Shown here: in pieces, positions 1-64,000 of the stretch
Position numbering within the stretch: position 1 is the stretch's first letter
How the letters are laid out: the number at the start of each line of letters is the position of its first letter
NCBI GenBank assembly: GCA_964560005.1
Contig: CAZLKB010000002.1
Coordinates: 192,381-256,380 of the forward strand
Source of the DNA: an uncultured Gammaproteobacteria bacterium
GTDB taxonomy: Bacteria > Patescibacteriota > Patescibacteriia > Patescibacteriales > GWC2-42-12
DNA: 64,000 nt
Direction: 5' to 3'
Made by a program: the position numbers and the translations under genes
Notes under the pieces: generated by a model
What the model was told of the DNA's origin: nothing
Database searches by the model: none
What the model saw: the letters and a program-made list of their open reading frames with translations, nothing else

Positions 1-1070
1 CTGATAATAATTTAGTGAAAACTAAAGATAACTTAGTGGTTAGCGCTAAAACCAATGCCTACGGCCAAGCCGCGGTTTATGTTACCGGCGGAGATCCGAC
101 CCAGTATCAAGACACGGCCAGATATTTGATTTCAATTAAATATAAAAATTTAATTTTTGATCAGCCTGATATTAATATAGCGGCCGGAGCGGATACCCGG
201 GTTAACTTTGCTTTAAGCGGCTTGAATTTAACCGTGATAGACGCGGCGGATCAGAAGTTAAACAAAAGAACAGTTGCGGTCTACGAGCAAAAAATTGACG
301 CTAATAAACATAAAATTTTAGGCAAGAATCTGGCTAAGATTGTGCTTGACAATTACGGCAAGGGCGAGGTGGCTCTGCCCGCCGGCGTTTACGCGCTAAG
401 CTTTAAGGACAAGAGCGGCAAGACGGTTAATATTTGGGATATTAAAATAGCCAATGGTTCATTAACCAGCAAGGCGATCAACAATAATAAGGTTGCCCCG
501 GTAACAGCCGCGGCCGCTTCGGCTTTAGCCAATCGGTTAAAAGGCTATATTTTATTGCAAGTTGAAGCTAACGGCGAGGCTTGGTATCTAAATCCTAAGG
601 ATAAAAAAAGATACTACATGCAGGATGGTGCGAAATCTTTTGAAACCATGAGAAGCTTGGGCTTGGGTGTAAGCAATAGCGATTTAAGTAAGATTCCGAT
701 CGGCGTTTTGCCGGTGAACGGAGAGTCGGACTGCGATGCAGACGGCTTGCCCGATTCTTTAGAGAGAGCCATCGGCGCTTTAGAGTGCGATCAAGATAGC
801 GACAATGATGGTTATAGCGATAAAACAGAGGTACTCCATAATTATGATCCGCTCGGGCCGGGTAAGTTAATAATTGACGAAAAATTAGTTGTTAAACTGA
901 GCGGTGCCTTGCTTTTGCAAGTGGAGTCAAATGTTGAAATCTGGTATGTCAACCCCAGAGATAAAAAAAGATATTATATACCGGACAGCGGCGTTGGTTT
1001 TAAGGTGATGAAATATTTAAGCCTGGGCATCACCAACGCCAATTTGAATTTGATTGAGGCGGCGGAATAA
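1..1070 (+). CDS. Secreted repeat protein, probably 5'-truncated by the window edge
   Basis: The frame is open from nt 3 and the ORF track starts at GTG 15. It has two copies of a LLLQVE-N-E-WY-NP-DKKRYY module and an acidic DxDxDG (calcium-binding-like) stretch (DCDADGLPD...DQDSDNDGYSD). Confidence 0.7.
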   Translation, partial: DNNLVKTKDNLVVSAKTNAYGQAAVYVTGGDPTQYQDTARYLISIKYKNLIFDQPDINIAAGADTRVNFALSGLNLTVIDAADQKLNKRTVAVYEQKIDANKHKILGKNLAKIVLDNYGKGEVALPAGVYALSFKDKSGKTVNIWDIKIANGSLTSKAINNNKVAPVTAAAASALANRLKGYILLQVEANGEAWYLNPKDKKRYYMQDGAKSFETMRSLGLGVSNSDLSKIPIGVLPVNGESDCDADGLPDSLERAIGALECDQDSDNDGYSDKTEVLHNYDPLGPGKLIIDEKLVVKLSGALLLQVESNVEIWYVNPRDKKRYYIPDSGVGFKVMKYLSLGITNANLNLIEAAE

Positions 1071-1095
1071 AGTAAATATCTGATATTGTTACATA

Positions 1096-1125
1096 AAAAA
1101 TACTGATTTAAATCAGTATTTTTGT
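1096..1125 (+). terminator. Intrinsic terminator after the first ORF
   Basis: Perfect palindrome AAAAATACTGATTT/AAATCAGTATTTTT followed by a T-run. Confidence 0.7.
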
Positions 1126-1140
1126 TTAATAAAAGTAATC

Positions 1141-1169
1141 TTGCCTGAATAGAAAAGTTGAGGTAAGAT
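1141..1169 (+). promoter_or_regulatory. Sigma70-like promoter TTGCCT-17-TAAGAT directly abutting the cysS ATG
   Basis: -35 at 1141-1146, 17-nt spacer, -10 at 1164-1169. The ATG at 1176 lies 6 nt after the -10. Confidence 0.45.
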
Positions 1170-1175
1170 AAAAAC

Positions 1176-2651
1176 ATGGAAAAGATATATTTATACAATA
1201 CTTTAACCAGGAAAAAAGAGGAATTTAAGCCGATTAAAAAGGGTAAAATCGGTTTTTATCATTGCGGCCCCACGGTTTATTGGACCCAGCACATCGGCAA
1301 CCTGCGCGGCATGACCTGCGGCGATATAGTCGTGCGCAGTTTAAGGTATTTAGGCTATAAGGTGAAGCATGTCAGAAATTACACGGATGTCGGCCACTTG
1401 ATTTCCGACCAAGACCAGGGCGAGGACAAAATGGAAAAAGGCGCCAAACGCGAAGGCAAGACGCCGAAACAAGTCGCGGAAAAATATATTAAAGTTTTTG
1501 ATAATGACACGGCCGAGCTTAATCTTTTGGAGCCGGACAAGAAGCCCAGAGCCACCGAATATGTTAAAGAGATGATAGAAATGGTGCAAACTCTCGCGGC
1601 CAAAGGCTATGCTTACAACACCGATCTGGCGATCTATTTTGACACCACTAAAGCCAAAAATTACGGCCAACTTTCCGGGCAAGAAATTTCGGATAAACAA
1701 GCCGGCGCCGGCAGGGGCGAAGTGAGCGATCCGGAGAAAAAACATTCGGCGGATTTCGCTTTGTGGTTTTTTAAGGCCGGTTCGCATGAGCAAGCCATGC
1801 AATTTTGGCCGTCGCCCTTTAAGTCAAAATTAGCGGACAAGGGCTATGGTTTTCCCGGCTGGCACATTGAATGTTCGGCCATGAGCAAAAAATTGCTAGG
1901 CGATACCATTGATATTCATTTAGGCGGCATTGAGCATATCCCGGTGCATCATACCAATGAAATCGCCCAATCGGAAGCGGCCAATGGCGTTAAGTTCGTG
2001 AATTATTGGCTGCATAACGAGCATTTGCTGGTGAATGATAAAAAGATGTCCAAGTCGGCGGGTACGAGCTTCAGCCTGGCGGATGTTCAGGAAAAGGGCA
2101 TTGGCAATTCCTTGGTTTTGCGTTATTTTTTCTTACAAGCGCACTATCGCTCTAAGCAGAATTTTACCTGGGAAGCGCTAGCCGCCTCCGAAAATGGTTT
2201 TAATCACTTGGTTCACTTAGTTTGCGATTTAGGCGAGAAAACCGGCGTAATAAATAATGATTTCAAATTAAAATTTTCTAGCGCCCTAGCCGATGATTTT
2301 AATTTGCCTCAGGCCTTAGCCGTAGCCCAGGAGCTGTTTAAGTCTAATTTAGGCAACGCGGAAAAGTTGGCGACTATTCTGGATTTTGATAAAGTTTTGG
2401 GATTGGATTTAAAGAATAATTCTAAACTTAGGAGAACCTTTTTTTCTAAAAAAGTAAGCATCATTCCTAAATTCAGCTATATTAAATATCCCAAAGGAGT
2501 TGATAGTCTGGTTAAGAAGCTGTTTAAGGCCAGAGAGCGTGCCAGGCTTAATAAAGACTGGACGGAGTCCGACCGTTTGCGCCTGGAGATGGAAAAATTG
2601 GGCTGGAAGGTGGAAGATAGGAAAGAGGGGCAGAGAATTAGCAGGAAATAA
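1176..2651 (+). CDS. cysS: Cysteine--tRNA ligase
   Basis: Class I aaRS motifs: CGPTVY..HIGN (HIGH-like) and KMSKS (DKKMSKSAG). Length 491 aa. Confidence 0.95.
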   Translation: MEKIYLYNTLTRKKEEFKPIKKGKIGFYHCGPTVYWTQHIGNLRGMTCGDIVVRSLRYLGYKVKHVRNYTDVGHLISDQDQGEDKMEKGAKREGKTPKQVAEKYIKVFDNDTAELNLLEPDKKPRATEYVKEMIEMVQTLAAKGYAYNTDLAIYFDTTKAKNYGQLSGQEISDKQAGAGRGEVSDPEKKHSADFALWFFKAGSHEQAMQFWPSPFKSKLADKGYGFPGWHIECSAMSKKLLGDTIDIHLGGIEHIPVHHTNEIAQSEAANGVKFVNYWLHNEHLLVNDKKMSKSAGTSFSLADVQEKGIGNSLVLRYFFLQAHYRSKQNFTWEALAASENGFNHLVHLVCDLGEKTGVINNDFKLKFSSALADDFNLPQALAVAQELFKSNLGNAEKLATILDFDKVLGLDLKNNSKLRRTFFSKKVSIIPKFSYIKYPKGVDSLVKKLFKARERARLNKDWTESDRLRLEMEKLGWKVEDRKEGQRISRK

Positions 2652-2652
2652 G

Positions 2653-2698
2653 AGATGCTGAATCCCGCCCGAGGCGGGCAAGCAAGTTCAGCATGACA
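2653..2698. repeat. Hairpin repeat AGATGCTGAATC[19-nt insert]AAGTTCAGCATGACA (upstream copy)
   Basis: Same 27 nt as 3033-3059, interrupted at 2665-2683 by the GC-rich palindrome CCGCCCGAGGCGGGCAAGC. It also sits where a cysS terminator would be. Confidence 0.85.
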
Positions 2699-2708
2699 TT
2701 GCATACAT

Positions 2709-2735
2709 TGTCATTCCGGCCTCCGAGCCGGAATC
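2709..2735. repeat. GTCAT-anchored hairpin TGTCATTCCGGCCTCCGAGCCGGAATC
   Basis: 8-bp stem ATTCCGGC/GCCGGAAT. The same sequence recurs at 62254-62282. Confidence 0.85.
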
Positions 2736-2742
2736 TATTTTT

Positions 2743-3021
2743 ATGAGGAATAAAATGGGCTATATTTACATTATGGCTAATAAACCAAATGGTGTTTTGT
2801 ATATTGGAGTGACTTCAAATTTAGAGAATAGAATTTATCAACATAAGAATAATCTTATACCGGGCTTTACCTCAAAATATAATTTGAAAAATATTGTATA
2901 TTATGAAGTCTTCGATGATATTAGAGAGGCGATTAGTCGAGAAAAACAATTAAAAAATTGGCGGCGGCAATGGAAAATTGCTTTAATTGAAAAGGAAAAT
3001 CCTGGATGGAGAGATTTGTAA
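2743..3021 (+). CDS. GIY-YIG nuclease family protein (UPF0213/YhbQ-like, 92 aa)
   Basis: GYIYIM...VLYIGVTSNLENRIYQHK...REKQLKNW motif pattern typical of small GIY-YIG proteins. Confidence 0.9.
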   Translation: MRNKMGYIYIMANKPNGVLYIGVTSNLENRIYQHKNNLIPGFTSKYNLKNIVYYEVFDDIREAISREKQLKNWRRQWKIALIEKENPGWRDL

Positions 3022-3032
3022 AGTAAAATAAC

Positions 3033-3059
3033 AGATGCTGAATCAAGTTCAGCATGACA
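3033..3059. repeat. Hairpin repeat AGATGCTGAATCAAGTTCAGCATGACA (downstream, uninterrupted copy)
   Basis: Stem ATGCTGAA/TTCAGCAT. Direct repeat of 2653-2698 minus the insert. Confidence 0.85.
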
Positions 3060-3069
3060 GTTCTAAAAT

Positions 3070-4026
3070 ATGAATAATTTTTGGTCCTCCTTCGCTGAAG
3101 CTTCGGAGGATAAAGCAAAATTGAAAAAGCCTATTTACGCTCTGGCGCCCATGGCCGGAGTGGCGGACAGCGCTTTCAGGCAAATCTGCAAAGCTTACGG
3201 CGCGGATGTAGTCTATAGCGAAATGGCCAGCGCCGCCGCGCTGGCTTATAATCCGAAAAAAACTTTGGAATTATTAGAATTTTCTAAAAGCGAACGGCCG
3301 TATGTGGTTCAACTGTTCGGCGCTAAGCCGGATCATTTCGCTCGGGCAGTAAAAATCGTGGAAAAAAAAATTAAACCTGACGGCATTGATATAAATTTCG
3401 GCTGTCCGGTTAAAAAAGTCGCTCGCCAGGGCGCGGGCGCGGTGTTGATGGATAATTCTAAATTGGCGCGTGAAATAGTTGAAGCGACCATAAATAACAC
3501 CAATTTACCCTTGTCAATAAAAATAAGATCACGAGCCAGAAAGACTACGGCGTTAAATTTTTTAAAAGAAATGGCGGGGTTAGATATAAAAGCCGTGATG
3601 ATTCACGGACGGACCATGGCGCAGGGCCAGAGCGGGGAAGTGGATTGGAAAACCATAAAACGAGCGCGGCCGCTGGTCAAAGGGATTTTAATAGCCAATG
3701 GGGGAGTGAAGGACGCGTCGGATGCCGTAGAATTGCTTAAAAAGACCGGAGCTGACGGAATTGGAATAGGTCAAGGAGCCTTGGGAAGACCGTGGGTTTT
3801 TGAGGAAGTTAGAAGTAAGAAGTTAGAAGTAAGAAGAAAAGAAGAAATTTTCAGGGTGATGTTGAAACATGCCAAATTGGCGGAGAAGCTGAACGGCAAA
3901 CAAGGAATAGCGGAGATGCGAAAACATCTATGTTGGTATGTGAGTGGTTTGCCTAACGCCAGCAGTTTAAGGGAGCGATTGGTAAAGGTGGAAAGTTTAA
4001 GTGATATAAAAAAGATATTGAGGTAA
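3070..4026 (+). CDS. dus: tRNA-dihydrouridine synthase
   Basis: APMAGVADSAFRQIC...INFGCPVKKV...HGRT motifs of the Dus TIM-barrel family. Confidence 0.9.
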   Translation: MNNFWSSFAEASEDKAKLKKPIYALAPMAGVADSAFRQICKAYGADVVYSEMASAAALAYNPKKTLELLEFSKSERPYVVQLFGAKPDHFARAVKIVEKKIKPDGIDINFGCPVKKVARQGAGAVLMDNSKLAREIVEATINNTNLPLSIKIRSRARKTTALNFLKEMAGLDIKAVMIHGRTMAQGQSGEVDWKTIKRARPLVKGILIANGGVKDASDAVELLKKTGADGIGIGQGALGRPWVFEEVRSKKLEVRRKEEIFRVMLKHAKLAEKLNGKQGIAEMRKHLCWYVSGLPNASSLRERLVKVESLSDIKKILR

Positions 4027-4138
4027 TACTTTTTTTGTTTCCGCCCAAGACTGATACCTGCCTGCCGACAGGGGCTTTGTTAAAGGGGGCATATATGTTA
4101 TAATATAATTACTTGCTAAGAAGTAATTTTTTGATTTT

Positions 4139-4630
4139 ATGGCGATTATTAAATTCGGCAGACAGCCGGAAAAATCTTCATATAATATTGAAGTCTTGAA
4201 AGAAAGAGCCGCTTCGGGAACGGAGAAAGAAAGGATAAAAAAATTGGAGGAAGCCAGAAAGACGGTGATAGACGAAATTAACCAGGCGGAAAATATGGCG
4301 CCGCCGATGATCGGTCCGGTGGGCGGCGTTGCGGCGCCGACGATGCAAAGGCAAAAACAGATTGAAACCGTGCTGTCTTCCGGCTTAAACGAAATTTATT
4401 TAAATTTGACTCCGGAAAAACAAAAGCAATTTAAAAAGGCCGGCGAAGAAACCGCCGGCAAGATCAATCTTCTGCTGGCCAAGGCTAAAGTAAATATCGG
4501 AGCGATCATAAAATTAATCAGAAAATGGCTGTCGCTGATACCGGGCGTAAATAGGTATTTTCTAGAGCAGGAGGCGAAGATTAAGGCGGACGAGATATTA
4601 AAAATGAAAAATGAAAATCTCAAAATGTAA
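4139..4630 (+). CDS. Hypothetical protein (coiled-coil, 163 aa)
   Basis: Long ORF preceded by an extended -10 (TGTTATAAT at about 4098-4106). No recognisable domain. The 3' end is encoded by the left arm of a hairpin repeat. Confidence 0.6.
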   Translation: MAIIKFGRQPEKSSYNIEVLKERAASGTEKERIKKLEEARKTVIDEINQAENMAPPMIGPVGGVAAPTMQRQKQIETVLSSGLNEIYLNLTPEKQKQFKKAGEETAGKINLLLAKAKVNIGAIIKLIRKWLSLIPGVNRYFLEQEAKIKADEILKMKNENLKM

Positions 4631-4751
4631 AATATCAGTTTAAAGTGTAAAATTTGAATGCCTCTATTATGTAATTATGAACGACTTAAGGGAACGAAGC
4701 GATTTTAAATTTTACATTGTCATTTTCCATTTTGATTTTTACATTTTTAAC
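4598..4751. repeat. Long AT-rich inverted repeat (AAAATG/TGTAAAA words), homologous to 51288-51536
   Basis: Arms at 4598-4657 and 4701-4751. The 33-mer 4719-4751 is 31/33 identical to the reverse complement of 51288-51320. The 22-mer 4703-4724 is identical to 51440-51461. Confidence 0.8.
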
Positions 4752-4759
4752 TTTTTACC

Positions 4760-7300
4760 ATGGATTACGGATTAACCGATCAAAACGCCCAAGCCTGGAA
4801 TGACTTAAGCCTGAATATCAATATTGACGGCTGGCTGCTGTATTTAATTATCGCGCTGGGAGCGGTTATTATTTTTCTTTTGGCGCGTAAGATTATTTTA
4901 ACCTGGTCGTTAAATTCCAAGTACCATGAGCATAAAATTTATCTTTTAAGAGTGCCGAAAGAAAAACCCAACGAAAAAGAGCAATCAAGCGATAGCAATT
5001 ATCTTCAGCATTTGCGCGAGCAAATTTCCCGCGGCGAAACTATTTTTAAAGCCATTGGCGGCCTAAGAGCCGAGAGGTGGCAGCAGGGTTTTTCTTGGCT
5101 CCTGGGCCGAGCCGATCATTTTTCCTTTGAGATCGTGGCCAGCCAAAAATTCATCTCTTTTTACATAGCGGCGCCGGTCAGCCTAAGCCGTTATCTTGAA
5201 CAGCAAATCCAGGCCTATTATCCGGAAGCGGTATTAGAAGAAACCGTGGATTACAATATTTTCAGTTCGCGCGGACAAACCGTGGCCGGTTATTTAAAGA
5301 CCAAGCGCAATTCAATTTTCCCCCTGAAAACCTATAACAGCATGGAGGTTGACCCTTTAGAATCTTTAATTAATGTCTTATCAAAATTAGACCCCAACGA
5401 GAGCATCGCTATTCAATATATAGTAAGAAGCGCCTTGCCCGGCTGGCACGCTAAAGCCAACCGAGTGGTTTCCCAGGTGCATCAAGGCAAAAAATTATCC
5501 GAAGTGATGGATAGGGGCGCGGCCTCAATAATATTTTCTTGGTTCAGCGATTTAATCGCCGCCGCCAAGCCGCCGGAAACCGAAGAGAAGAAAATAAAAA
5601 AAGATTATCAGCCGACGGCGATGGAGCAGGAAGTATTAAAATCTATTGAAGAAAAAAATTCCAAAGCCGGCTTGGATGTTAATATCAGGATCGTGGCTAA
5701 CGCCGAAGATAAAGCGCGGGCCAAGAGCTATTTAAGCAACCTGCTCAACGCCTTCAGCCAGTATAATTATTACCAATACGGCAATGTTTTTTATAATAAC
5801 ACCTTTGCCGGCAGGTTAGCCCAAAGATTTTTAGTCAGAGATTTTATCTTCCGCCGCTTTAAGCCTAATATCAGCTTCCTATTGAATACCGAGGAACTGG
5901 CCAGCCTCTATCATCCGCCGCTTTCGGAAACCGAAACGCCGAATATTCTCTGGCTGTTCGCGAAATATTCGGCCGCGCCGTCAGGCATTCCGGACGAGGG
6001 CATAATTTTGGGAAAAAATGTTTATCGCGGCGTGGCCAAGGATATAAAAATAAAAAGACAAGACCGCCGCCGCCATACTTATGTTATCGGCAAATCCGGC
6101 GTCGGCAAGTCGGTGCTCTTAGCTTCCATGGCCGTACAGGACATCATTAACGGCGAGGGCGTCTGCATTATTGATCCTCACGGAGACTTGGTCAAAGACA
6201 TTATCCAAAGAATTCCGCCCGAGCGCGCCGGCGATGTGGTCTTATTCGCTCCGGCCGATACGGCGCGGCCCTTAGCCTTGAATTTATTGGAATTTGACGC
6301 GCGCTATCCGGAGCAAAAAACCTTCGTCATTAATGAAATGATCAAGATTTTTGATAAATTATACGACCTTAAGGCGACCGGCGGGCCGATCTTTGAACAG
6401 TATATGAGGAACGCCATGCTCTTAGTCATGAGCGATCCGGAGAGCGGCTCTACCTTAATGGAAATACCTAAAGTCTTGTCCGATCCGAATTTTAGAAAAA
6501 TGAAATTGGAAAAATGCTCTGATCCGACCGTGGTGGATTTTTGGAAGAAGGAAGCGGAGAAAGCCGGCGGCGAAGCGGCGCTGGCTAACGTTGTACCCTA
6601 TATCACCTCCAAGCTGACCTCGTTTATTTCCAACGATACCATGCGCCCGATTATCGGCCAGCAGAAAAGTTCGTTTAATTTGCGCGATATCATGGACAGT
6701 AAGAAAATTCTCTTAGTGGATTTGTCCAAAGGCCTTATCGGCGAAATGAACGCTTATCTCTTGGGCATGATCCTGGTGGGTAAAATTCTAATGTCCGCCC
6801 TGTCGCGAACCGATCAGCCGCAAGAAAAAAGAGTGGATTTTTATTTATATATTGACGAATTTCAGAATTTTACCACCGATTCCATAAATTCAATTTTATC
6901 CGAAGCCAGAAAATATAATTTAAACTTAATTATCGCCCATCAATACCTGGGCCAGCTGGTTAAGAACCAGGACACCTCCATAAAAAACGCGGTCTTCGGC
7001 AATGTCGGCACTTGGGTGGTGTTTAAAATCGGCTCGGAAGACGCCGAAACCATGGCCAAGGAGTTCGCGCCCGTTTTCAACCAATTTGACTTAATCAATG
7101 TTGAAAAATATACCGCTTATGTGAAATTATTAGTGGATAATAGTGCTTTCAGGCCGTTTTCCATGTCTACCATCTGGCCCTTGCCGGGCGCTAAAAATGA
7201 AGATATTGCCGCTAAAATAAGATCTTTAAGCCGGCTTAAATACGGCCAAGACAGGAATATTATAGAGGCGGAAATCATGAGAAGGGCGGAAAAAATTTAA
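4760..7300 (+). CDS. Membrane-anchored P-loop ATPase, type IV coupling protein-like (VirD4/TraD/TrwB family)
   Basis: N-terminal TM segment, Walker A GKSGVGKS, IIDPHGDL, Walker B YLYIDEFQNF, and ARKYNLNLIIAHQYLGQL typical of T4CP/TraD-type ATPases. Confidence 0.7.
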   Translation: MDYGLTDQNAQAWNDLSLNINIDGWLLYLIIALGAVIIFLLARKIILTWSLNSKYHEHKIYLLRVPKEKPNEKEQSSDSNYLQHLREQISRGETIFKAIGGLRAERWQQGFSWLLGRADHFSFEIVASQKFISFYIAAPVSLSRYLEQQIQAYYPEAVLEETVDYNIFSSRGQTVAGYLKTKRNSIFPLKTYNSMEVDPLESLINVLSKLDPNESIAIQYIVRSALPGWHAKANRVVSQVHQGKKLSEVMDRGAASIIFSWFSDLIAAAKPPETEEKKIKKDYQPTAMEQEVLKSIEEKNSKAGLDVNIRIVANAEDKARAKSYLSNLLNAFSQYNYYQYGNVFYNNTFAGRLAQRFLVRDFIFRRFKPNISFLLNTEELASLYHPPLSETETPNILWLFAKYSAAPSGIPDEGIILGKNVYRGVAKDIKIKRQDRRRHTYVIGKSGVGKSVLLASMAVQDIINGEGVCIIDPHGDLVKDIIQRIPPERAGDVVLFAPADTARPLALNLLEFDARYPEQKTFVINEMIKIFDKLYDLKATGGPIFEQYMRNAMLLVMSDPESGSTLMEIPKVLSDPNFRKMKLEKCSDPTVVDFWKKEAEKAGGEAALANVVPYITSKLTSFISNDTMRPIIGQQKSSFNLRDIMDSKKILLVDLSKGLIGEMNAYLLGMILVGKILMSALSRTDQPQEKRVDFYLYIDEFQNFTTDSINSILSEARKYNLNLIIAHQYLGQLVKNQDTSIKNAVFGNVGTWVVFKIGSEDAETMAKEFAPVFNQFDLINVEKYTAYVKLLVDNSAFRPFSMSTIWPLPGAKNEDIAAKIRSLSRLKYGQDRNIIEAEIMRRAEKI

Positions 7301-7401
7301 GGCGCTTTACAAAATATGGAAATTTGTGTAATATTTAAAAGCAAAATTTATAAATAATTAATATAACAATTAGAGATATTAATTAATTAAAATAAAAACA
7401 T

Positions 7402-8163
7402 ATGCCAAATCAAAACAAAAATTTAGGCGATGATTTAGATCCGGTGACGGATCCGATTCAATCGGCTGAAAGCGGCGAAGATAAGCCGGCCGATAGCGTG
7501 AAAGAATACTTAGGAGTAAATTTAAATAAAGCACCGGTTTCTTCGGCAGGTTCGACAGGCCTGCCTACCGGACAGGCAGGCTCAGGTCAGGCAAATAAGG
7601 AAGAAACAGTAAGCCTAGCTAAGTCAAAAATGGTTTTGGCCAAGAAATTATTAAATAACATTAAAGAGAATAATGAACGGTTGCTCCAGTTGTTGTCGCC
7701 CTTATTAAGCGCGCAGGACGAGGCTTCCATCAGTATCGGTCAGATGAGCGACGGCAGTTTTGAGGCCGGGGAAGAAAGTACGGGAGAATCCAGAACCATT
7801 GAGGGCGTGTTTGACGGCGAGAACATGATCGGCCCGGATGGCAAGCAGTATAATGTGCCGGCCAATTACGCTTCAAAATCCAAATTGGTTGAGGGCGATA
7901 TTTTAAAGCTGGCCATAACTTCAAGCGGCACTTTTATCTATAAGCAGATCGGTCCGATTGAGCGGGCTCGAGTGATCGGCAACTTGGAGCGTTCGGCCAC
8001 CGGTGAATACTTCGCCTTGGCGGACGGGAAAAAGTGGAGGCTGTTAACCGCCAGCGTGACTTATTTTAAAGGCGATACGGGCGATGAAGTGGTGATCCTG
8101 GTGCCGAAAAACGGCGAGAGCAAGTGGGCGGCGGTGGAGAATATAGTAAGAAAAACAGCATAA
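7402..8163 (+). CDS. Hypothetical protein with a disordered N-terminus and a beta-rich C-terminal domain
   Basis: 253-aa ORF with no recognisable motif. It contains an in-frame palindromic repeat at 7559-7581. Confidence 0.6.
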   Translation: MPNQNKNLGDDLDPVTDPIQSAESGEDKPADSVKEYLGVNLNKAPVSSAGSTGLPTGQAGSGQANKEETVSLAKSKMVLAKKLLNNIKENNERLLQLLSPLLSAQDEASISIGQMSDGSFEAGEESTGESRTIEGVFDGENMIGPDGKQYNVPANYASKSKLVEGDILKLAITSSGTFIYKQIGPIERARVIGNLERSATGEYFALADGKKWRLLTASVTYFKGDTGDEVVILVPKNGESKWAAVENIVRKTA

Positions 8164-8210
8164 TGGTTAATAAGCGATTAGTGAAAAATATATATAAGGT
8201 AATCGCCGGT

Positions 8211-8334
8211 ATTTTCAATTTTCAATTTTCAATTCTCAATTTTCAAACAATTTTCAATTTTTCAATGATTTAATTTAAAAATTAAGTCATTTAATCATTG
8301 TTTAAAAATTAAAAATTGAAAATTGAAAATTTTT
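8211..8334. repeat. Word-based long hairpin (TTTTCAA words vs TTGAAAA)
   Basis: The left arm is tandem ATTTTCA/ATTCTCA words. The right arm AAAAATTGAAAATTGAAAAT is their reverse complement. Confidence 0.8.
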
Positions 8335-8337
8335 ATT

Positions 8338-8366
8338 TTGTGCTATAAATAATAATCGGGTATAAT
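8338..8366 (+). promoter_or_regulatory. Candidate promoter TTGTGC-17-TATAAT upstream of dnaX
   Basis: Hexamers and 17-nt spacing read directly from the sequence. Confidence 0.4.
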
Positions 8367-8409
8367 GATGTAAACTCGTTTTCTATTGAAATTAGTAAAT
8401 ATGTAAATT

Positions 8410-10023
8410 ATGTCTACTCTATATAGAAAATATCGTCCGCAGAATTTTACCCAAGTGGTGGGGCAGAATCACATTAAAGTTACGCTGGAGCAGGAAATTA
8501 AGACCGGTAAAATCGCCCATGCTTATCTTTTTTGCGGCCCCAGAGCCGTGGGCAAGACCACCTTGGCCAGAATTTTCGCCAAGTCCGTTAATTGCGAAAA
8601 GCGCCAGCCGGCTTCGGCCGAGCCGTGCGACGAGTGTTTAAGCTGTAAAGATATTACTCAAGGCCGGGCCTTGGATGTTATTGAAATTGACGCCGCTTCA
8701 AACACCGGCGTGGATAATGTCAGGGATAATATAATCGCCAGCGCGCGGGTAACGCCCGCGAGGTTAAAATATAAAGTATTTATCATTGATGAAGTGCACA
8801 TGCTGTCCACGGCGGCTTTTAACGCTTTGCTGAAAATCATAGAAGAACCGCCGGCGTTTATTGTTTTTATCCTCTGCACCACCGAAGTCCATAAGGTGCC
8901 CTTAACCATTATCTCGCGCTGCCAGCGCTTTGATTTTAAAAGAATCAGCGTTAACGATGTGGTTAAAAAATTAAACTATATCGTCCAGTCGGAAAAAATT
9001 AAAATTGAAAAAAGCATTTTGGAGGCCATCGCCCGCCAGGCCGACGGCCATATGCGCGATGCCGAAAGCACGCTGGGCCAGATCGTCGCCATCGGCGGAG
9101 AGGAGATTACTCAAGCGGAAGCCGATTTAGTAATTCCGCGTTCGGATTTAAACGAAGTCATTAATTTAATCGGCTTTTTAATAAAGAAGGACGCGGCCGG
9201 CGGGGTCAGGCTGATAAATCAACTGATTGATGAAGGCGTTGACCTGAGCGTCTTTACCAATGATTTGATAGAAATTTTGCGCAAGTTAATGATCATTAAA
9301 ATCAACCCGGGCTTGGTGGAAAAATTGGCCATGGAAATGGGCGAGGCCGTGGAGTTAAAAATTAATCAGCTGGCCAAGGATTTAACCGTTGAGCAAATTT
9401 TAAGATATATGGAGAAATTCATTAAAGTTAATAATGAGTTAAAAGCGGATTTTATCAAGCAGTTGTCTTTAGAAATGGCGATCGTTGAAATTTGCACCAT
9501 AGCGGCGGTTTCAAGAAGTCCGCAGAGCTTTTCATCAATTTTAACCGCTGGTTCAAAATTCGTGTCTTCAAGATTAAGTTCAACCGCGGTTAAGCCGGTT
9601 TCCGGTAAACCCGCCGAGCCGAAGGCGGTAATTAATATAACCAACGAGCAAATTACTGAAAAATGGAATGAAGTTTTAGCCAAGGTTAAGCAGTATAATC
9701 ATTCCTTATCTTTTATTTTACGCGTTTGCCAGCCCAGAAACTTAGCCGGCAACCAGCTTTGCTTGGCTTTTAAATATAAATTTCACCGGGATCGGGTCAG
9801 CGAAATCGCCATTAAAAATATTATTGAAAAAGTCTTGAATCAGGTCTACGGCACCCAGATTATGATTGAAGCCGTGGTTGACGAAAATTTAGAAGTAGCG
9901 GCCAATAAATTGGTTTCCGATGAGCCGCTTAACTTGAAATCCGCGCCCGAGCCTAAGCAAGGCGAGCAGGGGAATATGATTGATAATTTATTAAAGACTT
10001 TCGGGGGGAAAATAGTCAATTAA
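8410..10023 (+). CDS. dnaX: DNA polymerase III subunit gamma/tau
   Basis: LYRKYRPQNF..VVGQ, Walker A GPRAVGKTT, DEVHML, SRCQRF clamp-loader motifs. Confidence 0.95.
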   Translation: MSTLYRKYRPQNFTQVVGQNHIKVTLEQEIKTGKIAHAYLFCGPRAVGKTTLARIFAKSVNCEKRQPASAEPCDECLSCKDITQGRALDVIEIDAASNTGVDNVRDNIIASARVTPARLKYKVFIIDEVHMLSTAAFNALLKIIEEPPAFIVFILCTTEVHKVPLTIISRCQRFDFKRISVNDVVKKLNYIVQSEKIKIEKSILEAIARQADGHMRDAESTLGQIVAIGGEEITQAEADLVIPRSDLNEVINLIGFLIKKDAAGGVRLINQLIDEGVDLSVFTNDLIEILRKLMIIKINPGLVEKLAMEMGEAVELKINQLAKDLTVEQILRYMEKFIKVNNELKADFIKQLSLEMAIVEICTIAAVSRSPQSFSSILTAGSKFVSSRLSSTAVKPVSGKPAEPKAVINITNEQITEKWNEVLAKVKQYNHSLSFILRVCQPRNLAGNQLCLAFKYKFHRDRVSEIAIKNIIEKVLNQVYGTQIMIEAVVDENLEVAANKLVSDEPLNLKSAPEPKQGEQGNMIDNLLKTFGGKIVN

Positions 10024-10093
10024 AAATTACGAATTAAAAATTGATGAAAAAAAATATTATTTGTGATAAAAGTTATAAATTTGCGGATATTTT

Positions 10094-10447
10094 ATGAAGC
10101 AACTAGCTTGGCAAATTTGTGCGGTTATATTAATATTTATCGGTGAATTTATCGCCATTTATGCCGAAATTTTAACCTCAAAGCGTTTTTCCCTGGATCA
10201 AACTGCCAGTATTATATTAAAAGGATTTTTAGTTGCTGCAGTAGCTGGAGCTTTTTTAATCGCCGGCTATGCCTTAGGCTTTAAGGCTTTTAAGAATATT
10301 TGGATAGTCAGCGTAATTTCCATTACCTCGATTTTAATTATTGAACCGATTCTGGACTATACAATTTTTAATCAGTTGCCGACTCGGGGTGCTTTGATTG
10401 GTTTGATTTTAGGAGCCATGGGTTTTATATCAGCTATATTTTTGTAG
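10094..10447 (+). CDS. Small integral membrane protein (about 4 TM helices)
   Basis: Hydrophobic 117-aa ORF. Confidence 0.55.
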   Translation: MKQLAWQICAVILIFIGEFIAIYAEILTSKRFSLDQTASIILKGFLVAAVAGAFLIAGYALGFKAFKNIWIVSVISITSILIIEPILDYTIFNQLPTRGALIGLILGAMGFISAIFL

Positions 10448-10454
10448 ATTTTTT

Positions 10455-10518
10455 TGCGGGATCGTCCCAGTCATACGACGGGACAGATCCAATGGTAAGA
10501 CATCGCCCTCTGGAGGCG
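10455..10518 (+). pseudogene. Truncated 5' fragment of tRNA-Gln carrying a 23-nt palindromic insertion
   Basis: 10455-10467 plus 10491-10518 are identical to tRNA positions 1-42 of the intact gene at 10833. The 23-nt insert CAGTCATACGACGGGACAGATCC (10468-10490) lies in the D-loop. No T-arm or 3' acceptor strand follows. Confidence 0.85.
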
Positions 10519-10556
10519 CCCTATCATTCGATAGGGCGCCATGTCGAATGACATGG
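10515..10556. repeat. Two small palindromes at the break point of the tRNA fragment
   Basis: GGCGCCCTATC-ATTC-GATAGGGCGCC (perfect 11-bp stem) followed by CATGTC-GAAT-GACATG. Confidence 0.8.
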
Positions 10557-10571
10557 CGAGTTGATATTGTT

Positions 10572-10832
10572 ATGTATTATGTTTATATATTATTGTTAAA
10601 CAATAAACAGTTATATACTGGTTATACAGATGATTTAAAGAGGAGAATAGCAGAGCATAAAGCTGGTAGTAGTAAATTTACGAGCTGTAGATTACCTGTC
10701 AGTTTAATTCATTACGAAGCATATTTACTAGAATCTGATGCTAGAAGAAGAGAAAAATATCTTAAAACGACAGAAGGCAAAAGATTTTTAAGACAACAAT
10801 TAAAAGATTTAATAGAAAATATTAAAAATTAA
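10572..10832 (+). CDS. GIY-YIG nuclease family protein (UPF0213-like, about 86 aa)
   Basis: YYVYILLL..QLYTGYTDDLKRRIAEHK...RREKYLK motifs. The ORF track starts at 10548 inside the palindrome, so ATG 10572 is preferred. The stop codon abuts the tRNA. Confidence 0.85.
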   Translation: MYYVYILLLNNKQLYTGYTDDLKRRIAEHKAGSSKFTSCRLPVSLIHYEAYLLESDARRREKYLKTTEGKRFLRQQLKDLIENIKN

Positions 10833-10903
10833 TGCGGGATCGTCCAATGGTAAGACATCGCCCTCTGGAGGCGAGTATCTTGGTTCGAATCCAAGTCCCG
10901 CAA
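10833..10903 (+). tRNA. tRNA-Gln (anticodon CUG)
   Basis: Manual cloverleaf: acceptor TGCGGGA/TCCCGCA, D stem GTC/GAC, anticodon stem TCGCC/GGCGA with loop CTCTGGA (CTG at 10865-10867), T arm CTTGG-TTCGAAT-CCAAG. CCA is not encoded. Confidence 0.9.
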
Positions 10904-10911
10904 CAGCTATA

Positions 10912-10942
10912 AAATAACGCTAAAATTAAGCGTTATTTTTTT
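10912..10942 (+). terminator. Intrinsic terminator after tRNA-Gln
   Basis: AAATAACGC/GCGTTATTT stem followed by a T-run. Confidence 0.7.
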
Positions 10943-11003
10943 AATACTTTAAATATTAGCCTTGGTATGCTATACTTTAAACATAATAAATTAATAAAAA
11001 TAT

Positions 11004-11237
11004 ATGCAAAAAAGCAAAATCAAGGCGCAGGATAAATATTCCAGCGAATACGCCAAGGAAAAAATACATCAAGGCGTGGCAGAGTTAAAAAAAATATTAT
11101 TCATGGCAAAAACCAAGTTTGACGAAGCGGACGATAAGACCAAGAGAAATATTGTCGCCGGCGTGGCCGGTTCGGTCGCTTTAATCGCCGGAGCGATCGG
11201 CTTGAATAAGATGCGCAAAAATCGTAAGAAAAAATAG
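11004..11237 (+). CDS. Small tail-anchored protein (77 aa)
   Basis: Charged helical N-terminus, one C-terminal TM segment (VAGVAGSVALIAGAIGL), basic tail. Confidence 0.5.
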   Translation: MQKSKIKAQDKYSSEYAKEKIHQGVAELKKILFMAKTKFDEADDKTKRNIVAGVAGSVALIAGAIGLNKMRKNRKKK

Positions 11238-11367
11238 AATTTTATATTATTATATGATTATTATGATTATTATTGGGGTGGTATTTTTTGTTGTAATATT
11301 AGGAGTATTCTTATATATGGGCGTTAGAGAAGACAGCAAGAAATAATTTATTATTTATTTTAAGACT

Positions 11368-12336
11368 ATGCCAACTAAAAAGATTTTAAAAATCGCAGGC
11401 TTGAGTTTATTGGCTTTTTTGATTTTGTATTTTGGTTTAATGATTGTTTTAAACGGTTTTAAAACTTCAGGTAAATTCGTGTCTAATCAATTAGCCCTTA
11501 GTACAATAGAGGATTCATTTGGAGTCAGCGCTCCGTCAAGCGGATCAAACGGAATTTATTCTCCCGAAATGGCCAGAGATATGGACGCGGTTAAAGCCGT
11601 AAGGCAAGAATCAGCCGACGGCGTAGCTACGGCTCCGACTGACAAAAAAATTATCAAGACCGGTAATTTATCTCTTAAGGTGGAAAAAGCCGAAACGGCG
11701 GCGGAAAACATTACCAATATTGCCAAGCTGAATAAAGGAGAAGTCGCCAATTCTTATTTCTCCGAGTCAAGTCGGGGGGTTAAATCCGGCTATTTAACCG
11801 TTCGCGTGCCGTATCAGAATTTTGAAGTCGTTTTTAATGAAATAAAAAAAGTCGCCACCCAGGTTATATCCGAAGCCTCAAACGCTCAGGATATAACCGC
11901 GGAATATATTGATTTGGAGGCTCGGCTAAAAAATAAGCGCGCCGAGGAGGTTTCCTTCGTGGCCTTATTAAACCGTTCGGGCAAGATTGAAGAGATTCTT
12001 TCGGTTACCAGAGAGGTGGCTCGGGTGCGCGGTGAAATTGAGCAGCTGGACGGCCAAATGCGTTATTTAAATTCGCAAACCGATATGTCAACCATCACGG
12101 TTAATTTGAGCGAAGATGTAGCAATCGTTTCAGTGAGCCAGGATTGGCGCCCTTGGCAGAATATTAAAACTTCGGTCAAGCAGTTGATTACCAACCTGCA
12201 AAATTTTGTTGACGGTATGATTAGTTTCTTGATTATAGTTTTACCGGCGCTCATAATTTACGCGCTGATAATTTGGCTCCTATACTTTATCGGCAGAAAA
12301 GTCTATCGCCGCTATTTTAACAAAGGCGACAATTAG
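11368..12336 (+). CDS. DUF4349-like membrane-anchored protein
   Basis: N- and C-terminal TM segments. YLTVRVP...F...DITAEYIDLEARLKN..AEE...L...EIE.L.G...YL pattern recalled from the DUF4349 family. Confidence 0.6.
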   Translation: MPTKKILKIAGLSLLAFLILYFGLMIVLNGFKTSGKFVSNQLALSTIEDSFGVSAPSSGSNGIYSPEMARDMDAVKAVRQESADGVATAPTDKKIIKTGNLSLKVEKAETAAENITNIAKLNKGEVANSYFSESSRGVKSGYLTVRVPYQNFEVVFNEIKKVATQVISEASNAQDITAEYIDLEARLKNKRAEEVSFVALLNRSGKIEEILSVTREVARVRGEIEQLDGQMRYLNSQTDMSTITVNLSEDVAIVSVSQDWRPWQNIKTSVKQLITNLQNFVDGMISFLIIVLPALIIYALIIWLLYFIGRKVYRRYFNKGDN

Positions 12337-12360
12337 AAAAAAAATAGGCAGATACTGATA

Positions 12361-12396
12361 AAAAACCCCGGTCCATAATTGGGCCGGAGTTTTTTA
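12361..12396. terminator. Bidirectional terminator between convergent genes
   Basis: AACCCCGGTCC/GGGCCGGAGTT stem flanked by an A-run and a T-run. Confidence 0.65.
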
Positions 12397-12509
12397 AGTT
12401 GGTGAATTATAATTAGTTAATTTGTAGAAATTTTAAAATCGGAATAATAGTACCGTTATTGTTTTGGCTGTTTTTGGGCTGGATTACCAGTTGGACTTCA
12501 TTTGGCTTT

Positions 12510-14084
12510 TTATCGGCCAGCTTCGCTTTGGTTGGTCGGGGAAGAACTTTTTAATTCACTGGACTGAATTTCTTTTTGCATGACGCATCGAGGGGCGCCG
12601 GGACAGCCGTTAGAATCTATTTCCCCAGGATAAATTGTGCCGTCTTTACACCAATCCGGATGTAATGCGGCCCTAGTCGGGCAAATTTTAGTTCCAGCTA
12701 AATCTTGGCAAAGATTATTTTGATAACCGCAATTAGGTATATAATTGTTTGTTTCTTCAAGCGAACAAGCTCTGGCGCAATCGGTGAATGTTTGCCCCTC
12801 AACAATTTCAAGGCATTTGTTGGCGCAGTCGCAGTTGGAAAAAACCATTTTACATTCATTTTTTTGGCGGCACTTATAGATTGGGCAACCACCTTCATAT
12901 AATTCACCGGTTAGATAAGCCTCTCCACCACCACACAAAGGCATGGCGCAGGCAATCGGCGTATCCTGGTCATCGCCACAGTGGCTACGCCATTGGCCGA
13001 TAATACTGTCGGTGTCTACGGCTAAATTCATTACGTAGTTGGCTTGATTTAATGCAGTCAAATAATCTTTTTGCTCAAATAATCTTTTTGCTTCAACTAA
13101 AACCGTTAACATTTTTTGATAATAATCTTCCAGTTTCGTTAAATAGGCTTGTTGTTCCGTGGAATTGCATTTATTTGTATTTAGACCGGCGAAATAATTG
13201 ATTTTTTTCTGAATTTCCGCCAATTTATTTTCTATAGCGTTAATTCTGTTTTTTGTTTTTTCATCAATATCGTGGATATAATCCGGGATCTTTCCCATCG
13301 CCGTAGATGATATAACGCCAATTTGGCTGGAGATTCCGCCTCTAGCGCTTTGATTATTTCCAGCCCGGTTTGCTTCGGTTTCCTGAATTTTTAATTCAAT
13401 TTTTTCCAAAGCTTGATTAGAATTAGCAATATTCGATTTTTTGGCTTGATTAAGCGAGGATTGCGCTGTTTGGGACAAGGTAGAAATTTGATTAGTTAGA
13501 GTTGCTAATTGCTCCTGCTGTTTTTCCAGAGAATTTCCATATTTAACCGCTACGGCGATTGTTTTAGACGCTGTGTTGCTAGAGCTAATATTGGCAAGTT
13601 GGTTTTGCGCGGCGGCGATATGTTTTTTATATTTAACCAAAGCTTGGTTAATTACTATTTCTGGAACTTCGCCGTTTTTTTGCAGTTCTTTGATTTCGTT
13701 AAGCCGTTTTTCCGCCAGCTTGACGGAAAGGTCTATTTTTTTCTCGTTATTAAAAGTCATTGCCTCCCGGATTTGTTCGGTAGCGATTTTGACCGGGTAA
13801 AGCGCTCCGGTCGGCAGGCTGTTCTGAGAAGCGGCGACAACGCCGCTGCCCGCAGCTAAGCTCATGATCATGGCGATAATAGCAATTGGCATAGGTTTTA
13901 AAATTAATTTATTAAAATTATTAAAAATTACTTCCGGCGTGATTTGACGGACGGGATCGGCTTTTCTTACCGGATTAAGTTCAATAAACTTTATCATTTG
14001 CTCTTGGCCGGTTTTTAACCAATTTTGATCAACTGGAATATTCGCGAATTTTCTAATTATTTTTTTAATTTTTGATTTCATCAT
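12510..14084 (-). CDS. Anti-sigma-like membrane protein (DUF5667-like) with a Cys-rich extracytoplasmic C-terminal domain
   Basis: Overlaps the upstream sigma gene by 20 nt. Single TM segment, LPTGALYPVKIATEQIRE motif, coiled coils. The last ~160 aa contain more than 20 Cys. Confidence 0.6.
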   Translation of the reverse strand: MMKSKIKKIIRKFANIPVDQNWLKTGQEQMIKFIELNPVRKADPVRQITPEVIFNNFNKLILKPMPIAIIAMIMSLAAGSGVVAASQNSLPTGALYPVKIATEQIREAMTFNNEKKIDLSVKLAEKRLNEIKELQKNGEVPEIVINQALVKYKKHIAAAQNQLANISSSNTASKTIAVAVKYGNSLEKQQEQLATLTNQISTLSQTAQSSLNQAKKSNIANSNQALEKIELKIQETEANRAGNNQSARGGISSQIGVISSTAMGKIPDYIHDIDEKTKNRINAIENKLAEIQKKINYFAGLNTNKCNSTEQQAYLTKLEDYYQKMLTVLVEAKRLFEQKDYLTALNQANYVMNLAVDTDSIIGQWRSHCGDDQDTPIACAMPLCGGGEAYLTGELYEGGCPIYKCRQKNECKMVFSNCDCANKCLEIVEGQTFTDCARACSLEETNNYIPNCGYQNNLCQDLAGTKICPTRAALHPDWCKDGTIYPGEIDSNGCPGAPRCVMQKEIQSSELKSSSPTNQSEAGR

Positions 14085-14628
14085 ATATTAGTGGATTATT
14101 TTTTAGTTCTTTTAAAGCGCGATGCAAAGATACATAAATAGCGTTAATTGATTTGCCGGAAATTTTTGCTATCTGCTTAATTGACAAATCGTCAATGTAG
14201 CGCCAAACGATCAGCTGTTGTTGCTCGGATTTAAGTTTTAATAAAGCATTTTTAATTTTAGCCATTTCCAGGTTCTCTTCCACTTCACTAATATATGACG
14301 GCTCTACCGTTAATTTTCTTTCAGTCACATCTTCCAGAGGGAGATTTTTTCTTTCTGATTTGCGGTAATAATCTACTATTAGATTATTGGCAGTTTTATA
14401 GATAAAAGCATTTAAATTATCGATTTTATTTTCTGAATTAGCAATAAATTGCCAAATTTTAAAGAAGACTTGCTGACTAATATCTTGAGCAGTTTCTTTA
14501 TGGCTGACGCGGTAATAGATGTGACGGAATATTTTTGGCGTATAGAAGTTATAAGCCTCTAAAAAAGAGTTTTTGTCTCCTTGGTTGATTTTAGCCAAAA
14601 ATTCCGTACTATTAAAATTCTGCTGCAT
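14065..14628 (-). CDS. RNA polymerase sigma-70 family (ECF-type) sigma factor
   Basis: Region 2 (AQDISQQVFFKIWQ...DYYRK) and region 4 HTH (LSIKQIAKISGKSINAIYVSLHRALKELK). Confidence 0.9.
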   Translation of the reverse strand: MQQNFNSTEFLAKINQGDKNSFLEAYNFYTPKIFRHIYYRVSHKETAQDISQQVFFKIWQFIANSENKIDNLNAFIYKTANNLIVDYYRKSERKNLPLEDVTERKLTVEPSYISEVEENLEMAKIKNALLKLKSEQQQLIVWRYIDDLSIKQIAKISGKSINAIYVSLHRALKELKNNPLIYDEIKN

Positions 14629-14696
14629 AAATACTATGACGAATTGCCTTTAAAAATCTTACTAATATTATAACATTTTTTAATAAATAACGGTAT

Positions 14697-14725
14697 TTGA
14701 CAATTTAAAATAGTTGTTATAAGAT
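14697..14725 (+). promoter_or_regulatory. Consensus-like promoter TTGACA-17-TAAGAT
   Basis: -35 at 14697-14702, 17-nt spacer, -10 at 14720-14725. Confidence 0.65.
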
Positions 14726-14731
14726 GTTTTT

Positions 14732-14868
14732 ATGATTAAACTTTCCGCTAAAACTTTGTTGTTAGGCCTACTCTTAAGCCAGCTCAAGCGTGGAAAGTTT
14801 ACTAGTGTTTAACTGATTACACTTAGATAAATACCAGCCAGCTTTCCACCAAAGGGAAGCTGGCTTTT
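14732..14868 (+). promoter_or_regulatory. Structured leader or small RNA with a 26-codon mini-ORF and an intrinsic terminator
   Basis: ATG at 14732 lies 6 nt after the -10. The mini-ORF MIKLSAKTLLLGLLLSQLKRGKFTSV spans 14732-14812. Stems: 14738-14748/14788-14800 and 14802-14808/14819-14826. The terminator stem 14837-14847/14854-14864 is followed by TTTT. Confidence 0.45.
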
Positions 14869-14912
14869 AATTAAAGGAGGAGTGCTCTTTTAACAACAAA
14901 AAAACAATAAAT

Positions 14913-15146
14913 ATGAACTCAACAAAGTGCGTTATAGTGGAAATTACTAGTGGTTGTGGATTAACCGGAGAATTGTATAAACGGATTAAACTATTAGTCA
15001 CCGAGCATAATGGTCTGGTTCAGTGGATTGACCCAGGACCAGGAGAAGAGAAAAAAGTGGTAGTTTCTGGCACAATACCGGAAGGATTCACCACTAACTT
15101 GGCATCCATGTTGATGGGAACACACGTTAATATGGAGTCGCGGTGA
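14913..15146 (+). CDS. Small hypothetical protein (77 aa)
   Basis: ORF with an A-rich SD-less leader, followed by a terminator. No recognisable domain. Confidence 0.5.
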   Translation: MNSTKCVIVEITSGCGLTGELYKRIKLLVTEHNGLVQWIDPGPGEEKKVVVSGTIPEGFTTNLASMLMGTHVNMESR

Positions 15147-15195
15147 GCATGCTTTCTAGCCGAAAGTGCTAGGGTATTCACCGCCTGTTTTTCAC

Positions 15196-15233
15196 GCGGG
15201 GATCGTCTCTAAGATGATTCCCGCTCTTTTTTT
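15196..15233 (+). terminator. Intrinsic terminator
   Basis: GCGGGGATC...GATTCCCGC stem followed by TCTTTTTTT. Confidence 0.7.
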
Positions 15234-15273
15234 GCCAGTAAGCAATATAAAATGCTAGACTATAAATAATATT

Positions 15274-15981
15274 ATGCCGAATCAAATAAAACAATTAAAA
15301 AATGATTTAAATAAATTAGCTGATAAAAATCAAGCGGTGATTCTAGCCGGCTTTTTTAAAACCGGCAAAGGCCAATACGGGGAAGGGGACATATTTTTAG
15401 GCATAAAAGTGCCGGCGCAGAGAATGGTGGCTAAAAAGTACGCGGATTTAGCTTTAACTGATATCCAGCAATTGCTAAATAGCAAAATTCATGAACAGCG
15501 CTTAATTGCTCTGCTGATTTTATTGAAACAATATAGCGAAAGCAACGAAGCCAATAAGAAAAAACTGGTTGGATTTTATTTAAAAAATATCAAGAATATA
15601 AATAATTGGGACCTGGTAGACTTATCCTGCCATTATATTCTGGGCGATTATTTATTAGATAAGCCCAGACAGGTTTTGTATAAACTAGCCGGGTCAAAAA
15701 ATTTATGGGAAAGAAGGATCGCCATAATTTCCACTTTTGCTTTTATCAGAAATAAAGAATTTAGCGACACTTTAAAAATCGCCGAAATTTTATTACCTGA
15801 TAAGCACGATTTAATCCATAAGGCCGCGGGTTGGATGCTAAGGGAAGTAGGGAAGCGAGACCAAGCAATTTTGGAAAAATTTTTAAGAAAGCATCATAAA
15901 ACCATGCCGCGCACCATGCTTAGATACGCGATTGAAAAGTTTAGCGAGGCTAAGAGAATGAAATTTTTAAGTTTAGCTTAA
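15274..15981 (+). CDS. DNA alkylation repair protein (AlkD/AlkC-like HEAT-repeat glycosylase family)
   Basis: FFKTGKGQYGEGDIFLGIKVP..R, WERRIAIISTF and AAGWMLREVGK patterns typical of the family. Confidence 0.75.
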   Translation: MPNQIKQLKNDLNKLADKNQAVILAGFFKTGKGQYGEGDIFLGIKVPAQRMVAKKYADLALTDIQQLLNSKIHEQRLIALLILLKQYSESNEANKKKLVGFYLKNIKNINNWDLVDLSCHYILGDYLLDKPRQVLYKLAGSKNLWERRIAIISTFAFIRNKEFSDTLKIAEILLPDKHDLIHKAAGWMLREVGKRDQAILEKFLRKHHKTMPRTMLRYAIEKFSEAKRMKFLSLA

Positions 15982-16027
15982 AGACTACTTATTGATTATG
16001 GTAGGTTTTTAATTGTGTTTTTAATTG

Positions 16028-16056
16028 TTGACTTTCAGTCAAGATTTTATTAAGAT
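16028..16056 (+). promoter_or_regulatory. Consensus-like promoter TTGACT-17-TAAGAT
   Basis: Hexamers and spacing read directly. Lies upstream of the tandem small-protein genes. Confidence 0.6.
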
Positions 16057-16103
16057 ACCTATGTTAGCGGTAATCTAGCCGCTATTTAACAGAGGAGGTA
16101 AAT

Positions 16104-16313
16104 GTGAACTTTAGAAGTGATTTGCCGTTTTTAGTGATTTATGCCGGGCATTTTCAGGCGTTTGACCATGGTGAAAAAGTTATTGAGCCCATGGAAGGAG
16201 GTTGGAATCTCCGGCCCGGAGATATAATCAGATGGGAGTTGGCTCAATTTAGCGGAACCGCTAAAGTGGTTGAGCTAGCCGGAGACTATTGTGTAATCGA
16301 GAAACAAACCTAA
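16104..16313 (+). CDS. Small hypothetical protein (69 aa), paralog of the next gene
   Basis: GTG start 6 nt after AGAGGAGG. Shares the LP..I...F..FD....IE...W.L.P.D...WE....SG.A.VV pattern with 16362-16592. Confidence 0.6.
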   Translation: MNFRSDLPFLVIYAGHFQAFDHGEKVIEPMEGGWNLRPGDIIRWELAQFSGTAKVVELAGDYCVIEKQT

Positions 16314-16361
16314 AAGCCGATATCGGCTTATGCACATTTAACAAAAAAGGAGAAAGATATT

Positions 16362-16592
16362 ATGAAATCAAAAAAAGGCTTGCCTTGGGTGACGATCCCG
16401 CTAGACTCATTCAAGAGGTTTGACCAAGAAGGAGTCATGATTGAGGTTTTAGTCCCAAGGAGATGGGGCCTGGTCCCTAGCGATCAAGTGCAATGGGAAT
16501 GCGGCTGCACACTTTCCGGGCTTGCGGAGGTTGTCGCAAATAGGGGGAGCTCATCTACCAAAGAAAGGCTTGTAATACGCAAAGTTATATAG
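16362..16592 (+). CDS. Small hypothetical protein (76 aa), paralog of the previous gene
   Basis: AAAGGAGA SD. About 30% identity to the preceding ORF by eye. A terminator-like hairpin follows at about 16607-16650. Confidence 0.6.
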   Translation: MKSKKGLPWVTIPLDSFKRFDQEGVMIEVLVPRRWGLVPSDQVQWECGCTLSGLAEVVANRGSSSTKERLVIRKVI

Positions 16593-16702
16593 ATGACAGT
16601 TAGCCATGCCGCCAATACACCACTAAAGGTTGAGGCGGTTTTTTATATTATTGCTAATATTAAATAAAATTAAACTCTTATTAAAGAGTTTTTTATTTTG
16701 CC

Positions 16703-16731
16703 TTGACAATAATTTAATAAAATGATATAGT
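16703..16731 (+). promoter_or_regulatory. Consensus-like promoter TTGACA-17-TATAGT at the head of the glycan cluster
   Basis: Hexamers and spacing read directly. Preceded by terminator-like hairpins. Confidence 0.6.
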
Positions 16732-16798
16732 GTTAGGTTAATTAAATAAACAAATTACAGAAATCTAAGCAGATTTCTTAGTAATATAACTTAAATTT

Positions 16799-17557
16799 AT
16801 GGACATGAATAAATTTATCAGCCTCATCAAAACCAAGACTCAGACCATTGCCTCTGTGGTGATTTTATTTTTTGCCGTAACGGCAATCTTTACCTTTTGT
16901 CAGCCGCTGAAATATAATTCCCAATCCAGTGTTTTAGTAGTCCAAAATTTTCCCGTCGGGACTGATCAGTCTTCCATCTCAAAATCCAACGAGTATATCA
17001 GTAATATTTTGGCGAAAGTAGTTTCCTCAAACTTATTTTATAACGACGTGCTTAAGGCCGGCTTCAATATCAATAAAAACTATTTTTCCAAAAAAAATAA
17101 TCTTAATAGCGAAATGGATAATTGGAAAAAGACCGCACAGGCCAAAGCCATCAGCGATACTGGCATAATTGATATTAACATCTACCATCCGGACAAACAG
17201 CAGCTAAGCCAGATCGCCATGGCCGTAAATTTTGTTTTACAAAGCAAGCATAGCCAATATCATGGCTTAGGCAGTAATATTACCATCAAAATAATTGATA
17301 AGCCGATTACTTCTATCTGGCCGGCTCAGCCGAACATTATTTTAAATTTATTATTGGCCGCGGTGGTCGGTCTGATTGTGTCTTTGTATTACATTTATTT
17401 ATTCCAAGACGAGAGTTTCAATTTAAGATTATGGCCGAAGTTAAGCGACCGGAAAATTAAAGAAGATCAAATATTTAATAATCAATTCGCCAACTCAAAT
17501 AACCAGTTTGCCGATCTCATTAATTTAGAGCAAATTGTCCAGGAAAATAAAAATTAA
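16799..17557 (+). CDS. Wzz-like polysaccharide chain-length determinant protein
   Basis: N- and C-terminal TM segments flank a periplasmic-type domain. Sits first in the glycan operon. Confidence 0.45.
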   Translation: MDMNKFISLIKTKTQTIASVVILFFAVTAIFTFCQPLKYNSQSSVLVVQNFPVGTDQSSISKSNEYISNILAKVVSSNLFYNDVLKAGFNINKNYFSKKNNLNSEMDNWKKTAQAKAISDTGIIDINIYHPDKQQLSQIAMAVNFVLQSKHSQYHGLGSNITIKIIDKPITSIWPAQPNIILNLLLAAVVGLIVSLYYIYLFQDESFNLRLWPKLSDRKIKEDQIFNNQFANSNNQFADLINLEQIVQENKN

Positions 17558-17643
17558 ATAGAGGCAAAATTTACGATCACTCGGCTATTGGCCGGCGATA
17601 ATGAGCCCCGACCGATTTAATGTAAGATTGATAATCAAAAAAT

Positions 17644-19032
17644 ATGCCAAATATAGCCTTACTTCAAGCCGTACAGACAAATAAAGGACGTCAGCTGATA
17701 AAAATACTTTTATTGGCTGTTTTGGTTTTATTTTTTCCCTTATTATTAAACATTACCAGCTATTATATAATTTTTGCCGTCTTATTTATATTTTTAGGGT
17801 TGGTTTTTTTTAAGGATAAACTTTATTTTTTTCTGTCTTTATCGGTCCCGGCCTTAGCTTATGGGCAATTTATTTATTTCCCCATTACCGTTAATTGGAT
17901 TTATGAAGCCAGCTTGACCGAAGTTATTATCGTCTTAATTTTTTTGATTTTTATTGTTGATAAATTAATAAACGGCGGGTTTAAAAATATTAAAACTAAC
18001 GGCTTATTATATTTATTATTCGCTTATTTGATGATCGCCCTCGCTTCTTTTTTGAATATCGTTGATTTCCGATTCTATGTCGCCGGCATGAAAGTTATTG
18101 TTTTCAGCTTTTTAGCCTATTTTTTAAGCATCAATTTACTGGACAATAAACAAAAAATTAATTTATTTGTTTATAGTTTGGCCGCGACTGTTTTAATTTT
18201 ATCCTACCAGATTCTCGTTAAGTTTTCCCAGATTGGCTGGTCGGATAAATTCTTTTTTGAGCGCAGTACCATTACCATTACGCTGGGCGCGATAGCCACT
18301 ACCGCCGCTATTCTGGCCTTGATTTTACCTATAGTTTTATCGCTTTATTTTCATTTAGACAATCAAAATAAAATAAAGCCGTGGTTGTTTATCAGTTTTA
18401 CGATCGGCGCTTTAGCCATGTTTTTAACTCTAGGCAAAGCCGCTATCTTCAGTTTAATCGTGGGGCTGGGTTATCTATTCGTTAAGCTTAAAAATAAAAG
18501 AATTATTTTTATCCTGGCAGTTCTGATTTTTATTGTTTTTAGCTTTATCTTTTTCACTTCGTTTTTTAGCGGTTTAATTGAAAGAATCAGCTATACTTTC
18601 GTTGATGCCAACAGCAAATTCAGAATACTTGAATATCAAACCGGCTGGGAAATTATTAAAGATCATTTTTGGTTTGGCGTCGGGGCCGGCCAGCAAATAT
18701 TATATTTTAAAAAGATATTGAATTTTAATACGGCTCAGCTGGTTAATAATTTTTTTCTCCAAGCTTGGATTGATTTTGGAATAATCGGTTTAGCCATGGT
18801 TATATTCATATTCGGCAATGTTTTTAACAGAATCGTTAATTTTTCCAAAAGCATAAAACCAAAAGGGCTGGTATTGGCCTTCGGTTTTATTTCCGCCATG
18901 ATTGTCAGCCTAATAAATGGGTTAGCCGAAGTCACCTTTTTCGCCTTGCCTTACGCAATCATTTTTTGGATGATTGCAGGAATATTTTATAATTTAGAAA
19001 AATATGAATTTCATCTCGGCAATAATAATTAA
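17644..19032 (+). CDS. O-antigen ligase/polymerase-like (Wzy_C-type) polytopic membrane protein
   Basis: At least 10 TM helices with a large loop, in a glycan cluster. Confidence 0.5.
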   Translation: MPNIALLQAVQTNKGRQLIKILLLAVLVLFFPLLLNITSYYIIFAVLFIFLGLVFFKDKLYFFLSLSVPALAYGQFIYFPITVNWIYEASLTEVIIVLIFLIFIVDKLINGGFKNIKTNGLLYLLFAYLMIALASFLNIVDFRFYVAGMKVIVFSFLAYFLSINLLDNKQKINLFVYSLAATVLILSYQILVKFSQIGWSDKFFFERSTITITLGAIATTAAILALILPIVLSLYFHLDNQNKIKPWLFISFTIGALAMFLTLGKAAIFSLIVGLGYLFVKLKNKRIIFILAVLIFIVFSFIFFTSFFSGLIERISYTFVDANSKFRILEYQTGWEIIKDHFWFGVGAGQQILYFKKILNFNTAQLVNNFFLQAWIDFGIIGLAMVIFIFGNVFNRIVNFSKSIKPKGLVLAFGFISAMIVSLINGLAEVTFFALPYAIIFWMIAGIFYNLEKYEFHLGNNN

Positions 19033-19831
19033 TTATAATACGCCGGTCATGACGCAAAAGGCGATCAACCGATTTATAAACCAGGCTGAAGGTTTTGACT
19101 ATGAAATTATTTTAATTGATAATAATTCTAGGGAAAAAATCGCCGTCTCGGCTTTAAAAAATAAAAAAATAAAATTTATCCAAAATAAAGAAAATATCGG
19201 TTTCGCTAAAGCGGTTAATCAGGGAATAAGGGCAGCGCTGGGAAATTATATTTTACTTTTAAACTCCGATGCCTTGGTTGAAGAAAATACCGTTAAAAAA
19301 ATGCTGGAACATTTAATTAGCGATAATCAAGCCGGTATTATCGGGCCTAAATTTATTTATGCCAACGGACAAAATCAAGTCAGTTCAGGAAGATTTCCGA
19401 ATTTTTGGGGTGAATTTTTCCGCTTATCAATGCTTCATAGAATTCTGCCTTTTAGCGCCTATAATAAAAATTTTTATAGTATCAAATCGTTAGACTGGGT
19501 CAGTGGCGGCTGTATGCTGATAAAGCGCGAAGTTATTAACCAAATAGGTTTGTTTGACGAGAATTATTTTTTTAGCGGCGAAGACATGGATTTTTGCCTG
19601 CGCGCCAAAGAACGAGGCTGGCAAGTGGTTTATTATCCTTTAGTTAAAATTATTCATTATTATAATTTTTCTTCTGGAGGCCGAAAATCAACCCGGGCGA
19701 TAGAATTGGAAAGAAACGGCTTTAACTATTATTTTAAAAAAAATTATTCTGAAAAAATAGTTTCGAGGTGGTTAATTTGGCAAATGCATAATTTAAAAAT
19801 ATTAGCTTTGAATTTATTGGGTTATAAGTAA
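19004..19831 (+). CDS. Glycosyltransferase family 2
   Basis: ISAIIINYN...IILIDNNS...GFAKAVNQG...LLLNSDA, plus a DxD-like GEDMDF. Confidence 0.9.
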   Translation: MNFISAIIINYNTPVMTQKAINRFINQAEGFDYEIILIDNNSREKIAVSALKNKKIKFIQNKENIGFAKAVNQGIRAALGNYILLLNSDALVEENTVKKMLEHLISDNQAGIIGPKFIYANGQNQVSSGRFPNFWGEFFRLSMLHRILPFSAYNKNFYSIKSLDWVSGGCMLIKREVINQIGLFDENYFFSGEDMDFCLRAKERGWQVVYYPLVKIIHYYNFSSGGRKSTRAIELERNGFNYYFKKNYSEKIVSRWLIWQMHNLKILALNLLGYK

Positions 19832-19846
19832 TTCCTTGCTTGATTA

Positions 19847-20015
19847 TTGCCGACTTAAGATATTTGTATTTCGCTGCAGGATAAAATTTGGGTATTTTTT
19901 CTTAAAATTATTCAATTGGGTAAAGACCGAAGCAGTTAGCGGTGAAATTGAATAATTTTAAGAAAAAATTACTACAATTTCATATTTGCTTAAAACAAAC
20001 ATCTTTAGTCGGCAA
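19847..20015. repeat. Compound long hairpin, homologous to 47349-47485
   Basis: Outer arms 19847-19867/19995-20015. Perfect 23-bp inner stem 19895-19917/19946-19968 around a 28-nt GC-richer loop. Confidence 0.85.
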
Positions 20016-20044
20016 GCCTAGCTTAAATTAAGAAAAAATATAAT

Positions 20045-21037
20045 ATGAAAAAGTATCTAGTCAAAGACGCTACCATAGCGGTCACCTATAGATGCAATTC
20101 GCGCTGCCGAATGTGCAATATTTGGCAAATTAAAAATCCCGGCGATTTGCCTTTAAAGTATTTTTATAATTTAAGCGGGAAGCTTAAATACATTAATCTT
20201 ACCGGAGGCGAACCATTTTTAAGGCCGGATTTGCCCGAGATTGTCCGAATAATAAAAAAAGTAAGCCCGAAAGCTCAAATAATCATTTCTTCTAACGGCT
20301 TGGCCACCGATTTGATTGTTAAACAAGTGGAAAAAATTATACAAATTGACGACAGCATCGGTTTGAGAATTTCTCTTGACGGCATTGGCGAGGTTCATGA
20401 TAAAATCCGCGGTTTAACAAATTTTTACAATCAGGCGATAAAAACAGTTCAAGCGCTTAAGGGATTAGGCGTGAAAAATTTGGGGTTTAGTTTTACGATT
20501 ATGGATTTTAACACCGATCAGATGAAGGCGGTATATGATTTATCCAAAAAAATGAATCTGGAATTGGCTTTAGCTTTGGTGCAGAACTCAGAGGTCTATT
20601 TCAAGAAGAACGACAACGAAATAAGACGAATTGATTTAGTGGCAGATAATTTAAATTATATTATTAGTCAAGAATTAAAAAGCTTTAAGGTTAAGCGCTG
20701 GTTCAGGGCATATTACGATTATGGTTTATGGTATTACGCCAAGCATAAAGAACGCCTGCTAAAAAGCGGCGCAGGTTTAGATTCTTGCTTTATCGATCCT
20801 CAAGGCGATATTTATCCGAGCAATTTAATAAAATTGCGCTTCGGCAATTTGGGCGAAGCCCCACTTTTAAAAATCTGGAATTCCGAAGAAGCCAGGCGAA
20901 TGAGGCGAGAGATAAAAGAAAAAAATATTAAAGAAAGCTGGATTATTTGCACTATCAGAGGAGAAATGAAAAAACATTTACTGAAAATCGGTTATTGGAT
21001 TATTAGAAATAAATTTATCAAAAGATATGTTCAATAA
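20045..21037 (+). CDS. Radical SAM protein (twitch/SPASM-like C-terminus)
   Basis: CNSRCRMCNIW (CxxxCxxC) and GGEPFL motifs. Confidence 0.85.
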   Translation: MKKYLVKDATIAVTYRCNSRCRMCNIWQIKNPGDLPLKYFYNLSGKLKYINLTGGEPFLRPDLPEIVRIIKKVSPKAQIIISSNGLATDLIVKQVEKIIQIDDSIGLRISLDGIGEVHDKIRGLTNFYNQAIKTVQALKGLGVKNLGFSFTIMDFNTDQMKAVYDLSKKMNLELALALVQNSEVYFKKNDNEIRRIDLVADNLNYIISQELKSFKVKRWFRAYYDYGLWYYAKHKERLLKSGAGLDSCFIDPQGDIYPSNLIKLRFGNLGEAPLLKIWNSEEARRMRREIKEKNIKESWIICTIRGEMKKHLLKIGYWIIRNKFIKRYVQ

Positions 21038-22130
21038 AGTAAAAATAAAAAAATACAGTAAAATCGCTTACGCTAAAATAACCAACAGCTTGATTGGCAG
21101 TTTTTATATTAAAACTAATTTATTTACGCCCAAACCGGCAAAATTATATTATTTAATAACCAATAAATGCAATTTTCATTGCCAGATGTGCCCGCAATGG
21201 AAGACCGGACAGGGAGAAAAAGAGGAAGAATATATCGGCGAAGACAGAATAAAGGAAATAATTAAACAGATGGCCGAATTAAGAATTTTTGAATTCGGCA
21301 TTTCCGGCGGCGAGCCGCTGATTTATCAGGACAAAGTATTAAGGCTGTTAAAATTCGCCAACCAACGCGGCCTGTATACTCATTTCACGACTAACGGCAG
21401 CTTATTAACCGAAGAATTCCTGAAAGAATATGATAATTGCGGCGGCGGGCATGTTTCCTTGTCCCTGGATGCAATAGGCGAAAAGCATGACGAATTGCGC
21501 GGCTATAATGGCGCGTCGGCCGGAGTTATAAAAGCTATTGACATAATTAAGAAAAATAAATTTAAAAATCTAGTCTTAAAGATAAATATCACTTTAACCA
21601 ATAGAAACCTGAACCAGGTGATGGGAATATTATCATTAGCCAAAGAGGTTGGAGCCGTTGCTTTTATCCAGCCGCTTGATGTTTATGATTTTAAAAGCCG
21701 CCACATAAATAATTGGCAGGAAAAAAATCCGCTCTGGATTAAAAAAGAAAATTACGGAAAATTAACCGAGCTGATAAAAGAATTGGTTGATTTTAAGAAT
21801 AATAATCCGGCCGTACTATTGAATAATTCCGAGCATTTGAAAAGCTTTTACGATTATTTTACCAAAGACAGTTTTTATACCGTTTGCACCGCCCCCCTGG
21901 ACCAGATAACCATCAATCCTTTCGGCGAGATTATTTTATGCAAGTTCGGTAAAATCGCCAGTTTAAAAAATACCGGCTTAAAAGATTATATTTACAGCGA
22001 CCAAAGGAAAAATATAATGCAGGCCGCTTTAAAATGCCGGCAGGGCTGTCTGCTCGGTTGCATGTTTAAAGCTAAAATAACAGATCTAATTATGAATGGA
22101 CCGAAACAATTTATAAAATTAATTAGATGA
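21027..22130 (+). CDS. Radical SAM protein with a SPASM-like Cys-rich C-terminus
   Basis: CNFHCQMCPQW, SGGEPL, and C-terminal C...C...CRQGCLLGC. Confidence 0.85.
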   Translation: MFNKVKIKKYSKIAYAKITNSLIGSFYIKTNLFTPKPAKLYYLITNKCNFHCQMCPQWKTGQGEKEEEYIGEDRIKEIIKQMAELRIFEFGISGGEPLIYQDKVLRLLKFANQRGLYTHFTTNGSLLTEEFLKEYDNCGGGHVSLSLDAIGEKHDELRGYNGASAGVIKAIDIIKKNKFKNLVLKINITLTNRNLNQVMGILSLAKEVGAVAFIQPLDVYDFKSRHINNWQEKNPLWIKKENYGKLTELIKELVDFKNNNPAVLLNNSEHLKSFYDYFTKDSFYTVCTAPLDQITINPFGEIILCKFGKIASLKNTGLKDYIYSDQRKNIMQAALKCRQGCLLGCMFKAKITDLIMNGPKQFIKLIR

Positions 22131-23353
22131 CTGCCAAATTAAAAATATTACAAATTAATAAATTTTATTATTTGCGCGGCGGTTCAGAGCGTTATCTTTT
22201 TGAGCTGGAAAAAATTTTAAAACAGGCCGGCCACGAGGCGGTTCCTTTCTCTATGAAGGACGAAAGAAATCAGCCGTCGCCTTATCAAAAATATTTTATC
22301 GAGCCGATGAATTTGCATCGCTTTAGTTTAAAAAATATTTTCAAGATTTTTTATAATTGGGAAGCGGCGTGCAATCTGGAAAAATTAATCAAAAAAGAAA
22401 AACCGGATTTAGCGCATTTGCACAATATTAATTATCAAATTAGTCCGGCAGTTATCCGAATATTAAAACGGCACGGTATTCCCATTATTATGACGCTTCA
22501 CGATTATAATATTATTTGCCCCAATGACAAACTTTTTACCCGAGGCAGTCAATGCGAACGTTGCCGGACCGGCGGGTATTATCATTGTTTATTAAATAAA
22601 TGCTCGCATAATTCAGCCGGCCAAAGCTTTCTGGCCATGCTGGAAGCTTACTTTAATAACCGTTTTTTAAAAATTTACGAACAGGTAGATTTATTTATCG
22701 CTCCCAGCCGAGCCATGAAAGAGTCTTGCGTAAAATTTGGCCTGCCAAAAGATAAAATTATCGATTTATGCTACCCGATTGATATAAATAATGAACCTGC
22801 GGCGGATTTAGGCAGAGCAAATTATGTATTATATTTTGGCCGATTATCTTCGGAAAAGGGAATTGGCGTTTTGTTGGAGGCAATGGCAAAAGTTAATGAT
22901 AAAATCAATTTAAAATTGGCCGGCGCCGGGCCTGATTATCAAAAATTAGAAGATAAAAATAAAAAATTAAATCTGTCCGGCAGGGTAAAATTTTTAGGAC
23001 CTAAATATGGCAATGAATTATCGGTTTTAATAAAAGGGGCATTAGCTATTATAGTACCATCGGTTTGGCCGGAAAATATGCCTTACAGCATGTTAGAATC
23101 GTTAGCTATGGGGAAAATTGTAATTGCCAGCCGTATGGGCGGCTTAAGCGAGATGATAAAAGACGGGGATAACGGCTTTTTATTTAAAAGCGGAAATAGC
23201 GATGAATTGGCAAAAAAAATTAACCTGGCTGTGATTAGAAATGAGATTATAAAAACCATGGAAGAAAAAGCAAAAAACAGTTTGGTTGGACTGGATAGCA
23301 GAAAACACGGTGAAAAGATTATGGCGTTATATAAGAAAATATTAAAATCATAA
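22127..23353 (+). CDS. Glycosyltransferase family 4 (GT-B)
   Basis: GGSERY N-terminus. C-terminal PS.WPENMPYSMLESLAMGK...GG..E E-x7-E region. ATGA start-stop overlap with the upstream gene. Confidence 0.85.
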   Translation: MTAKLKILQINKFYYLRGGSERYLFELEKILKQAGHEAVPFSMKDERNQPSPYQKYFIEPMNLHRFSLKNIFKIFYNWEAACNLEKLIKKEKPDLAHLHNINYQISPAVIRILKRHGIPIIMTLHDYNIICPNDKLFTRGSQCERCRTGGYYHCLLNKCSHNSAGQSFLAMLEAYFNNRFLKIYEQVDLFIAPSRAMKESCVKFGLPKDKIIDLCYPIDINNEPAADLGRANYVLYFGRLSSEKGIGVLLEAMAKVNDKINLKLAGAGPDYQKLEDKNKKLNLSGRVKFLGPKYGNELSVLIKGALAIIVPSVWPENMPYSMLESLAMGKIVIASRMGGLSEMIKDGDNGFLFKSGNSDELAKKINLAVIRNEIIKTMEEKAKNSLVGLDSRKHGEKIMALYKKILKS

Positions 23354-23404
23354 ATTTGAGCAAAAAGATATTATTTAATTAAAAGCCAGCGTTAAAATAT
23401 TTTT

Positions 23405-23433
23405 TTGACATTGATTAAATTGTATGATATAAA
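23405..23433 (+). promoter_or_regulatory. Consensus-like promoter TTGACA-17-TATAAA
   Basis: Hexamers and spacing read directly. Lies upstream of the hairpin and the GC-rich gene. Confidence 0.55.
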
Positions 23434-23461
23434 GAAAAGTTAATATCGTACATTAAAAAAA

Positions 23462-23534
23462 TTGCGAATTATCGCGGTTTTCAGGTAATTTATAAAAGAA
23501 GGCTTGAATTACTTGAAAACCGCGGTAATCGCAA
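23462..23534. repeat. Long imperfect hairpin in the 5' region of GC-rich cassette 1
   Basis: TTGCGAATTATCGCGGTTTTCAGGTAATT vs AATTACTTGAAAACCGCGGTAATCGCAA (about 26 of 29 paired). Confidence 0.8.
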
Positions 23535-23680
23535 GAAACGATTGGCTGCGGTTACTACCGCCTACGTTTCTTCCTTTGCTTCCTTCAGTGCTGCAGCATT
23601 GACGGATAATAAAGTATGGGAAGCTGAAAGCTTCGGCGGATAGATAGACGGTAAAAACAGTAAAAAAAGAAAGAGAAAAA

Positions 23681-24523
23681 ATGAAAAAAACATTAATAAT
23701 GGTCGCGCTGGCGTTAGGCCTTATCGCGACAAGTACGTTCGGTCAGACTTTAGTCTGCACTGAAAGGAGAGTAGATGGAACCACTAACAATTGGTATACC
23801 AGCGAAGGGCGCATGGTAGTTTTCGACGGACAAAGCCGTCTTGCCTGCGACTTCCGCCGCTTGCCCGGCGAACCAGCCGGAACCATACCGATAGTTTATT
23901 TCTATCTCACCATCGGCGGTAGTCCGACCAGCGACAGCTTCGCCGGCACCGGCGAGTTCACCTTCCCGCCCCAGGCGGATGGCGTGGAAATCCAGGTCCA
24001 TTACCAGAAGGCTGGTGACGACTGGGATGTGGGCACAACCGCCCATTACGCAGGCAGCCAGGTGGCCTACTGCCCGAACATGGTAGTACCGAAGGGGTAC
24101 ATGATTAGCTTTGTGGTCCGGGTGGCAGTCGCCGACTGGGTGCCTGACGGCACGCCGATAAACGTTGAACTCAGGAACCTGTCCGGACTGTACGGGGTGA
24201 CTTTGGGGGAAATTCCTGAATTTCAGATTTCACCCAATACCGGTCCGTGGCGGATGACCTGGTGGAAGCGCCCGGTAATTAAGGGGATATATAAGTCGGG
24301 GCTGGATAAATACGCCCTGCACGTCGGGTCGCCTCCGCATTATTGGAGTTCAGACTGGTCTTTGGAGGCCAGCCCGGACCTAAAGAGCTGGGCGCGAGTT
24401 ACTTCGCACCTTGTTCCGGCGCCGGAAGACATATATCCGGTGGTCAACCCCAGGAAGCTGGAGGTGCTGGTCAATCCAGACGCCAACAAGCAGTTTTTCA
24501 GGTTCGTGTTCACGAAACACTAA
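23681..24523 (+). CDS. Secreted hypothetical protein encoded by a GC-rich island (280 aa)
   Basis: Sec signal MKKTLIMVALALGLIATSTFGQ. Composition is markedly GC-richer than the flanks. C-terminal tail ...KQFFRFVFTKH resembles the tail of 27447-28880. Confidence 0.75.
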   Translation: MKKTLIMVALALGLIATSTFGQTLVCTERRVDGTTNNWYTSEGRMVVFDGQSRLACDFRRLPGEPAGTIPIVYFYLTIGGSPTSDSFAGTGEFTFPPQADGVEIQVHYQKAGDDWDVGTTAHYAGSQVAYCPNMVVPKGYMISFVVRVAVADWVPDGTPINVELRNLSGLYGVTLGEIPEFQISPNTGPWRMTWWKRPVIKGIYKSGLDKYALHVGSPPHYWSSDWSLEASPDLKSWARVTSHLVPAPEDIYPVVNPRKLEVLVNPDANKQFFRFVFTKH

Positions 24524-24538
24524 CCTACCGATAAACTC

Positions 24539-24576
24539 AAAGCCGCTTTTGACAAAGTTAAGAGCGGCTCTTTTTT
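24539..24576 (+). terminator. Intrinsic terminator of GC-rich cassette 1
   Basis: AAGCCGCT...AGCGGCTC stem followed by TTTTTT. Confidence 0.75.
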
Positions 24577-24807
24577 ATATTAGGCTGTAATCTTACTAGT
24601 TAATATTTATCTAAAATTAGCCAGAATATATTATAATAAAAAATTATAAAAAATAATGAAAATAAACGTAATGTCATGATTTTTATTTTAATATTAGCCA
24701 AATTATCTACTAATATTATAAAGAATGATCAGTTTAACCATTGACGTATATAATTATTCATGATAGAATAATCAGTTAATTTAAACTTTAATCAGTAAAT
24801 ATAAATT

Positions 24808-26082
24808 ATGAAAATCAAGTCATTTATTTTTACCGTATTGTTAATAATTATTCCGTTGTTATCAATATCTAAAGCTAACAGCAAAACCGCGATTTATTAT
24901 CTTGGCGACGCGATTATTTATAATGGCCGGGTCGTTATCGGTTCAACCAATATGGGCGGCGGTTTAGAATTATTAAAATTGGAAGGCAATAAAATAATTA
25001 AAACCTCTCAAATCGGCTGGGTCGGATCGCTTTTTTCCAACTCAAATCAGTTTTATGGTTTTACTTTCAGCGAGGAGCAGGGAAAATTATATGCTTACTT
25101 GGTTGACGGCCGGTATTTATATAAATACGACATTTCAAATTTGTCCGCGCCGAATCTGATTTTTAAAATCAGGGATAATGCCTGGGATTATTTCATGGGT
25201 GTAGATAAACAGGATCAGGTAATCATAACCATCGGTATTAAAGGGATCAAGGTTTGGAATTTAGCCGGCCAGATTATCAATTCGTATAATCTAACCGACA
25301 AATATGCCTATAACGTCAACTATCAGTCCGGCAATTATATAATTACTGCCGCCACCGACCGATTAAAGTTTTTCGATAAGAGTTCCAGGCAATTCACCAA
25401 AGAAATTCCTTTTGTCTTGGGCGAGATTCATAACCGAAAGACTTTTGTCGATCAGGCGAATCAGGCGGTTTATTTGGTTGATGACGAATCTTTAAAAAAG
25501 TTCGATTACAACGGCGAGCAGAAAAATATTTTTAAGCATATTTCCAACCGGGGCTATGATGTTGCCGGGTTCGCGGACCAGAATCATTTGTATTTTACCG
25601 ACGGCCTGGGCATAGTGAAATTTTCCAAAGACAACTTAAAGCCGATGAAATGGGCTTACACCACCGACCTAGGAGTGAAAAACGGCTGGGCTATGGGATT
25701 AAAAGTTTTAAGAGACAGCAGCGGAGAGAAAATAGTGATTTTCAATAACAGTTCTATTTTAGTGCTTAATCAGGATTTAAAAATGATCAGCCATATCGCG
25801 GCCGATACTATAGATAGCCAGCCGCAAGAAAATTTATTTTTACGTTTAAGCAGTAATCAAGCGGCTACGGGATCAGCGGTTACTTTAAGCGGCGGCGGTT
25901 ATGCGGCTGGTGAAGATTTAACCATTACTTTAGCGGGACAAAATTATAGCGTTAAAACTGCAGCTAACGGCAGATTTACTTTAAATATCGCCGTACCGGC
26001 GGTAAAGCCGATGAAAACCGACATTAAGGTCGTCGGAGCACTTTCCGGCTTAAGTTATAGCATCGGTTTTGAAATCCAATAA
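24808..26082 (+). CDS. Secreted hypothetical protein (beta-propeller-like with a C-terminal Ig-like segment)
   Basis: Signal/TM at the N-terminus and beta-rich repeats. No firm family assignment. Confidence 0.6.
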   Translation: MKIKSFIFTVLLIIIPLLSISKANSKTAIYYLGDAIIYNGRVVIGSTNMGGGLELLKLEGNKIIKTSQIGWVGSLFSNSNQFYGFTFSEEQGKLYAYLVDGRYLYKYDISNLSAPNLIFKIRDNAWDYFMGVDKQDQVIITIGIKGIKVWNLAGQIINSYNLTDKYAYNVNYQSGNYIITAATDRLKFFDKSSRQFTKEIPFVLGEIHNRKTFVDQANQAVYLVDDESLKKFDYNGEQKNIFKHISNRGYDVAGFADQNHLYFTDGLGIVKFSKDNLKPMKWAYTTDLGVKNGWAMGLKVLRDSSGEKIVIFNNSSILVLNQDLKMISHIAADTIDSQPQENLFLRLSSNQAATGSAVTLSGGGYAAGEDLTITLAGQNYSVKTAANGRFTLNIAVPAVKPMKTDIKVVGALSGLSYSIGFEIQ

Positions 26083-26104
26083 ATCAGCTAGAAATAAATA
26101 TATT

Positions 26105-27271
26105 ATGAAAATATACTTTATCGGACAAAAAGGCATTCCGGCTAAATCCGGGGGAGTAGAAAAACACGTGGAAGAATTATCAAGTCGCCTGGCCAGAGCC
26201 GGGCACGAGGTTTTTGTCTATACCCGCTTAAAATACACCGGCAAAAATTTGAAAAAATACCAAGGTGTTAATTTGATTAACTTGCCGAATATTGCCACCA
26301 AGCATCTTGACGCGATTAGCCATACTTTCCGCGCCTGCTGGGATTTAAGGAAAAGAGAAGTTGATATTATTCATTTTCATTCCATCGGCCCGGCTTCTTT
26401 AATCTGGCTGGCAAAATTATTAAAACCAGGCGTGCCGGTAATTTTTACTTTTCATACCAAGTGCTATACGCATAAAAAATGGGGGCTAATAGCCAAAGCT
26501 TACTTAAGATTCGGCGAATTGTCCGGCTGTTTATTGGCGGATAAAACCATTGTCATCTCCCGCCAGCTTGTTCAATATACCAAAGCTATGTATAACACCA
26601 AAGCCGCTTATATACCCAACGGGGTCAGCCAGCTTAAGGCCGTCAAAGCCGCAAACATTAAAAAGTGGGGCTTAGAAAAAGACAATTATATCTTATTGGT
26701 ATCCCGGCTGGTCGGCCATAAGGGCGTCCACTATTTAATTGAAGCTTATAAACAATTAAAGACCAACAAAAAATTAGTGATTACCGGCGACGGCGCTTAT
26801 ACCGACAAATATGTCAAAGAATTAAAAACGCGGGCTCAGGGCAATAAAAATATTATTTTTACCGGCGATCAGACCGGCCGGACGCTGGCTGAATTATTTT
26901 CCAATGCTTATCTCTTTGTCCAGCCTTCGGAGTCAGAAGGCCTTTCCATTGCTTTATTAGAGGCTATGTCATACGGCAAATGCGTTTTATACAGCGATAT
27001 TCCGGAAAACCAAGAAGCGGCCGCAGGCGCCGGCTATTCTTTCGTTAATAAAAACATTGCCAGTTTAAAAAATAAATTAAAATATTTATTGAATCACCCG
27101 GACAGGGTTTTGTCCCGCGGCGAATCAGGCAGAGCTAGGGTTAAAGAATATTATAATTGGAATAATATAACTAAAGAGGTGATCGGGGTTTATAAAAATG
27201 CGGGTTTAGCGCAGCCGGCCGGCAATTTTATCTTGGCTCAGGCTAAAAAGCTGATTGGTTTTAAGGTTTAA
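26105..27271 (+). CDS. Glycosyltransferase family 4
   Basis: MKIYFIGQKGIPAKSGGVEKHVEELS N-terminus and PSESEGLSIALLEAMSYGK E-x7-E motif. ATG 26105 is preferred over the track start 26069. Confidence 0.85.
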   Translation: MKIYFIGQKGIPAKSGGVEKHVEELSSRLARAGHEVFVYTRLKYTGKNLKKYQGVNLINLPNIATKHLDAISHTFRACWDLRKREVDIIHFHSIGPASLIWLAKLLKPGVPVIFTFHTKCYTHKKWGLIAKAYLRFGELSGCLLADKTIVISRQLVQYTKAMYNTKAAYIPNGVSQLKAVKAANIKKWGLEKDNYILLVSRLVGHKGVHYLIEAYKQLKTNKKLVITGDGAYTDKYVKELKTRAQGNKNIIFTGDQTGRTLAELFSNAYLFVQPSESEGLSIALLEAMSYGKCVLYSDIPENQEAAAGAGYSFVNKNIASLKNKLKYLLNHPDRVLSRGESGRARVKEYYNWNNITKEVIGVYKNAGLAQPAGNFILAQAKKLIGFKV

Positions 27272-27446
27272 TTGACTAACTAGTGAAAGCATAAATTTAT
27301 AAATAATTTTATATTTTCTCTGCAAGAAATGTAAATTTACATTTTTTACAGAGTAAATGTAATTTTGCTTTGAAGATTCGTCTTCATGAACTTTGGACAA
27401 CAGCAAACAATTAACCAAAACCAAAACAGAAACAGAAAGACAAACA

Positions 27447-28880
27447 ATGAAGAAAATTAATGTAGCGCTAGTTCTGCTAGCAATCGGCCTCTGGCAAGCG
27501 CCGGAGGGTTACTCACAGCCGTTTTCGTACAACGATAACGGTTACACTGGCTATGGCCCGGTTTTGGGCGGACCGCAGACAGGCTGGGTTTTTAACTTAA
27601 CCCAGACTACAAACACCTTCCGGGTCGGGGATAATCCCTACGGACTGCTGTATGTTAGCAATATAACGGCGGACCATTACTACACGGTTCAGGTCTGGAA
27701 GGAAGGAACCTTCCTCTACGATTATATCTTCGGCACCAACGTGGTTTCGGGGACGGCCTGGGCCAGGTCTTATTGCTGGGGCGAAATGTCCAACCCGACG
27801 CCGGGAAATTGGGCGTTCAAAATATTCATCACTTACGGCGGTGTAACCCAGCTGGTTGATACCCTGCCGTTCACGGTGGTGGAAACATCCGGCTATAAGC
27901 CGTTTACCTATAACGACACGGCTTACGCCGGCTATGGTCCGATCCTGGGCGGGGCGACTAACGGCTGGATTTTCAGCCTTTCGTCAAGGACTAATGTGTT
28001 CAAGGTCGGGGATCATCCCTACGCCTTACTGTGGGTCAACAACATCTCTGCCGACCACTACTACAAGGTGGAAGTTTGGAAGGAAGGATCCTTCCTTTAC
28101 AACTATATCTTCGGCACCAACATTGTTTCGGGAGTTGCCTGGGAGCGGTCGTATTGCTGGGGCGAGATGGCGAATCCCGCGCCGGGAAATTATGCGTTCA
28201 AATTCTTTATCACTTACGGCGTGACCAACACCGAGCTGTTGGATACGGTGCCGTTCACGGTGGCGGAGATACCCGACTGGAAGCCGTTCTCGTACGACGA
28301 CAACGGCCAAACCGGTTATGGTCCGCTAACGGGCGGGGCGACTAACGGCTGGATTTTCAACCTAGCTCAGGCCGCCAGCGTCTTCCAGACCGGAGATCAT
28401 GTATATGGGCTTTTACACGTTACCAACGTGTCGGTGGATCATATATTCACCGTAGAGATCTTAAAGGAAGGAGTCTTGGTTCATTCCTATGTATTTGGAA
28501 CCAACTTGGTGCAGGGCGGTACCTGGCCAAGAAGTTACTGCTGGGCGGAGTTGGATAATGCGTCGCTGGGCAACTGGGCCTTTAGAATCTCAGTTACTTA
28601 CAGTAACACGACAGAGGTGCTTGACACTCTGCCGTTCACGGTCGGCGAAACCCCGCCTATTGAGATGCCGATTCTGGCTATCAGGCGAGGGGAAACCAAT
28701 TCGGTGATCCTAAGTTGGCCGGCGACATTCACCGGCTTCGCGCTGCAGTCTCGCGAGAGCCTGGCGCCAGGCGTGCCCTGGCAGACCATAGTCGGGACAA
28801 CGCAAACGTTGACCGACAACACCTGGCAGGTTCGTCTGCCGCGTACCGATCCTCAACAATTTTTCCGCCTAATCAAGTAA
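27447..28880 (+). CDS. Secreted protein with three ~128-aa tandem repeats, encoded by a GC-rich island
   Basis: Signal MKKINVALVLLAIGLWQAPEGYSQ (ATG 27447). Three copies of PF.YND.G.TGYGP..GG...GW.F.L......F..GD..Y.LL.V.N...DH.Y.V...KEG...Y.FGTN.V.G..W.RSYCW.E. C-terminal tail ...PQQFFRLIK. Confidence 0.8.
   Translation: MKKINVALVLLAIGLWQAPEGYSQPFSYNDNGYTGYGPVLGGPQTGWVFNLTQTTNTFRVGDNPYGLLYVSNITADHYYTVQVWKEGTFLYDYIFGTNVVSGTAWARSYCWGEMSNPTPGNWAFKIFITYGGVTQLVDTLPFTVVETSGYKPFTYNDTAYAGYGPILGGATNGWIFSLSSRTNVFKVGDHPYALLWVNNISADHYYKVEVWKEGSFLYNYIFGTNIVSGVAWERSYCWGEMANPAPGNYAFKFFITYGVTNTELLDTVPFTVAEIPDWKPFSYDDNGQTGYGPLTGGATNGWIFNLAQAASVFQTGDHVYGLLHVTNVSVDHIFTVEILKEGVLVHSYVFGTNLVQGGTWPRSYCWAELDNASLGNWAFRISVTYSNTTEVLDTLPFTVGETPPIEMPILAIRRGETNSVILSWPATFTGFALQSRESLAPGVPWQTIVGTTQTLTDNTWQVRLPRTDPQQFFRLIK
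27516..28661 (+). repeat. In-frame tandem repeat, 3 units of 381-384 bp
   Basis: Unit starts at 27516, 27897 and 28281 (xAGCCGTT...). Each unit ends with CTGCCGTTCACGGT. Confidence 0.85.
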
Positions 28881-28900
28881 GGGCGGAAAACACAATCCAA

Positions 28901-28935
28901 ACCCCTAGAGGATAACTCTAGGGGTTCTTTTTATT
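28901..28935 (+). terminator. Intrinsic terminator of GC-rich cassette 2
   Basis: ACCCCTAGAG-GATAA-CTCTAGGGGT followed by TCTTTTTATTT. Confidence 0.8.
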
Positions 28936-28949
28936 TATTTTTAATAGTA

Positions 28950-28978
28950 TTGACTTTCGTATTTTGTTCGTATATAAT
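28950..28978 (+). promoter_or_regulatory. Consensus promoter TTGACT-17-TATAAT with a TTCGTAT direct repeat in the spacer
   Basis: -35 at 28950-28955, -10 at 28973-28978. The spacer is TTCGTATTTTGTTCGTA. Confidence 0.65.
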
Positions 28979-29055
28979 GAAAATAGATGAATTATTATTG
29001 TGGATAACTAATTTATTATGGATATTAACATTCATGTGTTATGCCAGGTAATAAT

Positions 29056-29161
29056 TTTAGTTTTGGCTAAATTAATTTATTTTTGAAGCGAGGACCGACC
29101 GGCCGGCACATAATGAATTTGATCCGCAGCGAAAAAATAAATTAATTTAGCCAAAACTAAA
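29056..29161. repeat. Perfect 29-bp hairpin with a 48-nt GC-richer loop, between the promoter and lexA
   Basis: 29056-29084 TTTAGTTTTGGCTAAATTAATTTATTTTT is the exact reverse complement of 29133-29161. Confidence 0.9.
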
Positions 29162-29215
29162 GGCTGTAACTATGATTATACGTAAATTTATATAACTTTA
29201 AAACTTTTTAATTTT

Positions 29216-29827
29216 ATGGGTAACAATCTAACCAAAAGACAAAGGCAGATTTTGGATTTCATAACGGACTTTACAAAAGACAAGGGCTACGCGCCGTCGT
29301 TAAGAGAAATCGGCGAACATTTTAATTTATCCAGTCCAGCAACGGTCCACGCCCATGTTCAGTCGCTTAAGCAAAAAGGGTTTTTAAAAAGCTCTTTTAA
29401 TGAAGCGCGTTCTATTGAAATTATACCGGCTAGCGTAAACTGGACGGCCAGTTTAGAATTGCCCTTAGTCGGCTTAATCACAGCCGGAGAGCCGATTGAA
29501 GCAATTGAGGAAAAAGAAGCTATTGCCGTACCGGCTGATTTCGTCACCGACAGCGCCAATAGCTATGTTTTAAAAGTTAAAGGCGAATCTATGATTGAAG
29601 ACGGAATTTTGGACGGTGATTATGTTATTGTAGAAAGGAATCCATCGCCTAAGAATGGCGATATTGTGGTGGCGCTTCTAAATAACGCTTATGCCACTTT
29701 AAAAAAGTTTTATCGCGAGCAGAAACGAATCAGGCTCCAGCCGGCCAATACAAATATGAAACCCATATATTCAGCCGATCCGTTAATTCAGGGCGTCGTG
29801 CGCGGGGTAATCAGAAAATTTGCCTGA
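29216..29827 (+). CDS. lexA: LexA repressor (S24 peptidase)
   Basis: N-terminal wHTH (LTKRQRQILDFI...GYAPSLREIG), cleavage-region AG, catalytic GESM and K (TLKKF). Confidence 0.9.
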   Translation: MGNNLTKRQRQILDFITDFTKDKGYAPSLREIGEHFNLSSPATVHAHVQSLKQKGFLKSSFNEARSIEIIPASVNWTASLELPLVGLITAGEPIEAIEEKEAIAVPADFVTDSANSYVLKVKGESMIEDGILDGDYVIVERNPSPKNGDIVVALLNNAYATLKKFYREQKRIRLQPANTNMKPIYSADPLIQGVVRGVIRKFA

Positions 29828-29874
29828 AGCGAAAGGTTGACTAAGATAGGATTTTATCTGTATTAATATATCCT

Positions 29875-30276
29875 ATGGCTATTATCAGTATTAAGCAATT
29901 TGAACAAATCGTTGAATATGCGATTGCCTCGCTGCCGGATAAATTCAGAAGTAAATTGAATAATGTGGCCATCTTCGTTGAAGACGAGCCGACCGCGGAG
30001 CAGTTAAAAAAAATTAAATTAAGGCGCGGCGATTTACTGTTCGGCTTATTTGAAGGCTACGCCCAAGCCAGGAGATTAAATTTTGGCCCGGTACTGCCGG
30101 ATCGTATTACTATTTTCAGGCGGGCAATTTTAAGTCAGGCGTCAGACCCAAGAGAAGTAAAAAATAAAATAGTTTCAACCTTTATGCACGAAATCGCCCA
30201 CCATTTCGGCTCGGACGAAAAAGGCGCGGCCAAAGCAGGGAGAAGGCATAACTCTATGATTCGTATTACCAGTTAA
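29875..30276 (+). CDS. Zincin-like metallopeptidase family protein (DUF1025/Zincin_1-like)
   Basis: MHEIAHHFG (HExxH) near the C-terminus and the typical ~130-aa size. Confidence 0.65.
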   Translation: MAIISIKQFEQIVEYAIASLPDKFRSKLNNVAIFVEDEPTAEQLKKIKLRRGDLLFGLFEGYAQARRLNFGPVLPDRITIFRRAILSQASDPREVKNKIVSTFMHEIAHHFGSDEKGAAKAGRRHNSMIRITS

Positions 30277-30496
30277 GAGATATAAGTTGTGTGTTTAGAC
30301 CGGCGATATTCGCTACACCTTTATTTTTTAGCATAAATATGCTAAAGTTATCATAGAAACAGTAGACAGAAGCAATTTTTAGATAATATTATATATTTTT
30401 ATTTAATATTAGCTAATTAATAAATTAATCGTTGGGCTGTTCCGGACCGCGATATTAAAAAATAAGCGGTTTCGCCAGCTAGCGAATAATAAATTT

Positions 30497-30652
30497 ATGG
30501 AAGCATATTGCGTTAAATGCAAGGCTAAGCAAGAAATGGCTGAAGCAAATGAAGTAGAAATGAACGGCAAGGGTGGAGTTAAAAGAAGAGCAATGAAAGG
30601 CAAGTGTCCGGTTTGCGGTACTTCAATGTTTAGAATTTTAGGAAAAGCCTAA
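30497..30652 (+). CDS. Small zinc-ribbon protein (DUF5679-like, 51 aa); below the ORF-track length cutoff
   Basis: MEAYCVKCKAK...KGKCPVCGTSMFRILGKA has two CxxC pairs. Followed by a terminator. Confidence 0.6.
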   Translation: MEAYCVKCKAKQEMAEANEVEMNGKGGVKRRAMKGKCPVCGTSMFRILGKA

Positions 30653-30706
30653 CGGATAGTCGGCTAAAGTAGGTTATATTAGAACAAAACAAATATTAAT
30701 ATGAGG

Positions 30707-30732
30707 AAAAACACCTCTTTAGGGTGTTTTTT
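30707..30732 (+). terminator. Intrinsic terminator
   Basis: AAAAACACCT-CTTTA-GGGTGTTTTTT. Confidence 0.7.
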
Positions 30733-30912
30733 CATTGGCCGGGTTAATTAGCGAACAATTTTAATATTAGGCATAGCATTAATTTTTAGATCAAGCCGTC
30801 CGGCTCTATTTTTTCATATTGTATTTATTGGAAAAAAATAGTATAATAAAACAATAAAGTTAATTAATTAAACTGCTTGCGCCGATAAGCTTGTTGTCAA
30901 GCGCAAGATAAA

Positions 30913-31323
30913 ATGTATATGCCAAATGCTACAAAAATATTAATAATTGAGGATGACGCTAATTTACTTTTCAGCTTACAGTCAAAATTAAGGATTGAGG
31001 GTTTTGAGATCATAACGGACGCGGGAACAGATGAAATTATGGCTTTAGAGAAAATTAATGCTTTCAGGCCGGATTATATTATTTTAGACATAATACTGCC
31101 GAAGATAAATGGTTTGGATTTACTGCAAAAAATAAAAGCCAAAACAGAAATTTCCCGCATACCGGTTTGTATTTTTACCAATTTAAGCGATGACGACACC
31201 CGCCAGCAGGCGAAAAAATACGGCGCCGATATTTTCTTGCTTAAAACCGATTTCAGTATAGATGAGTTCGTTGATAAATTTAAAAAAATTATCGCCAATA
31301 AGGCAAAAATTGAACAACAGTAA
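30913..31323 (+). CDS. Stand-alone response regulator receiver domain protein
   Basis: ILIIEDD...DYIILDIILP (phospho-acceptor Asp)...T..SD...K CheY-like pattern. No output domain. Confidence 0.85.
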   Translation: MYMPNATKILIIEDDANLLFSLQSKLRIEGFEIITDAGTDEIMALEKINAFRPDYIILDIILPKINGLDLLQKIKAKTEISRIPVCIFTNLSDDDTRQQAKKYGADIFLLKTDFSIDEFVDKFKKIIANKAKIEQQ

Positions 31324-31386
31324 TCACAGATTGGCCAAAAATTAAGCTGGGCAAGTAGATTTATTAAATTTTAATAATTTTTTGTT

Positions 31387-33177
31387 ATGAAAATTCTAAA
31401 AAATAAATATTTTATAGCGGGCTTTATTATAATGATAATCGCCGTATCGCTATATTTTATTTTAACCAAGAAACCCGTAATAGAATATACTGTCGCTACT
31501 ATTGCGAGAGGTAGTTTAACTCAAACGGTTAGCGAAACCGGTACAGTTAAGTCAACTGACGAAATTGACCTGAATTTTCCGGTTAGCGGGAAAATCGCCA
31601 ATATTTTTGTATCGGTAGGCGATAAAGTTAAGCTTGGACAAACCATGGCCGAGCTGGATAATAGCGATTTGTTATTAAAAGTTAAAGAGGCGCGAGCTAA
31701 TTTTCTGGTAGCTCAAGCTAAGCTGGACAAACTGGTTGCCGGAGCTTCCGGCGGCGAAATCGCCGTTAGCCAAGCCAGCCTAGACCAAGCTAAGATAGCT
31801 AATGATTCAGCCATAAGTGAATTTGAAAAAACCCAGAATACGGTTAATGAAAATATTAAACAAGCTGAAAAAAATTTAAATGACCTTTATCTGACTTCTG
31901 GCGACGTAATCACCAGTTATCAACGCGATCTTCTAAATTATCAGGCGATCGCCCTAACCAGTATGGCGGCTAAAATTCCGGTTGCCGATAACGCCTTGGA
32001 TAATGTCAATACGATTTTAACCGACGATGACGCCGAAAACTATTTAAGCGTGATGAATAAAGATCAAATTACCATAACCAAGAACGATTATAATAGAGCA
32101 ATGCCGTCTATTGCGCAGGCTAAAGCCAGTTTAGCCGCGGCGCAGTTAAGTCAAAATAATGAAAATATCACTAAGGCATTAAGTGACGCCGACGATGCCT
32201 TGGATAAGACTTTTAATACTTTAAAAGATTGCTATACCATGCTCGAAACCAGCGTTATCGGCACAAATTTTACTCAAACCGATTTGGATGCTTATAAAAC
32301 CATTATTAGCACCCAGCAAACCAATCTCTCCACTGCCATAACTTTAATCCAAACAGCCCGGCATAATCTCGGCGATTCAATCAATGATTTGAATAACGCG
32401 ATTTCAACCGCTAAGGATAACTTAGCTACGGTTAAAGTTACGGCCGAACAGCAAGTGACTGCGGCCAAAGCCAAGGTTGATACTTCATATATGGCTTGGC
32501 GCTTAGCCTTGGCGCAATTGGCCGAACTTAAAGCCGGAGCGCGCGATCAGGATTTAAGCCTAGCCAGGGCTCAAGTAAGCCAAGCGCAAGCCGCCATAGA
32601 TTTAATCAATAACCAAATCAGCAATAATGTTATTAAGGCTCCGGCAGAAGGAACGATCACGAAAAAAAATTATGAAGCTGGCGAGCAGGCCTCGAGCGCT
32701 AAGCCGGTTTTTTCCATGCTGGGAGAAAATAATTTTGAAATTGAAGTTGACATTTCCGAAGCTGATATAAATAAAGTGGCGCTTAATAATCAAGCGGAAG
32801 TGACGCTTGACGCCTTCGGCGAAGATATTAAATTTTACGGCCAAGTAAGTTTTATAGAACCGGCGGAAACAATTATTCAAGATGTAACTTATTATAAAGT
32901 GAAAATTAATTTTGACGGCCAGGAAAAAAATGTAAAATCCGGCATGACGGCCAACGCCGTTATAACCACCGAACGCAAAGATAATATTTTAATTATGCCG
33001 TTAAGGGCGGTTATAGAAAAAAACGGCAGCGACAAGTTCGCTAGGCTCCTGGTTAATAATGAAATCAAAGAAGTGCCGGTAACTATCGGCTTGCGCGGCG
33101 ATAACGGCTTAGTTGAAGTTTTATCGGGGGTAAATGAAGGCGACGCGGTAGTGACTTATATTAAGCAGAGCAATTAA
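31387..33177 (+). CDS. HlyD/MacA-type periplasmic adaptor with an unusually long coiled coil
   Basis: N-terminal TM, lipoyl-like GKI..I.V..GD.VK.GQ, long alpha-helical insert, C-terminal beta-barrel segments. Lies upstream of the ABC genes. Confidence 0.8.
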   Translation: MKILKNKYFIAGFIIMIIAVSLYFILTKKPVIEYTVATIARGSLTQTVSETGTVKSTDEIDLNFPVSGKIANIFVSVGDKVKLGQTMAELDNSDLLLKVKEARANFLVAQAKLDKLVAGASGGEIAVSQASLDQAKIANDSAISEFEKTQNTVNENIKQAEKNLNDLYLTSGDVITSYQRDLLNYQAIALTSMAAKIPVADNALDNVNTILTDDDAENYLSVMNKDQITITKNDYNRAMPSIAQAKASLAAAQLSQNNENITKALSDADDALDKTFNTLKDCYTMLETSVIGTNFTQTDLDAYKTIISTQQTNLSTAITLIQTARHNLGDSINDLNNAISTAKDNLATVKVTAEQQVTAAKAKVDTSYMAWRLALAQLAELKAGARDQDLSLARAQVSQAQAAIDLINNQISNNVIKAPAEGTITKKNYEAGEQASSAKPVFSMLGENNFEIEVDISEADINKVALNNQAEVTLDAFGEDIKFYGQVSFIEPAETIIQDVTYYKVKINFDGQEKNVKSGMTANAVITTERKDNILIMPLRAVIEKNGSDKFARLLVNNEIKEVPVTIGLRGDNGLVEVLSGVNEGDAVVTYIKQSN

Positions 33178-33182
33178 TTTTT

Positions 33183-33292
33183 AAATTCTAAACAAATCCA
33201 AATGACCAAAATCCAAAATTCTAATTAGTTTTAAATTTTAAACATTTGAATTTTGATATTGTTTAGAGTTTAGAGTTTTGGATTTAGAATTT
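33183..33292. repeat. Word-based long hairpin (TCTAAA/TCCAAA words)
   Basis: AAATTCTAAACAAATCCAAA...CCAAAATCCAAAATTCTAA vs TTTAGAGTTTAGAGTTTTGGATTTAGAATTT. Confidence 0.75.
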
Positions 33293-33303
33293 ATTTTATT
33301 ATT

Positions 33304-34017
33304 ATGCTGATTCAAGTCCGCAATTTGGTGAAAAATTTTGTTAACGGCGACATCGTGACTAAAGTTTTAAACGGTATAACTTTTAATCTTGAAAAAGGCG
33401 AGTTTGTCGCCATTATGGGGCCGTCCGGTTCGGGTAAATCAACTTTAATGCATATTTTAGGCTTGCTGGATCGTCCCAGCTCGGGAAATTATTATCTTTT
33501 AGGCAAGGATGTGACCGGTTTAAGCGATGACGAATTGGCCAATTTAAGAAATCAAAAGATCGGCTTTGTTTTTCAATCATTTAATCTACTGCCGCGCACC
33601 ACGGTTTTAGAAAATGTCATGCTGCCTTTAACCTACGGTAAACATCAGGCCGAGCCGACTGAACGCGCTAAACGAGTTCTGGAAAGCGTCGGCCTAAAGC
33701 ATCGTTTGAATTATTTTACCAATCAAATTTCCGGAGGTGAAAAACAGCGAGTCGCTATTGCCAGAGCTTTAGTTAATCAACCGGCCGTAATTTTCGCCGA
33801 TGAGCCCACCGGCAATTTAGATTCAAAGTCCGGCGTGCAGATCATGGAAATTCTGCAGGCTTTAAACAATCAGGGCAATACCATAATTTTAGTCACGCAC
33901 GAGACTTACACTTCGGAGCACGCCAAGAGGATAATAAAGATTAAAGATGGATTGATTACCGAAGACTATACTGTGACGCGCCGGAGAATCGCCAGAGATG
34001 GCGCCATGATTAAATAG
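33304..34017 (+). CDS. ABC transporter ATP-binding protein (MacB/LolD type)
   Basis: Walker A GPSGSGKST, signature LSGGEKQRVAIARAL, Walker B IFADEPTGNLD. Confidence 0.95.
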   Translation: MLIQVRNLVKNFVNGDIVTKVLNGITFNLEKGEFVAIMGPSGSGKSTLMHILGLLDRPSSGNYYLLGKDVTGLSDDELANLRNQKIGFVFQSFNLLPRTTVLENVMLPLTYGKHQAEPTERAKRVLESVGLKHRLNYFTNQISGGEKQRVAIARALVNQPAVIFADEPTGNLDSKSGVQIMEILQALNNQGNTIILVTHETYTSEHAKRIIKIKDGLITEDYTVTRRRIARDGAMIK

Positions 34018-34041
34018 TATAGCGACGGATTATTTTTTAAT

Positions 34042-35295
34042 ATGTTGGAATTTTGCAGACAATCCGTTAAGATTTCCACTAAAGCGCTTCTGGCCAATAA
34101 AGGCAGAAGCTTTTTAACAATGCTCGGAATAATCATCGGTGTGGCGGCGGTTATTATAATTATGGCCGTAGGCGCCGGAGCGCAAAGTTTAATCATTAAC
34201 CAGGTAAAAACTTTAGGCACCGATATTATCGGGATTTTACCGGGCGCTTCGGAAGAAGACGGCCCGCCGGCCTCAGTCATGGGCATAGTAATTACCACGC
34301 TTACTTACGAGGATGCCTTGGCTTTAAAAGATAAAAAAAACGCGCCTAACATAGTTGAGGCGGTAGCTTATTATAAAAGCCTGGGCAGCGCTAGCTGGGG
34401 TTCAAATTTTTATGATACCAATCTAAGCGGCGCCACGGTAGGGTATTTAACCGTTGAAGGAGGGGAAGTGGACGAGGGTAGATTTTTTACCGAAGCGGAA
34501 GAAACCAATTTAGCTAAAGTGGCCGTCTTAGGCAGTACGGTAAAAAAAGAATTATTCGGCGAGTCTGACGCTTTAGGCCAAAAAATAAAAATCAAAAATC
34601 AAAATTTGGAAGTGATCGGCGTGATGAAAGACAAGGGTACGGTGGCCTTTCAAAATAATGACGATCAGATTTTCATTCCGCTTAGAACCATGCAAAAATT
34701 AATTGCCGGGGTGAATCATGTCAGCATGATGAGGCTTAAAGTTGACAGCCAAGAAAATATGGACAGGGCGACGATGGATGTAGAGGCTACTTTGCGCGAA
34801 CGCCACGATATAACCGACCAAAGCGGGGCTGACGACGATTTTACGGTTAGAAATTCGGCTCAAGCCATGGCGATGATAACCACGATTACCGAGGCTTTAA
34901 AATTTTTCTTAGCGGCGATCGCGGCTTTGTCGCTATTGGTCGGCGGCATCGGCATAATGAATATTATGCTGGTTAGCGTTAGCGAAAGAACCAGAGAAAT
35001 CGGTTTGCGGAAAGCCGTTGGCGCCAGCAATAAAAATATCATGACCCAATTTTTAATGGAAGCGGCCGCCATAACCTTAAGCGGCGGAGTGATAGGCGTA
35101 ATTATCGGCAGTATAGCGGCGGTTATTATCGCGCTGGCGGCTAATTTCTTAGGCTATGATTGGAGCCTGTCGGTTTCGGTTTTCTCCATCGCGCTGGCGC
35201 TAATGGTTTCAATAACCGTTGGTTTATTGTTTGGCTTATACCCGGCGCGGAAGGCCAGTAGACTTCAGCCGATAGAAGCTTTAAGGCGCGAATAA
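34042..35295 (+). CDS. ABC transporter permease (MacB_PCD + FtsX domain)
   Basis: N-terminal TM, large periplasmic domain, C-terminal FtsX-like 3-TM bundle with ERTREIGLRKAVGA. Confidence 0.9.
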   Translation: MLEFCRQSVKISTKALLANKGRSFLTMLGIIIGVAAVIIIMAVGAGAQSLIINQVKTLGTDIIGILPGASEEDGPPASVMGIVITTLTYEDALALKDKKNAPNIVEAVAYYKSLGSASWGSNFYDTNLSGATVGYLTVEGGEVDEGRFFTEAEETNLAKVAVLGSTVKKELFGESDALGQKIKIKNQNLEVIGVMKDKGTVAFQNNDDQIFIPLRTMQKLIAGVNHVSMMRLKVDSQENMDRATMDVEATLRERHDITDQSGADDDFTVRNSAQAMAMITTITEALKFFLAAIAALSLLVGGIGIMNIMLVSVSERTREIGLRKAVGASNKNIMTQFLMEAAAITLSGGVIGVIIGSIAAVIIALAANFLGYDWSLSVSVFSIALALMVSITVGLLFGLYPARKASRLQPIEALRRE

Positions 35296-35301
35296 TAAAA
35301 T

Positions 35302-36624
35302 ATGAGTTTGATAGCCATAATTAAAATTTCTTTGCGCGCGATTAGAGCCAACAAAGTCAGAACCGGCTTAACTGTTTTGGGTATAGTCATCGGTATCGCC
35401 AGCGTGGTTATAGTTTTTTCGGCCGGCGAGGGAATTAGCGGCTTGGTCTATAAGCAAGTTGAGGCTTTCGGGGGCACGGATTTAATAGAAACCGAAGTTA
35501 AAAATCCAACCGGTAAAAAAGGTACGCAAGCTGAAATCCAGGGCGCCGTAGCGATGGCTCAAGGGGCGCAAATCACCACCTTATCTTTGGCTGATTATGA
35601 AGAAGTAAAGAAATTACCGAATATAAATAACGGTTACGCGGTTATAGTCGGCCAAGAGAAAGTTAATTACGCCGAGCAGTCAAAAAAAGTTTTGATTTAT
35701 GGCACCACCGCCAGTCTACTGGATATAGATAAGACAGAAATTGATTACGGCCGGTATTTTACCGAAGCCGAGGACAAGTCAAACGCGCCGGTCGCCGTGC
35801 TCGGCAGTAAAATAAAAGAGAAATTATTCGGGGATAGCGACCCGTTGGACAAATATATTAAAATCAGAAAGACTAAATTTCGCGTTATCGGAGTGGTTAA
35901 AGAAAGGGGAGCGATTATGACTTTTGATTACGACAACATGGTTTACGCGCCGATCAGAACTTTGCAGAAAAAAGTTTTAGGCATTGATTACATAATGTTT
36001 ATGATGCACCGGCTTAAAGACCCGGATTTGGCCGATGAAACCGCCGAAGAAGCCAGATTGATAATACGCGCTAATCACGATATTCCTTCCCGACCCTTAG
36101 AGTTTAAGCCGGGCGAGCCGGCCGTCAAAGTCTTGGGCGAGGGCATGACCGATACCAGCAATGATGATTTTAGAGTTGTAACTATGAAAGAATCTTTAGC
36201 CGTGCTAGATACCGTGACCGGAGCCATTACTTTAATGCTCTTAGCTATTGTGGCCATATCTCTCGTAGTCGGCGGCGTCGGCGTAATGAACATTATGTAT
36301 GTTATTATTACCGAAAGAACGGCCGAGATCGGCTTAAGAAAAGCCTTAGGCGCGAAATATAAAGACATCATGATGCAATTTTTGATTGAAGCTTTAATTA
36401 TAACTTTTATCGGCGCCATCGTCGGCGTAATATCCGGCGTGGGCGTATCGTATTTGGTATCTTTGGGAGCAAATTATAGCGGTTTGGATTGGAAATTTTT
36501 TGTGCCGGCTAAAGCTTATTATGTCGCTTTTGGCTTCGCCGTCGTTTTCGGCCTGGGCTTCGGCGTCTATCCGGCCCGCAAAGCCGCTCGCCTTGACCCG
36601 ATAGAAGCCTTAAGGCAAGAGTAG
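35302..36624 (+). CDS. ABC transporter permease (MacB_PCD + FtsX domain), second copy
   Basis: Same architecture, with ERTAEIGLRKALGA. Confidence 0.9.
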   Translation: MSLIAIIKISLRAIRANKVRTGLTVLGIVIGIASVVIVFSAGEGISGLVYKQVEAFGGTDLIETEVKNPTGKKGTQAEIQGAVAMAQGAQITTLSLADYEEVKKLPNINNGYAVIVGQEKVNYAEQSKKVLIYGTTASLLDIDKTEIDYGRYFTEAEDKSNAPVAVLGSKIKEKLFGDSDPLDKYIKIRKTKFRVIGVVKERGAIMTFDYDNMVYAPIRTLQKKVLGIDYIMFMMHRLKDPDLADETAEEARLIIRANHDIPSRPLEFKPGEPAVKVLGEGMTDTSNDDFRVVTMKESLAVLDTVTGAITLMLLAIVAISLVVGGVGVMNIMYVIITERTAEIGLRKALGAKYKDIMMQFLIEALIITFIGAIVGVISGVGVSYLVSLGANYSGLDWKFFVPAKAYYVAFGFAVVFGLGFGVYPARKAARLDPIEALRQE

Positions 36625-36673
36625 ATAATTTGGTTAACCGGCGAAAAATGGTATATTATAAATAATAACAAAT

Positions 36674-38668
36674 ATGTTCCTAAGCCCCAAATCAAAACAC
36701 ATAAATTTTATAGCTTTGCATCAGGCGGCCGAAACCATGGTCAATAATTTTCCGCCGATTAAAAAACGCCGGCATTTAAGGCGAATCTATAAAATTTTAA
36801 AATATTCAGCACTCTCCATGATCGCCCTATGTTTAATCGCGCTGATTTTATTTTTTTCTGAAATTTTAAGTTTTAAGCAGCTTATTGATCAAGCCATATC
36901 CGGCCAAACTAATTTAGAGCAAGCCATAGTCTTGAGCCAGAATGATAAATTAGACGAGGCTGAAATCTTAGCTCTGGCCGCGGAGAATAATTTTGACTTT
37001 TCAATAAACCGGCTCAATGAAGTAAAGAATAACAGTCTAATAAGTAAATTCAATATTGTTTCGGATCAGCTTAATGATATTGAGAGCTTAATAATTACCG
37101 CCCAATTCTTAAGCAAAGCAGTCTACGGCGGCATCAGTTTCGGCAACAGTTTGGAAAACCTATTATCAGGCGATAAAACTTTAAATTTTTCACAATTCAG
37201 TCCCGAAGATAAACAGCAGGTTTTAAAAAAAATATTTGAATCGGCGCCGGAATTAAACGGTATTAAAGCCGATCTGGATTTAGCTTATTTCAATATAGAA
37301 CAAATCAGCTTAAACGGCGTGCTCTTCTCTTTAAGGGAAAAAATCGATCAAATAAAAAATCAAATTCAAGAAGCCAGGCAGATTTTAGAAAAAGCCGTGC
37401 CCTTGGCGCAATTAATGCCCACTTTGGCCGGTTATCCCGAAAAGGCAAAATTTTTAGTCATGTTGCAAAATAACGACGAATTAAGGCCGACCGGAGGCTT
37501 TTTAGGAACTTATGGAATTTTAGAGATTCTGGACGGGGAAATAATTGATTTTAACACTCATGATATTTATCATCTTGACATGCCGGTTAAAGATAAAATT
37601 AATATTGTTCCGCCCGAACCAATTAGGAAATATTTAGTGCCAAAATGGTACTTAAGAGATGCCAACTGGTCGCCTGATTGGCCGACTGCGGCGAAAAAAA
37701 TCGATTGGTTTTACCAACTGGAAAGCCGTTTAAACCCGGAGGCGGAAAAAATTTCTGAATTTGATGGTGTTTTGGCCTTAACGCCAAAGCTAGTCACCGA
37801 TTTAATAAAAATAATCGGCCCGGTCACTATAGAAGGGCAAAACTATAACCAGGAAAATTTTCAAGATTTATTGGAATATCGGGTAGAAAAAGGCTATGTG
37901 GATCTCGGCGTCTCTTCTTGGCACAGAAAAGAAGTGATCAGCCAGATAGCTCAAGAATTAAAAAATAAAATTTTTTCTTTGCCGCCGGCCGATTGGTTTA
38001 CAGTTATTAACGCGGTATTGAATAATTTGAACGCAAAAGATTTATTGATTTACTTAGAAGACAGCCAGTTAGAAAATATTATCATAGATAATGGCTGGGG
38101 CGGAGAGATAAAAGAAGTTTCCGGCGATTATGTTATGGTGGTGGACGCCAATTTAGGCGCGCTTAAAACCGATGCAAAGCTAAGCCGCGGACTAAAATAT
38201 GAAATCAACCAGGGAGCGAACGGCTTGTTCTCTAAATTAATAATTAATTATGCCCATAACGGTAAGGCTGATTGGCGAACCGGGACTTATAAAAGCTATA
38301 CCAGAATTTATGTGCCGCTGGGCAGCCGGTTGATTAAAATCAGCGGCTACGAATTAAGCCAAATTGATATCGCTCAAGAATTCGGGAAAACTTGGTTTGG
38401 TTTTTATTTAACGATTGAACCCGGGGAAATAAAGAATTTAACCATTGAATATAAACTGCCGAATTTAAATTCATTTTCAAAAAATTACAGCCTCTATATG
38501 CAAAAACAGCCCGGCAAGGAAGTGAACGAGATGGCAGTTGACTTAAACTTCGCAAATACTATAAAATCATATAGTCCGGCCAGCCTGTCTACGCAGAGAA
38601 TAAGTCCAACCAAGATTAAGTGGGAAGGAGATTTGAATATAGATAGGAGTTTTAAGATTGAATTTTAA
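36674..38668 (+). CDS. DUF4012-like membrane-anchored envelope protein
   Basis: N-terminal TM. The MLQNNDELRPTGGFLGTYG motif is shared with 57407-60172. Confidence 0.65.
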   Translation: MFLSPKSKHINFIALHQAAETMVNNFPPIKKRRHLRRIYKILKYSALSMIALCLIALILFFSEILSFKQLIDQAISGQTNLEQAIVLSQNDKLDEAEILALAAENNFDFSINRLNEVKNNSLISKFNIVSDQLNDIESLIITAQFLSKAVYGGISFGNSLENLLSGDKTLNFSQFSPEDKQQVLKKIFESAPELNGIKADLDLAYFNIEQISLNGVLFSLREKIDQIKNQIQEARQILEKAVPLAQLMPTLAGYPEKAKFLVMLQNNDELRPTGGFLGTYGILEILDGEIIDFNTHDIYHLDMPVKDKINIVPPEPIRKYLVPKWYLRDANWSPDWPTAAKKIDWFYQLESRLNPEAEKISEFDGVLALTPKLVTDLIKIIGPVTIEGQNYNQENFQDLLEYRVEKGYVDLGVSSWHRKEVISQIAQELKNKIFSLPPADWFTVINAVLNNLNAKDLLIYLEDSQLENIIIDNGWGGEIKEVSGDYVMVVDANLGALKTDAKLSRGLKYEINQGANGLFSKLIINYAHNGKADWRTGTYKSYTRIYVPLGSRLIKISGYELSQIDIAQEFGKTWFGFYLTIEPGEIKNLTIEYKLPNLNSFSKNYSLYMQKQPGKEVNEMAVDLNFANTIKSYSPASLSTQRISPTKIKWEGDLNIDRSFKIEF

Positions 38669-38669
38669 T

Positions 38670-38812
38670 AATTTTCAATTTACAATTTTCAATTTTCAAT
38701 GAATTTTCAATTTATTAATTTTCAAATCACAAATAGCATTTTTGAAAATTTAAGAATTGAATCATTGAAAATTGTTTGAAAATTTGAAAATTTGTGAATT
38801 GAAAATTGAAAA
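38670..38812. repeat. Word-based long hairpin (ATTTTCA words vs TGAAAAT)
   Basis: Left arm 38670-38728, right arm 38741-38812. The right arm overlaps the TTG start proposed by the ORF track for mreB. Confidence 0.85.
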
Positions 38813-38820
38813 TTATTGTT

Positions 38821-39828
38821 ATGTTTATTAAACGAATTGGTATTGATTTAGGCACAACCTATACTTTAGTCCATGTTCCAAAACGCGGCATTGTTATTAA
38901 TGAGCCGAGCGTAGTGGCGATTTCTTTAATTGATAAAAAGATTTTAGCCGTAGGCAACGAAGCCAAAGACATGCTGGGTAGAACCCCGGATACCATCGTC
39001 GCGATTAAGCCCTTAAAAGACGGGGTCATCGCCGATTACCATACCACCGAAGCCATGCTTAGGTATTTTATCAATAAAGCTTTGGGCGGCATAAGATTAT
39101 TCAGGCCAGAAGTCATGGTCGCCGTGCCGGCCGGCATTACTTCAACCGAAAGGCGAGCCGTAATTGACGCTACGATTGCCGCCGGAGCCAGAGCGGCTTA
39201 TATTATTAAAGAGCCGATTGCCGCGGCTATCGGGGCGGATATTCCGATAGGCTCGGCTTCCGGCCACATGATTATTGATATCGGCGGCGGCACGGCCGAA
39301 ATGGCGGTAATTTCGCTGGGCGGAATAGTGACTTCAACCTCGGTCAGGATAGGCGGCAATAAGTTTGATGACGCGATTCAGGAATTCGTCAGGCGCAAGT
39401 ATAATTTAGCCATCGGCGAAAGAACCAGCGAGGAAATCAAAATTAAAATCGGCAGCGCGCTGTATCTGGAAGACAAATTAACCATGGAAATTCGCGGCCG
39501 CGACATGATCACAGGCCTGCCTCGGAATATAACGGTTAATTCCGATGATGTAACCGAGGCGATTCAGAACGAGCTGGAGGCCATCATCAATGCGGCTAAA
39601 CGAGTTTTGCAGGACACTCCGCCGGAACTAGCCGCCGATATTATGGATAAAGGCATGGTTTTGTCCGGCGGCAGTGCGCTGTTAAGGAATATTGATCAAT
39701 TGCTTTCCCGCACCACCGATGTGCCGGCCTATGTGGCCGACGAAGCTTTGCTCTGCGTGGCCAAGGGCACCGGCATCGCGCTGGAGAATCTGGATTCGTA
39801 TAAGAGGAGCATATTTGCCACAAAATAG
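38821..39828 (+). CDS. mreB: Rod shape-determining protein MreB
   Basis: IGIDLGTTYT..., DGVIAD, IDIGGGTAE, VLSGGSALL actin-fold motifs. ATG 38821 is preferred. Confidence 0.95.
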   Translation: MFIKRIGIDLGTTYTLVHVPKRGIVINEPSVVAISLIDKKILAVGNEAKDMLGRTPDTIVAIKPLKDGVIADYHTTEAMLRYFINKALGGIRLFRPEVMVAVPAGITSTERRAVIDATIAAGARAAYIIKEPIAAAIGADIPIGSASGHMIIDIGGGTAEMAVISLGGIVTSTSVRIGGNKFDDAIQEFVRRKYNLAIGERTSEEIKIKIGSALYLEDKLTMEIRGRDMITGLPRNITVNSDDVTEAIQNELEAIINAAKRVLQDTPPELAADIMDKGMVLSGGSALLRNIDQLLSRTTDVPAYVADEALLCVAKGTGIALENLDSYKRSIFATK

Positions 39829-39837
39829 TAAAAATTA

Positions 39838-39930
39838 GTTGAAAGTTATAAAGTTCATAAAGTTATAAAGTGAAAAGACTCAAATTAAATATTTTACTTT
39901 ATAACTTTTAACTTTATAAACTTTATGAAC
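39838..39930. repeat. Word-based long hairpin (ATAAAGTT words)
   Basis: GTTATAAAGTTCATAAAGTTATAAAGTG vs CTTTATAACTTTTAACTTTATAAACTTTATGAAC. Confidence 0.8.
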
Positions 39931-39936
39931 TAAAGT

Positions 39937-41145
39937 ATGCTCATCGGTATTGACGCTTCGCGCGCCAATCGAAAATTCAAAAGCGGCACCGAATGGTACG
40001 CCTTTTATTTAATATTGGAATTGGCTAAAATTGATTCTTTCAATCAATATGTTTTGTATACGGATAAACAGCTGAACGATGAACTAGCCGAACTGGTAAA
40101 GTCGCATACAAATTTCAAAGCTAAAATTTTAAACTGGCCTTTTCCTTATCTTTGGACCCAAGCCAGGTTATCCTTGGAAATGCTGTTTTTTCCGCCAAGC
40201 GTACTTTTTATTCCGGCTCATACTCTACCGATTATTCATCCTAAAAAATCTGTCGTGACTATCCATGATATCGGCTTTGAACGGGAAAAAGAACTTTACG
40301 GCTCGGATAATTTAGGCCCCAGCGGCGGCCTGTTGGGTAAAATTTTCAGTCTTTTGGCAAAATTATTAAGTCTTGGCAAATTCAGCCCCAACACGCTTGA
40401 TTATCATACTTGGTCCGCTAAATATGCCCTTAAACAGGCTAAACGGATTATCGCGGTTTCACGGTTCACTAAGCAAGAAATGCTCGAGGTTTATAAGATA
40501 CAAGGAGATAAAATTCAAGTAATTTATAATGGCTACGACCCTGATTTATATAAAAAGATCACTGATCAAAAAAAAATAGTTGAAATTTTAAATAAATATG
40601 ATATTGCATTCCCGTATATTTTTTATGTCGGCCGCTTGGAAAAGAAAAAGAATACAGCCGCGCTGGTCAATGCCTTCGCCATTATGAAAGAGAAATATAG
40701 GGGAATTAAACACAAATTAGTCTTGGTCGGCAGCGCCAGCTTGGGTTTTGACGAGGTTAAATATGTAATAGAAGAATTTGATTTGAATAATGAAGTGGTT
40801 ATCACCGGCTGGGTGCCGGAGAGCGATATGCCCTACATATACAATGGAGCATCGCTTTTCGTTTTTCCTTCGCTCTATGAAGGATTCGGCATTCCTTTAG
40901 TGCAAGCTATGGCTTCCGGCGTACCGGTGGCGGCTTCAGACATCGCTTCAATCAGGGAAATCGCCGCCCAGGCAGCTTTATTTTTTAATCCGAAAGACAA
41001 GGTCGATATAGCCGAAAAAATGGCAAAAGTTTTATTGGATAAAAATTTGGCCGATAATTTAATTAATAATGGATTAATCAGGGCGAAAAATTTCAGCCTT
41101 AATAAATGCGCCAGAGAAACTTTAGCCGTATTAGAAAAAATGTGA
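39937..41145 (+). CDS. Glycosyltransferase family 4
   Basis: C-terminal FPSLYEGFGIPLVQAMASGVPV (E-x7-E region). Confidence 0.85.
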   Translation: MLIGIDASRANRKFKSGTEWYAFYLILELAKIDSFNQYVLYTDKQLNDELAELVKSHTNFKAKILNWPFPYLWTQARLSLEMLFFPPSVLFIPAHTLPIIHPKKSVVTIHDIGFEREKELYGSDNLGPSGGLLGKIFSLLAKLLSLGKFSPNTLDYHTWSAKYALKQAKRIIAVSRFTKQEMLEVYKIQGDKIQVIYNGYDPDLYKKITDQKKIVEILNKYDIAFPYIFYVGRLEKKKNTAALVNAFAIMKEKYRGIKHKLVLVGSASLGFDEVKYVIEEFDLNNEVVITGWVPESDMPYIYNGASLFVFPSLYEGFGIPLVQAMASGVPVAASDIASIREIAAQAALFFNPKDKVDIAEKMAKVLLDKNLADNLINNGLIRAKNFSLNKCARETLAVLEKM

Positions 41146-41265
41146 AGACGCCCGTTTGAAATTTATCAATGAGTTGTGTTATAATAAAGATGTTATTTAC
41201 CCCGCTAGATAACATCTTTATCTATCAAGGGTCAATTTTAATTGAAATTATGTTCAGATAATTTT

Positions 41266-43542
41266 ATGCGGAAGTTAAGAAAAAAATCTAACAGGGTAGA
41301 AAATAAAATAGCATCTTATTTTAATTTTTTTGTTTTTAGCTTATTAGCGGCAATATTTTTAATATTTACAGCAAATTTTACATCTTCTGATAATAAGACT
41401 GGCTTATATAAAACCGATGCAATTTTAGTAAAATACAAGGTTAGCGAGAAACCGATTCTAATTAATATAGGCGCGGATCAAAATTATAATAAAATTTTAA
41501 ATTATTTCCAGAATTTGCCAACTGTTGAATACGCCGAACCCGATTATATATATAAGGCATCTATTTTACCGTCGGATTCATATTTTAATAATCAATGGTA
41601 TTTGCAAAAAATTAAAGCTACTTTAGCCTGGGATGAAATTAGAGAAAGCCCGTCCATTATCATTGCCATCTTAGATTCGGGAGTGCAAATTAACCATCCG
41701 GATTTAAAAGATAATATCTGGATAAACAAAAAGGAAATCGCCGGCAATAGCCTTGACGACGATAAGAACGGCTTCATTGATGATGTTAATGGCTGGGATT
41801 TTATTAATAGTCTGCCTGACCCGTCGCCTAAATTTACCGAAGGTTACACAGAAGAGGGCATTCTGCATGGCACCATCATCGCCGGTATTGCCGCGGCTTC
41901 CGGCAATAATGCCGCCGGTATAGCCGGAGTAACTTGGAGCGCTAAACTAATGCCGCTTAAAGTATTAGATGATCAGGGCGGGGGCAGTTCGTCAAAGGTA
42001 ATAAAAGGGATTGATTATGCCATCGCCAATAATGCCAATATTATTAATTTAAGCTTTGTCGGCTTCGGCTACAGCAGAAGTTTAGATGAAGCGATTAAGC
42101 GCGCTTATGACGCCGGTATAATCGTAGTCGCGGCCGGCGGCAACGAGATTACTCAAGGCAACGGCTACGACTTAAATGAAAATCCGATGTATCCGGTTTG
42201 CTTAGACGGGCCTAACGGCGAGAATAGGGTGATTGGCGTAGCCGCCACCGATACGCTTGATCAGAAAGCTGATTTTTCAAGTTTTGGCAACAAATGCATT
42301 GATATCGCGGCGCCAGGAGTCAGTATTTTTAGCACAGTAGTCTATTCGCCGGATCATTATATCAATAATCAGACTTTTAATAAATATTATGATGGCTATT
42401 GGTCCGGAACTTCAGTGGCGGTACCTATGGTGAGCGCGGGTCTAGCCTTATTAGAAAGCGCTAATCCGGCATTAGGCAGGAACGAAATCATAAAAATATT
42501 ATTCAGTAGTGCCGACGATATCAATCGGTTAAACCCCAAGTATTTAAATAAGCTGGGCAACGGCAGGATTAATCTTTTAAACGCGGTTTTGGAAGCGCGA
42601 AGCATTCTAAAAAATAAATCGGAAAAACTTTTAATCTCTCCCCAAAAAGGTTATCAAAGTTTATTAAAAATAGCCGATCAAGACGGCAAGATTATAAAAA
42701 GTTTTTTGGCTTATGACAAGCAGTTTAATGGCGGCGTTAATATAGCTTCCGGCGACGTTAACGGCGACGGAAAGAAAGAAATAATTACCGCGGCCGGTAT
42801 CGGCGGCGGGCCGCATATAAAAATTTTTAATTTAAACGGCGAATTAATCGGCCAATGGTTTGCTTTTAATAATAATTTTCGCGGCGGAGTTAAGGTAGCC
42901 AGCGCCGATGTTAATAGCGACGGCCTGGACGAAATTATCGCGGCTCAAGGAACCAACGGCGATTCAGAAATTAAGGTTTTTAATAAACAAGGCGTTTTAT
43001 TAAGCTCATTTTACGCTTACGATAATAAATTCAAAGGCGGTCTGAATTTAAGCGCCGGCGATATTGATGGCGACGGCCAAGCCGAAATCGCCACCGGCTT
43101 GGGCGCGGGAAAAATTCCCGAGGTTAGAATTTTTAAATCCGGGGGGGTTAAACAAGGCCAATTTTTAGCTTATCCGAAAACTTTTCGCGGCGGAGTTAGA
43201 GTCGTGATCGCAAATATTAAAGGCGGAACCCAGCAGAATCGATCCCAAATTATCACCGCGCCGGAAGGCGGCGGCGGCCCTCATATTAAATTTTTTGATG
43301 AAAAAGGCGGCCTTTTATCTCATTTTTTCGCTTTTAACAGTAATTTAAGAAGCGGAGTAAATTTAGCCAAGGCGGATGTTGATAGCGACGGATTGGATGA
43401 AATAATCGCCGCCGCCGGTCCGGGCGGCGCGCCTCATATTCGGACTTTTAAAGCCAACGGCCAAATTATCGGTTCATTTTACGCTTATGAAGAGAGTTTT
43501 AGCGGCGGGGTTAATGTGGGAAGCATCATTATTAACAATTAA
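41266..43542 (+). CDS. S8 family serine peptidase (subtilisin-like) with C-terminal FG-GAP/VCBS-type repeats
   Basis: Catalytic triad contexts AILDSGV (D), HGTIIAGIAAA (H), GTSVAVPMVSAG (S). At least 5 repeats of GDVNGDG..EII...G.GG.P.IK.F. The track start is TTG 41242. Confidence 0.9.
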   Translation: MRKLRKKSNRVENKIASYFNFFVFSLLAAIFLIFTANFTSSDNKTGLYKTDAILVKYKVSEKPILINIGADQNYNKILNYFQNLPTVEYAEPDYIYKASILPSDSYFNNQWYLQKIKATLAWDEIRESPSIIIAILDSGVQINHPDLKDNIWINKKEIAGNSLDDDKNGFIDDVNGWDFINSLPDPSPKFTEGYTEEGILHGTIIAGIAAASGNNAAGIAGVTWSAKLMPLKVLDDQGGGSSSKVIKGIDYAIANNANIINLSFVGFGYSRSLDEAIKRAYDAGIIVVAAGGNEITQGNGYDLNENPMYPVCLDGPNGENRVIGVAATDTLDQKADFSSFGNKCIDIAAPGVSIFSTVVYSPDHYINNQTFNKYYDGYWSGTSVAVPMVSAGLALLESANPALGRNEIIKILFSSADDINRLNPKYLNKLGNGRINLLNAVLEARSILKNKSEKLLISPQKGYQSLLKIADQDGKIIKSFLAYDKQFNGGVNIASGDVNGDGKKEIITAAGIGGGPHIKIFNLNGELIGQWFAFNNNFRGGVKVASADVNSDGLDEIIAAQGTNGDSEIKVFNKQGVLLSSFYAYDNKFKGGLNLSAGDIDGDGQAEIATGLGAGKIPEVRIFKSGGVKQGQFLAYPKTFRGGVRVVIANIKGGTQQNRSQIITAPEGGGGPHIKFFDEKGGLLSHFFAFNSNLRSGVNLAKADVDSDGLDEIIAAAGPGGAPHIRTFKANGQIIGSFYAYEESFSGGVNVGSIIINN

Positions 43543-43630
43543 GTTTTAAAATGAATTTAGCCAAGACAGTAATTATTGACCGGCACAATTTATAATTTAA
43601 TATAAAGAGGTATTATTTAAAATTAATTTT

Positions 43631-44653
43631 ATGTATAAACGAGCGATTTTTGACAAACCTAATGTTCTAGTAACCGGAGGGGCCGGATTTATCGGTTCCC
43701 ATTTATGCGATCGGCTAATCGCCAAAAGCAAAGTGATTTGCTTGGATAATTTTTCTACGGGCGATGAAAGAAATATCGATCATTTATTGTCTGATCCCAA
43801 TTTTGAGTTTATTAAGCACGACATTACCGAGCCGCTGAATTTAGAATCGTTTCCGGAGCTGCAAAAATTTAAAATTGAATTTCAGGGAATACAGGAAATT
43901 TATAATTTAGCCTGCCCGACTTCGCCGAAAGATTTTGATAAAAATAAAATACCCACCATTCTGGCCTCATCGTACGGCGTAAAAAATATGCTTGACTTGG
44001 CGGTCAGATATCAAGCTAAATTCATGCAGTTTTCTTCCTCGGTGGTTTACGGACCCAGGCAAGACAATGCCGTAAAAGTTAAAGAAAGCGAAACCGGCAG
44101 AGTTGATTTTTTATCCGCCAGAAGCTCGTATGATGAAGGCAAGAGATTTTCCGAAACTATTGTGGAAAATTATCGTAAAGTTTATAATGTCAATTCAAGG
44201 ATTATCCGCTTATTCCGCATCTACGGCCCGCGCATGAAATTAAATGAAGGCAATTTAATTCCCGATTTTATAAATAACGCCTTAGACGATCTAGATCTGG
44301 TTATACCGGGCGGCGAGAATTTTACCACTTCGCTTTGCTATGTTAACGACTGCATTGATGCCGCCGTAAAGCTGATGGACAGCGAAATCGGCGAACCCGT
44401 CAATATCGGTTCTGATGTTAACATTAATTTAACCAAAATTTGTGAAATTATCATTAAAATTCTTGAATCAAATTCTAAAATTAAATACTCGGAAAAAGAT
44501 TTGTTTATTACGGAATTAGCTCTGCCGGATATATCTAAAGCTCGTGAAAAATTGGGCTGGCTGCCGATAATAATACTGGAGAAGGGTTTGGAAAAAACCA
44601 TTAACGACTTAAGGGCCAGCAAGGGATTAAAAACCGTCAGTCAAGCTTTATAA
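43631..44653 (+). CDS. NAD-dependent epimerase/dehydratase (UDP-glucuronate decarboxylase-like SDR)
   Basis: VLVTGGAGFIGSHLCDRL Rossmann motif, YDEGKR catalytic motif, UXS-like length. Confidence 0.8.
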   Translation: MYKRAIFDKPNVLVTGGAGFIGSHLCDRLIAKSKVICLDNFSTGDERNIDHLLSDPNFEFIKHDITEPLNLESFPELQKFKIEFQGIQEIYNLACPTSPKDFDKNKIPTILASSYGVKNMLDLAVRYQAKFMQFSSSVVYGPRQDNAVKVKESETGRVDFLSARSSYDEGKRFSETIVENYRKVYNVNSRIIRLFRIYGPRMKLNEGNLIPDFINNALDDLDLVIPGGENFTTSLCYVNDCIDAAVKLMDSEIGEPVNIGSDVNINLTKICEIIIKILESNSKIKYSEKDLFITELALPDISKAREKLGWLPIIILEKGLEKTINDLRASKGLKTVSQAL

Positions 44654-44655
44654 TT

Positions 44656-45324
44656 ATGAGAATCTTTTGCGTAATACCCGCCTTTAACGAAGCTCTAACC
44701 ATTAAAAAAATAATCAGTGAAGTTAAACCGCTAGTTGATAGATTGGTGGTGGTTGACGATGGATCGGAAGACCGGACGAGCGCGGCCGCGGAAAATCAGG
44801 GGGCGGTTTTAATTAGGCATATTATTAATCGCGGACAAGGAGCGGCTTTAAGGACAGGCACGGAATATAGCCTGGCTCAAGGCGCCGATATTATCGTTCA
44901 TTTTGACGCCGACGGGCAATTTTTAAGCCAGGATATCCTTAGGATCGTTGAACCGATTAAGTCGGGACAAGCTGAAGTGGTCTTCGGTTCGCGTTTTTTA
45001 AATAACCAATCTAAAACCAGCCTGCCTTCCTTTAAAAGGTATTTTATTATGCCTCTAGCCAAGGCGGTTAATAAAATATTTTTTAAAATCAATTTAACCG
45101 ATCCGCAGAGCGGTTTTAGGGCCATGTCGGCCAAGGCCGCTGAAAAAATCAGCTGGCAGCAGGATAGAATGGCTCATTGTTCTGAAATTATGTTTGTGGT
45201 TAAAAAAAATAATTTTAAAACCGTAGAGGTTCCCATTAAAGTAATATACAATAATTTCGGCCAAAGCTTTTCCGGCGGTTTTAAAATCTTAAGAGACTTG
45301 TTTATCGCTATGTTAAATAATTAA
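44656..45324 (+). CDS. Glycosyltransferase family 2 (DPM1/GtrB-like)
   Basis: CVIPAFNEA...VVVDDGSED...FDADGQ motifs. Confidence 0.85.
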   Translation: MRIFCVIPAFNEALTIKKIISEVKPLVDRLVVVDDGSEDRTSAAAENQGAVLIRHIINRGQGAALRTGTEYSLAQGADIIVHFDADGQFLSQDILRIVEPIKSGQAEVVFGSRFLNNQSKTSLPSFKRYFIMPLAKAVNKIFFKINLTDPQSGFRAMSAKAAEKISWQQDRMAHCSEIMFVVKKNNFKTVEVPIKVIYNNFGQSFSGGFKILRDLFIAMLNN

Positions 45325-45369
45325 GTCATAATGTTTACCAATAATAATTAGTGTTAAACCTTAAAATTT

Positions 45370-45600
45370 ATGCCAAAACAAGAATGGGTTAACAGCCCAG
45401 AAAACTGGAAAGATCAATTGAAGCAACAGATTGAGTTCACAACTGAACATATGGAATCACTTGGGCAACATCTTAAATCTTTAAGCGTTGATTCCATGGA
45501 GTTGGAAGATGTAAAAAGATTTTCTAAAGAGCTCACAATGTTGAATACTGATTTAGATGAAGCTTTAGAAAATTTTGGAAATAACGAGGAAAGAAAATAA
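45370..45600 (+). CDS. Small acidic hypothetical protein (76 aa)
   Basis: ORF only; helical, acidic composition. Confidence 0.45.
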   Translation: MPKQEWVNSPENWKDQLKQQIEFTTEHMESLGQHLKSLSVDSMELEDVKRFSKELTMLNTDLDEALENFGNNEERK

Positions 45601-45630
45601 AAACTAAGATATTACTAAGTTACCTTAAAT

Positions 45631-45684
45631 TCCCCTAACCACCTCCGCCAGAGGCGGATAAATTTATCAAGGGGGCAAAATTAT
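45631..45684 (+). promoter_or_regulatory. Conserved 5' motif (CCCCT...GC-hairpin...TTATCAAGGGGGCAAAA) upstream of the ATG
   Basis: Shares its architecture and the string TTATCAAGGGGG / TCAAGGGGGCAAAA with 60181-60273. CCCCT can pair with the AGGGG of the SD-like element. Confidence 0.45.
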
Positions 45685-46008
45685 ATGCTACAACAAATTA
45701 TCGCCTTGATTATTATCGCCTTTTTTATCGCCAGATTATTTTGGCAAAAACAAAAAAATTATATCGGTTTTAATGAATTTTTGTTTTGGCTGATTTTTTG
45801 GCTGGCGTCGGCGATCTTGATAATTTTTCTAAAATTCATTGACAGATTGGTTTTAAATTTGGGTTTCTCGGGCAGTGGAATTGAGGTTATGCTTTATTTA
45901 AGCGCGGTTATATTATTTTATTTGGTTTTTCGCTTAAGATTAAAACTGGAAAAAATTGAAAAAGATATCACTAAAATTGTTACCAATATCACTCTAAAGG
46001 ATAAATAG
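45685..46008 (+). CDS. Small membrane protein, DUF2304-like
   Basis: Three or four TM helices. Sits immediately after a GtrB-like GT2, the usual context for this family. Confidence 0.5.
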   Translation: MLQQIIALIIIAFFIARLFWQKQKNYIGFNEFLFWLIFWLASAILIIFLKFIDRLVLNLGFSGSGIEVMLYLSAVILFYLVFRLRLKLEKIEKDITKIVTNITLKDK

Positions 46009-46010
46009 AA

Positions 46011-46148
46011 CTACAAATCTACAAATCGGCTACGAATACTGCAAATTATTATCAGTGTTATAAGGGTGAATTTAAATGTTTATTATATTTATTTGTAATA
46101 TTTGTTGTTGATTTGTATATTTGTGATATGATTTGTAATTTGTAGATT
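46011..46148. repeat. Word-based long hairpin (ACAAAT words)
   Basis: CTACAAATCTACAAATCGGCTACGAATACTGCAAATT vs ATTTGTAATATTTGTTGTTGATTTGTATATTTGTGATATGATTTGTAATTTGTAGATT. Confidence 0.8.
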
Positions 46149-46149
46149 T

Positions 46150-47322
46150 ATGAAAATTGCGCAAATTGTATGCGTCTTTCCGCCCTACCTCGGCGGCATC
46201 GGCAACAGTGTTTATAATATTTCCGAAGCTCTGGCTAAGCTTGACTATGAAGTTACCGTTTTTACTCCTCAATATGATTATTTAGATGATAAAAATATTG
46301 TTCCCGATCAAATTGACGCCTCTAACAGTAAATTTATTGTTCAGAAGTTAAAACCCATGTTGCAATTCGGCAACGGCGCTTTTATACCCGGGCTTTTTTT
46401 CCGATTAAACGGTTTTGACATCATCCATTTGCATTATCCGTTTTATGGCGGGATTAAAGCGGTTTTACTGAAAAAATTATTTGCCGGCAAAAAATTAAAA
46501 CTGATATTACACTATCACATGGACAGCCGAGCCAAGGGACTTAAAGGTAGTATTTTTTATTTTTATAGAATTTTTTTTCTTCCCATCTTAGCGCGTTGCG
46601 CTAAAGTGATCACTTGCGCTTCGCTCGATTATATTAAGCATTCCGACTTGAGCGCATATTACCGCTTAAAGCCGAATAAATTCAGGCAAATTTCTTTCGG
46701 CGTCAATCTAGAGCAATTCGTAATCTATAACGATGAAGTAAATAAGCGGCGGGAGCAGCCCGTTATTTTATTCGTCGGCGGGCTGGATAAAGCCCATTAT
46801 TTTAAAGGCCTGGAAAATTTAATCAAAGCTCTGGCGGAAATTAAAAAAAATTCCCGATTCAGCTCCACCCTGCTTAAGGTGGTCGGCCGAGGCGATTTAA
46901 TAGAGTATTATAAGCAATGCGCCGAAACTTTGGGAGTTAAAGATGCCGTGTTTTTTTACGAAGAAATTGATAACAGCAAATTGGTTGATTTTTATAATTA
47001 TTGCGACTGTGTAGCCCTGCCGTCTATAAATAAATCGGAAGCTTTCGGCTTGGTTCTGCTTGAAGCCATGGCCTGCGCCAAACCGGTGGTGACCTCTAAT
47101 TTACCCGGAGTCAGAAGCGTTTTTAAAAATAATAAACAAGGGTTGTTGGTTAAACCGGATAATGTTAAAGATTTGGTTGAAAAATTACAGGTAATTTTGG
47201 GGGATAAAAAGCGATCCGAACTGATGGGTCTGGCCGGCAGGGAATTGGTTGAAAAGAAATATACTTGGGAAAAAGTCGGCAAGAGGCTGGATGTAATTTA
47301 TAATTACGCAAAATATACTTAA
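46150..47322 (+). CDS. Glycosyltransferase family 4
   Basis: LPSINKSEAFGLVLLEAMACAKPVV E-x7-E region; GT-B fold length. Confidence 0.85.
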   Translation: MKIAQIVCVFPPYLGGIGNSVYNISEALAKLDYEVTVFTPQYDYLDDKNIVPDQIDASNSKFIVQKLKPMLQFGNGAFIPGLFFRLNGFDIIHLHYPFYGGIKAVLLKKLFAGKKLKLILHYHMDSRAKGLKGSIFYFYRIFFLPILARCAKVITCASLDYIKHSDLSAYYRLKPNKFRQISFGVNLEQFVIYNDEVNKRREQPVILFVGGLDKAHYFKGLENLIKALAEIKKNSRFSSTLLKVVGRGDLIEYYKQCAETLGVKDAVFFYEEIDNSKLVDFYNYCDCVALPSINKSEAFGLVLLEAMACAKPVVTSNLPGVRSVFKNNKQGLLVKPDNVKDLVEKLQVILGDKKRSELMGLAGRELVEKKYTWEKVGKRLDVIYNYAKYT

Positions 47323-47348
47323 ATATTTATTAGTGAATTTCTGATGTG

Positions 47349-47485
47349 TTGGCTAAAGATATTTGTTTTGAGCGCATGAGAAATTGTGTAATTTTTCTTA
47401 AAATTATCCTGGCTTCATTTTCTAGGATAATTTTAAGAAAAATACTCAAATTTCGTCTAAGCGAAAAACAAATATTTTTAGCCAA
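47349..47485. repeat. Compound long hairpin, homologous to 19847-20015
   Basis: Outer arms 47349-47369/47465-47485, inner stem 47391-47412/47422-47443. Shares TTTTTCTTAAAATTAT and AAGATATTTGT with the other copy. Confidence 0.85.
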
Positions 47486-47503
47486 TTAATTAGATTAGAA
47501 TTT

Positions 47504-48679
47504 ATGAGAATTTGCTTAATCAATAATTTATATAAACCTTATGCCAGAGGCGGCGCCGAGAAAGTAACTCTAACCATAGCGCAGGGGCTTTTGAATGCCG
47601 GGCATGAAGTATTTATTATTACCACTAAACCCTATTGGAAGAAACCCTCGGCGATAACCGACCAACCGGCCGGGGAAAGCCGAATATATTATCTCAATAG
47701 TTTATTTTTTAATCTTAATAAATTTTCTAAGTTCACCCGTTTAATCTGGCATTGTTGGAATATGTTTGATTTTATAAGTTATTTTAAAATTAAAAAAATT
47801 TTAATTAAAGAAAAATGCGAAATTTTGATAACCAATAATTTAATGGGAGTCGGCTATTTGACGAATCTGGCCGCCAAAAAATTAAAACTCAAACATCTTC
47901 ATATTGTTCATGATATTCAGCTGATCCATCCTTCGGGTTTATTATATTTCGGACAAGAAGGCTTGATAGACGGTTATTTTTCCAGAAATTACGCCGGCTT
48001 ATCCAGCCTGATTTTCGGTTCGCCGGATATTGTGATTTTTCCTTCGCGCTGGCTTTTGAATCTTTATCTGGACAAGATTTTTTTCATCAAATCAAAAAGA
48101 ATAGTTTTGCCTAATCCGGTAAAACTCGGCGGCCGGCCTGAGCGGCAAGGAGAAAATCATATTTTTAGATTTTTATTTTTAGGGCAATTGGAAAAACACA
48201 AAGGCCTGAGTTTATTGATTGAAGCCTATAAAAAAGTTAGAGAAAAGTTTCCGAGCGCCGAGTTAATCATCGCCGGCAGCGGTTCCGAGTTGAAGCAGGC
48301 GAAAATAGAGGCCAAGAGGGAAAACAGCATAAAAGTTTTAGGCTGGCAGAATGAGGAGCAAATTAAAAAGCTCTTGCATGATTGCCATTGCTTGGCGGTG
48401 CCGACTCTATGCTACGAAAATTGTCCGTCCGTGATTTTAGAAGCTTTTGGCGCCGGCCTGCCGGTTCTAGCCGCCGATTTAGGCGGTATCAGCGAACTAA
48501 TCGGCGAAAATGCCGGCCTTTTATTCAGACCAGGGAACGCGGCGGATTTAATGGAGAAAATGGAATGGGCGCTGGCGCACCCGGAAGATTTAAAGAAGCT
48601 GGCCGAGGCGGGCAGAGAAAAAGCCGCGCGATTCAATGTTGAAAATTATATAAAAGAAATAGAGGAGCTATTAAAATAA
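47504..48679 (+). CDS. Glycosyltransferase family 4
   Basis: GGAEKV N-terminus and VPTLCYENCPSVILEAFGAGLPVL E-x7-E region. Confidence 0.85.
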   Translation: MRICLINNLYKPYARGGAEKVTLTIAQGLLNAGHEVFIITTKPYWKKPSAITDQPAGESRIYYLNSLFFNLNKFSKFTRLIWHCWNMFDFISYFKIKKILIKEKCEILITNNLMGVGYLTNLAAKKLKLKHLHIVHDIQLIHPSGLLYFGQEGLIDGYFSRNYAGLSSLIFGSPDIVIFPSRWLLNLYLDKIFFIKSKRIVLPNPVKLGGRPERQGENHIFRFLFLGQLEKHKGLSLLIEAYKKVREKFPSAELIIAGSGSELKQAKIEAKRENSIKVLGWQNEEQIKKLLHDCHCLAVPTLCYENCPSVILEAFGAGLPVLAADLGGISELIGENAGLLFRPGNAADLMEKMEWALAHPEDLKKLAEAGREKAARFNVENYIKEIEELLK

Positions 48680-48757
48680 ATTTTATTATTTTTTGGATTG
48701 CTTTAATTACAGTCGTAAATTTGCCGAAACAAAAATCATTAACTGGCGCAATCCGGA

Positions 48758-50701
48758 TTATCTTAGGTACTTAAACACATAAACCTCTCCATTTTTTATT
48801 ACTTCAAAGCTATCGGCTGAGAGCTTGGCTTCGGCCAGAATTTTAGAAAAAGCCCACCAGTATTGGTTTAAAACAAAATATGCCTCGTCGACGCCGGCTA
48901 AACCCATGGCCTCCAGCATGGTTACGCGGCTAGGCTGCTTATAGACCATATCCAAGTAAAATTGATAAAGAGGGGAGCCGGTGGGAATCGGATAGTAAAA
49001 TAGCTGGTTTCGGCCGTCGCCGTAATATTTTTTAAAGCCAAACCGGCTTAGGGCGGCGGCGCTTACCTGCTGATTGGCCAAAACAATAAAATCGCCTTTG
49101 GCGCTAGAATTTATCCAATCAACCGATTCCAGGTCGGCGCCGGAAACCGAATAGCCTCGGGAATTGAAATAATTATCAAAACGAGGGTAAGTTAGGTATA
49201 GAGAAGTCGTAATTAAAATAACCAAGCAGGCGGCCAGAATCAGTTTATAAAAAATATTTTGCGAGAAAACCTTCTCTAGAAAAGCATAGATTGAAATTAT
49301 TATGAAAGGCAGAAGAAATAATAAAGCGATCAGCAGAATTCTTTCCGAATAATCGCCTCGCTCATAATTTATTAAAAAAGCAAAGGGTATTTTATCGGTT
49401 AAAAAATAGGAAATGAATAATGACAGCGACATCGCCAGGTAAAGAAAAAATATCCGGCAATTTTCTTTGAATTTCCAGGCGATCACTAGGCCGCCGGCAA
49501 CCAATAATAATAGGATCAACTTCAGGTTAAAACCGTATAAATAAATGAAATTTAAAATAAAATTTTCTTGACCCGGCACGCCGAAGCCGGCTGAATCAAC
49601 GGCCGGAGCGATTAAATTAGCCGCCGCCGAGGATATTTTTTTATTTAAAACAAAAAATATGATCGGCAAAATCAAAACCGAAATAATCAATAAAAACGGG
49701 TAGAGAAATAATTTTATCCGGCTTTTATCGCCGTGATAGACCGCTAAGAGCAGGCAGAAAATAATGGCCGGCAATCCGGCAATCGGCTGGATAATCAGCG
49801 CGGTTAGCGATAAAAGCAGAATAATTAAAAAGTCGTAGTGGTTTTTGCAGATTAAGCCCAGTAGAATAATAATGATCAACAATATGTAGGCTAAATTTTG
49901 CGGCGTGGTAACTATTAAGAAGGGGAAAGTTAAAGCCAATAGTGAAAAAATTAAAATAAGATTAAGCCGTTTATCCGTGAACCAATGATTTACCGCTTGC
50001 CATAAAGCCAGGGGTAAAAAAATCGCGGCTAATAAAGGAACCAACAGGCGATCCAGCCAAACCAATGATAGCGCGGTTATTTTATGGAGAATCACGACCA
50101 GGCTATATTGCCCCAGATAATAAAGCGGCTTGGGCTCTACCGCTCCGATTTTATCAATCAAATTTTCCGTGGCCTGGTGGACAAAAGGATCAAAGCCGTA
50201 GCCTAAGCGATAAACGATTAAAGCCACGGAAAAAGATAAAAAATAATGAATGATAATCAAAAATAGGGCGATTTTTCTATTTTTAATAATATTAGCCAGT
50301 AGCAAGAGACTGGCCAAGCTGAAACTTATAAAGAAGTACGAGGGAACCGCTTGCCAGGGAGAGATAATCGCTTCGTCCGTTCGGTGGTTCAGTAAAATAT
50401 AAAAACAAGACAAAATCACGAGGCCATAAGCCAATAGCAACAGTAAATTGACAAAAGAAAATCCTTGTTTTAATTCAGGATTTTTCGTTTGATTGATTAA
50501 GCGGCAAGCAACCGGCTGATTTTTTTTATTTGCGTAATAGTAATAATATTGTATAATGATAAAGGAAATAACCGCTAAAGTTAAACTAATTATTATTCCT
50601 TTAAAATTAAGCGAATAAACACGATAAACCAAGCCGCCGAATAAAGAAATCAGACATAAAAAAATTAAGGAGGAATTAAGAATAAAAATAATTTTTTTCA
50701 T
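48758..50701 (-). CDS. Large polytopic membrane protein, possibly a GT-C-type glycosyltransferase or polymerase
   Basis: More than 12 predicted TM helices plus a C-terminal soluble domain, in a glycan-cluster context. No firm motif. Confidence 0.4.
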   Translation of the reverse strand: MKKIIFILNSSLIFLCLISLFGGLVYRVYSLNFKGIIISLTLAVISFIIIQYYYYYANKKNQPVACRLINQTKNPELKQGFSFVNLLLLLAYGLVILSCFYILLNHRTDEAIISPWQAVPSYFFISFSLASLLLLANIIKNRKIALFLIIIHYFLSFSVALIVYRLGYGFDPFVHQATENLIDKIGAVEPKPLYYLGQYSLVVILHKITALSLVWLDRLLVPLLAAIFLPLALWQAVNHWFTDKRLNLILIFSLLALTFPFLIVTTPQNLAYILLIIIILLGLICKNHYDFLIILLLSLTALIIQPIAGLPAIIFCLLLAVYHGDKSRIKLFLYPFLLIISVLILPIIFFVLNKKISSAAANLIAPAVDSAGFGVPGQENFILNFIYLYGFNLKLILLLLVAGGLVIAWKFKENCRIFFLYLAMSLSLFISYFLTDKIPFAFLINYERGDYSERILLIALLFLLPFIIISIYAFLEKVFSQNIFYKLILAACLVILITTSLYLTYPRFDNYFNSRGYSVSGADLESVDWINSSAKGDFIVLANQQVSAAALSRFGFKKYYGDGRNQLFYYPIPTGSPLYQFYLDMVYKQPSRVTMLEAMGLAGVDEAYFVLNQYWWAFSKILAEAKLSADSFEVIKNGEVYVFKYLR

Positions 50702-50740
50702 GAAAATTTAGTGTTAGCTTTATATATTTTAGCATATTTT

Positions 50741-51283
50741 ATGATAAATCACATAATCATTTTTTGGCTAAGTATCGCCGGGCTGATATTTTTAACCTAT
50801 TGCTGCGCCAGTATAATATTTTCGGTTTTGTCTTTTGCGCCCTGGGTGCCGAGCCGCGGCCGAGACTTGGCCAGGATTTTTAAATTGGCCGATTTAAAAC
50901 CGGGCCAGACATTTTATGATTTGGGCTGCGGCGACGGCAAGCTGGTAATTTACGCGGCCGAGCATTACAAAGTTCAGGCTATCGGGTTGGAAATATCATT
51001 GCCTCTTTATTTAATTTGCCGGTTAAGAAAGATTTTTATAAAAGAAGGCCAAGCTGAATTCAAGTTTAAAAATTTATTTAAAGAAAATATATCGGATGCC
51101 GATGTGGTTTATTTTTTCGGCATACCGGGCTCATTAAACGAAAGTTTTACCGCTAAGCTTAAAAAAGAATTAAAACCGGGCGCCAAAGTAATTTCTTACG
51201 CTTTTAAGCTTAACAACTGGGCGCCTGCGATAATAGACAAGCCGAGTGAAAAGGATTTGCCGATTAATTTATATATAGTATAG
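50741..51283 (+). CDS. Class I SAM-dependent methyltransferase with an N-terminal membrane anchor
   Basis: Motif I FYDLGCGDGKLV. The track start is GTG 50711; ATG 50741 is preferred. Confidence 0.75.
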   Translation: MINHIIIFWLSIAGLIFLTYCCASIIFSVLSFAPWVPSRGRDLARIFKLADLKPGQTFYDLGCGDGKLVIYAAEHYKVQAIGLEISLPLYLICRLRKIFIKEGQAEFKFKNLFKENISDADVVYFFGIPGSLNESFTAKLKKELKPGAKVISYAFKLNNWAPAIIDKPSEKDLPINLYIV

Positions 51284-51287
51284 AAAA

Positions 51288-51536
51288 GTTTAAAATGTAA
51301 AAATCAAAATGAAAAATGACAGTTTAAAATGTAAAATTGAAATACCGCTTTAATTATTATTACGAGCGGCTGACAAGAGCGAAGCAATCTTTGGTTCGAA
51401 GCAGTTACCCGAGATTGCTTAGTCGCGATGACAGAAAAATTTTAAATTTTACATTGTCATTGCTCTGCAATGACCCCGCATCTGCGAGGTGCTAGCGGAG
51501 CTGGTATTTTACATTTTGTGATTTAAATTTTTCATT
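51288..51536. repeat. Long AT-rich inverted repeat, homologous to 4598-4751, with nested GC-richer inserts
   Basis: Left arm 51288-51342. The right arm 51435-51461 + 51505-51536 is split by a 43-nt insert (51462-51504). The central module contains GCGAAGCAATCT...AGATTGCTTAGTCGC. Confidence 0.85.
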
Positions 51537-51551
51537 ATATTAATAATAAAT

Positions 51552-53291
51552 ATGTTTTTAATTCTAAAAAATTGGCTGCTTAAACATTGGCATTGGATTT
51601 TACTTATAACCATGGCCGTTGTTTTTTTTATCGGCACCGCCGGTTATAATTACTATTCGCATCCGGATAATTTTATTAAATGGGGCTCTCCCGACGAATC
51701 GGCCAATTATAACTTTACCAAGCTTTACGCCCAGGAAGGGCGAATGTCATTTTTTGAAAGATATAATCTTTTGGCCTCGGATATTATCCGTCCCCGCTCC
51801 TACTTAAGCGATAAAGGCTGGCTTAAACCGGTGAGCTTCCTAGGCCTTATTTTAATCTACGGAAAAATCGCCGGCTTGACAACTTATAAAATTTTGCCTT
51901 ATTTAACGCCCCTGTTCGCCGCTATCGGCATTATTTTCTATTACTTGTTAATCAAGGAAATATTCGGCAAGCGCAACGGCTTGATCTCGGCTCTTATTCT
52001 GGCTTGCTTCCCCCCGTTTATTTATTATAGCGCGCGCAGTTTATTTCATAATGTATTGCTGATCGTTCTTTTAATAATAAGCTTTTATTTCGCCGTGCTG
52101 ATGGTGAAGCGGAAGAAATCATCAGCGCCCGAAGCCGCCGGCCTAAAAGTTAAAGCCAATGAATTTTTACCTGATATTTACGCCGCTTTAAGCGGATTAT
52201 TTCTAGGCTTGACGGTCATCACCAGGCTGTCGGAATTAATTTGGCTGATTCCGGCTTGGCTGGCTTTGTGGCTATTTAATATCAGGCAGGTTGGTTTAAA
52301 AAAGCTAATAATTTTTTTAGTTTTTTTAGGTTTCGCTTTAGTTCCGGCGGTTTATTGGAATATGATTTTATATCAATCGTATTGGCAGGGAGGCTATGGC
52401 GAAATGAACCGGTCAATTTTAAATATTGCCGGAGCCGGCAGAGCCATCGTGGAATCCGGCGGGATGAAAATCGGCGTGGTTAAGGATAGTTTGATTCAAA
52501 TAAAAAATAATTTTTTCCATTTCGGCTTTTGGCCGGTTAAAAGCTTTAAAATGCTTTTTTATTATTTCGCTCAGATGTTTTATTGGCTGTTTATACCGGC
52601 CGTATTAGGATCGCTTTGGTTTTTAAAAGAGATTAAAAAATGGAAAAAAAGGCATATTGCCTACTTAACCGCTTATGTAATTACTTTTTTAATTTTACTG
52701 TTCTATTACGGCAGCTGGGATTTTCACGATAATCCGGATCCAAAGAGCCATACCATCGGTAATTCTTACACCCGCTATTGGCTGCCGATTTATTTAGGCG
52801 CTATGCCGCTGGCCAGTTTTTTCCTATTGAAATTCAGTAAATTATTAAGAAAGAAGGTTTTAATTCATAGCGTCCGAGTTTTAATAATTTTAGCCGTGTT
52901 TATCATTTCCATAAGATTTGTTTTAATCGGCAGCGCCGAAGGCTTGGTTCAATCAATAAAAAAACAATTGGCTTCGCGAACTGAATTTAATCAGGTGCTA
53001 AGTTTAACCGAGCCCAGGGCTGTTATTATCACCCAGTACCACGACAAGCTTCTTTTCCCGGAAAGAAAAGTTATCGTCGGTTTGTTTAATGACGATAATA
53101 TGATAAATCAATACGCGGTTTTAGCCGAATATTTACCGGTTTATTATTATAATTTTACTTTCCCTGAAAAGGATTATAATTATCTAAATAATAAGAAACT
53201 GGCTAAGTTTAATCTGCAAATAAATTCTGTAGCGCAAGTGACCAAGGATTTTACGCTTTATCAGTTGAATCTCGTAACGCGCAACCCGTAA
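51552..53291 (+). CDS. GT-C glycosyltransferase (family 39/83, ArnT/PMT-like)
   Basis: Polytopic protein. The first extracytoplasmic loop carries a DE motif (GSPDESANY), and there is a C-terminal soluble domain. Confidence 0.55.
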   Translation: MFLILKNWLLKHWHWILLITMAVVFFIGTAGYNYYSHPDNFIKWGSPDESANYNFTKLYAQEGRMSFFERYNLLASDIIRPRSYLSDKGWLKPVSFLGLILIYGKIAGLTTYKILPYLTPLFAAIGIIFYYLLIKEIFGKRNGLISALILACFPPFIYYSARSLFHNVLLIVLLIISFYFAVLMVKRKKSSAPEAAGLKVKANEFLPDIYAALSGLFLGLTVITRLSELIWLIPAWLALWLFNIRQVGLKKLIIFLVFLGFALVPAVYWNMILYQSYWQGGYGEMNRSILNIAGAGRAIVESGGMKIGVVKDSLIQIKNNFFHFGFWPVKSFKMLFYYFAQMFYWLFIPAVLGSLWFLKEIKKWKKRHIAYLTAYVITFLILLFYYGSWDFHDNPDPKSHTIGNSYTRYWLPIYLGAMPLASFFLLKFSKLLRKKVLIHSVRVLIILAVFIISIRFVLIGSAEGLVQSIKKQLASRTEFNQVLSLTEPRAVIITQYHDKLLFPERKVIVGLFNDDNMINQYAVLAEYLPVYYYNFTFPEKDYNYLNNKKLAKFNLQINSVAQVTKDFTLYQLNLVTRNP

Positions 53292-53350
53292 CTCATAACT
53301 TCAAAAATTACTTATTCCAGCCAGCTGCTAAATATAAATATTGTTATTAT

Positions 53351-54499
53351 ATGGCTAAAAATAATATTAAGCGCATCGGCATTGACGCCCGTTTCTACGG
53401 GCCGGTCGGCAAGGGTTTGGGCAGATATACTCAGGAAATAGTTGATAATATAATTAAAAACGATCCTCTTAACGAGTATGTGATTTTTTTACGCCGGGAA
53501 AATTTTAACGATTTTAAGACCGATAACGCAAAAGTTAAAAAAGTACTGGCTGATTTTCGCTGGTATGGCTTTAAGGAGCAAATTATATTTCCTTTTCTAA
53601 TTTCGCTTGAGCGGCTGGATTTAATCCATTTTCCTCATTTTAATGTGCCTTTGTTTTGCCCGGTTAGATTTATCGTAACGATTCATGATTTAATTTTGAT
53701 AAAATTCCCGACTCAGCGCGCTACCACTTTAGCCCCGATGATTTATAAAATAAAGAATTTTTTTTACAGAATTGTCATTACTAATGCGGTTAAGCGGGCG
53801 CGCCGCGTGCTAGCCGTATCCGAATATACCAAGAAGGAAATTATCAAGCAATTCAAAATTAAATCGGAAAAAATTATTGTTACTTATGAAGGCGTAGCCG
53901 ATCTGGCGCGCGGTAAAGCTGAAAACCGTGATTCCGGCAATGTATTGGCAAAGTATCAGATCACCCGGCCGTTTTTGCTCTATGTCGGCAACGCTTATCC
54001 GCATAAAAACCTGGAAGGCTTGATTAAAGTTTTTTCCCTGATTAATAGCCAAAGAAAAGATTTAAGCCTGGTCTTGGTGGGCAAGGATGATTATTTTTAT
54101 AGCCGGCTTAAAAAGTACGCTCTAAATTTTTCAGCCAGCATAATATTTCCGGGTTATGTTCCGGACCAAGAATTAAAAATTCTATATTCAAAAGCCTTTG
54201 TCTATGTTTTTCCTTCTTTTTACGAAGGCTTCGGCTTGCCGGCCTTAGAAGCCATGGCCTTCGGCCTGCCGGTCGTGAGTTCAAATAAAACAAGCCTACC
54301 CGAAATTTTCGGTACGGCCGCGGTTTATTTCAATCCCGAAGATGAAGCGGAGATGAAAGAAAAAATAGAATCGGTTATTAATAATGAAGAATTAAGGCAG
54401 GATTTAAGAAATCGGGGACCGGAGCAAGTAAAAAAATACAGCTGGAGCGAATGCGCGCGGCTGACTCTGGAAGCCTATAAGACTATTTTAAATGAATAA
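53351..54499 (+). CDS. Glycosyltransferase family 4
   Basis: FPSFYEGFGLPALEAMAFGLPVV E-x7-E region. Confidence 0.85.
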   Translation: MAKNNIKRIGIDARFYGPVGKGLGRYTQEIVDNIIKNDPLNEYVIFLRRENFNDFKTDNAKVKKVLADFRWYGFKEQIIFPFLISLERLDLIHFPHFNVPLFCPVRFIVTIHDLILIKFPTQRATTLAPMIYKIKNFFYRIVITNAVKRARRVLAVSEYTKKEIIKQFKIKSEKIIVTYEGVADLARGKAENRDSGNVLAKYQITRPFLLYVGNAYPHKNLEGLIKVFSLINSQRKDLSLVLVGKDDYFYSRLKKYALNFSASIIFPGYVPDQELKILYSKAFVYVFPSFYEGFGLPALEAMAFGLPVVSSNKTSLPEIFGTAAVYFNPEDEAEMKEKIESVINNEELRQDLRNRGPEQVKKYSWSECARLTLEAYKTILNE

Positions 54500-54508
54500 T
54501 TTATTAAT

Positions 54509-55909
54509 ATGACCACTCAGCAGGCATGGGAAAAACAAAAAGAATTAATGAAGGACTATAAGGATAGCTGTCCGGAGCTGGTTATTAGCACTAAAGCGAG
54601 GTCTGAAGCTGAATTTTTTAGCGAAATCGGCATTAAAAATATGCCCACTAACAGGTTAAAGGGGTATTTAAGGCTGCATTACTCGGATTTTTTAGTGGAA
54701 GAAAAAACTCAAGATAACCGGATTATCAGGCTGGACGAATTAAATGCTTCAGCGGGAATTACCAGGAACGCGAAAGAGAAAACGCTTTACGCGCATTTGA
54801 TAAAAATTGGCCTAACCACTAACGCGGCGGTAGATCGATTAAACGAATTTTTAAATTATACGGGCAAGATCGGTTACGCCGGATTAAAAGATGATCAGGC
54901 CATCACGGCTCAACTTCTAGCTTTTCCGAAAATAAATCAAACCGCAGAAGAAATCAGCCGTGTAAAAATTCCCAATTTGATACTTACTAAATTCCGCTGG
55001 GGCAAGGGCGTAATCAAACCTGGTTACCTGGCCGGGAATGTTTTTACCATTACGGTTAGGACCGAAGCTCGAGCGGATCAGACCGAGCTGGAATTAAAAT
55101 TAAAAAATATAGAAAAATTCGGCTTTTTAAATTATTTTCAGAGCCAAAGGTTCGGCGGCCAGAGATTAATCAGCCATAAAATCGGCAAACTGATTTTACA
55201 GGGAAATTACGAACTGGCGGTAAAGTATTTATTGTTCAAAACTAATAAATATGAAATGCCGCTGATAGCTAAACTTAAAAAGGAAGCGGAAAAAATTTAC
55301 CCTGATTTTAAGAAGATGGAAACGATTTTCGCCAACTTGCCTTATAGTTTTCTTTATGAAACCAGGGTTGTTAACCACTTAAAAAACAATCCGGCTGATT
55401 TCGTCGGCGCCTTAAGCGCGATTAGCGATAGTATTACCATGTGCTTATACGCTTACGCCAGTCTGCTGTTCAATCGTTATTTATCCGACCATGCCAAGGA
55501 TAAGGGCGTGACTAATGAAAGATTTCCTTTATTAATCAGCTCGGATCCGTTTGACCAGAAATTTTATGAAAAATATTTAATAGAGGATGGTATCCGGGAC
55601 ATCTTTAAAGTTTTAAAACCGTTTAAATTTATTTATTGGGCTAAACGAGATTGGGCCGGTAGGATTTTTCCGACTGATGTTAGCTGCCGGACTTTTAGTG
55701 CCGGAGCGGTAGTTAATTTCTTTTTGCCTAAAGGCGCTTACGCGACCACTTTTTTAGCAAATTTATTTGAGCTTCACGAGGAAACGCCGATTCCGAATTG
55801 GGTAAAGCATGAAGAAATAGATCCTAAAGAATTATTAGGGCAGGGGAGTCTCAAGGAGATCAAAGAAATTTTTAAAGATTATTGGCGTTATAAAAATACT
55901 CTAGTTTGA
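54509..55909 (+). CDS. truD: tRNA pseudouridine(13) synthase TruD
   Basis: GYAGLKDDQAIT (catalytic Asp motif GxKD) and NYFQSQRFG motifs. Confidence 0.8.
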   Translation: MTTQQAWEKQKELMKDYKDSCPELVISTKARSEAEFFSEIGIKNMPTNRLKGYLRLHYSDFLVEEKTQDNRIIRLDELNASAGITRNAKEKTLYAHLIKIGLTTNAAVDRLNEFLNYTGKIGYAGLKDDQAITAQLLAFPKINQTAEEISRVKIPNLILTKFRWGKGVIKPGYLAGNVFTITVRTEARADQTELELKLKNIEKFGFLNYFQSQRFGGQRLISHKIGKLILQGNYELAVKYLLFKTNKYEMPLIAKLKKEAEKIYPDFKKMETIFANLPYSFLYETRVVNHLKNNPADFVGALSAISDSITMCLYAYASLLFNRYLSDHAKDKGVTNERFPLLISSDPFDQKFYEKYLIEDGIRDIFKVLKPFKFIYWAKRDWAGRIFPTDVSCRTFSAGAVVNFFLPKGAYATTFLANLFELHEETPIPNWVKHEEIDPKELLGQGSLKEIKEIFKDYWRYKNTLV

Positions 55910-55960
55910 ATATCAAGATCCACTCCATCAGTCGGCGGATTCGCGCTGGTGATGAAATTC

Positions 55961-56051
55961 GAGAAAAAGAAAAACCCCTGAAAAGAAACTCACGAGTTTT
56001 TCCCGTTTGCTTCACCTTTTCAGGGGGGGGTGGCGCCGTTACGCGGCGCCA
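55961..56051 (-). terminator. Tandem GC-rich hairpins terminating the minus-strand GC-rich operon
   Basis: TGGCGCCG-TTAC-GCGGCGCCA (56031-56051). CCCCTGAAAAG/CTTTTCAGGGG (55975-56026) is followed on the minus strand by a T-rich run. Confidence 0.65.
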
Positions 56052-56070
56052 ATGATTTATTTAGAGCGTC

Positions 56071-56838
56071 CTAGCTGGGGTTGGAACGCGGCGTGGGGTG
56101 GCTTGGGCAGAATGTAGGTGGTTCGCGGTCAAAAGCCGCTTTAACCACTTCTTCCGTCGTGGCGCCGATCATATCGTCGCCCGGGCGCCAATCAACCGAT
56201 TGGCCGGTCGCGGGAGGGCGAAAGATGCAGCGGAAGTGGCCTTCCGCGATCATCTGCAGATCGCGGATTTCGTTCCGGCGCAGTTGAACATTCGCCTGAT
56301 TCATCACCCCTGAGAAATTCAGGGTGACGATTGATCCCTTAACCGGGCTGGCGTCGCCTTCGAGCGATAACGCCTCTTGGTTAAAGAAGCCGAACATTTT
56401 CCAGTAGACCCCATCGAAGTACCGACGGGCAACCGATTTCTGCTTGTCTGTCAAGCAGATTTCGGATGTGGCGTTCAGCGACCAGGTCAGTCGGAGGCGG
56501 ATGTGTTCTTCGTCTCCTTGCTTTTCAAAGGTTTCGGCCACGATCAGGGAATATCCCTGTTTCTTTAGGTCGGCCGCCAGCTTGGTGGGGCTGACGATTT
56601 TCTGACCGTCTTTGCCGAACAGCAGGTTGCCGCCGTCGGCCACCTTGTTCCCGGCCGCATCGGTTCTGCCCAGACGATAAACATCTTTGCCAGGCGTCCT
56701 TTGCTCAGAGAGGCGATTCATTGCCTCCTGTTGTTCCTTCGTCCGAAGGATGTTCTGGAATCCGGCCTTGACCAGTTCGCTGGCCATGAATTTGAGCATG
56801 GAAATGCTCACCATGATGTTATCTACTTTTGTTTTCAT
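56071..56838 (-). CDS. Hypothetical protein encoded by a GC-rich island (255 aa)
   Basis: Long ORF in a GC-rich segment with an A-rich SD-less leader. No signal peptide and no recognisable domain. Confidence 0.65.
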   Translation of the reverse strand: MKTKVDNIMVSISMLKFMASELVKAGFQNILRTKEQQEAMNRLSEQRTPGKDVYRLGRTDAAGNKVADGGNLLFGKDGQKIVSPTKLAADLKKQGYSLIVAETFEKQGDEEHIRLRLTWSLNATSEICLTDKQKSVARRYFDGVYWKMFGFFNQEALSLEGDASPVKGSIVTLNFSGVMNQANVQLRRNEIRDLQMIAEGHFRCIFRPPATGQSVDWRPGDDMIGATTEEVVKAAFDREPPTFCPSHPTPRSNPS

Positions 56839-56879
56839 TTTCTTTTCTTTTTTTTCTGTTTTGTTTTCTTTTGATTGGT

Positions 56880-57053
56880 TTATTCCTCAATCCGATGGTT
56901 GGCCGCGTCCCTGAACTCCGGCCTGCGACCGTTCCTGCGCAGGCAGCACAGGGTACGAAACGGCCGCACATAGATAATCGGCCGAAACTCCACGGGTTTG
57001 GGAAACCGGATTTTCACCGGTAAGACCAACTTATTAATTTCTGGTTTTTTCAT
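56880..57053 (-). CDS. Small basic protein (57 aa); below the ORF-track length cutoff
   Basis: Manual translation MKKPEINKLVLPVKIRFPKPVEFRPIIYVRPFRTLCCLRRNGRRPEFRDAANHRIEE. Same strand and same leader style as the downstream 255-aa gene. Confidence 0.35.
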   Translation of the reverse strand: MKKPEINKLVLPVKIRFPKPVEFRPIIYVRPFRTLCCLRRNGRRPEFRDAANHRIEE

Positions 57054-57090
57054 GCTGTTTTCCTTTCTTGTTTTGTTTTTTTTATTTTTT

Positions 57091-57143
57091 GCTTTCTGCT
57101 TAATTAAAGCAATAAGCTGTACGGCCTTAATTAAGCAGAAAGC
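57091..57143. repeat. Hairpin between the promoter and GC-rich cassette 3
   Basis: GCTTTCTGCTTAATTAAAGC / GCCTTAATTAAGCAGAAAGC (19 of 20 bp) with a 13-nt loop. Confidence 0.85.
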
Positions 57144-57171
57144 TGGATTTTAAAGAGCAGTCTGACTTTAT

Positions 57172-57200
57172 ACAATAGCATATTTTTTGATTGTTGTCAA
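57172..57200 (-). promoter_or_regulatory. Candidate minus-strand promoter TTGACA-17-TATTGT
   Basis: Reverse complement of 57195-57200 is TTGACA. Reverse complement of 57172-57177 is TATTGT. The spacer is 17 nt. Confidence 0.45.
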
Positions 57201-57406
57201 TGTAAAATTGGTTTTTATTAATATTTTACCTAATTTTAGCTAATATAATTATGTATTTATTTTAACCGAATATTTGTAATCATGAAATATAATAAAATAT
57301 TTTTTCGTTCTTATTTTTCTAATTTTGTGTTATAATATTCTTAACCGTCTGTGCATAAGATAAATTTTATTTAATCGAGGAAATAATTTACCTGAATTTA
57401 ATATAA

Positions 57407-60172
57407 ATGCGCTTAAAAAAATTTAAAAATTTAAGAATAAGGAACGGCCGGCAGACCTCCCGCTTTGTGGTAGACTTAAAGCAAGAATTTGAGGCGCCCG
57501 AAGCCAAAGAAATAAAGGATTCGGCGATTGAATTAAAGCTGGAAAAACTGGCCGAGCTGGATTACAAAAAATATTTTAAGGCCGGCAAAGATAAAGCCAA
57601 GTCCGCGCTATTTAGTGTAAAAAACGGCTTATTAGAGATTGCCGACGCCGCTTTAATTCCGCCCGAGCGAAAACCTAAATCAGCCCCGATAGTTAGTCCG
57701 TGGGCCGTACCGGCTCACCGTAATAATAAATGGCTTGAATTAATCAATCAAATCGCCTTCGTCAGCCTGGCTAAATTAATTTTTTCTATTTTAATAAAAC
57801 TTTTTAAATTGCTCGTCAAGGTTTGCTATTCAGCCGGCTGGCTAGCGATGTTTCTTCTCAGGCTTATTTACCTGGCCTTAAAGTCAATCATTTTGCCGTT
57901 AGGTCAATATTTAAAATATTTTTTCGTTTTATTTTATTCGCTTTCGGTAAAATTATTGAAAAATAATGCCGCAACCGTATTGTCCTTAGCCCAATCGCTT
58001 CATAAAACCGGCCAAGCCGATCAGTCGGCTCCCACTCAAGACGAGGCCGTAGAGGAACCGATAGTTGAGCCCGCAGAAGAGCTTATTAATCAACTTGATG
58101 AACCGGAAGCGATAGATGAGCCCGAATCTGTATTAAGCCGAACAGGAGGGTTTTTCAGTTTGTTAAAACCGGCCGTAGTTTTCGCCGGCGTACTCTTAAT
58201 CCTGGTGCTGCCGGTAAAAGCTTTTACTTATTACAAAACCATTGACAGCGCCAAGGGCAAGGTGCTGGGCGCCAGCGAAAGCGCGATTAATAATCTTATT
58301 TCAGGCGGCCGAGCGGCGGCCGGCTTGGATTTTAACCAAGCGGATAAAAGCTTTACTCTGGCGAGCGATAATTTTTCCACGGCTCAAAATCAGTTAAGCG
58401 AAATCAATGGCTGGCTTTTTACGCTGGCTTCGGTCGTGCCAAATAAAAATATTCAATTGGCGGCGGCAAGCAAGCACATCCTAAGAGCCGGGGAATTAAG
58501 CTCCGCGGCCGGAAAAAACCTAAGCTTAGCCGTAGCCGGCTTGCTTGATTTCCAGCCTAAAAATAACGCCATAATTTTAAAAGATCTAAACAGCTACGGG
58601 CAAGCCGCCATAGCCAACATAACCGAGCTTAGCGGAGAACTGGATCAAATCAATAGCGGCATCTTACCCGAGGCTTATCAAAAAGATTTTATCTTGTTGA
58701 AGCGGAAAATCGCCGAGCTTAACCGAGGCCTTAAAGTTTTTATCGGCATTGCGGATAAGGCGAAAATATTTTTAGGCGACGGCATGATGAAGCGGTATTT
58801 GCTGGTTTTCCAAAATAACGCCGAGCTTAGAGCTACCGGAGGCTTTATCGGCAGTTTCGCCTTAATGGATTTATTAAACGGGCAAATAAAAAATATTGAA
58901 GCGCCCGCGGGCGGCAGCTACGATACCGAGGCCGGCCTGTTAAAGAAAATTAAAGCGCCCGAACCGCTTCGCTTGGTAAGATCGGATTGGCATTTCTGGG
59001 ACGCCAACTGGTGGCCGGACTGGCCGAGTTCGGCGCGAAAACTGGCTTGGTTTTATGAAAATAGCGATGGGCCGACGGTTGACGGAGTGATCGGCTTTAC
59101 GCCCACGGTTATGGAAAGAATTTTAAAAGTTATCGGTCCGATTGATTTAAGCGAAAGCTACGGCGCGGTGATAGACGCTGATAATTTTTGGGCCGTTACC
59201 CAAGAGTTTTCCGAGCAGAAACCAGATGTGACCAAGCAGCCGAAAAAAATTATCGGCGATTTAATGAATAAAATCATTGAGGAACTGCCCGGCCGTTTAA
59301 ATAAAAGCAATTTATTCGGTTTATTGAAAGCTGTGGAAGAATCACTCCTTGATAAAAATATTCTATTTTATTTCACCGATGGAGAGCTGGAGGCCATGGC
59401 GGAGGAACTGGGCTGGGACGGGGGCGTTAAAGAAACCGCGGGAGATTATTTAATGGTGGTGAATACGAATATCGCCGGAGGCAAGAGCGATCGGAAAATC
59501 AAGCAGGAAATCATCCACCGGGCGAGAATTCAAGCCGACGGCTCGATTATTGATAGTTTAACTATCAGGCGAACCCACGAAGGCGTTAAGCGAGAGCCCT
59601 TTTCCGGCGTCAGGAATGTAGATTGGCTAAGGATATACGCGCCATTGGGATCAAAATTAATTTCCGCCTCGGGGTTTAAGCCGGTGGATAAAATATTTTT
59701 TGAAACCGCCGAACCGGATTGGCCGGATGACCCCGATGTTTTAAAAGCCGAAGCCGGCGCTTTAATAGATGAAGCCAGCGGCACTAAAATTTATAATGAA
59801 CTTAATAAAACGGTTTTCGCCAATTGGTCCCAGCTGGATCCGGGGGAAACGATTGAAATAAATCTTGAGTATCAACTGCCCTTTAAGCTGACGCCGGAAG
59901 AAATTGATTCGGATCAAAGCCTAATCGGCCGGCTTTTAACCAAAACTAATTCAGCTCTTAATCCGGAGCAAAAAAAACTTTATTCCTATTCACTACTGGC
60001 GCAAAAACAACCGGGCATGAATTTATCGTCTTTTTTAAGCGAACTTAAGTTAAGCGATAATTATCTGCCTATTTGGAAATACCCGGCTGATTTAACCGCT
60101 AATAACGGCTGGCTTTTTAGCCGGGATTTTAATCAAGACCTGATGGCGGCAATAATGGTGGAAAAAAAGTAA
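57407..60172 (+). CDS. DUF4012-like membrane-anchored envelope protein (long form, 921 aa)
   Basis: VFQNNAELRATGGFIGSF motif and overall collinearity with 36674-38668. Extended N-terminal region with TM helices. Confidence 0.65.
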   Translation: MRLKKFKNLRIRNGRQTSRFVVDLKQEFEAPEAKEIKDSAIELKLEKLAELDYKKYFKAGKDKAKSALFSVKNGLLEIADAALIPPERKPKSAPIVSPWAVPAHRNNKWLELINQIAFVSLAKLIFSILIKLFKLLVKVCYSAGWLAMFLLRLIYLALKSIILPLGQYLKYFFVLFYSLSVKLLKNNAATVLSLAQSLHKTGQADQSAPTQDEAVEEPIVEPAEELINQLDEPEAIDEPESVLSRTGGFFSLLKPAVVFAGVLLILVLPVKAFTYYKTIDSAKGKVLGASESAINNLISGGRAAAGLDFNQADKSFTLASDNFSTAQNQLSEINGWLFTLASVVPNKNIQLAAASKHILRAGELSSAAGKNLSLAVAGLLDFQPKNNAIILKDLNSYGQAAIANITELSGELDQINSGILPEAYQKDFILLKRKIAELNRGLKVFIGIADKAKIFLGDGMMKRYLLVFQNNAELRATGGFIGSFALMDLLNGQIKNIEAPAGGSYDTEAGLLKKIKAPEPLRLVRSDWHFWDANWWPDWPSSARKLAWFYENSDGPTVDGVIGFTPTVMERILKVIGPIDLSESYGAVIDADNFWAVTQEFSEQKPDVTKQPKKIIGDLMNKIIEELPGRLNKSNLFGLLKAVEESLLDKNILFYFTDGELEAMAEELGWDGGVKETAGDYLMVVNTNIAGGKSDRKIKQEIIHRARIQADGSIIDSLTIRRTHEGVKREPFSGVRNVDWLRIYAPLGSKLISASGFKPVDKIFFETAEPDWPDDPDVLKAEAGALIDEASGTKIYNELNKTVFANWSQLDPGETIEINLEYQLPFKLTPEEIDSDQSLIGRLLTKTNSALNPEQKKLYSYSLLAQKQPGMNLSSFLSELKLSDNYLPIWKYPADLTANNGWLFSRDFNQDLMAAIMVEKK

Positions 60173-60180
60173 ATATAAGT

Positions 60181-60273
60181 TCCCCAAACCCTGACAATCC
60201 CCCTTACCCTCCCGCATCAAGTGCGGGACAGGCTCTTTATCAAGGGGGTATCTCTCAAGGGGGCAAAAAAAAT
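60181..60273 (+). promoter_or_regulatory. Conserved 5' motif, second copy (CCCCCTTACCCTCCCGC...TTATCAAGGGGG...TCAAGGGGGCAAAA)
   Basis: See 45631-45684. Inner hairpin CCCGCA-TCAAGT-GCGGG. The CAAGGGGG element is duplicated. Confidence 0.45.
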
Positions 60274-62244
60274 ATGAAAAACAATGAAATAAAAATTAAA
60301 CACAGTTCATCCAGCTTGTCGGAATTCGTTAAAAGGCCATTACCCAACGACGACGAAGTAGCAGCTTTTGAAAAGTACGCCGTGAACGAAGCCAAAGAAA
60401 CAGAAATAAAAGACAGCCTGGCCAGGATCTATAAAGATGACCGCGGCGAAAAGCTTGATATTAAAACTTTAACCGTTAAACCAAGACGGGGTTTTTTATT
60501 TAACTTATTTTCTTTTATTATAGTGGTATTCATTTTAGGAGGCTCGGCTTATGCGATTTATAATTATATTTATCTTAAAGTTAATATTGTTAAGCAGCCG
60601 ATTAGCCTTAATATTTCGGCCTTAAAAGAAGTCGCCGCCGGCGAAGAATTTTATTACAGCCTGGATTACAAAAACGAAGACAATGTGGCCATCAACAATA
60701 TTGAAATTAAAGTCCAATATCCTAACAGCTTTATTTTCATAGAGAGCGAGCCGGCGCCGAGCAAAAATAACGACACCTGGGAAATCGCTGGTTTGGGCGC
60801 TCATCGCAGTAATATTATCAAAATAAAAGGCAAATTAGCCGGAAAATTGGACACCAACAACATTATTATCGCCGATATGGTCTATCGGCCGGAAAATTTT
60901 TCCAGTGAATTTAAAAAATCAGCCGTTTTTGAAATGAAAATCAATGATCTGGGTTTGGATTTTAATTTCGTAAACACTAACAGCGTCTTGGTTAATGAAG
61001 CCAGCGAGATTTTAATAAAATTTAAAGCCAAGGAAGAAAACTATATTAATAATTTTCGCTTAAGCCTGGACTATCCCGAAGAAGCGCAAATTTTAAACAA
61101 GGCGGAAGACTATAAAACGGCCACCGGCACGCCGTCTATTTCTTTAATTCAAACCAACGGCTTAGCTTCCTGGCTGGTCGGCAATTTGGGCGAAAATGAA
61201 AACGAAATTAAAATAAACTTTAAAGTTAAAGAAAAAAAGCAGCCCGGCATTAATTTTAAATTAAAGTTTGAATTGCCGGTATCGGCTTCTCCCGACCAGC
61301 CGTCTAAGTACTATTTATTTTACGAAAAAGATTTAAGCTACGAGATAATTAAAAGCGATTTAAACATCAATCTGATCGTCAACGGATCGCCTTTAGACCA
61401 GCCGATTAATTTCGGTGAAACTTTGAATTATTCAATAAATTACGCCAACAAGGGTGAAACTTTAATGAAAGATGTGATTATCATGGCGGTTTTGGAAAGC
61501 GATTTCCTTGATTGGCTTAGTTTAACCGATCAAAATAATGGCAAAGTTAGCGGCAATACGATCAGCTGGAGCAAAACGGAAATTCCCGGTTTAGCCGAAT
61601 TGGCCAGCGGCGCCGAAGGAGCGATTGATTTGGCCATTAAAGTCAAGCCGTTGGCCGCCATTGATTTAAGCAAAACTTATCAGATAAAAAGCTATATAAA
61701 ATACAGCGTTCTAGGCAAGAGCGCCAGCGGAGAAAATCAAAGCAATACCATTATCAATAAAATCAATAGCGATTTAAGCTTAAGCGAACAGTTAAGATAT
61801 TTCAGCGATGATAATATGGCCGTGGGCTCCGGGCCTTTGCCGCCGAAAGTCGGCCAAGCCACCAGCCTAAAAGTCTACTGGACCATAAGCAATAACCTCC
61901 ATGAATTGGATAATTTGCGAGTTAGCGTGGCCTTGCCGAATAATATCAGATGGGATGGAAAAAATCGGTCGTCAACCGGCTCCATAAATTATGACAGTCA
62001 AACCAATCAGGTGGTCTGGCAGATTGATCATTTATCAATCATGGGCTTTAAAACCGAAGCGGAATTTAATTTAAGCCTCTTGCCCCAAGAAGCCGATCGC
62101 AATAAGATTATGGTCATACTGCCTGGCACTGATTTTACCGCCACCGATCTTGAAACCGGCGTAACCATCAGCAAAACCCTAAAAGCTAAAACTTCAAAAC
62201 TGGAAGATGATAATATGGTAAGCGGGGACGGAGTAGTACAGTAA
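60274..62244 (+). CDS. Membrane-anchored surface protein with DUF11-like repeat domains
   Basis: N-terminal TM. Repeated G(E)...Y...Y.N.G......V/I beta-sandwich-type modules. Confidence 0.55.
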   Translation: MKNNEIKIKHSSSSLSEFVKRPLPNDDEVAAFEKYAVNEAKETEIKDSLARIYKDDRGEKLDIKTLTVKPRRGFLFNLFSFIIVVFILGGSAYAIYNYIYLKVNIVKQPISLNISALKEVAAGEEFYYSLDYKNEDNVAINNIEIKVQYPNSFIFIESEPAPSKNNDTWEIAGLGAHRSNIIKIKGKLAGKLDTNNIIIADMVYRPENFSSEFKKSAVFEMKINDLGLDFNFVNTNSVLVNEASEILIKFKAKEENYINNFRLSLDYPEEAQILNKAEDYKTATGTPSISLIQTNGLASWLVGNLGENENEIKINFKVKEKKQPGINFKLKFELPVSASPDQPSKYYLFYEKDLSYEIIKSDLNINLIVNGSPLDQPINFGETLNYSINYANKGETLMKDVIIMAVLESDFLDWLSLTDQNNGKVSGNTISWSKTEIPGLAELASGAEGAIDLAIKVKPLAAIDLSKTYQIKSYIKYSVLGKSASGENQSNTIINKINSDLSLSEQLRYFSDDNMAVGSGPLPPKVGQATSLKVYWTISNNLHELDNLRVSVALPNNIRWDGKNRSSTGSINYDSQTNQVVWQIDHLSIMGFKTEAEFNLSLLPQEADRNKIMVILPGTDFTATDLETGVTISKTLKAKTSKLEDDNMVSGDGVVQ

Positions 62245-62253
62245 TACGGCCTG

Positions 62254-62282
62254 GTGTCATTCCGGCCTCCGAGCCGGAATCC
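62254..62282. repeat. GTCAT-anchored hairpin (same sequence as 2709-2735)
   Basis: GTGTCATTCCGGCCTCCGAGCCGGAATCC. Confidence 0.85.
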
Positions 62283-62316
62283 AGATTTCACGAATGGTGT
62301 AAAAACTAAAAAAATG

Positions 62317-62342
62317 GATCCCGGGTCAAGCCCGGGATGACA
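62317..62342. repeat. GTCAT-anchored hairpin, variant, in inverted orientation
   Basis: GGATCCCGGGTCAAGCCCGGGATGACA. The reverse complement is TGTCATCCCGGGCTTGACCCGGGATCC. Confidence 0.85.
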
Positions 62343-62352
62343 AAACAGAAAC

Positions 62353-63492
62353 ATGTTCAAGATTCTAAAAAAATCCAAAATTTCCAAGGCTCGCCTTGGT
62401 TTAATAGAAACGCAGCACGGGAGGTTAACCACTCCCTTTTTTATGCCTGACGCCACCTTCGGGCAGATAAAGAATTTAAGCAATCAAGATTTGACAAGTT
62501 TGGATTTAGGCTGCTTGGTTGTTAATACCCTGCACTTATCCTTGCGCCCGGGCGTTAAAATAGTAAAAAAAATCCACGGCTTACATAATTACACCGGCTG
62601 GCAGAGGCCGATTTTGTCGGATAGCGGCGGTTATCAGGTTTTTTCGCTTATCCACAGAAATTCAAACCTAGCTCAAGGAAAAATCACCGATCACGGCGCA
62701 ATTTTTTCCTCGCCCTTGAACGGAGAAAAGATTAAATTAACGCCGGAGCAATCAATTAAAATACAATTTGACTTGGGCGCGGATATGGTGGTTTGCCTGG
62801 ATGATTGCCCGCCCAACGATTACGAAGACGCTAAGCTAGAAATCGCGGTTAAGCGCACGATCGGCTGGGCCAAAAGATGCTTTAAGGAGTTTAATAAGCA
62901 AGTAGAGATCCGTTCGCTAAAAAATAAGCGGCCGCTGATTTTCGCCGTCAGCCAGGGCGGGAAAAATCTAGCCTTAAGAAAATACTGCACCGAAGAACTT
63001 TTAAAAATCGGTTTTGACGGCATCGGTTTCGGCGCCAGGCATGTTGACGAGTCGGGAAAATTTTTAGATCAAGCTTTAAAAAGCAACGCGGAGTCCATTC
63101 CGGAAAATAAATTGCGCTTCGGCCTGGGTATCGGCTTGCCCTTTGATATAATCAGGTCGGTTAAAATGGGCTGGGATATGTTTGATTGCGTGATTCCGAC
63201 TCGGGAAGGCAGGCACGGCAGGCTTTTTCTTTGGAAAAGAAAGCCTAATTTTAATACGGATAATTTTTATGAAGCGATTAACATCACTAATGCAAAATTC
63301 GCCAAAGATTTTTCGCCGATTAACGAGAATAGCCGGCTGCCGGAATTACAAGAAAATTCCAAAGCCTATTTGAATTATTTATTTAAAATAAAGGAGCCGA
63401 CGGCTCTTCGTCTAGCCAGCTTGAATAATCTTGAATTTTATCTTAAACTATTAAGTGAAATCAGGCATCTTATAGATCAGAATGGATTTTAA
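62353..63492 (+). CDS. tgt: tRNA-guanine transglycosylase (queuine tRNA-ribosyltransferase)
   Basis: TPFFMPDAT, SDSGGYQVFSL, VSQGG and FDCVIPTR..RHG motifs. The C-terminal Zn site is absent (see findings). Confidence 0.85.
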   Translation: MFKILKKSKISKARLGLIETQHGRLTTPFFMPDATFGQIKNLSNQDLTSLDLGCLVVNTLHLSLRPGVKIVKKIHGLHNYTGWQRPILSDSGGYQVFSLIHRNSNLAQGKITDHGAIFSSPLNGEKIKLTPEQSIKIQFDLGADMVVCLDDCPPNDYEDAKLEIAVKRTIGWAKRCFKEFNKQVEIRSLKNKRPLIFAVSQGGKNLALRKYCTEELLKIGFDGIGFGARHVDESGKFLDQALKSNAESIPENKLRFGLGIGLPFDIIRSVKMGWDMFDCVIPTREGRHGRLFLWKRKPNFNTDNFYEAINITNAKFAKDFSPINENSRLPELQENSKAYLNYLFKIKEPTALRLASLNNLEFYLKLLSEIRHLIDQNGF

Positions 63493-63609
63493 ACTTTTTG
63501 GCAAGTTTTAATAAATCATTCTAGACAAAGCCAGACCGGCTGTGCTAAAATTATTAACATAATATCTTAACAATTTAATCGCCCTGTTTATCTTATAGGG
63601 CAAATCTCT

Positions 63610-64000
63610 ATGGAAGAAAAAAAGATTTTAACCAAGCATTTTACCGCCACCACCAAGGGTTTGGATTTCATTATCACCGCCTCTATATTCTTGGTGTTTT
63701 TTCTCTGCCCGATTTTTTTCACCGGCATTACCTCGCAAAGCTTCGGCTTTGAGAAGCTGACGCTGTTTTATTTTTTAGTTTTATTGGGCGCGGTTGCCTG
63801 GGTGACTAAAGCGGTTATCATCGGCGAATTGAACATAAAAAGAACGCCTTTGGACTGGCCGATCATCGGCTTATTGATAATTTTTATCGTTTCCACCGTT
63901 CTGTCGGTCAGCCAAAAAGACAGCCTGGTCGGCGTCTACGGCAATCCAGCGAAAAGTCTGGCCGCCGTTGTGATTTTTATTATTTTTTATTATTTGCTGA
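63610..64000 (+). CDS. Polytopic membrane protein, 3'-truncated by the window edge (O-antigen-ligase-like N-terminus)
   Basis: ATG 63610. The frame is open to the end of the window and hydrophobic helices begin at about residue 20. Confidence 0.5.
   Translation, partial: MEEKKILTKHFTATTKGLDFIITASIFLVFFLCPIFFTGITSQSFGFEKLTLFYFLVLLGAVAWVTKAVIIGELNIKRTPLDWPIIGLLIIFIVSTVLSVSQKDSLVGVYGNPAKSLAAVVIFIIFYYLL

Follow-up and report, generated by a model that had tools for sequence, protein, structure and literature searches.

A probable Ssn-family GIY-YIG nuclease gene with its hairpin motifs, and an apparently undescribed tRNA-associated GIY-YIG element, in a Patescibacteria-type genome

Analysis of a 64,000-nt stretch of metagenomic DNA (the window) uncovered a 92-aa GIY-YIG open reading frame (ORF) between cysS and dus that very probably encodes an SsnA-like, site-specific single-stranded DNA (ssDNA) endonuclease of the Ssn family, by analogy with the Neisseria system, and that is surrounded by three hairpins very probably representing its cognate Ssn-related motifs (SRMs). 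The Ssn family was described from SsnA of Neisseria meningitidis (Chenal et al., Nat Commun 2025, PMC11893778); its enzymes cut ssDNA beside a specific hairpin, act strand-specifically next to the motif, and leave dsDNA and RNA alone, while the SRM generalizes the NTS/dRS3 repeat of Neisseria (PMC11893778). A first-pass annotation had described the locus (2653–3059) as a GIY-YIG ORF bracketed by two copies of a 27-nt hairpin, with a further hairpin between the upstream copy and the ORF. Each sequence it gave was recovered in place, the downstream 27-mer is intact, and the upstream copy is indeed split by a 19-nt palindrome, reading AGATGCTGAATC (2653–2664), CCGCCCGAGGCGGGCAAGC (2665–2683), and AAGTTCAGCATGACA (2684–2698). 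The features of the locus, with the hairpins labeled as putative SRMs, are as follows.

1176–2651, plus strand: cysS, cysteinyl-tRNA ligase, the upstream neighbor (Pfam tRNA-synt_1e, E = 3e-87, plus CysS_C); syntenic in relatives L001–L006
2653–2698, minus strand: SRM-a, 5′-TGTCAT-GCTGAA...TTCAGC-ATC on the sense strand, loop interrupted; outer stem 2655–2662 with 2687–2694
2665–2683, plus strand: 19-nt insert nested in the SRM-a loop; inner hairpin 2664–2678
2699–2708, no strand: 10-nt spacer separating SRM-a from SRM-b, which stand head to head; predicted cutting zone on both strands
2709–2735, plus strand: SRM-b, TGTCATTCCGGCCTCCGAGCCGGAATC, in sense orientation, 7 nt upstream of the ATG, with a T-run after it
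2743–3021, plus strand: ssn, 92-aa single-domain GIY-YIG nuclease (PF01541, E = 1.8e-19; homology to N. gonorrhoeae)
3033–3059, minus strand: SRM-c, the intact 27-mer; stem 3035–3042 with 3048–3055
3070–4026, plus strand: dus, tRNA dihydrouridine synthase, the downstream neighbor (Pfam Dus, E = 9e-71)
62255–62342, no strand: SRM pair lacking an ORF, TGTCATTCCGGCCTCCGAGCCGGAATCCAG, 30 nt, TGGATCCCGGGTCAAGCCCGGGATGACA

The PF01541 match spans residues 5–78 of the 92-aa protein, and the domain search returned neither a second domain nor a separate DNA-binding domain such as that of I-TevI or Seg proteins, leaving the catalytic domain only. In pairwise BLASTP, the protein shares 58% identity over 85 aa (E = 8e-37) with the product of an N. 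gonorrhoeae locus whose flanks carry canonical NTS. We take this locus to be ssnA as described by Chenal et al. (2025) and assume its identity with NMV_0044. The corresponding tblastn match on the N. gonorrhoeae chromosome (57.6% identity, E = 4e-26) lies well below the E<1e-10 to Neisseria SsnA by which Ssn homologues are recognized, with cd10448 as the defining CDD family (PMC11893778). Homologues at 62–85% identity number 3099 and are spread over many phyla, and a set of 84 genes from 80 genomes, 56–74% identical to ssn, has flanks with canonical NTS such as CGTCATTCCCGCGAAAGCGGGAATCCAG. A PDB sequence search with the Ssn-type protein gave no match at E≤0.01, NCBIfam contains no specific family for either GIY-YIG protein of the window, and TIGR01453 scored 25.9 bits against the 92-aa protein, for a cut-off of 56. 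Exact-sequence searches with four proteins of the window gave no match; P0001 is 88 aa long, and gene calls in the source genome start at other codons.

All three local hairpins contain the SRM signature, which runs from YGTC through an AT-initiated 8-bp stem arm, a loop, and the complementary arm to a C, and they flank the gene on both sides. The sense strand of SRM-b is the plus strand, while that of both 27-mers is the minus strand. The hairpins all fold as ssDNA (z-scores −2.9 to −5.6), and the window contains six GTCAT/8-bp stem/C hairpins, compared with 0.005 in dinucleotide shuffles. The intact 27-mer is unique in the window (0 expected), and its 12-nt 3′ half occurs there only at the two sites flanking ssn. 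Within the 27-mer family, 97.5% of cells are paired and three pairs show double changes; none of 500 shuffles attained the observed covariation score. The published degenerate SRM pattern matched none of the three locus hairpins, and its sole match in the window (62314–62342; 0.04 expected) is the right-hand member of the ORF-less pair; SRMs were therefore defined here structurally, as GTC, an AT-initiated perfect stem, and C, in place of the published pattern. Only five clear SRM copies were found in the 64 kb, and this low copy number makes a Neisseria-like genome-wide role uncertain.

The association between hairpins and nuclease gene, which the first-pass annotation had suspected, extends to the 84 homologous genes: the density of SRM-like hairpins is 5.8 per kb up to 150 nt from the gene and 0.25 per kb at >500 nt, a 23-fold difference. 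A sense SRM lies ≤150 nt upstream of 69% of these genes and an antisense SRM downstream of 80%, with both present at 60%; for comparison, 71% of published Ssn homologues have at least one SRM and 42% have SRMs on both sides (PMC11893778). Among 163 distinct SRM-like hairpins, 29 different stem 6-mers occur, compensatory pairs included, and C follows the stem in 162, a base that the search did not demand and that is the most critical for binding (PMC11893778). The locus thus resembles the published Ssn/SsnA systems in its single-domain GIY-YIG protein of about 90–100 aa, in the oriented hairpin repeats flanking the gene, in their AT-initiated stems with GTC on the 5′ side and C on the 3′ side, and in the further motif copies dispersed in the genome. 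It differs from Neisseria in its stems (ATGCTGAA, ATTCCGGC, and ATCCCGGG here, ATTCCCGC there) and in its host genome, which is small, AT-rich, and of Patescibacteria type as judged by the closest homologues. Unlike the Ssn systems of PMC11893778, it also has three local copies missed by the published pattern, a low copy number, and one loop containing a nested palindrome. At the N. gonorrhoeae locus the motifs have the opposite orientation, antisense upstream and sense downstream of the gene.

These patterns also bear on whether the hairpins have nothing to do with the nuclease and simply serve cysS and the small ORF as ordinary transcription terminators or regulatory RNA stems. The hairpins directly follow stop codons, and SRM-b, with its T-run, is terminator-like on the plus strand by scan (2713–2734). 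One pair in the upstream copy of L003 is G.U-compatible, which would also fit an RNA-level structure. Yet only SRM-b qualifies as a terminator: on the plus strand, no T-run comes after either copy of the 27-mer, a result that contradicts the generic-terminator role named in the first-pass annotation as the finding that would speak against its own reading. The unpaired YGTC and C are conserved, the hairpins are biased in orientation and enriched 23-fold at Ssn genes of unrelated phyla, and no Rfam family matches them (at the gathering threshold, the tRNA described below was the only Rfam match in the window). We therefore regard a purely transcriptional role as very unlikely.

A different account, proposed in the first-pass annotation, is that an IS-like or homing unit inserted beside a pre-existing 27-nt hairpin and duplicated it. 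The TGTCAT...ATGACA inverted hairpin ends do flank the ORF in the manner of terminal inverted repeats, the ORF-less SRM pair resembles a MITE, the family is patchy over many phyla at 56–74% identity, and neither cysS nor dus lies near any of the 80 other loci; an IS-like origin of the hairpin-gene-hairpin arrangement was also raised by the Ssn authors (PMC11893778). Against the window, proteins of the relatives are 81–85% (Ssn), 68–74% (Dus), and 46–57% (CysS) identical, and the higher value for Ssn would also suit a mobile unit. However, the cysS-ssn-dus order is shared by L001–L006, and the gene occupies the same junction in all four related lineages recovered, with no empty site among them. 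CysS is only 46–57% identical across this shared junction, which indicates that the arrangement is old rather than a recent insertion. The four syntenic relatives carry one or two 27-mer copies per side, and upstream and downstream copies within one relative's locus can differ in their stems while each remains base-paired, so the copies do not go back to one duplication event. The bracket is likewise poorly explained as an insertion footprint, as the ATG-adjacent hairpin is the same motif inverted and an ORF-less motif pair lies 59 kb away. The protein lacks a transposase or DNA-binding domain. SRM-b is 100% identical in L001, L003, L005, and L006 in spite of CysS identities of 46–57%, pointing to a strongly constrained site; a further identical copy lies at 62255. 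A mobile or homing cassette is thus unlikely, and on these comparisons the module is long resident at the cysS–dus junction of this lineage. Under SRM recognition, the apparent direct repeat consists of two copies of one SRM variant, members of a repeat family, and not of a duplicated insertion target.

The 19-nt palindrome in SRM-a is a later, lineage-specific insertion into the SRM loop. Relatives carry an uninterrupted counterpart of SRM-a in the same place, just past the cysS stop codon, and in L001, L003, and L006 the matching SRM lacks the insert. The interrupted SRM-a keeps its outer stem, within which the insert folds as a nested 6-bp hairpin. The insert matches a hairpin in the 5′ coding region of the relatives' dus, with one mismatch in L003 and two in L001. 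Chance was considered as the origin of this match and rejected, a match with ≤1 mismatch in the relatives' dus being expected about 2e-5 times by our estimate. In the N-terminal dus alignment, the window gene carries a small hairpin-encoding insertion (3085–3116, TCCTCC...GGAGGA-TAAAGC), L001 and L003 carry CCGCC-NGA-GGCGG-ACAAGC, and L006 lacks the insertion. Nested GC-rich palindromes also occur in the loops of about seven of the 163 SRMs, all from other phyla. Neither loop identity nor loop extensions abolish SsnA cutting in vitro (PMC11893778), so an insert at this position should be tolerated.

By analogy with the enzymes of Neisseria, N. elongata, N. wadsworthii, and Wolbachia, the protein would bind the folded hairpin only in ssDNA, recognizing only the strand that reads 5′-YGTC-AT(stem)-loop-(stem)AT-C, and would cut a few nucleotides 5′ of the motif, as published for SsnA (PMC11893778). 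Given that cut site and the orientation of SRM-a and SRM-b, cuts on both strands are predicted in the 10-nt spacer at 2699–2708; a further minus-strand cut is predicted just downstream of 3059, just outside the hairpin-gene-hairpin unit. The most likely cellular role would be cleavage of SRM-bearing ssDNA, whether entering the cell or becoming exposed during replication or repair. The ATG-proximal SRM and its T-run may additionally insulate or attenuate transcription from cysS. The arrangement follows the logic of REP/RAYT (TnpA-REP) and IS200/IS605 systems, in which a single-copy gene is flanked by its own hairpin repeats, recognized as ssDNA, with more copies dispersed. The idea that the hairpins are themselves repetitive extragenic palindromes kept by a domesticated transposase survives only as an analogy and is otherwise hardly credible: the protein is a GIY-YIG enzyme and not an HUH/Y1 transposase, which excludes family membership, the catalytic folds are unrelated, and Ssn is not known to transpose. 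I-TevI and T4 SegB, the latter in a tRNA gene cluster (PMC2330249), share the GIY-YIG domain and the intergenic location, but carry a C-terminal DNA-binding domain and cut dsDNA, and they have neither hairpin repeats nor a partial duplication of the target gene.

A second GIY-YIG gene in the window (locus 10455–10904), like SegB in its tRNA association, had been described in the first-pass annotation as having the same layout. The formal arrangement is indeed alike, but the two loci differ in nuclease subfamily, in hairpin family, and in the unit that is repeated, here a segment of a tRNA gene. Its features are as follows.

10455–10571, plus strand: pseudo-copy of tRNA-Gln(CTG), tRNA nt 1 to about 53; 41 of 41 shared nt identical to the intact tRNA
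10572–10832, plus strand: second GIY-YIG gene, 86 aa, UPF0213/Slx1-like (PF01541, E = 9e-15); stop codon directly adjoining the 5′ end of the tRNA
10833–10904, plus strand: intact tRNA-Gln(CTG) (ARAGORN; Rfam RF00005, 59.4 bits)

A 23-nt hairpin in the D-loop (10468–10490) splits the pseudo-tRNA, and after the anticodon stem come two small hairpins in inverted orientation (40 nt, 10519–10558), flanked by GGCG repeats. These hairpins, with the core GTCATNCGAC, form a separate family that is confined to loci with this type of gene. The PDB matches of the 86-aa protein, 1ywl (E = 1.7e-8) and 1zg2 (E = 2.1e-7), are both UPF0213 proteins, namely EF2693 and BH0048 of the Slx-1 cluster (Dunin-Horkawicz et al. 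2006, PMC1564403). Membership of the second gene in the Ssn family was considered and rejected: homology to the Neisseria protein is weak (38% identity over 64 aa, E = 1e-7, above the E<1e-10 used for Ssn), SRM flanks are lacking, and the protein has no C-terminal W-x-R-x-WK...NP-W-DL block. A tRNA intron was also rejected, the exon segment being duplicated and the insert falling well short of the size of a group I intron.

Homologues of the 86-aa protein come mostly from Patescibacteria, and the architecture is seen at six independent loci. A scan of viral contigs for relatives yielded one weak match without a tRNA. Homologues on phages and plasmids, which are about 40% identical, have no tRNA linkage, and the tRNA architecture is therefore confined to the close subclade. 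The literature searched contained no description of this architecture and reported no function, hairpin partner, or tRNA linkage for UPF0213. The locus resembles tRNA-targeting integrative elements such as mycobacteriophage Ms6, whose attB lies in the T-loop of a tRNA-Ala gene (PMC1762012), in its T-loop junction and in the duplicated tRNA segment that leaves one copy intact. It differs from them in having no integrase, in its size of only about 0.4 kb, and in the GIY-YIG nuclease and small hairpins that replace att sites. It is thus an element of another kind, apparently undescribed, that is embedded in a tRNA gene.

In the element as we picture it, a UPF0213/Slx1-type nuclease would be paired with its own hairpins of about 18 nt, sharing the GTCATNCGAC core and usually present as an inverted pair, and the element would sit within a copy of a tRNA gene, in the T-loop or another loop. 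The replacement tRNA segment carried along would keep one copy intact, and the element could spread between genomes with the tRNA sequence as its sole homology. The palindrome nested in the Ssn-associated hairpin and the hairpins inserted in loops of the pseudo-tRNA would then reflect one process, the entry of small palindromes into single-stranded DNA hairpin loops, and both GIY-YIG subfamilies would be hairpin-guided ssDNA nucleases. We offer this joint reading tentatively, as plausible but short of probable: the tRNA-associated locus would stand for a hitherto undescribed class of minimal elements, selfish or domesticated, that spread by tRNA homology only, alongside palindrome insertion into loops and two hairpin-guided nuclease subfamilies.

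The locus at the cysS–dus junction carries the Ssn/SRM partnership into a reduced, AT-rich genome of Patescibacteria type and adds new predicted enzyme–motif pairs with the stems ATGCTGAA, ATTCCGGC, and ATCCCGGG, which are of practical interest because Ssn enzymes are under development as sequence-specific ssDNA cutters. Since the published SRM pattern misses these variants, the reach of the family is probably underestimated. The tRNA-Gln-associated element is the more valuable lead of the two. If the proposal is true, a GIY-YIG subfamily of long-unknown function would gain its own hairpin partner and a specific relationship to tRNA gene loops; this would be the first concrete function for bacterial UPF0213 proteins, and their role would become directly testable.

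All sequence elements that the first-pass annotation had named at the junction of cysS (1176-2651) and dus (3070-4026) were recovered at their positions in a check of the window sequence. They are listed here using the term Ssn-related motif (SRM), together with two related features.

Features of the cysS-dus cassette (cassette 1) and related hairpins
2653-2664, 2665-2683 and 2684-2698, sense strand minus: SRM-a, upstream copy of a 27-mer, split (AGATGCTGAATC, CCGCCCGAGGCGGGCAAGC, AAGTTCAGCATGACA)
2709-2735, sense strand plus: SRM-b, second hairpin, proximal to the ATG (TGTCATTCCGGCCTCCGAGCCGGAATC)
2743-3021: 92-aa ORF (ssn) with a GIY-YIG domain (PF01541, E=1.8e-19), between cysS and dus
3033-3059, sense strand minus: SRM-c, intact 27-mer
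3085-3116: in-frame hairpin insertion early in the dus coding region (first 30-50 nt; L003, 4366-4390, and L001, 4390-4414, in syntenic relatives)
62255-62342: inverted pair of Ssn-related hairpins lacking an ORF, 30 nt between members, intergenic, before a tgt-like gene

The 27-mer has no further copy across the 64 kb (0 expected). Folded as single-stranded DNA, all hairpins lie well below shuffled controls, and in the interrupted copy the outer stem of 8-9 bp is preserved around the insert, which forms a nested hairpin. The reverse complement of the 27-mer (TGTCAT-GCTGAA-cttga-TTCAGC-ATCT) and the hairpin preceding the ATG (TGTCAT-TCCGGC-ctccga-GCCGGA-ATCT) have a common form: YGTC, one arm of an 8-bp stem with AT as its first bases, a loop, the complementary arm, and C. 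The 27-mers and SRM-b are thus a single motif family in two orientations, and inverted copies (TGTCAT...ATGACA) therefore bracket the gene, with the upstream 27-mer as an extra copy head-to-head with SRM-b, 10 nt apart. SRM-b and its T-run are terminator-like in a terminator scan, while the 27-mers on the plus strand are not; SRM-b with the T-run may also shield ssn from cysS read-through.

A strict search for the signature returned six sites in the window, compared to 0.005 in shuffles: three at ssn, two in the pair at 62255-62342, and one doubtful (22084-22131). The left member of the pair is identical to the hairpin preceding the ssn start codon. The doubtful site is a 9-bp inverted repeat (AGATCTAATTA, 27 nt, TAATTAGATGAC) in an SRM-like frame (AGAT...ATGAC). 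It is AT-rich and in coding DNA where two ORFs overlap, their stop and start sharing ATGA; a degenerate SRM is one reading, a chance match in AT-rich DNA another.

Chenal et al. 2025 (PMC11893778) describe SsnA of Neisseria meningitidis as a 94-aa single-domain GIY-YIG protein (cd10448). Its binding to the NTS repeat CGTCATTCCCGCGMAVGCGGGAATCYRG requires ssDNA and is confined to one strand, cleavage falls a few nucleotides on the 5′ side of the repeat, and the enzyme reduces transformation by NTS-bearing DNA (PMC11893778). Binding depends most on the C that follows the palindrome, and the three bases that precede it influence cutting; loop identity is dispensable, and loop extension or opening is tolerated (PMC11893778). 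Among Ssn homologues from many phyla, 71% have at least one SRM and 42% have SRMs on both sides, and the authors point out the IS-like NTS-ssnA-NTS layout and an analogy to REP/RAYT (PMC11893778). The window protein shares 58% identity (E=8e-37) with the product of a canonical-NTS-flanked N. gonorrhoeae locus, and cassette 1 is therefore counted, judged by sequence, as a new member of the Ssn/SRM system (PMC11893778). None of the three local hairpins matches the degenerate SRM pattern as given there (PMC11893778). The N. gonorrhoeae locus L105 (NZ_CP119142.1, 1881319-1882373) lies on a 2.17-Mb chromosome filed as a plasmid in PLSDB; the ssnA-like frame there lacks an in-frame ATG, as the one nearby is out of frame, and may be a frameshifted copy.

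From the published enzymology (PMC11893778) and the strand orientation of the motifs, the nuclease would be predicted to cut both strands between SRM-a and SRM-b (10-nt spacer, 2699-2708) and to cut the minus strand immediately past 3059.

A search with the 92-aa protein detected 3099 homologues (62-85% identity) from a very wide range of phyla. The closest (80-85%), from four metagenomic lineages (L001/2, L003/4/5, L006), share the cysS-gene-dus order and carry one or two copies of the 27-mer family on each side. Their stems show compensatory changes (ATGCTGAA/TTCAGCAT, ATCCTGAA/TTCAGGAT, ATACTGAA/TTTAGTAT, ATGCCGG/CCGGCAT). Together with the varying copy number, this speaks against the initial view of the direct repeat as a duplicated target. 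Across 15 copies of the family, 97.5% of cells are paired, three pairs have double changes, and no shuffle reached the observed covariation score. Identity between the window and the syntenic lineages is 46-57% for CysS, 68-74% for Dus, and 81-85% for the small nuclease, and SRM-b, together with its T-run, is unchanged throughout. The shared order in lineages this distant indicates that the arrangement is old, so a recent insertion is not supported. Set against the diverged neighbors, the small protein and the proximal hairpin therefore appear strongly constrained, and the higher conservation of the nuclease could stem from such constraint or from lineages having exchanged the cassette. The pairwise identity pattern of the nuclease (2743-3021) is discordant with that of CysS.

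A survey of one genome per species yielded 80 loci with 84 homologous genes (56-74% identity) from Proteobacteria, Bacteroidota, Patescibacteria, Planctomycetota, Chloroflexota, Omnitrophota, and others, none of them with cysS or dus nearby. A sense hairpin lies within 150 nt upstream of 69% of the genes, an antisense hairpin within 150 nt downstream of 80%, and both are present for 60%, with a strong orientation bias. The 163 distinct hairpins contain 29 different stem 6-mers, and the base after the stem, on which the search placed no demand, is C in 162. Close to the gene there are 5.8 hairpins per kb, compared with 0.25 per kb at distances above 500 nt; the linkage behind the proposal of a mobile or homing unit is thus real, although target duplication and recent insertion are not borne out.

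The 19-nt nested palindrome occurs in none of the four syntenic lineages and is an insertion specific to the window lineage. It resembles a hairpin that begins to appear ~30 nt into dus in L003 and L001 (1-2 mismatches), that of L003 being near-identical. The dus hairpin varies by lineage (CCGCC-NGA-GGCGG-ACAAGC in L001 and L003, TCCTCC...GGAGGA-TAAAGC in the window), and dus of L006 has no such insertion. Nested GC-rich palindromes occur in the loops of ~7 of 163 SRMs from unrelated phyla (L014, L024, L035, L041, L047, L068, L078), and we found no discussion of them in the available text of the Ssn paper (PMC11893778). Speculatively, such inserts might have originated via template switching or post-cut repair. 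Another copy-like hairpin, CCGCCAGAGGCGGATAAAT, is intergenic (45645-45663), some 25 nt upstream of a start codon, and differs from the nested insert by three mismatches (0.03 expected).

The second GIY-YIG gene had been assigned the same layout.

Features of the tRNA-Gln cassette (cassette 2) and loci with the same gene type
10455 (start): pseudo-copy of tRNA-Gln, upstream of the gene
10468-10490: 23-nt hairpin in the pseudo-copy D-loop
10519-10558: 40-nt inverted pair of small hairpins in the pseudo-copy, flanked by GGCG repeats
10572-10832: second GIY-YIG gene, 86 aa, stop codon abutting the intact tRNA
10833-10904: intact tRNA-Gln(CTG)
Loci with a UPF0213/Slx1-type gene: window 10455-10904; L087 2465-2905; L088 2346-2836; L092 2453-2920; L094 1487-1940; L106 1088-1900

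Bracketing by tRNA and hairpins is present, but the protein type differs, and this gene is a different thing from cassette 1. Its product is 37% identical to the first GIY-YIG protein and matches the UPF0213 structures 1ywl and 1zg2, both members of the Slx-1 cluster in Dunin-Horkawicz 2006 (PMC1564403). As a candidate Ssn it was rejected (E=1e-7 to the Neisseria protein). The pseudo-copy is identical to the intact tRNA-Gln across 41 shared nt, the similarity being lost toward the T-loop position, at which the ORF begins.

Homologues of the second gene, mostly from Patescibacteria, have the same design. In all six loci the gene lies between an intact tRNA (Gln, Ser, Met) and a partial pseudo-copy of that tRNA. 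Small GTCATNCGAC-core hairpins, usually as an inverted pair, sit in the loops of the pseudo-copy, above all in its T-loop (TTCG|AATCC). Such pairs are found only at loci of this gene type, always plus/minus and 2 nt apart. In L087, L092, and L088 the ORF is preceded by a pseudo tRNA-Gln whose D-loop, anticodon loop, or T-loop carries hairpins of the GTCATNCGAC type, and is followed by an intact tRNA-Gln. The order in L094-L103 is intact tRNA-Ser, ORF, GGGTTCG, hairpin pair, and tRNA 3′ end. In L106, tRNA-Met is followed by two tandem units (tRNA 3′ part, terminator, ORF, TAGGTTCG, hairpin pair), their insertion point in effect being TTCG|ATTCC in the T-loop. Read-through N-termini in which the hairpin and then CG|AATCC are translated (..DMANP, ..DVANP, ..TGRIP) occur in ~17 of 27 additional homologues. 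Downstream of ~1950 in L094-L103, neighboring genes vary by sample (Endonuclease_NS, RHS-repeat genes, small ORFs), and the tRNA-Ser/GIY-YIG unit therefore borders a strain-variable region.

The intact tRNA-Gln of L087 and L092 are identical at 70 of 72 positions, while their pseudo-copies differ both from these intact genes and from each other, which suggests, from sequence comparison, that ORF and intact tRNA move jointly into different resident tRNA genes. The nearest analogies are T4 SegB and tRNA-targeting integrative elements, and we propose that a homing-type mechanism may operate at cassette 2. No description of this tRNA-linked GIY-YIG/hairpin architecture was found in the searchable literature, and it is apparently undescribed. 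The tRNA-linked cassette is worth following, as are the hairpins found repeatedly inserted in the loops of other hairpins.

Follow-up and report, generated by a model that had tools for sequence, protein, structure and literature searches.

The cassette described here lies at positions 10455–10903 of a 64,000-nucleotide stretch of DNA, referred to below as the window, and all its features are encoded on the forward (+) strand. It begins with the 5′ half of a tRNA-Gln gene in two segments: 10455–10467, which corresponds to tRNA nt 1–13 and matches the intact gene downstream (10833–10845) at 13/13 positions, and 10491–10518, which corresponds to tRNA nt 14–41 and falls within a 31/31 repeat (10488–10518 = 10843–10873, tRNA nt 11–41; blastn E 6.6e-12 within the window). 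An earlier note on this DNA had reported an exact copy of tRNA nt 1–42; the copy is indeed exact, but ends one base sooner, at nt 41. Overall, the fragment and the intact tRNA were identical over 44 nt in the window, and the 3′ half of the tRNA is missing from this copy. As also noted earlier, a 23-nt palindromic insert at 10468–10490 splits the copied segments within the D-loop. This solo hairpin has its core, TCATACGA, at 10471–10478 and, together with flanking tRNA bases, forms a bulged stem over 10459–10490.

The two further small palindromes reported after the end of the homology proved to be the two 18-nt hairpins of a double-hairpin module (10517–10558), whose canonical form is known in 32 distinct versions with covarying stems. 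The module consists of CG (10517–10518), HP1 (CCCTATCATTCGATAGGG, 10519–10536), CG (10537–10538), HP2 (CCATGTCGAATGACATGG, 10539–10556) and CG (10557–10558), with HP2 being the HP1 motif in reverse-complement orientation. The palindromes extend over 10515–10540 (stem of 11 bp) and 10537–10558 (stem of 9 bp), and folding of 10455–10571 as single-stranded DNA yielded −32.2 kcal/mol vs. −15.7 ± 2.6 kcal/mol in shuffled sequences (z = −6.4). With regard to the brief resumption of the tRNA proposed after these palindromes, the CGAGT read directly from the sequence at 10557–10561 equals tRNA nt 40–44. This match is ambiguous, however, as CGAGT can equally be read as a degenerate T-loop remnant (CGAAT/CGAGT) by analogy with the arrangement TTCG, module, CGAATCC at other loci.

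Downstream of the module, a stand-alone gene for a GIY-YIG nuclease (UPF0213/Slx1-like, 86 aa) was identified at 10572–10832 by Pfam, PDB matches and a fold model; its start was placed at the ATG at 10572 instead of 10548, since homologues begin with MYYVY. In agreement with the earlier note, its stop codon (TAA, 10830–10832) abuts nt 1 of the intact tRNA-Gln(CUG), which occupies 10833–10903 (71 nt; ARAGORN; Rfam RF00005, 59.4 bits) and is the only tRNA of the window. The unit is therefore as compact as described, with the GIY-YIG gene as its sole gene, preceded by the 5′ fragment and followed by the complete tRNA. A hairpin followed by a T-run at 10911–10944 (inverted repeat I6, 10911–10924/10926–10939) is the probable terminator of the cassette. 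Neither a simple sigma-70 consensus scan, which recognized no promoter for the nuclease gene, nor reading of the sequence gave a convincing promoter or ribosome-binding site upstream of the ORF, although the promoter/terminator scan is uninformative because it did no better than in shuffled sequences.

The 86-aa protein matched Pfam PF01541 over residues 1–70 with 55.1 bits (cut-off 22.6), which places it in the GIY-YIG superfamily. In alignments of 81 and 46 homologues, Y5, Y15 and G17 were invariant or nearly so, and R25, H29 and E49 were conserved at 98–100%. A phmmer search against the PDB retrieved 1ywl (E 1.7e-8) and 1zg2, and the structure model (pLDDT 92) recovered with Foldseek, in this order, 1zg2 and 1ywl (both UPF0213), Slx1 (6seh; rmsd of 2.2 Å over 71 aa) and then I-TevI. 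Like UPF0213 and prokaryotic Slx1-like proteins, it comprises a single domain of ~90 aa with no extra domain; the C-terminal DNA-binding domain of the I-TevI/Seg type is absent, and a single C-terminal helix follows the core. Judging from sequence and model, the protein is a minimal Slx1/UPF0213-type putative GIY-YIG nuclease with its catalytic residues kept, sharing these residues and the minimal fold with Slx1 and UPF0213 (YhbQ) proteins (PDB 6seh, 7cq3, 1zg2, 1ywl). Slx1 cleaves branched and stem-loop DNA in a structure-specific manner (PMC1564403) and, unlike the cassette protein, it partners Slx4 and has a RING domain. Further searches returned no match above threshold in NCBIfam, generic GIY-YIG similarity without membership of a defence system in PADLOC and PHROGs, and distant matches below 43% identity in phage records; an exact look-up found neither the 86-aa nor the 94-aa form on record.

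Homologues of the nuclease number at least 1324, and we analyzed 82 loci encoding homologues with 49–100% identity. A same-strand tRNA abutted the nuclease gene in 67 of these 82 loci: its start lay within −70 to +60 nt of the stop codon in 52, its end just before the ATG in 11, and tRNAs flanked the gene on both sides in 4. The gaps between ORF and tRNA were 0–6 nt to nt 1 or 0–4 nt after the 3′ end. More than 10 isoacceptor types were represented (Gln, Ser, Tyr, Lys, Leu, Cys, Gly, Ala, Arg, Thr, His and Phe), and nuclease subfamilies followed the target site and the tRNA type. Most loci with an abutting tRNA also contained a truncated copy of the same tRNA, broken by the same hairpin pair. 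This partial copy was located upstream in about four-fifths of the loci with the order nuclease-then-tRNA, while in a mirror form a 3′ tRNA copy is located after the nuclease gene; both halves were present at no fewer than 10 loci. Tandem arrays were found at two loci, L092 and L093. In the latter, the 112-nt tRNA-plus-hairpin part was identical between repeats, and the ORFs differed at 31/258 nt (23 synonymous vs. 5 non-synonymous codons). The window copy is thus one member of a cassette family common in Patescibacteria. The family is apparently undescribed to date: the searched literature, where papers on YhbQ/UPF0213/YazA were hard to single out, contained no description of this hairpin pair or of GIY-YIG genes accompanied by split or partial tRNA genes, nor any reported link of UPF0213 to tRNA genes or hairpin modules.

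Each of the two 18-nt hairpins of the module carries the inner stem and loop GTC-ATYC-GAC, one per orientation. To characterize the stems, 85 distinct hairpin units were collected by the core TCATNCGA, which is therefore fixed by construction. The stems covary, with 87% of cells paired vs. 71.5% in shuffled data (0/500 shuffles as high) and 131 double changes with almost no G–T wobble across the 85 units. Hence, the palindromes that had been taken for decay represent a conserved, covarying module shared by almost all members of the family. The hairpins are closely tied to the cassette: within 214 kb of loci, 108/110 hairpins with this core lay ≤250 nt from a nuclease gene, and in the 64-kb window the motif occurred in the cassette only. 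The near-exclusive use of Watson–Crick pairs and the equal representation of both orientations (56 vs. 54) suggest that the hairpins act as DNA rather than as RNA.

The 32 distinct doublets were always arranged forward-then-reverse, that is, as inverted doublets. In 16 of the 26 modules with 20-nt spacing, CG formed both flanks as well as the spacer between HP1 and HP2, and in non-CG modules the duplicated flank and the spacer were reverse complements of each other (TG, CA, TG or CT, AG, CT). A 2-nt duplication of CG usually brackets the pair, most frequently within the T-loop at TTCG/AA (slash, insertion point), and this duplication may be read as an indirect trace of a staggered cut. The GACAT plus anticodon hairpin highlighted earlier as a possible target did not recur, and the recurrent target is CG, usually that of TTCG/AA. 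The more general idea of a structure-related target is plausible, given that inserts are found mostly in tRNA loops and that the protein is Slx1-like. With respect to the gene, the module lies upstream of the ORF in one form and downstream of it or inside its end in the other, and it was also found on 3′ tRNA halves with no adjoining ORF. Solo hairpins of 22–23 nt crowd dead tRNA halves, with three in each of L160 and L082 and nested ones in L124 and L147. The D-loop hairpin of the window is at the identical place in two relatives (L081 and L086), and near-identical 23-mers occur in unrelated loci such as L124. Fold-back copying of the stems from the target was considered and held for the outer 2 bp, not for stems generally; it also fits the D-loop insert of the window, if loosely.

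The cassette occupies the same dnaX-linked locus in the window and in L081 and L086, and the cassettes of these two relatives differ from that of the window at 21–26% of nucleotide positions. The presence of the same copy at the same locus, along with saturated synonymous divergence, does not agree with a recent insertion and indicates that the window copy is an old one, trimmed and passed on by vertical inheritance. Further, dN/dS between the window copy and its relatives was ~0.1, and the nuclease gene has been under long-term purifying selection. A shift of the module from nt 35/36 in L081 to nt 41/42 in the window was also considered and proved inseparable from gene conversion plus compensatory change. 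We retrieved 80 dnaX loci and scanned 45 of them for tRNAs; tRNA-Gln was present at 33/45, almost always directly downstream of dnaX on the same strand, and tblastn with both GIY-YIG proteins and a 117-aa ORF detected a GIY-YIG gene beside dnaX in 0/80. The dnaX–tRNA-Gln site is empty in distant relatives, where a single tRNA-Gln follows dnaX with neither a tandem copy nor a GIY-YIG gene, which speaks against the ancestral tandem tRNA-Gln pair that the earlier note had offered as an alternative. Among the relatives, no two near-identical genomes were found of which one has the cassette and the other does not.

The most direct view of the insertion is provided by L086. When the hairpins are removed, its two tRNA halves join into a tRNA-Gln(CUG) cloverleaf that matches the intact tRNA lying between these halves at 53/72 positions; a resident tRNA gene has been split there by an insert composed of the nuclease gene and its own tRNA. 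The 5′ halves at L105 and L099 are likewise heterologous to the intact tRNA-Gln. Since the fragments at these three loci derive from a different tRNA-Gln allele, the fragment more likely represents a displaced half of the original gene, the intact tRNA more likely accompanies the nuclease gene in transit, and the proposal that the unit itself duplicated the 5′ two-thirds of the tRNA is probably wrong. In the window, where fragment and intact tRNA are identical, a local duplication or gene conversion and an imported tRNA look alike. Tracing the origin of the intact tRNA by acceptor-stem type was not informative, as tRNA-Gln stems are too variable between lineages.

Taken together, the recurrence, the partial tRNA copies, the hairpins, the insertion site, the split resident gene, the turnover and the protein favor a selfish, homing-type cassette that carries a spare tRNA, a reading to which we assign a probability of roughly 0.6. 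Such a cassette would have three components, namely the ~86-aa nuclease gene, a complete tRNA gene flush with it and the pair of 18-nt hairpins. Its host site would be a tRNA gene of the same isoacceptor, broken at CG, mostly at TTCG/AA of the T-loop; in the window, the break would have occurred after tRNA nt 41, leaving the 5′ half upstream (10455–10518), while in fuller copies the 3′ half of the broken tRNA would remain downstream. The break would be filled by the hairpin pair within the 2-nt duplication, and the intact tRNA at 10833–10903 would maintain the supply of tRNA-Gln in the cell. Regarding cleavage site and chemistry, we infer that the nuclease makes a cut with a 2-nt stagger at the CG of an unoccupied tRNA gene. 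The break might then be repaired by copying the cassette from an occupied genome, through homing or gap repair, with the conserved tRNA sequence providing the homology, and repeated cuts could drive tandem amplification as well as gene conversion of one tRNA copy by the other. The nuclease is probably co-transcribed with the tRNA and would be freed by tRNA processing.

Some observations fit this homing-type reading less readily. The T-loop of the intact tRNA is uninterrupted, which is awkward because a T-loop cutter would hit its own spare copy; the tandem arrays suggest that such cutting does occur. Classical GIY-YIG homing enzymes possess a DNA-binding domain, whereas the cassette protein, as predicted, is a bare catalytic domain. 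Homing genes usually decay once fixed, and the vertical inheritance of the window copy and its two relatives under long purifying selection would be atypical.

Among known systems, SegB of phage T4 is a free-standing GIY-YIG homing endonuclease within a tRNA gene cluster that cleaves tRNA-gene DNA, leaving a 2-nt 3′ stagger, and favors the inheritance of itself and the adjoining tRNA genes (PMC2330249; PMC13096335). It resembles the cassette in the position of a GIY-YIG gene among tRNA genes, and SegB-driven segmental amplification is comparable to the tandem arrays described above. However, SegB, a phage protein, includes a DNA-binding part and lacks both a hairpin module and a split or duplicated target tRNA; its cleavage has been demonstrated, while that of the cassette is deduced from sequence. 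The atp6/ORF360 element of Allomyces macrogynus (Paquin and Lang) reportedly combines a GIY-YIG-type endonuclease ORF with a replacement part of the target gene, the displaced resident part persisting as a pseudogene; small mitochondrial double-hairpin elements are said to occur in the same genomes. This element differs from the cassette in being mitochondrial, in having a protein-coding target that is replaced in part and in lacking hairpins as a fixed component. Within the same organism group as the cassette, CPR rRNA genes contain insertions that carry GIY-YIG ORFs but are not introns; they lie mostly at the top or the base of a stem-loop and were judged to be outside a homing context (PMC11270868). 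Both cases place GIY-YIG ORFs in genes for structured RNAs, but those hosts are rRNA genes, and a spare gene copy or a hairpin pair is undescribed for them (PMC11270868).

A REPIN/RAYT-like relationship, in which a resident GIY-YIG enzyme moves or maintains small hairpins while its own gene rarely moves, is a rather unlikely alternative. The hairpins would enter the CG of single-stranded tRNA-gene loops and gather in dead tRNA copies, since an insertion into a live tRNA would be lethal. REPIN/RAYT systems (PMC3116915, PMC3337134) share with the cassette the inverted hairpin doublets flanking a single enzyme gene, the doublet structure itself being that of REPINs (PMC3337134), and the long vertical persistence. 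The accumulation of solo hairpins in the dead halves of L160, L082, L124 and L147, the duplications flanking the inserts and the vertical, strongly selected window clade also agree with this alternative, as does a second GIY-YIG cassette in the window (2743–3021), which is bordered by dispersed REP-like hairpins. On the other hand, the RAYT enzyme is an HUH tyrosine transposase, whereas the only ORF of the cassette encodes a GIY-YIG domain, and tRNAs are not involved. REPINs are dispersed in hundreds of copies (PMC3116915, PMC3337134), while the cassette hairpins stay in the cassette, as seen in the 64 kb and for 108/110 elsewhere. Moreover, the constant abutting intact tRNA and the heterologous split gene at L086 would be left unexplained.

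It is improbable that the arrangement is an expression device without mobility, that is, a host repair nuclease co-transcribed with a tRNA, with the fragment and hairpins serving as leader or processing signals (tRNA punctuation, mRNA stabilizers or attenuators). The ORF flush with mature tRNA ends (0–6 and 0–4 nt), the lack of a convincing promoter or ribosome-binding site upstream and the long-term purifying selection would suit such a device. Yet the Watson–Crick stems and the 56 vs. 54 orientations fit DNA better than RNA, the module changes position between forms and also occurs on 3′ halves without the ORF, and the gene is hosted by more than 10 different tRNAs with orthologous sites empty. 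Very little probability attaches to the scenario taken literally from the earlier note, a chance duplication of the 5′ two-thirds upon nuclease insertion followed by random palindromic decay: the window copy is truncated, interrupted and identical to the intact gene where aligned, but these hairpins recur at specific tRNA positions in ~80 independent loci, always with the fixed geometry and the covarying stems, and the D-loop insert is common to relatives whose cassettes differ by 21–26% of nucleotides. A tRNA with an intron, or what is left of an integrase-type island, can practically be dismissed, although a tRNA-gene location is typical of both. ARAGORN and Rfam recovered only the intact tRNA, complete alone, with no tRNA-like score at 10455–10560; no covariance or intron model extends across the region, and neither group I nor group II introns matched even at E up to 10. 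As the earlier note had pointed out, there is no integrase (tyrosine or serine recombinase) gene within the unit or alongside it, and its repeat is the 5′ part of the tRNA (nt 1–41), not the 3′ part.

Introns and inteins splice themselves out, and integrating islands bring part of a tRNA gene; the homing-type cassette appears to represent a third mode of occupying an essential gene, in which the gene is broken and a whole replacement is brought along. It would account for the stray tRNA fragments and unusual palindromes near Patescibacteria tRNA genes, which standard annotation ignores, and suggests a route for the movement of tRNA genes between these organisms. UPF0213/YhbQ-type GIY-YIG proteins are very widespread and, to our knowledge, their role is not known; they would gain a testable function and substrate, namely tRNA-gene loops and a defined 18-nt hairpin, and a minimal nuclease with a short structured DNA site could yield a compact structure-guided DNA cutter.

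More tentatively, stand-alone UPF0213/Slx1-like GIY-YIG proteins could possibly be the enzymes of an unrecognized class of hairpin-based mobile DNA. The nuclease would recognize DNA hairpins and cloverleaf loops and cut at CG, hairpin units would be installed with outer base pairs templated by the target dinucleotide, and the cassette would spread by splitting a tRNA gene while supplying a spare. CGTC-tagged REP repeats (Neisseria dRS3 and Rickettsia RPE types) have been reported without a dedicated transposase (PMC3733652), and the 2743–3021 family might be their missing enzyme. The GTCAT hairpins seen elsewhere in the window, which had been likened to the tRNA segment of the cassette, belong to this other GIY-YIG family and look like such repeats rather than like the double-hairpin module.

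The only tRNA gene of the window, an intact tRNA-Gln(CUG) at 10833-10903 (ARAGORN; Rfam, 59.4 bits), is preceded by a copy in two stretches, 10455-10467 and 10488-10518, which match its nt 1-13 and 11-41 exactly (E-value of 6.6e-12 for the 31-mer at 10488-10518, blastn within the window) and are separated by a 23-nt insert (10468-10490). Two perfect hairpins follow, CCCTATC-ATTC-GATAGGG and CCATGTC-GAAT-GACATGG, and the CGAGT after the second corresponds to tRNA nt 40-44; as single-stranded DNA, 10455-10571 folded far above shuffles (z = -6.4). The open reading frame of the cassette (10455-10903) encodes a GIY-YIG domain, starts at the ATG at 10572 (MYYVY..., as placed by homologues) and ends with a stop codon flush with tRNA nt 1 (10833). 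A 117-aa predicted membrane ORF (10094-10447) between dnaX and the cassette had no Pfam match and was not found in the relatives L081 and L086, where only short hairpin-rich spacers occupy this place.

The earlier note had described this anatomy correctly, while its proposed history, duplication followed by decay, proved mostly wrong: the hairpins form a conserved module, and in L086 a resident gene was split. Two observations that the note had named as refuting it were looked for and not made: no covariance model read the region as one intron-containing tRNA, and a tandem tRNA-Gln pair was never seen at related dnaX loci. Among 80 such loci retrieved, none had a GIY-YIG gene adjoining dnaX; in the 45 scanned for tRNAs, a tRNA-Gln gene was present in 33, almost always directly downstream and on the dnaX strand.

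The finding is genuine and of more interest than an isolated case would be. At least 1324 homologues of the cassette protein were detected (E ≤ 1e-5), many of them 70-89% identical and labelled Patescibacteria, Parcubacteria or Moranbacteria. In a sample of 82 loci (80 metagenomic and two obtained by exact look-ups), a same-strand tRNA started within -70 to +60 nt of the stop codon in 52, a tRNA ended 0-4 nt ahead of the ATG in 11, both arrangements occurred in four, and neither in 15, mostly short contigs or distant members. The architecture recurs in two orientations and at many tRNAs, namely Gln (CUG and UUG), Ser, Tyr, Lys, Leu, Cys, Gly, Ala, Arg, Thr, His and Phe. Some four-fifths of the loci with the nuclease gene ahead of the tRNA carried a partial copy of the same tRNA 80-200 nt 5' of the ATG. 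Canonically (L093, L104, L119, L088, L116), tRNA nt 1-56 (...GGTTCG) are followed by a first 18-nt hairpin (HP1), CG, a second one with the same motif in reverse-complement orientation (HP2), CGAATCC..., 5-25 nt, the ORF and the intact tRNA. In the mirror form (L140, L144, L145, L132 and others), the intact tRNA and the ORF precede GGTTCG, HP1, CG, HP2 and CGAATCC through to the tRNA 3' end. We hold this architecture and its family-level pattern with high confidence.

Hairpins were counted by the core TCATNCGA or its complement with a stem of at least 5 bp. This yielded 110 in 214 kb of loci, 108 of them within 250 nt of a nuclease gene; within the 64-kb window, three occurrences of the core fall in the cassette and two elsewhere, by chance in coding DNA. 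T8 C9 A10 T11 and C13 G14 A15 were identical across all 85 distinct units, which is no independent evidence of conservation because the units were chosen by the core alone. The stem outside the core, which was not selected for, covaries, with double changes in 32 (pair 5-18), 36 (6-17) and 27 (7-16) cases; 87% of stem cells were paired vs. 71.5% in shuffles (0/500 as high) and 26-41% in slid registers. Since the inner stem is almost free of wobble pairs and both orientations are equally common (56 vs. 54), a constraint at the DNA level fits better than one at the RNA level. These palindromes form a conserved module rather than a product of decay.

All 32 distinct doublets ran forward, then reverse, with a core-to-core distance of 20 nt in 26, of which 16 followed the pattern CG-HP1-CG-HP2-CG; the conserved, covarying hairpin pair sits at a CG with a 2-nt duplication. 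The window's module has this form (10517-10558, after tRNA nt 41). With flanks other than CG, the duplicated dinucleotide recurs in the spacer as its reverse complement (TG-CA-TG in L096 and L081; CT-AG-CT in L106 and L107), so that the target dinucleotide supplies the outermost 2 bp of each 9-bp stem. A subfamily at the D-arm of Lys, Gly and Thr tRNAs is spaced at 18 nt and lacks the duplication. The 23-nt insert in the D-loop is a single unit of the type that makes up the module; it occupies the same place in L081 and L086, and near-identical 23-mers were found in unrelated loci, some nested within another hairpin's loop (L124, L147). Between the orthologous modules of the window (10517-10561) and L081 (3017-3064), HP1 is identical, the position on the tRNA differs by 6 nt (after nt 41 vs. 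nt 35) and flank, spacer and flank shift together (CG-CG-CG vs. TG-CA-TG), which may reflect either relocation of the module or conversion plus compensatory change.

Two metagenomic relatives have the window's gene order, L081 (77% identity in DnaX and, at the nucleotide level, 79% across the whole cassette) and L086 (66% and 74%), both arranged as dnaX, cassette, tRNA-Gln. In L086, the upstream fragment carries the acceptor strand TGGGAGA and the anticodon stem GATGA/TCATC, which differ from the TCCGAGG/CCTCGGA and CATCC/GGATG of the intact tRNA; 3' of the latter lie GTTCG, a degenerate hairpin pair and CGATTCCTAGTCTCCCAGC. Joined without the hairpins, the halves folded in ARAGORN as a tRNA-Gln(CUG) whose acceptor stem pairs at 7/7 positions; only 53/72 positions agree with the intact gene between them. 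Drift could not have kept two separate pseudogene pieces complementary to each other while a quarter of the positions in the working gene changed. The alleles therefore differed already when the resident gene was split, by a segment with the nuclease gene and its own tRNA-Gln. A 5' half upstream and a 3' half downstream of the intact tRNA were both present at ten or more loci (including L088, L091, L093, L098, L109, L151 and L153), and the 5' halves of L105 and L099 come from a tRNA-Gln allele other than that of the intact gene.

Tandem arrays of fragment, hairpins and ORF were present in L092 and L093, and their tRNA/hairpin part evolves in concert: in L093 the 112-nt fragment-plus-hairpin parts of two repeats are identical, whereas the ORFs differ at 31/258 nt. 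In the L081 fragment, the first 13 nt keep the acceptor strand seen in the window, but beyond the D-loop hairpin the sequence matches L081's own intact tRNA. Both observations point to gene conversion between fragment copy and intact tRNA. The window's fragment shows no difference from the intact tRNA along 44 nt and has kept no 3' half; here conversion, a same-allele donor and local duplication would look alike. The dnaX-cassette spacer of L081 (2826-2958) consists of a long interrupted inverted repeat, GTCATTGCGAGCCCCGAC...GTCGGGGCGAAGCAATCTCACG ... CGTGAGATTGCTTCGTCGCTCCGCTCCTCGCAATGAC, another GTCAT-tagged palindrome type. An insert of about 85 nt (GGATTCGAAGGGCRCGAGTAG...GTGTGTAGYGCCCAGGCTYCGARTCGGAG...GGAATCC), unrelated to the 18-nt hairpins, was seen where a tRNA 3' half follows an intact tRNA, and sits in the T-loop of that half. 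L098 (about 1440-1530) and L153 (about 1890-1980) fit its consensus; a longer region of about 200 nt in L082 (about 3385-3590) shares only the GGATTCGAAGGG start and is less clearly an example of it.

The cassette protein consists of a GIY-YIG domain alone, of UPF0213/YhbQ type; it clearly belongs to the GIY-YIG/UPF0213 family but lacks the two-domain make-up of classical GIY-YIG homing endonucleases. Its sequence matches PDB 1ywl and 1zg2, and its confident structure model (pLDDT 92) is nearest to these, then to Slx1, a structure-specific nuclease (6seh, rmsd 2.2 A over 71 residues), and then to the I-TevI catalytic domain. Minimal prokaryotic GIY-YIG proteins were grouped in the Slx1 cluster by Dunin-Horkawicz et al. 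(PMC1564403). Y5, Y15, G17, R25, H29 and E49 are conserved. The protein is under strong purifying selection, with a dN/dS of ~0.1 among the window, L081 and L086 (dS saturated, 1.1-1.4) and 23 synonymous vs. 5 non-synonymous codon differences between the L093 copies. Subfamilies track the target: one cluster shares the D-arm site GGTTA-GAGC on Lys, Gly and Thr tRNAs, another sits on Ala tRNA, another takes the mirror form on Ser and Cys, and that of the window is found mainly at Gln tRNAs and in part at Tyr and Ser. Distant members (~50-56% identity; L152, L156, L161-L164) lie away from tRNAs, each looped out by a long inverted repeat, of 13-17 bp in L152 and L156 (both around 180-480), L161, L163 and L164. 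In L152 and L156 the interrupted gene resembles a four-helix-bundle '23S rRNA intervening-sequence protein', at ...NIA-EGFER....

We class the cassette among selfish nuclease elements that bring along a substitute for what they target, and propose a cut-and-copy mechanism, to which, as a whole, we give a probability of about 0.45. The nuclease would cut at CG with a 2-nt stagger, the usual GIY-YIG cut; the break would be filled by copying the cassette, with conserved tRNA sequence as homology, and the spare tRNA would make disruption of the target harmless. Repeated cuts would drive conversion and amplification, and the nuclease gene would be expressed by read-through with the tRNA and freed by tRNA processing. 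The phage T4 nuclease SegB is reported to leave mostly 2-nt 3' overhangs (PMC2330249). The weak points are the intact T-loop of the spare tRNA, a protein without a DNA-binding domain and a window clade that looks vertically inherited over a long time. These same points keep alive a REPIN/RAYT-like arrangement, in which a resident enzyme maintains the hairpins, an unlikely reading, as well as a pure expression device, which we consider less likely still. The cut-and-copy mechanism stated jointly with the architecture and family pattern is, on balance, rather probable.

Among the closest systems are the Allomyces atp6/ORF360 element, reportedly with double-hairpin elements, REPIN/RAYT systems and Slx1. 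Phage T4 SegB, in a tRNA cluster (PMC2330249) and linked to amplification (PMC13096335), and the non-intron GIY-YIG insertions in CPR rRNA genes (PMC11270868) also belong here. A minimal GIY-YIG gene together with a complete spare tRNA, a resident tRNA that is split and a hairpin doublet as a fixed part occurs in none of them; this combination was not found described in the full-text literature searched, whose coverage is incomplete, so that an earlier description is possible.

A second GIY-YIG gene in the window (2656-3059; ORF 2743-3021) belongs to a different family, 37% identical to the cassette nuclease. REP-like hairpins with a (C/T)GTC tag flank it, of the types GTCATTCCGGCCTCCGAGCCGGAATCCAG, present in two identical copies at a distance of 59 kb, and GATGCTGAATCAAGTTCAGCATGAC, whose upstream copy has a nested 19-nt GC palindrome; the sites away from the gene are 62256-62285, 62315-62342, 60205-60232 and 51450-51476. 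These hairpins agree with the 'CGTC REPs' that Di Nocera 2013 (PMC3733652) reported to be without a dedicated transposase. Homologues of this second family occur in many phyla, with up to 70% identity in Shewanella, and those in the metagenomic loci L166 and L169 are likewise embedded in (C/T)GTC REP-like hairpins; the family may be the enzyme of the CGTC REPs.

Follow-up and report, generated by a model that had tools for sequence, protein, structure and literature searches.

Near the end of the window, by which we mean the whole 64-kb stretch of DNA analysed here, two short hairpins stand in inverted orientation between the gene of a DUF11-repeat protein and tgt, with no nuclease gene between them. 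What kind of element is such a pair? The original prediction saw in it a possible empty or vestigial site of a GIY-YIG nuclease, and grouped it with further GTCAT-anchored hairpins of the window as parts of a system that would be uncharacterised.

The hairpin pair at 62255-62342

The host genome belongs to the Patescibacteria, close to Ca. Falkowbacteria. The pair occupies a 108-nt gap between the gene for the DUF11-repeat protein (656 aa, 60274-62244, + strand) and tgt (62353-63492, + strand), and begins 11 nt past the DUF11 stop codon. Its left hairpin region, GTGTCATTCCGGCCTCCGAGCCGGAATCC (62254-62282), holds a type B Ssn-related motif (62255..62284, + strand; the term is explained below), laid out as T-GTC, a ATTCCGGC stem (62259-62266), a CTCCGA loop, a GCCGGAAT stem (62273-62280) and CCAG. 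An A+T-rich spacer (62285..62313) separates it from a type C Ssn-related motif (62314..62342, - strand), which reads TGTC, ATCCCGGG, cttga, CCCGGGAT, CCAT on the - strand. The inverted partner hairpin, GGATCCCGGGTCAAGCCCGGGATGACA, had been placed at 62317-62342, 35 nt after the first; it is present, with its start one position earlier (62316-62342) and a gap from GTGTCATTCCGGCCTCCGAGCCGGAATCC of ~33 nt.

Both arms carry GTC directly 5' of an 8-bp ATxxxxxx stem and CC directly 3' of it. The orientation of the pair is convergent, with GTCAT reading inward from both ends, and the differing stems of the two arms would avoid a long perfect palindrome. When the 108-nt intergenic region is folded as ssDNA, both hairpins form (-21.5 kcal/mol, z = -4.1).

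The left hairpin also has a twin ~60 kb away, next to the first GIY-YIG gene of the window. The reported identity of 62254-62282 with 2709-2735 is real, its exact extent being 27 nt shared without mismatch (62255-62281 = 2709-2735, 5' of that gene). The 26-nt core of the left hairpin occurs in two exact copies in the window, with 0.00 expected in shuffled sequences.

The Ssn nuclease family and the hairpins of the window

Hairpins of this build, and a small GIY-YIG enzyme that acts on them, are the subject of a recent study, in which the Ssn/NTS-SRM system was described and biochemically tested (Chenal et al. 2025, Nat Commun, March 2025; PMC11893778). The Neisseria NTS is CGTCATTCCCGCGMAVGCGGGAATCYRG, with palindrome arms CGTCATTCCCGCG..GCGGGAATCYRG; its generalised form, found around SsnA homologues, was named the "Ssn-related motif" (SRM), a hairpin of 20-50 nt with GTC(A/T)(C/T) abutting the 5' arm (PMC11893778). 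SsnA, a protein of 94 aa with one GIY-YIG domain, binds the NTS only as ssDNA and cuts a few nt upstream of it; it does not act on the reverse strand, on duplex DNA or on RNA (PMC11893778). Binding needs a C after the palindrome and cutting needs 3 nt before it, mutating Y6, Y17 and E64 abolishes cutting, and giving the Neisseria motif a new stem sequence abolishes activity even with the hairpin kept (PMC11893778). In N. meningitidis, SsnA lowers transformation by NTS-carrying DNA (PMC11893778). SRMs lie near 71% of ssn homologues, on both sides in 42%, and a Wolbachia genome is rich in SRM repeats (PMC11893778). The typical layout is NTS-ssnA-NTS, which the authors compared with insertion sequences and with REP/RAYT (PMC11893778); the REP/RAYT analogy drawn in the original prediction is therefore apt.

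The presumed cognate enzyme of the window is encoded at 2755..3021 (+ strand), between cysS and dus and ~60 kb from the hairpin pair. Its product is an 88-aa single-domain GIY-YIG protein (PF01541, E 1.8e-19, residues 5-78 of the 92-aa ORF, with no further domain detected). As the Neisseria comparator we used the N. gonorrhoeae chromosome (2.17 Mb, two records filed as plasmids in PLSDB). A tblastn search of this chromosome with the window protein found one place (E 4e-26), and BLASTP against the product encoded there gave 58% identity over 85 aa with no gaps (E 8e-37), within the E < 1e-10 limit used for SsnA homology in PMC11893778. The matched N. gonorrhoeae locus has NTS repeats on its flanks and, from these flanks and the residue numbering, we infer that it is ssnA. 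Residues Y5/Y16/E63 of the window protein align gap-free with SsnA Y6/Y17/E64. By homology, catalytic residues and motif flanks, the product of 2755-3021 is a probable member of the Ssn family. The idea of an uncharacterised system is overturned by this match and by the published description (PMC11893778). NCBIfam holds no specific family for the window nuclease, and a PDB search returned no solved relative of it. Looking for exact copies of the proteins gave no hit for Tgt and, for the ssn product, only an identical 4-kb contig.

The proposed link between the hairpins and a ~90-aa GIY-YIG gene is borne out at this locus, where ssn is bracketed by convergent motifs at 2710(+) and 3058(-), with 2697(-) besides. 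A type B motif (2709..2737, + strand) lies 5' of ssn, 19 nt before the start codon. On the 3' side, 13 nt past the gene and convergent with the 5' motif, a type A motif (3033..3059, - strand) reads TGTC, ATGCTGAA, cttga, TTCAGCAT, C on the - strand. A second type A motif (2653..2698, - strand) stands directly past the cysS stop codon, and its loop holds a nested hairpin, CCCGCC cga GGCGGG. Motif flanks on both sides of ssn homologues are also seen in L164-L168 and in the Shewanella loci L169-L172.

The association had been extended to a second small GIY-YIG gene (10572-10832, adjoining tRNA-Gln), and this part did not stand. The second protein is 38% identical to the Neisseria protein over 64 aa (pairwise E 1e-7) and 36% identical to the product of the first gene, and its gene is not flanked by SRM-type motifs but has its own hairpin type. 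We place it in a different, tRNA-gene-linked subfamily, outside the Ssn/SRM system.

That subfamily shows a layout of its own. In 9/9 loci examined, the gene abuts a tRNA gene; each locus has a truncated second tRNA copy and an inverted GTC-NNNN-GAC hairpin pair, which is inserted at CG^A of the truncated copy, most often in the T loop. A literature search found no description of a tRNA-linked GIY-YIG gene with a truncated tRNA and a hairpin pair.

How many hairpins of the SRM kind the window holds depends on the definition applied. The published SRM string, HGTCWYN(0-2)YYVSBRHN(0-5)WNVSBRGN(0-2)RNCYNB, was implemented with the N. gonorrhoeae ssnA locus as positive control, where it matched 8 sites within 3.2 kb; the first six of these alternate in strand (+/-) and make up three convergent pairs. 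Taken literally, the string matches 1/5 of the window hairpins, the right arm of our pair (0.03 expected); the left arm departs from it at a single position, with C in place of the required R, and its flanks, GTCATTCC...GGAATCCAG, agree with the NTS consensus (consensus end GGAATCYRG). Because the string finds only one of the five, we used a structural scan instead. It required GTCAT with the AT as the first two bases of a mismatch-free stem (8 bp or longer), a 3-26-nt loop, and a C adjoining the stem on its 3' side.

The structural scan of the window returned five sites, 2697(-), 2710(+), 3058(-), 62256(+) and 62341(-); 500 dinucleotide shuffles averaged 0.006 and never gave more than 1. With stems of at least 6 bp there were 6 sites, compared with 0.87 +/- 0.99 in the shuffles. 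All hairpin sites in the window are intergenic, and in 5/5 of the window hairpins the stem is preceded by GTC and followed by C. Chance is excluded as their origin.

The five hairpins thus form one family with the GTCAT architecture originally described. The other sites quoted in support of it (2653-2698, 3033-3059 and 51457-51474) are present as written, but the last differs: at 51457-51474 (GTCATTGCtctGCAATGAC) the stem after GTC is only 5 bp, and the site belongs to a different, degenerate TGCGAG-type subfamily. Remains of TGCGAG-type motifs span 51340..51476, as ..GAGCGAAGCAATCT .. GAGATTGCTTAGTCGCGATGACA, followed by a mini-palindrome, TGTCATTGCtctGCAATGAC; intact counterparts, TGTCATTGCGAG..CGAAGCAATCTC // GAGATTGC..CTCGCAATGACA, are found in L003, L006 and L174.

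Relatives of the window enzyme extend this picture. Those with an Ssn 81-83% identical have it in the same cysS-ssn-dus slot, with an identical type B hairpin 5' of the gene, and a 70% identical Shewanella Ssn lies inside BIME-like arrays of alternating ATTCCGG(C)(+) / ATCCCTGA(-) motifs. With the type B hairpin kept beside the sister enzymes and its stem in the Shewanella arrays, enzyme and ATTCCGGC stem travel together across phyla. The Shewanella arrays, like the left arm, are missed by the literal SRM string, which is therefore narrower than the family; the ATTCCGGC-stem subtype lies outside the published operational SRM definition.

Taken together, these observations suggest that the pair at 62255-62342 is a gene-less convergent SRM (NTS-like) doublet, the target-site type of Ssn nucleases, a reading to which we give a probability of roughly 75%. 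The basis in hand is family membership, pair geometry, nuclease homology and, as described below, recurrence of the unit in unrelated contexts.

If so, each motif would act as a DNA hairpin that forms once the DNA is single-stranded, and the GTC 5' of the stem and the C 3' of it would be the elements read by Ssn nucleases. Going by the Neisseria work, the resident Ssn (2755-3021) would bind the folded motif via its stem and 3' C, with a nick predicted a few nt 5' of GTCAT, which puts it at about 62250 for the top strand and about 62346 for the bottom one. Since the motifs face each other, each strand would carry one readable motif, and whichever strand turns single-stranded, in DNA uptake, replication or repair, would receive one cut at the outer edge of the unit. 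Cutting of these hairpins by a CPR Ssn is what the Neisseria enzyme leads us to expect, and the biological role would be, as in Neisseria, control of incoming or exposed ssDNA. Patescibacteria are ultra-small episymbionts with tiny genomes, thought to be dependent on DNA uptake, and a role in ssDNA restriction is plausible for them. One and the same enzyme may fail to read some of the window's three stem types (ATTCCGGC, ATCCCGGG and ATGCTGAA), because a change of stem abolished activity in Neisseria.

Gene-less pairs in relatives and metagenomes

The geometry of the pair equals that of the occupied cassette, namely (+) motif, gene, (-) motif, and its left arm matches exactly the motif that stands 5' of the resident ssn, so that one might picture an ssn gene once present between the hairpins and since deleted, or a site still awaiting its gene. 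The relatives speak against this. The DUF11-tgt synteny is kept in ~35 related loci, the best-matching Tgt among the species-representative genomes being 71% identical, and none of these ~35 has a GIY-YIG gene between DUF11 and tgt; the whole 620 kb of syntenic loci contains one distant GIY-YIG match. The 36-nt spacer has no remnant of the ssn cassette (2736-3034), scoring 11 against it compared with 9.8 +/- 1.4 for shuffled sequences, of which 138/500 did as well, and relatives keep ssn at a stable position, the cysS-dus slot.

The same gap varies in content among the relatives. Many DUF11-tgt gaps measure just 6-50 nt and have no motif, and an SRM pair fills the gap in six loci (the window, L002, L003, L006, L007 and L008), reaching from a few nt past the stop codon to within 4-11 nt of the tgt start in five loci (67 nt in L008); in L017 the gap holds a single motif. 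The distant locus L008 (Tgt 61% identical), on whose short contig a DUF11 homologue is present with 26% identity over 216 aa, has the same B-C unit in its DUF11-tgt gap in the opposite orientation, whereas relatives closer than L008 have other motif or stem types there, or none. The orthologous pairs in L002 and L006 have each kept one arm, and a different hairpin has taken the place of the other. L006 also contains a true dRS3/NTS-type copy.

A metagenome scan with the type B hairpin, in which motifs within 150 nt were counted as neighbours, gave at least 120 loci. Neighbouring motifs among the loci listed are oriented +- in 40 cases, -+ in 2, ++ in 8 and -- in 7, and the excess of convergent (40) over divergent (2) pairs is strong (binomial P = 4e-10). 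Short-spacer convergent pairs make up 40/57 of the neighbouring pairs in these loci and are the majority form, the spacers of the gene-less ones being mostly ~10-90 nt. A C directly follows the stem in 194/210 motifs of the metagenome loci listed. An ssn-like gene is present in only 4/120 of them, a point against the Ssn reading; most of these contigs are short, and the enzyme would act in trans.

Given this dominance of convergent pairs, the gene-less convergent pair is the normal form of the repeat. On the reading preferred here, the pair in the window has the same build as an SRM-ssn-SRM cassette without the gene and is not a decayed gene. The proposal of an empty or vestigial GIY-YIG site is therefore unsupported, with a gene in 0/~35 syntenic gaps, no cassette remnant and gene-less pairs as the commonest form, and loss or future arrival of an ssn gene is a very unlikely account of this locus.

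The B-spacer-C unit itself recurs in L008, L090, L093 and L154, with unrelated flanks. Sequence likeness between the units sets in at GTCAT and breaks off at ATGAC, with CCAG on the inner side of every hairpin, and the ATTTC that follows the left motif (CCAGATTTC) is common to the B-C units of L008 and L093 (CCAGTTTTC).

Two accounts place the function of the hairpins at the level of RNA. On the first, they would be terminators or REP-like 3' stabilisers of the DUF11 mRNA, with no nuclease link. Both stems are strong, the start of the pair 11 nt past the DUF11 stop codon suits such a role, as does the filling of the same gap by SRM pairs in five other loci, and the right hairpin is followed by T7, giving a terminator-like score on the - strand. 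This is the sole terminator-like site in 62245-62352; the + strand has none. On the coding (+) strand neither hairpin is followed by a T run, and for that reason an intrinsic terminator of the upstream gene was rejected. The - strand T run is missing from the B-C units of L008 and L093, and a terminator needs neither a conserved GTC and C outside its stem nor cross-phylum conservation of that stem with a nuclease. We regard this account as improbable, and the hairpins might still have a secondary effect on transcripts.

On the second, the pair would be a gene for a small RNA like WsnRNA46 of Wolbachia. Rfam RF02625 aligns with 62252-62342 (- strand) at 21 bits (E 0.05), and the matched columns are the ends, TGTCAT / GGGATCCA / CTGGATTCC / ATGACA. 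The model ends, UGUCAU...GGGAUCCAG // CUGGAUUCC...AUGACA, are the ends that an SRM pair has; the interior is unrelated, and the score is far under the RF02625 gathering score of 65.3 bits. The model pairs its left half with its right half, whereas the two halves of the window pair have different stems and fold separately. The DUF11-tgt gap has no promoter-like site, and at gathering scores Rfam finds only tRNA-Gln in the window. We consider a small RNA gene very improbable. The resemblance is better explained by the richness of Wolbachia in SRM repeats: more likely, an SRM pair of Wolbachia served as the template when the WsnRNA46 family was modelled.

A reading of a different kind concerns how the doublets spread, on which our view stays conditional. 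SRM pairs may be non-autonomous, REPIN- or MITE-like units mobilised or copied in trans by Ssn, with SRM-ssn-SRM as the autonomous form. We put this forward tentatively, because the units are sharply bounded by GTCAT...ATGAC in otherwise unrelated surroundings, because the B-C unit of the distant L008 lies reversed in the same gap while closer relatives differ, because the two window copies, one of them abutting ssn, are identical over 27 nt, and because in L002 and L006 the orthologous pairs have one arm swapped and the rest conserved. Unit recurrence, the inversion in L008 and the arm swaps are more easily accounted for by turnover or mobility than by plain vertical descent. Against mobility, we know of no joining activity for a GIY-YIG hydrolase, and the ssn gene looks positionally stable in the cysS-dus slot; a search for a filled and an empty site at high flank identity found no such pair, the best Tgt relative being 71% identical. 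If this reading is true, the elements would make up a new class, with hairpin ends and dependence on ssDNA, and SRM-ssn-SRM would be its autonomous version.

Meaning and relation to known systems

Reading the pair as a gene-less SRM doublet places the Ssn/hairpin-repeat system, by sequence homology, in Patescibacteria (CPR). The system as such was already known; new here are the phylum and a stem subtype beyond the published string, which overlooks the widespread ATTCCGGC-stem form that is present around the 70% identical Shewanella enzyme too. The 40:2 convergent bias among the metagenome loci listed and the recurrent occupation of the same gap bear on whether such pairs have been domesticated as ssDNA restriction sites or still move as an element. 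For annotation, pairs of this type are to be labelled as SRM repeats, and not as terminators, small ORFs or sRNAs.

Among mobile elements, IS200/IS605 share with the present system subterminal hairpins that are read on ssDNA and cleavage a few nt from the hairpin. There, however, both hairpins are on one strand, whereas here they are on opposite strands; the enzyme fold is another, and Ssn is not known to transpose.

REP/BIME/REPIN repeats with their RAYT enzymes resemble the system in other ways. Both have short extragenic hairpins, rich in G+C and arranged as inverted pairs; in both, the genome has one or few copies of a repeat-flanked nuclease gene, and the hairpins are recognised as ssDNA. 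RAYT, though, is an HUH/Y1 enzyme (IS200/IS605-like) that cuts and rejoins DNA, while Ssn is a GIY-YIG hydrolase with no known strand transfer and has no sequence relationship to it. The window system is thus REPIN/RAYT-like in its working but is not a REPIN/RAYT system, its enzyme being of the GIY-YIG type.

Another comparable layout is that of the NIME of Neisseria, dRS3-RS-dRS3 units in which dRS3 is ATTCCC-N8-GGGAAT (PMC1797815). Like the pair described here, NIME consist of two inverted 20-bp hairpin repeats around a short spacer of lower G+C, and occupy intergenic, syntenic positions with variable content; convergent pairs of this sort are visible at ssnA in N. gonorrhoeae. The window differs in its stems, ATTCCGGC..GCCGGAAT and ATCCCGGG..CCCGGGAT in place of ATTCCC-N8-GGGAAT, and in having single units in place of long arrays.

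The nearest counterpart is the Ssn/SRM system itself. The two have in common a single-domain GIY-YIG enzyme of ~90 aa (58% identical, with catalytic residues aligned), repeats with a 5' GTCAT and a 3' C, convergent repeats that bracket the gene, and many gene-less intergenic copies. They differ in the host phylum, Patescibacteria being absent from the main text of PMC11893778; in the main stem, which here is ATTCCGGC with a CTCCGA or CTTGA loop and falls just outside the published string; in the arms of one pair, which here are usually unlike in stem; and in the enzyme, which in the present case we know through its predicted protein sequence.

tRNA-linked GIY-YIG loci

Beside the Ssn family of ~90-aa single-domain GIY-YIG nucleases, the window encodes a second GIY-YIG protein (gene at 10572-10832), which is a member of a separate subfamily that is abundant in Patescibacteria.

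A tRNA gene adjoins the gene of this subfamily in all nine loci examined: five have tRNA-Gln(CTG) 0-6 nt downstream of it, three have tRNA-Met, tRNA-Ser or tRNA-Glu immediately upstream, and in one the nuclease gene sits within a tRNA cluster. The tRNA-linked GIY-YIG cassette spans 10457-10904 in the window and, among loci from related genomes, metagenomes or plasmid records, 1464-1905 in L174, 1347-1836 in L175, 1453-1920 in L177, 1075-1560 in L179 and 1093-1538 in L181. Next to the nuclease gene stands a truncated second tRNA copy that bears an inverted pair of small hairpins, each with the layout stem-GTC-ATTC/ATAC-GAC-stem and followed by CG, the second being of the same type on the opposite strand. 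The point at which this pair is inserted into the truncated copy is CG^A. Four loci have this site in the T loop (GGTTCG^A); in the window it follows the anticodon stem, and in L174 it falls within the anticodon loop. Duplication leaves an intact tRNA in place, involving the 5' part of the tRNA in the Gln cases and the 3' part together with the terminator in L179. These loci look like a tRNA-gene-targeting mini GIY-YIG cassette, and a literature search returned no paper describing one.

The pseudo-tRNA-Gln upstream of the second GIY-YIG gene carries a 22-nt insert, CAGTCATACGACGGGACAGATC, in its D-arm (10470-10491), which pairs with the pseudo-tRNA's own GGATCGTCC to form a hairpin. L174 and L177 have the same insert, and L175 has an analogous one. 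The L174 pseudo-tRNA matches the tRNA of the window and not its local tRNA-Gln, as if it had travelled together with the GIY-YIG cassette.

Repeats within the window and around the motifs

Tandem A+T-rich heptamers in an inverted layout, (TTTTCAA)n ... (TTGAAAA)n, make up intergenic regions of the window (8213-8335 and 38670-38816), and inverted heptamer arrays likewise lie upstream of tgt in the related loci L004, L005, L007, L008 and L033. The heptamer is genome-specific among relatives, for example AATTCCC, AATGACA, TTCCAAA or ACAAGAT, and in L007 and L008 the arrays enclose the pair of Ssn-related motifs (SRMs, GTC-hairpin-C repeats) as a long outer inverted repeat. A 37-nt A+T-rich repeat, GTCATTTTCCATTTTGATTTTTACATTTTTAACTTTT, begins with GTCAT and contains no hairpin; its two inverted copies, at 4719-4755 (plus strand) and 51284-51320 (minus strand), are identical at 35 of 37 positions, and both are adjoined by degenerate remains of TGCGAG-type motifs. 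TTTTACATTGTCAT recurs further at 2700, 4709 and 51446. Separately, the ORF at 27393-28880 contains three tandem units of ~381-384 nt (27618-28651) that are 62-79% identical, and its protein therefore has an internally repeated domain.

Ssn genes and their motifs in other genomes

Hairpins identical to the core of NTS, the Neisseria form of the SRM (TGTCATTCCCGCGAAGGCGGGAATCCAG), are present in Patescibacteria genomes, at 1585-1612 (minus strand) in L006 and at 1231-1299 in L009, where they form a homotypic pair that immediately precedes a small ferredoxin-like ORF. In Neisseria itself, PLSDB files two N. gonorrhoeae records of 2.17 Mb as plasmids. The ssnA frame of NZ_CP119142.1 (L173, 1494-1773) has no in-frame ATG: the ATG at 1494 is off the frame by one and meets a stop after 10 codons, and the only ORF listed there is a 71-aa one with a TTG start. 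The gonococcal ssnA in this record may be frameshifted. Gene callers report the Ssn proteins of sister genomes (L164-L168; entries P0002 and P0004) as 104 aa because the ORF runs on through the 3' hairpin, and the "tails" of many such small database proteins are translated repeat sequence.

In Shewanella metagenome and genome contigs (L169-L172), an Ssn homologue with 70% identity sits inside BIME-like arrays of 12-16 alternating motifs (~2200-4450), with the forms GTC ATTCCGG(C)...CCAGGT on the plus strand and GTC ATCCCTGA...CCAGGT on the minus strand. Motif copy number differs among strains, and the published SRM search string gave no matches to the array motifs of these contigs. Rfam family RF02625, WsnRNA46 (Wolbachia sRNA 46), compared here with the minus strand of the window at 62252-62342, has UGUCAU..GGGAUCCAG and CUGGAUUCC..AUGACA as the two ends of its consensus; these ends are the signature of an SRM pair, and what the family models may be a repeat pair of the Ssn system that is transcribed, not an sRNA gene in its own right.
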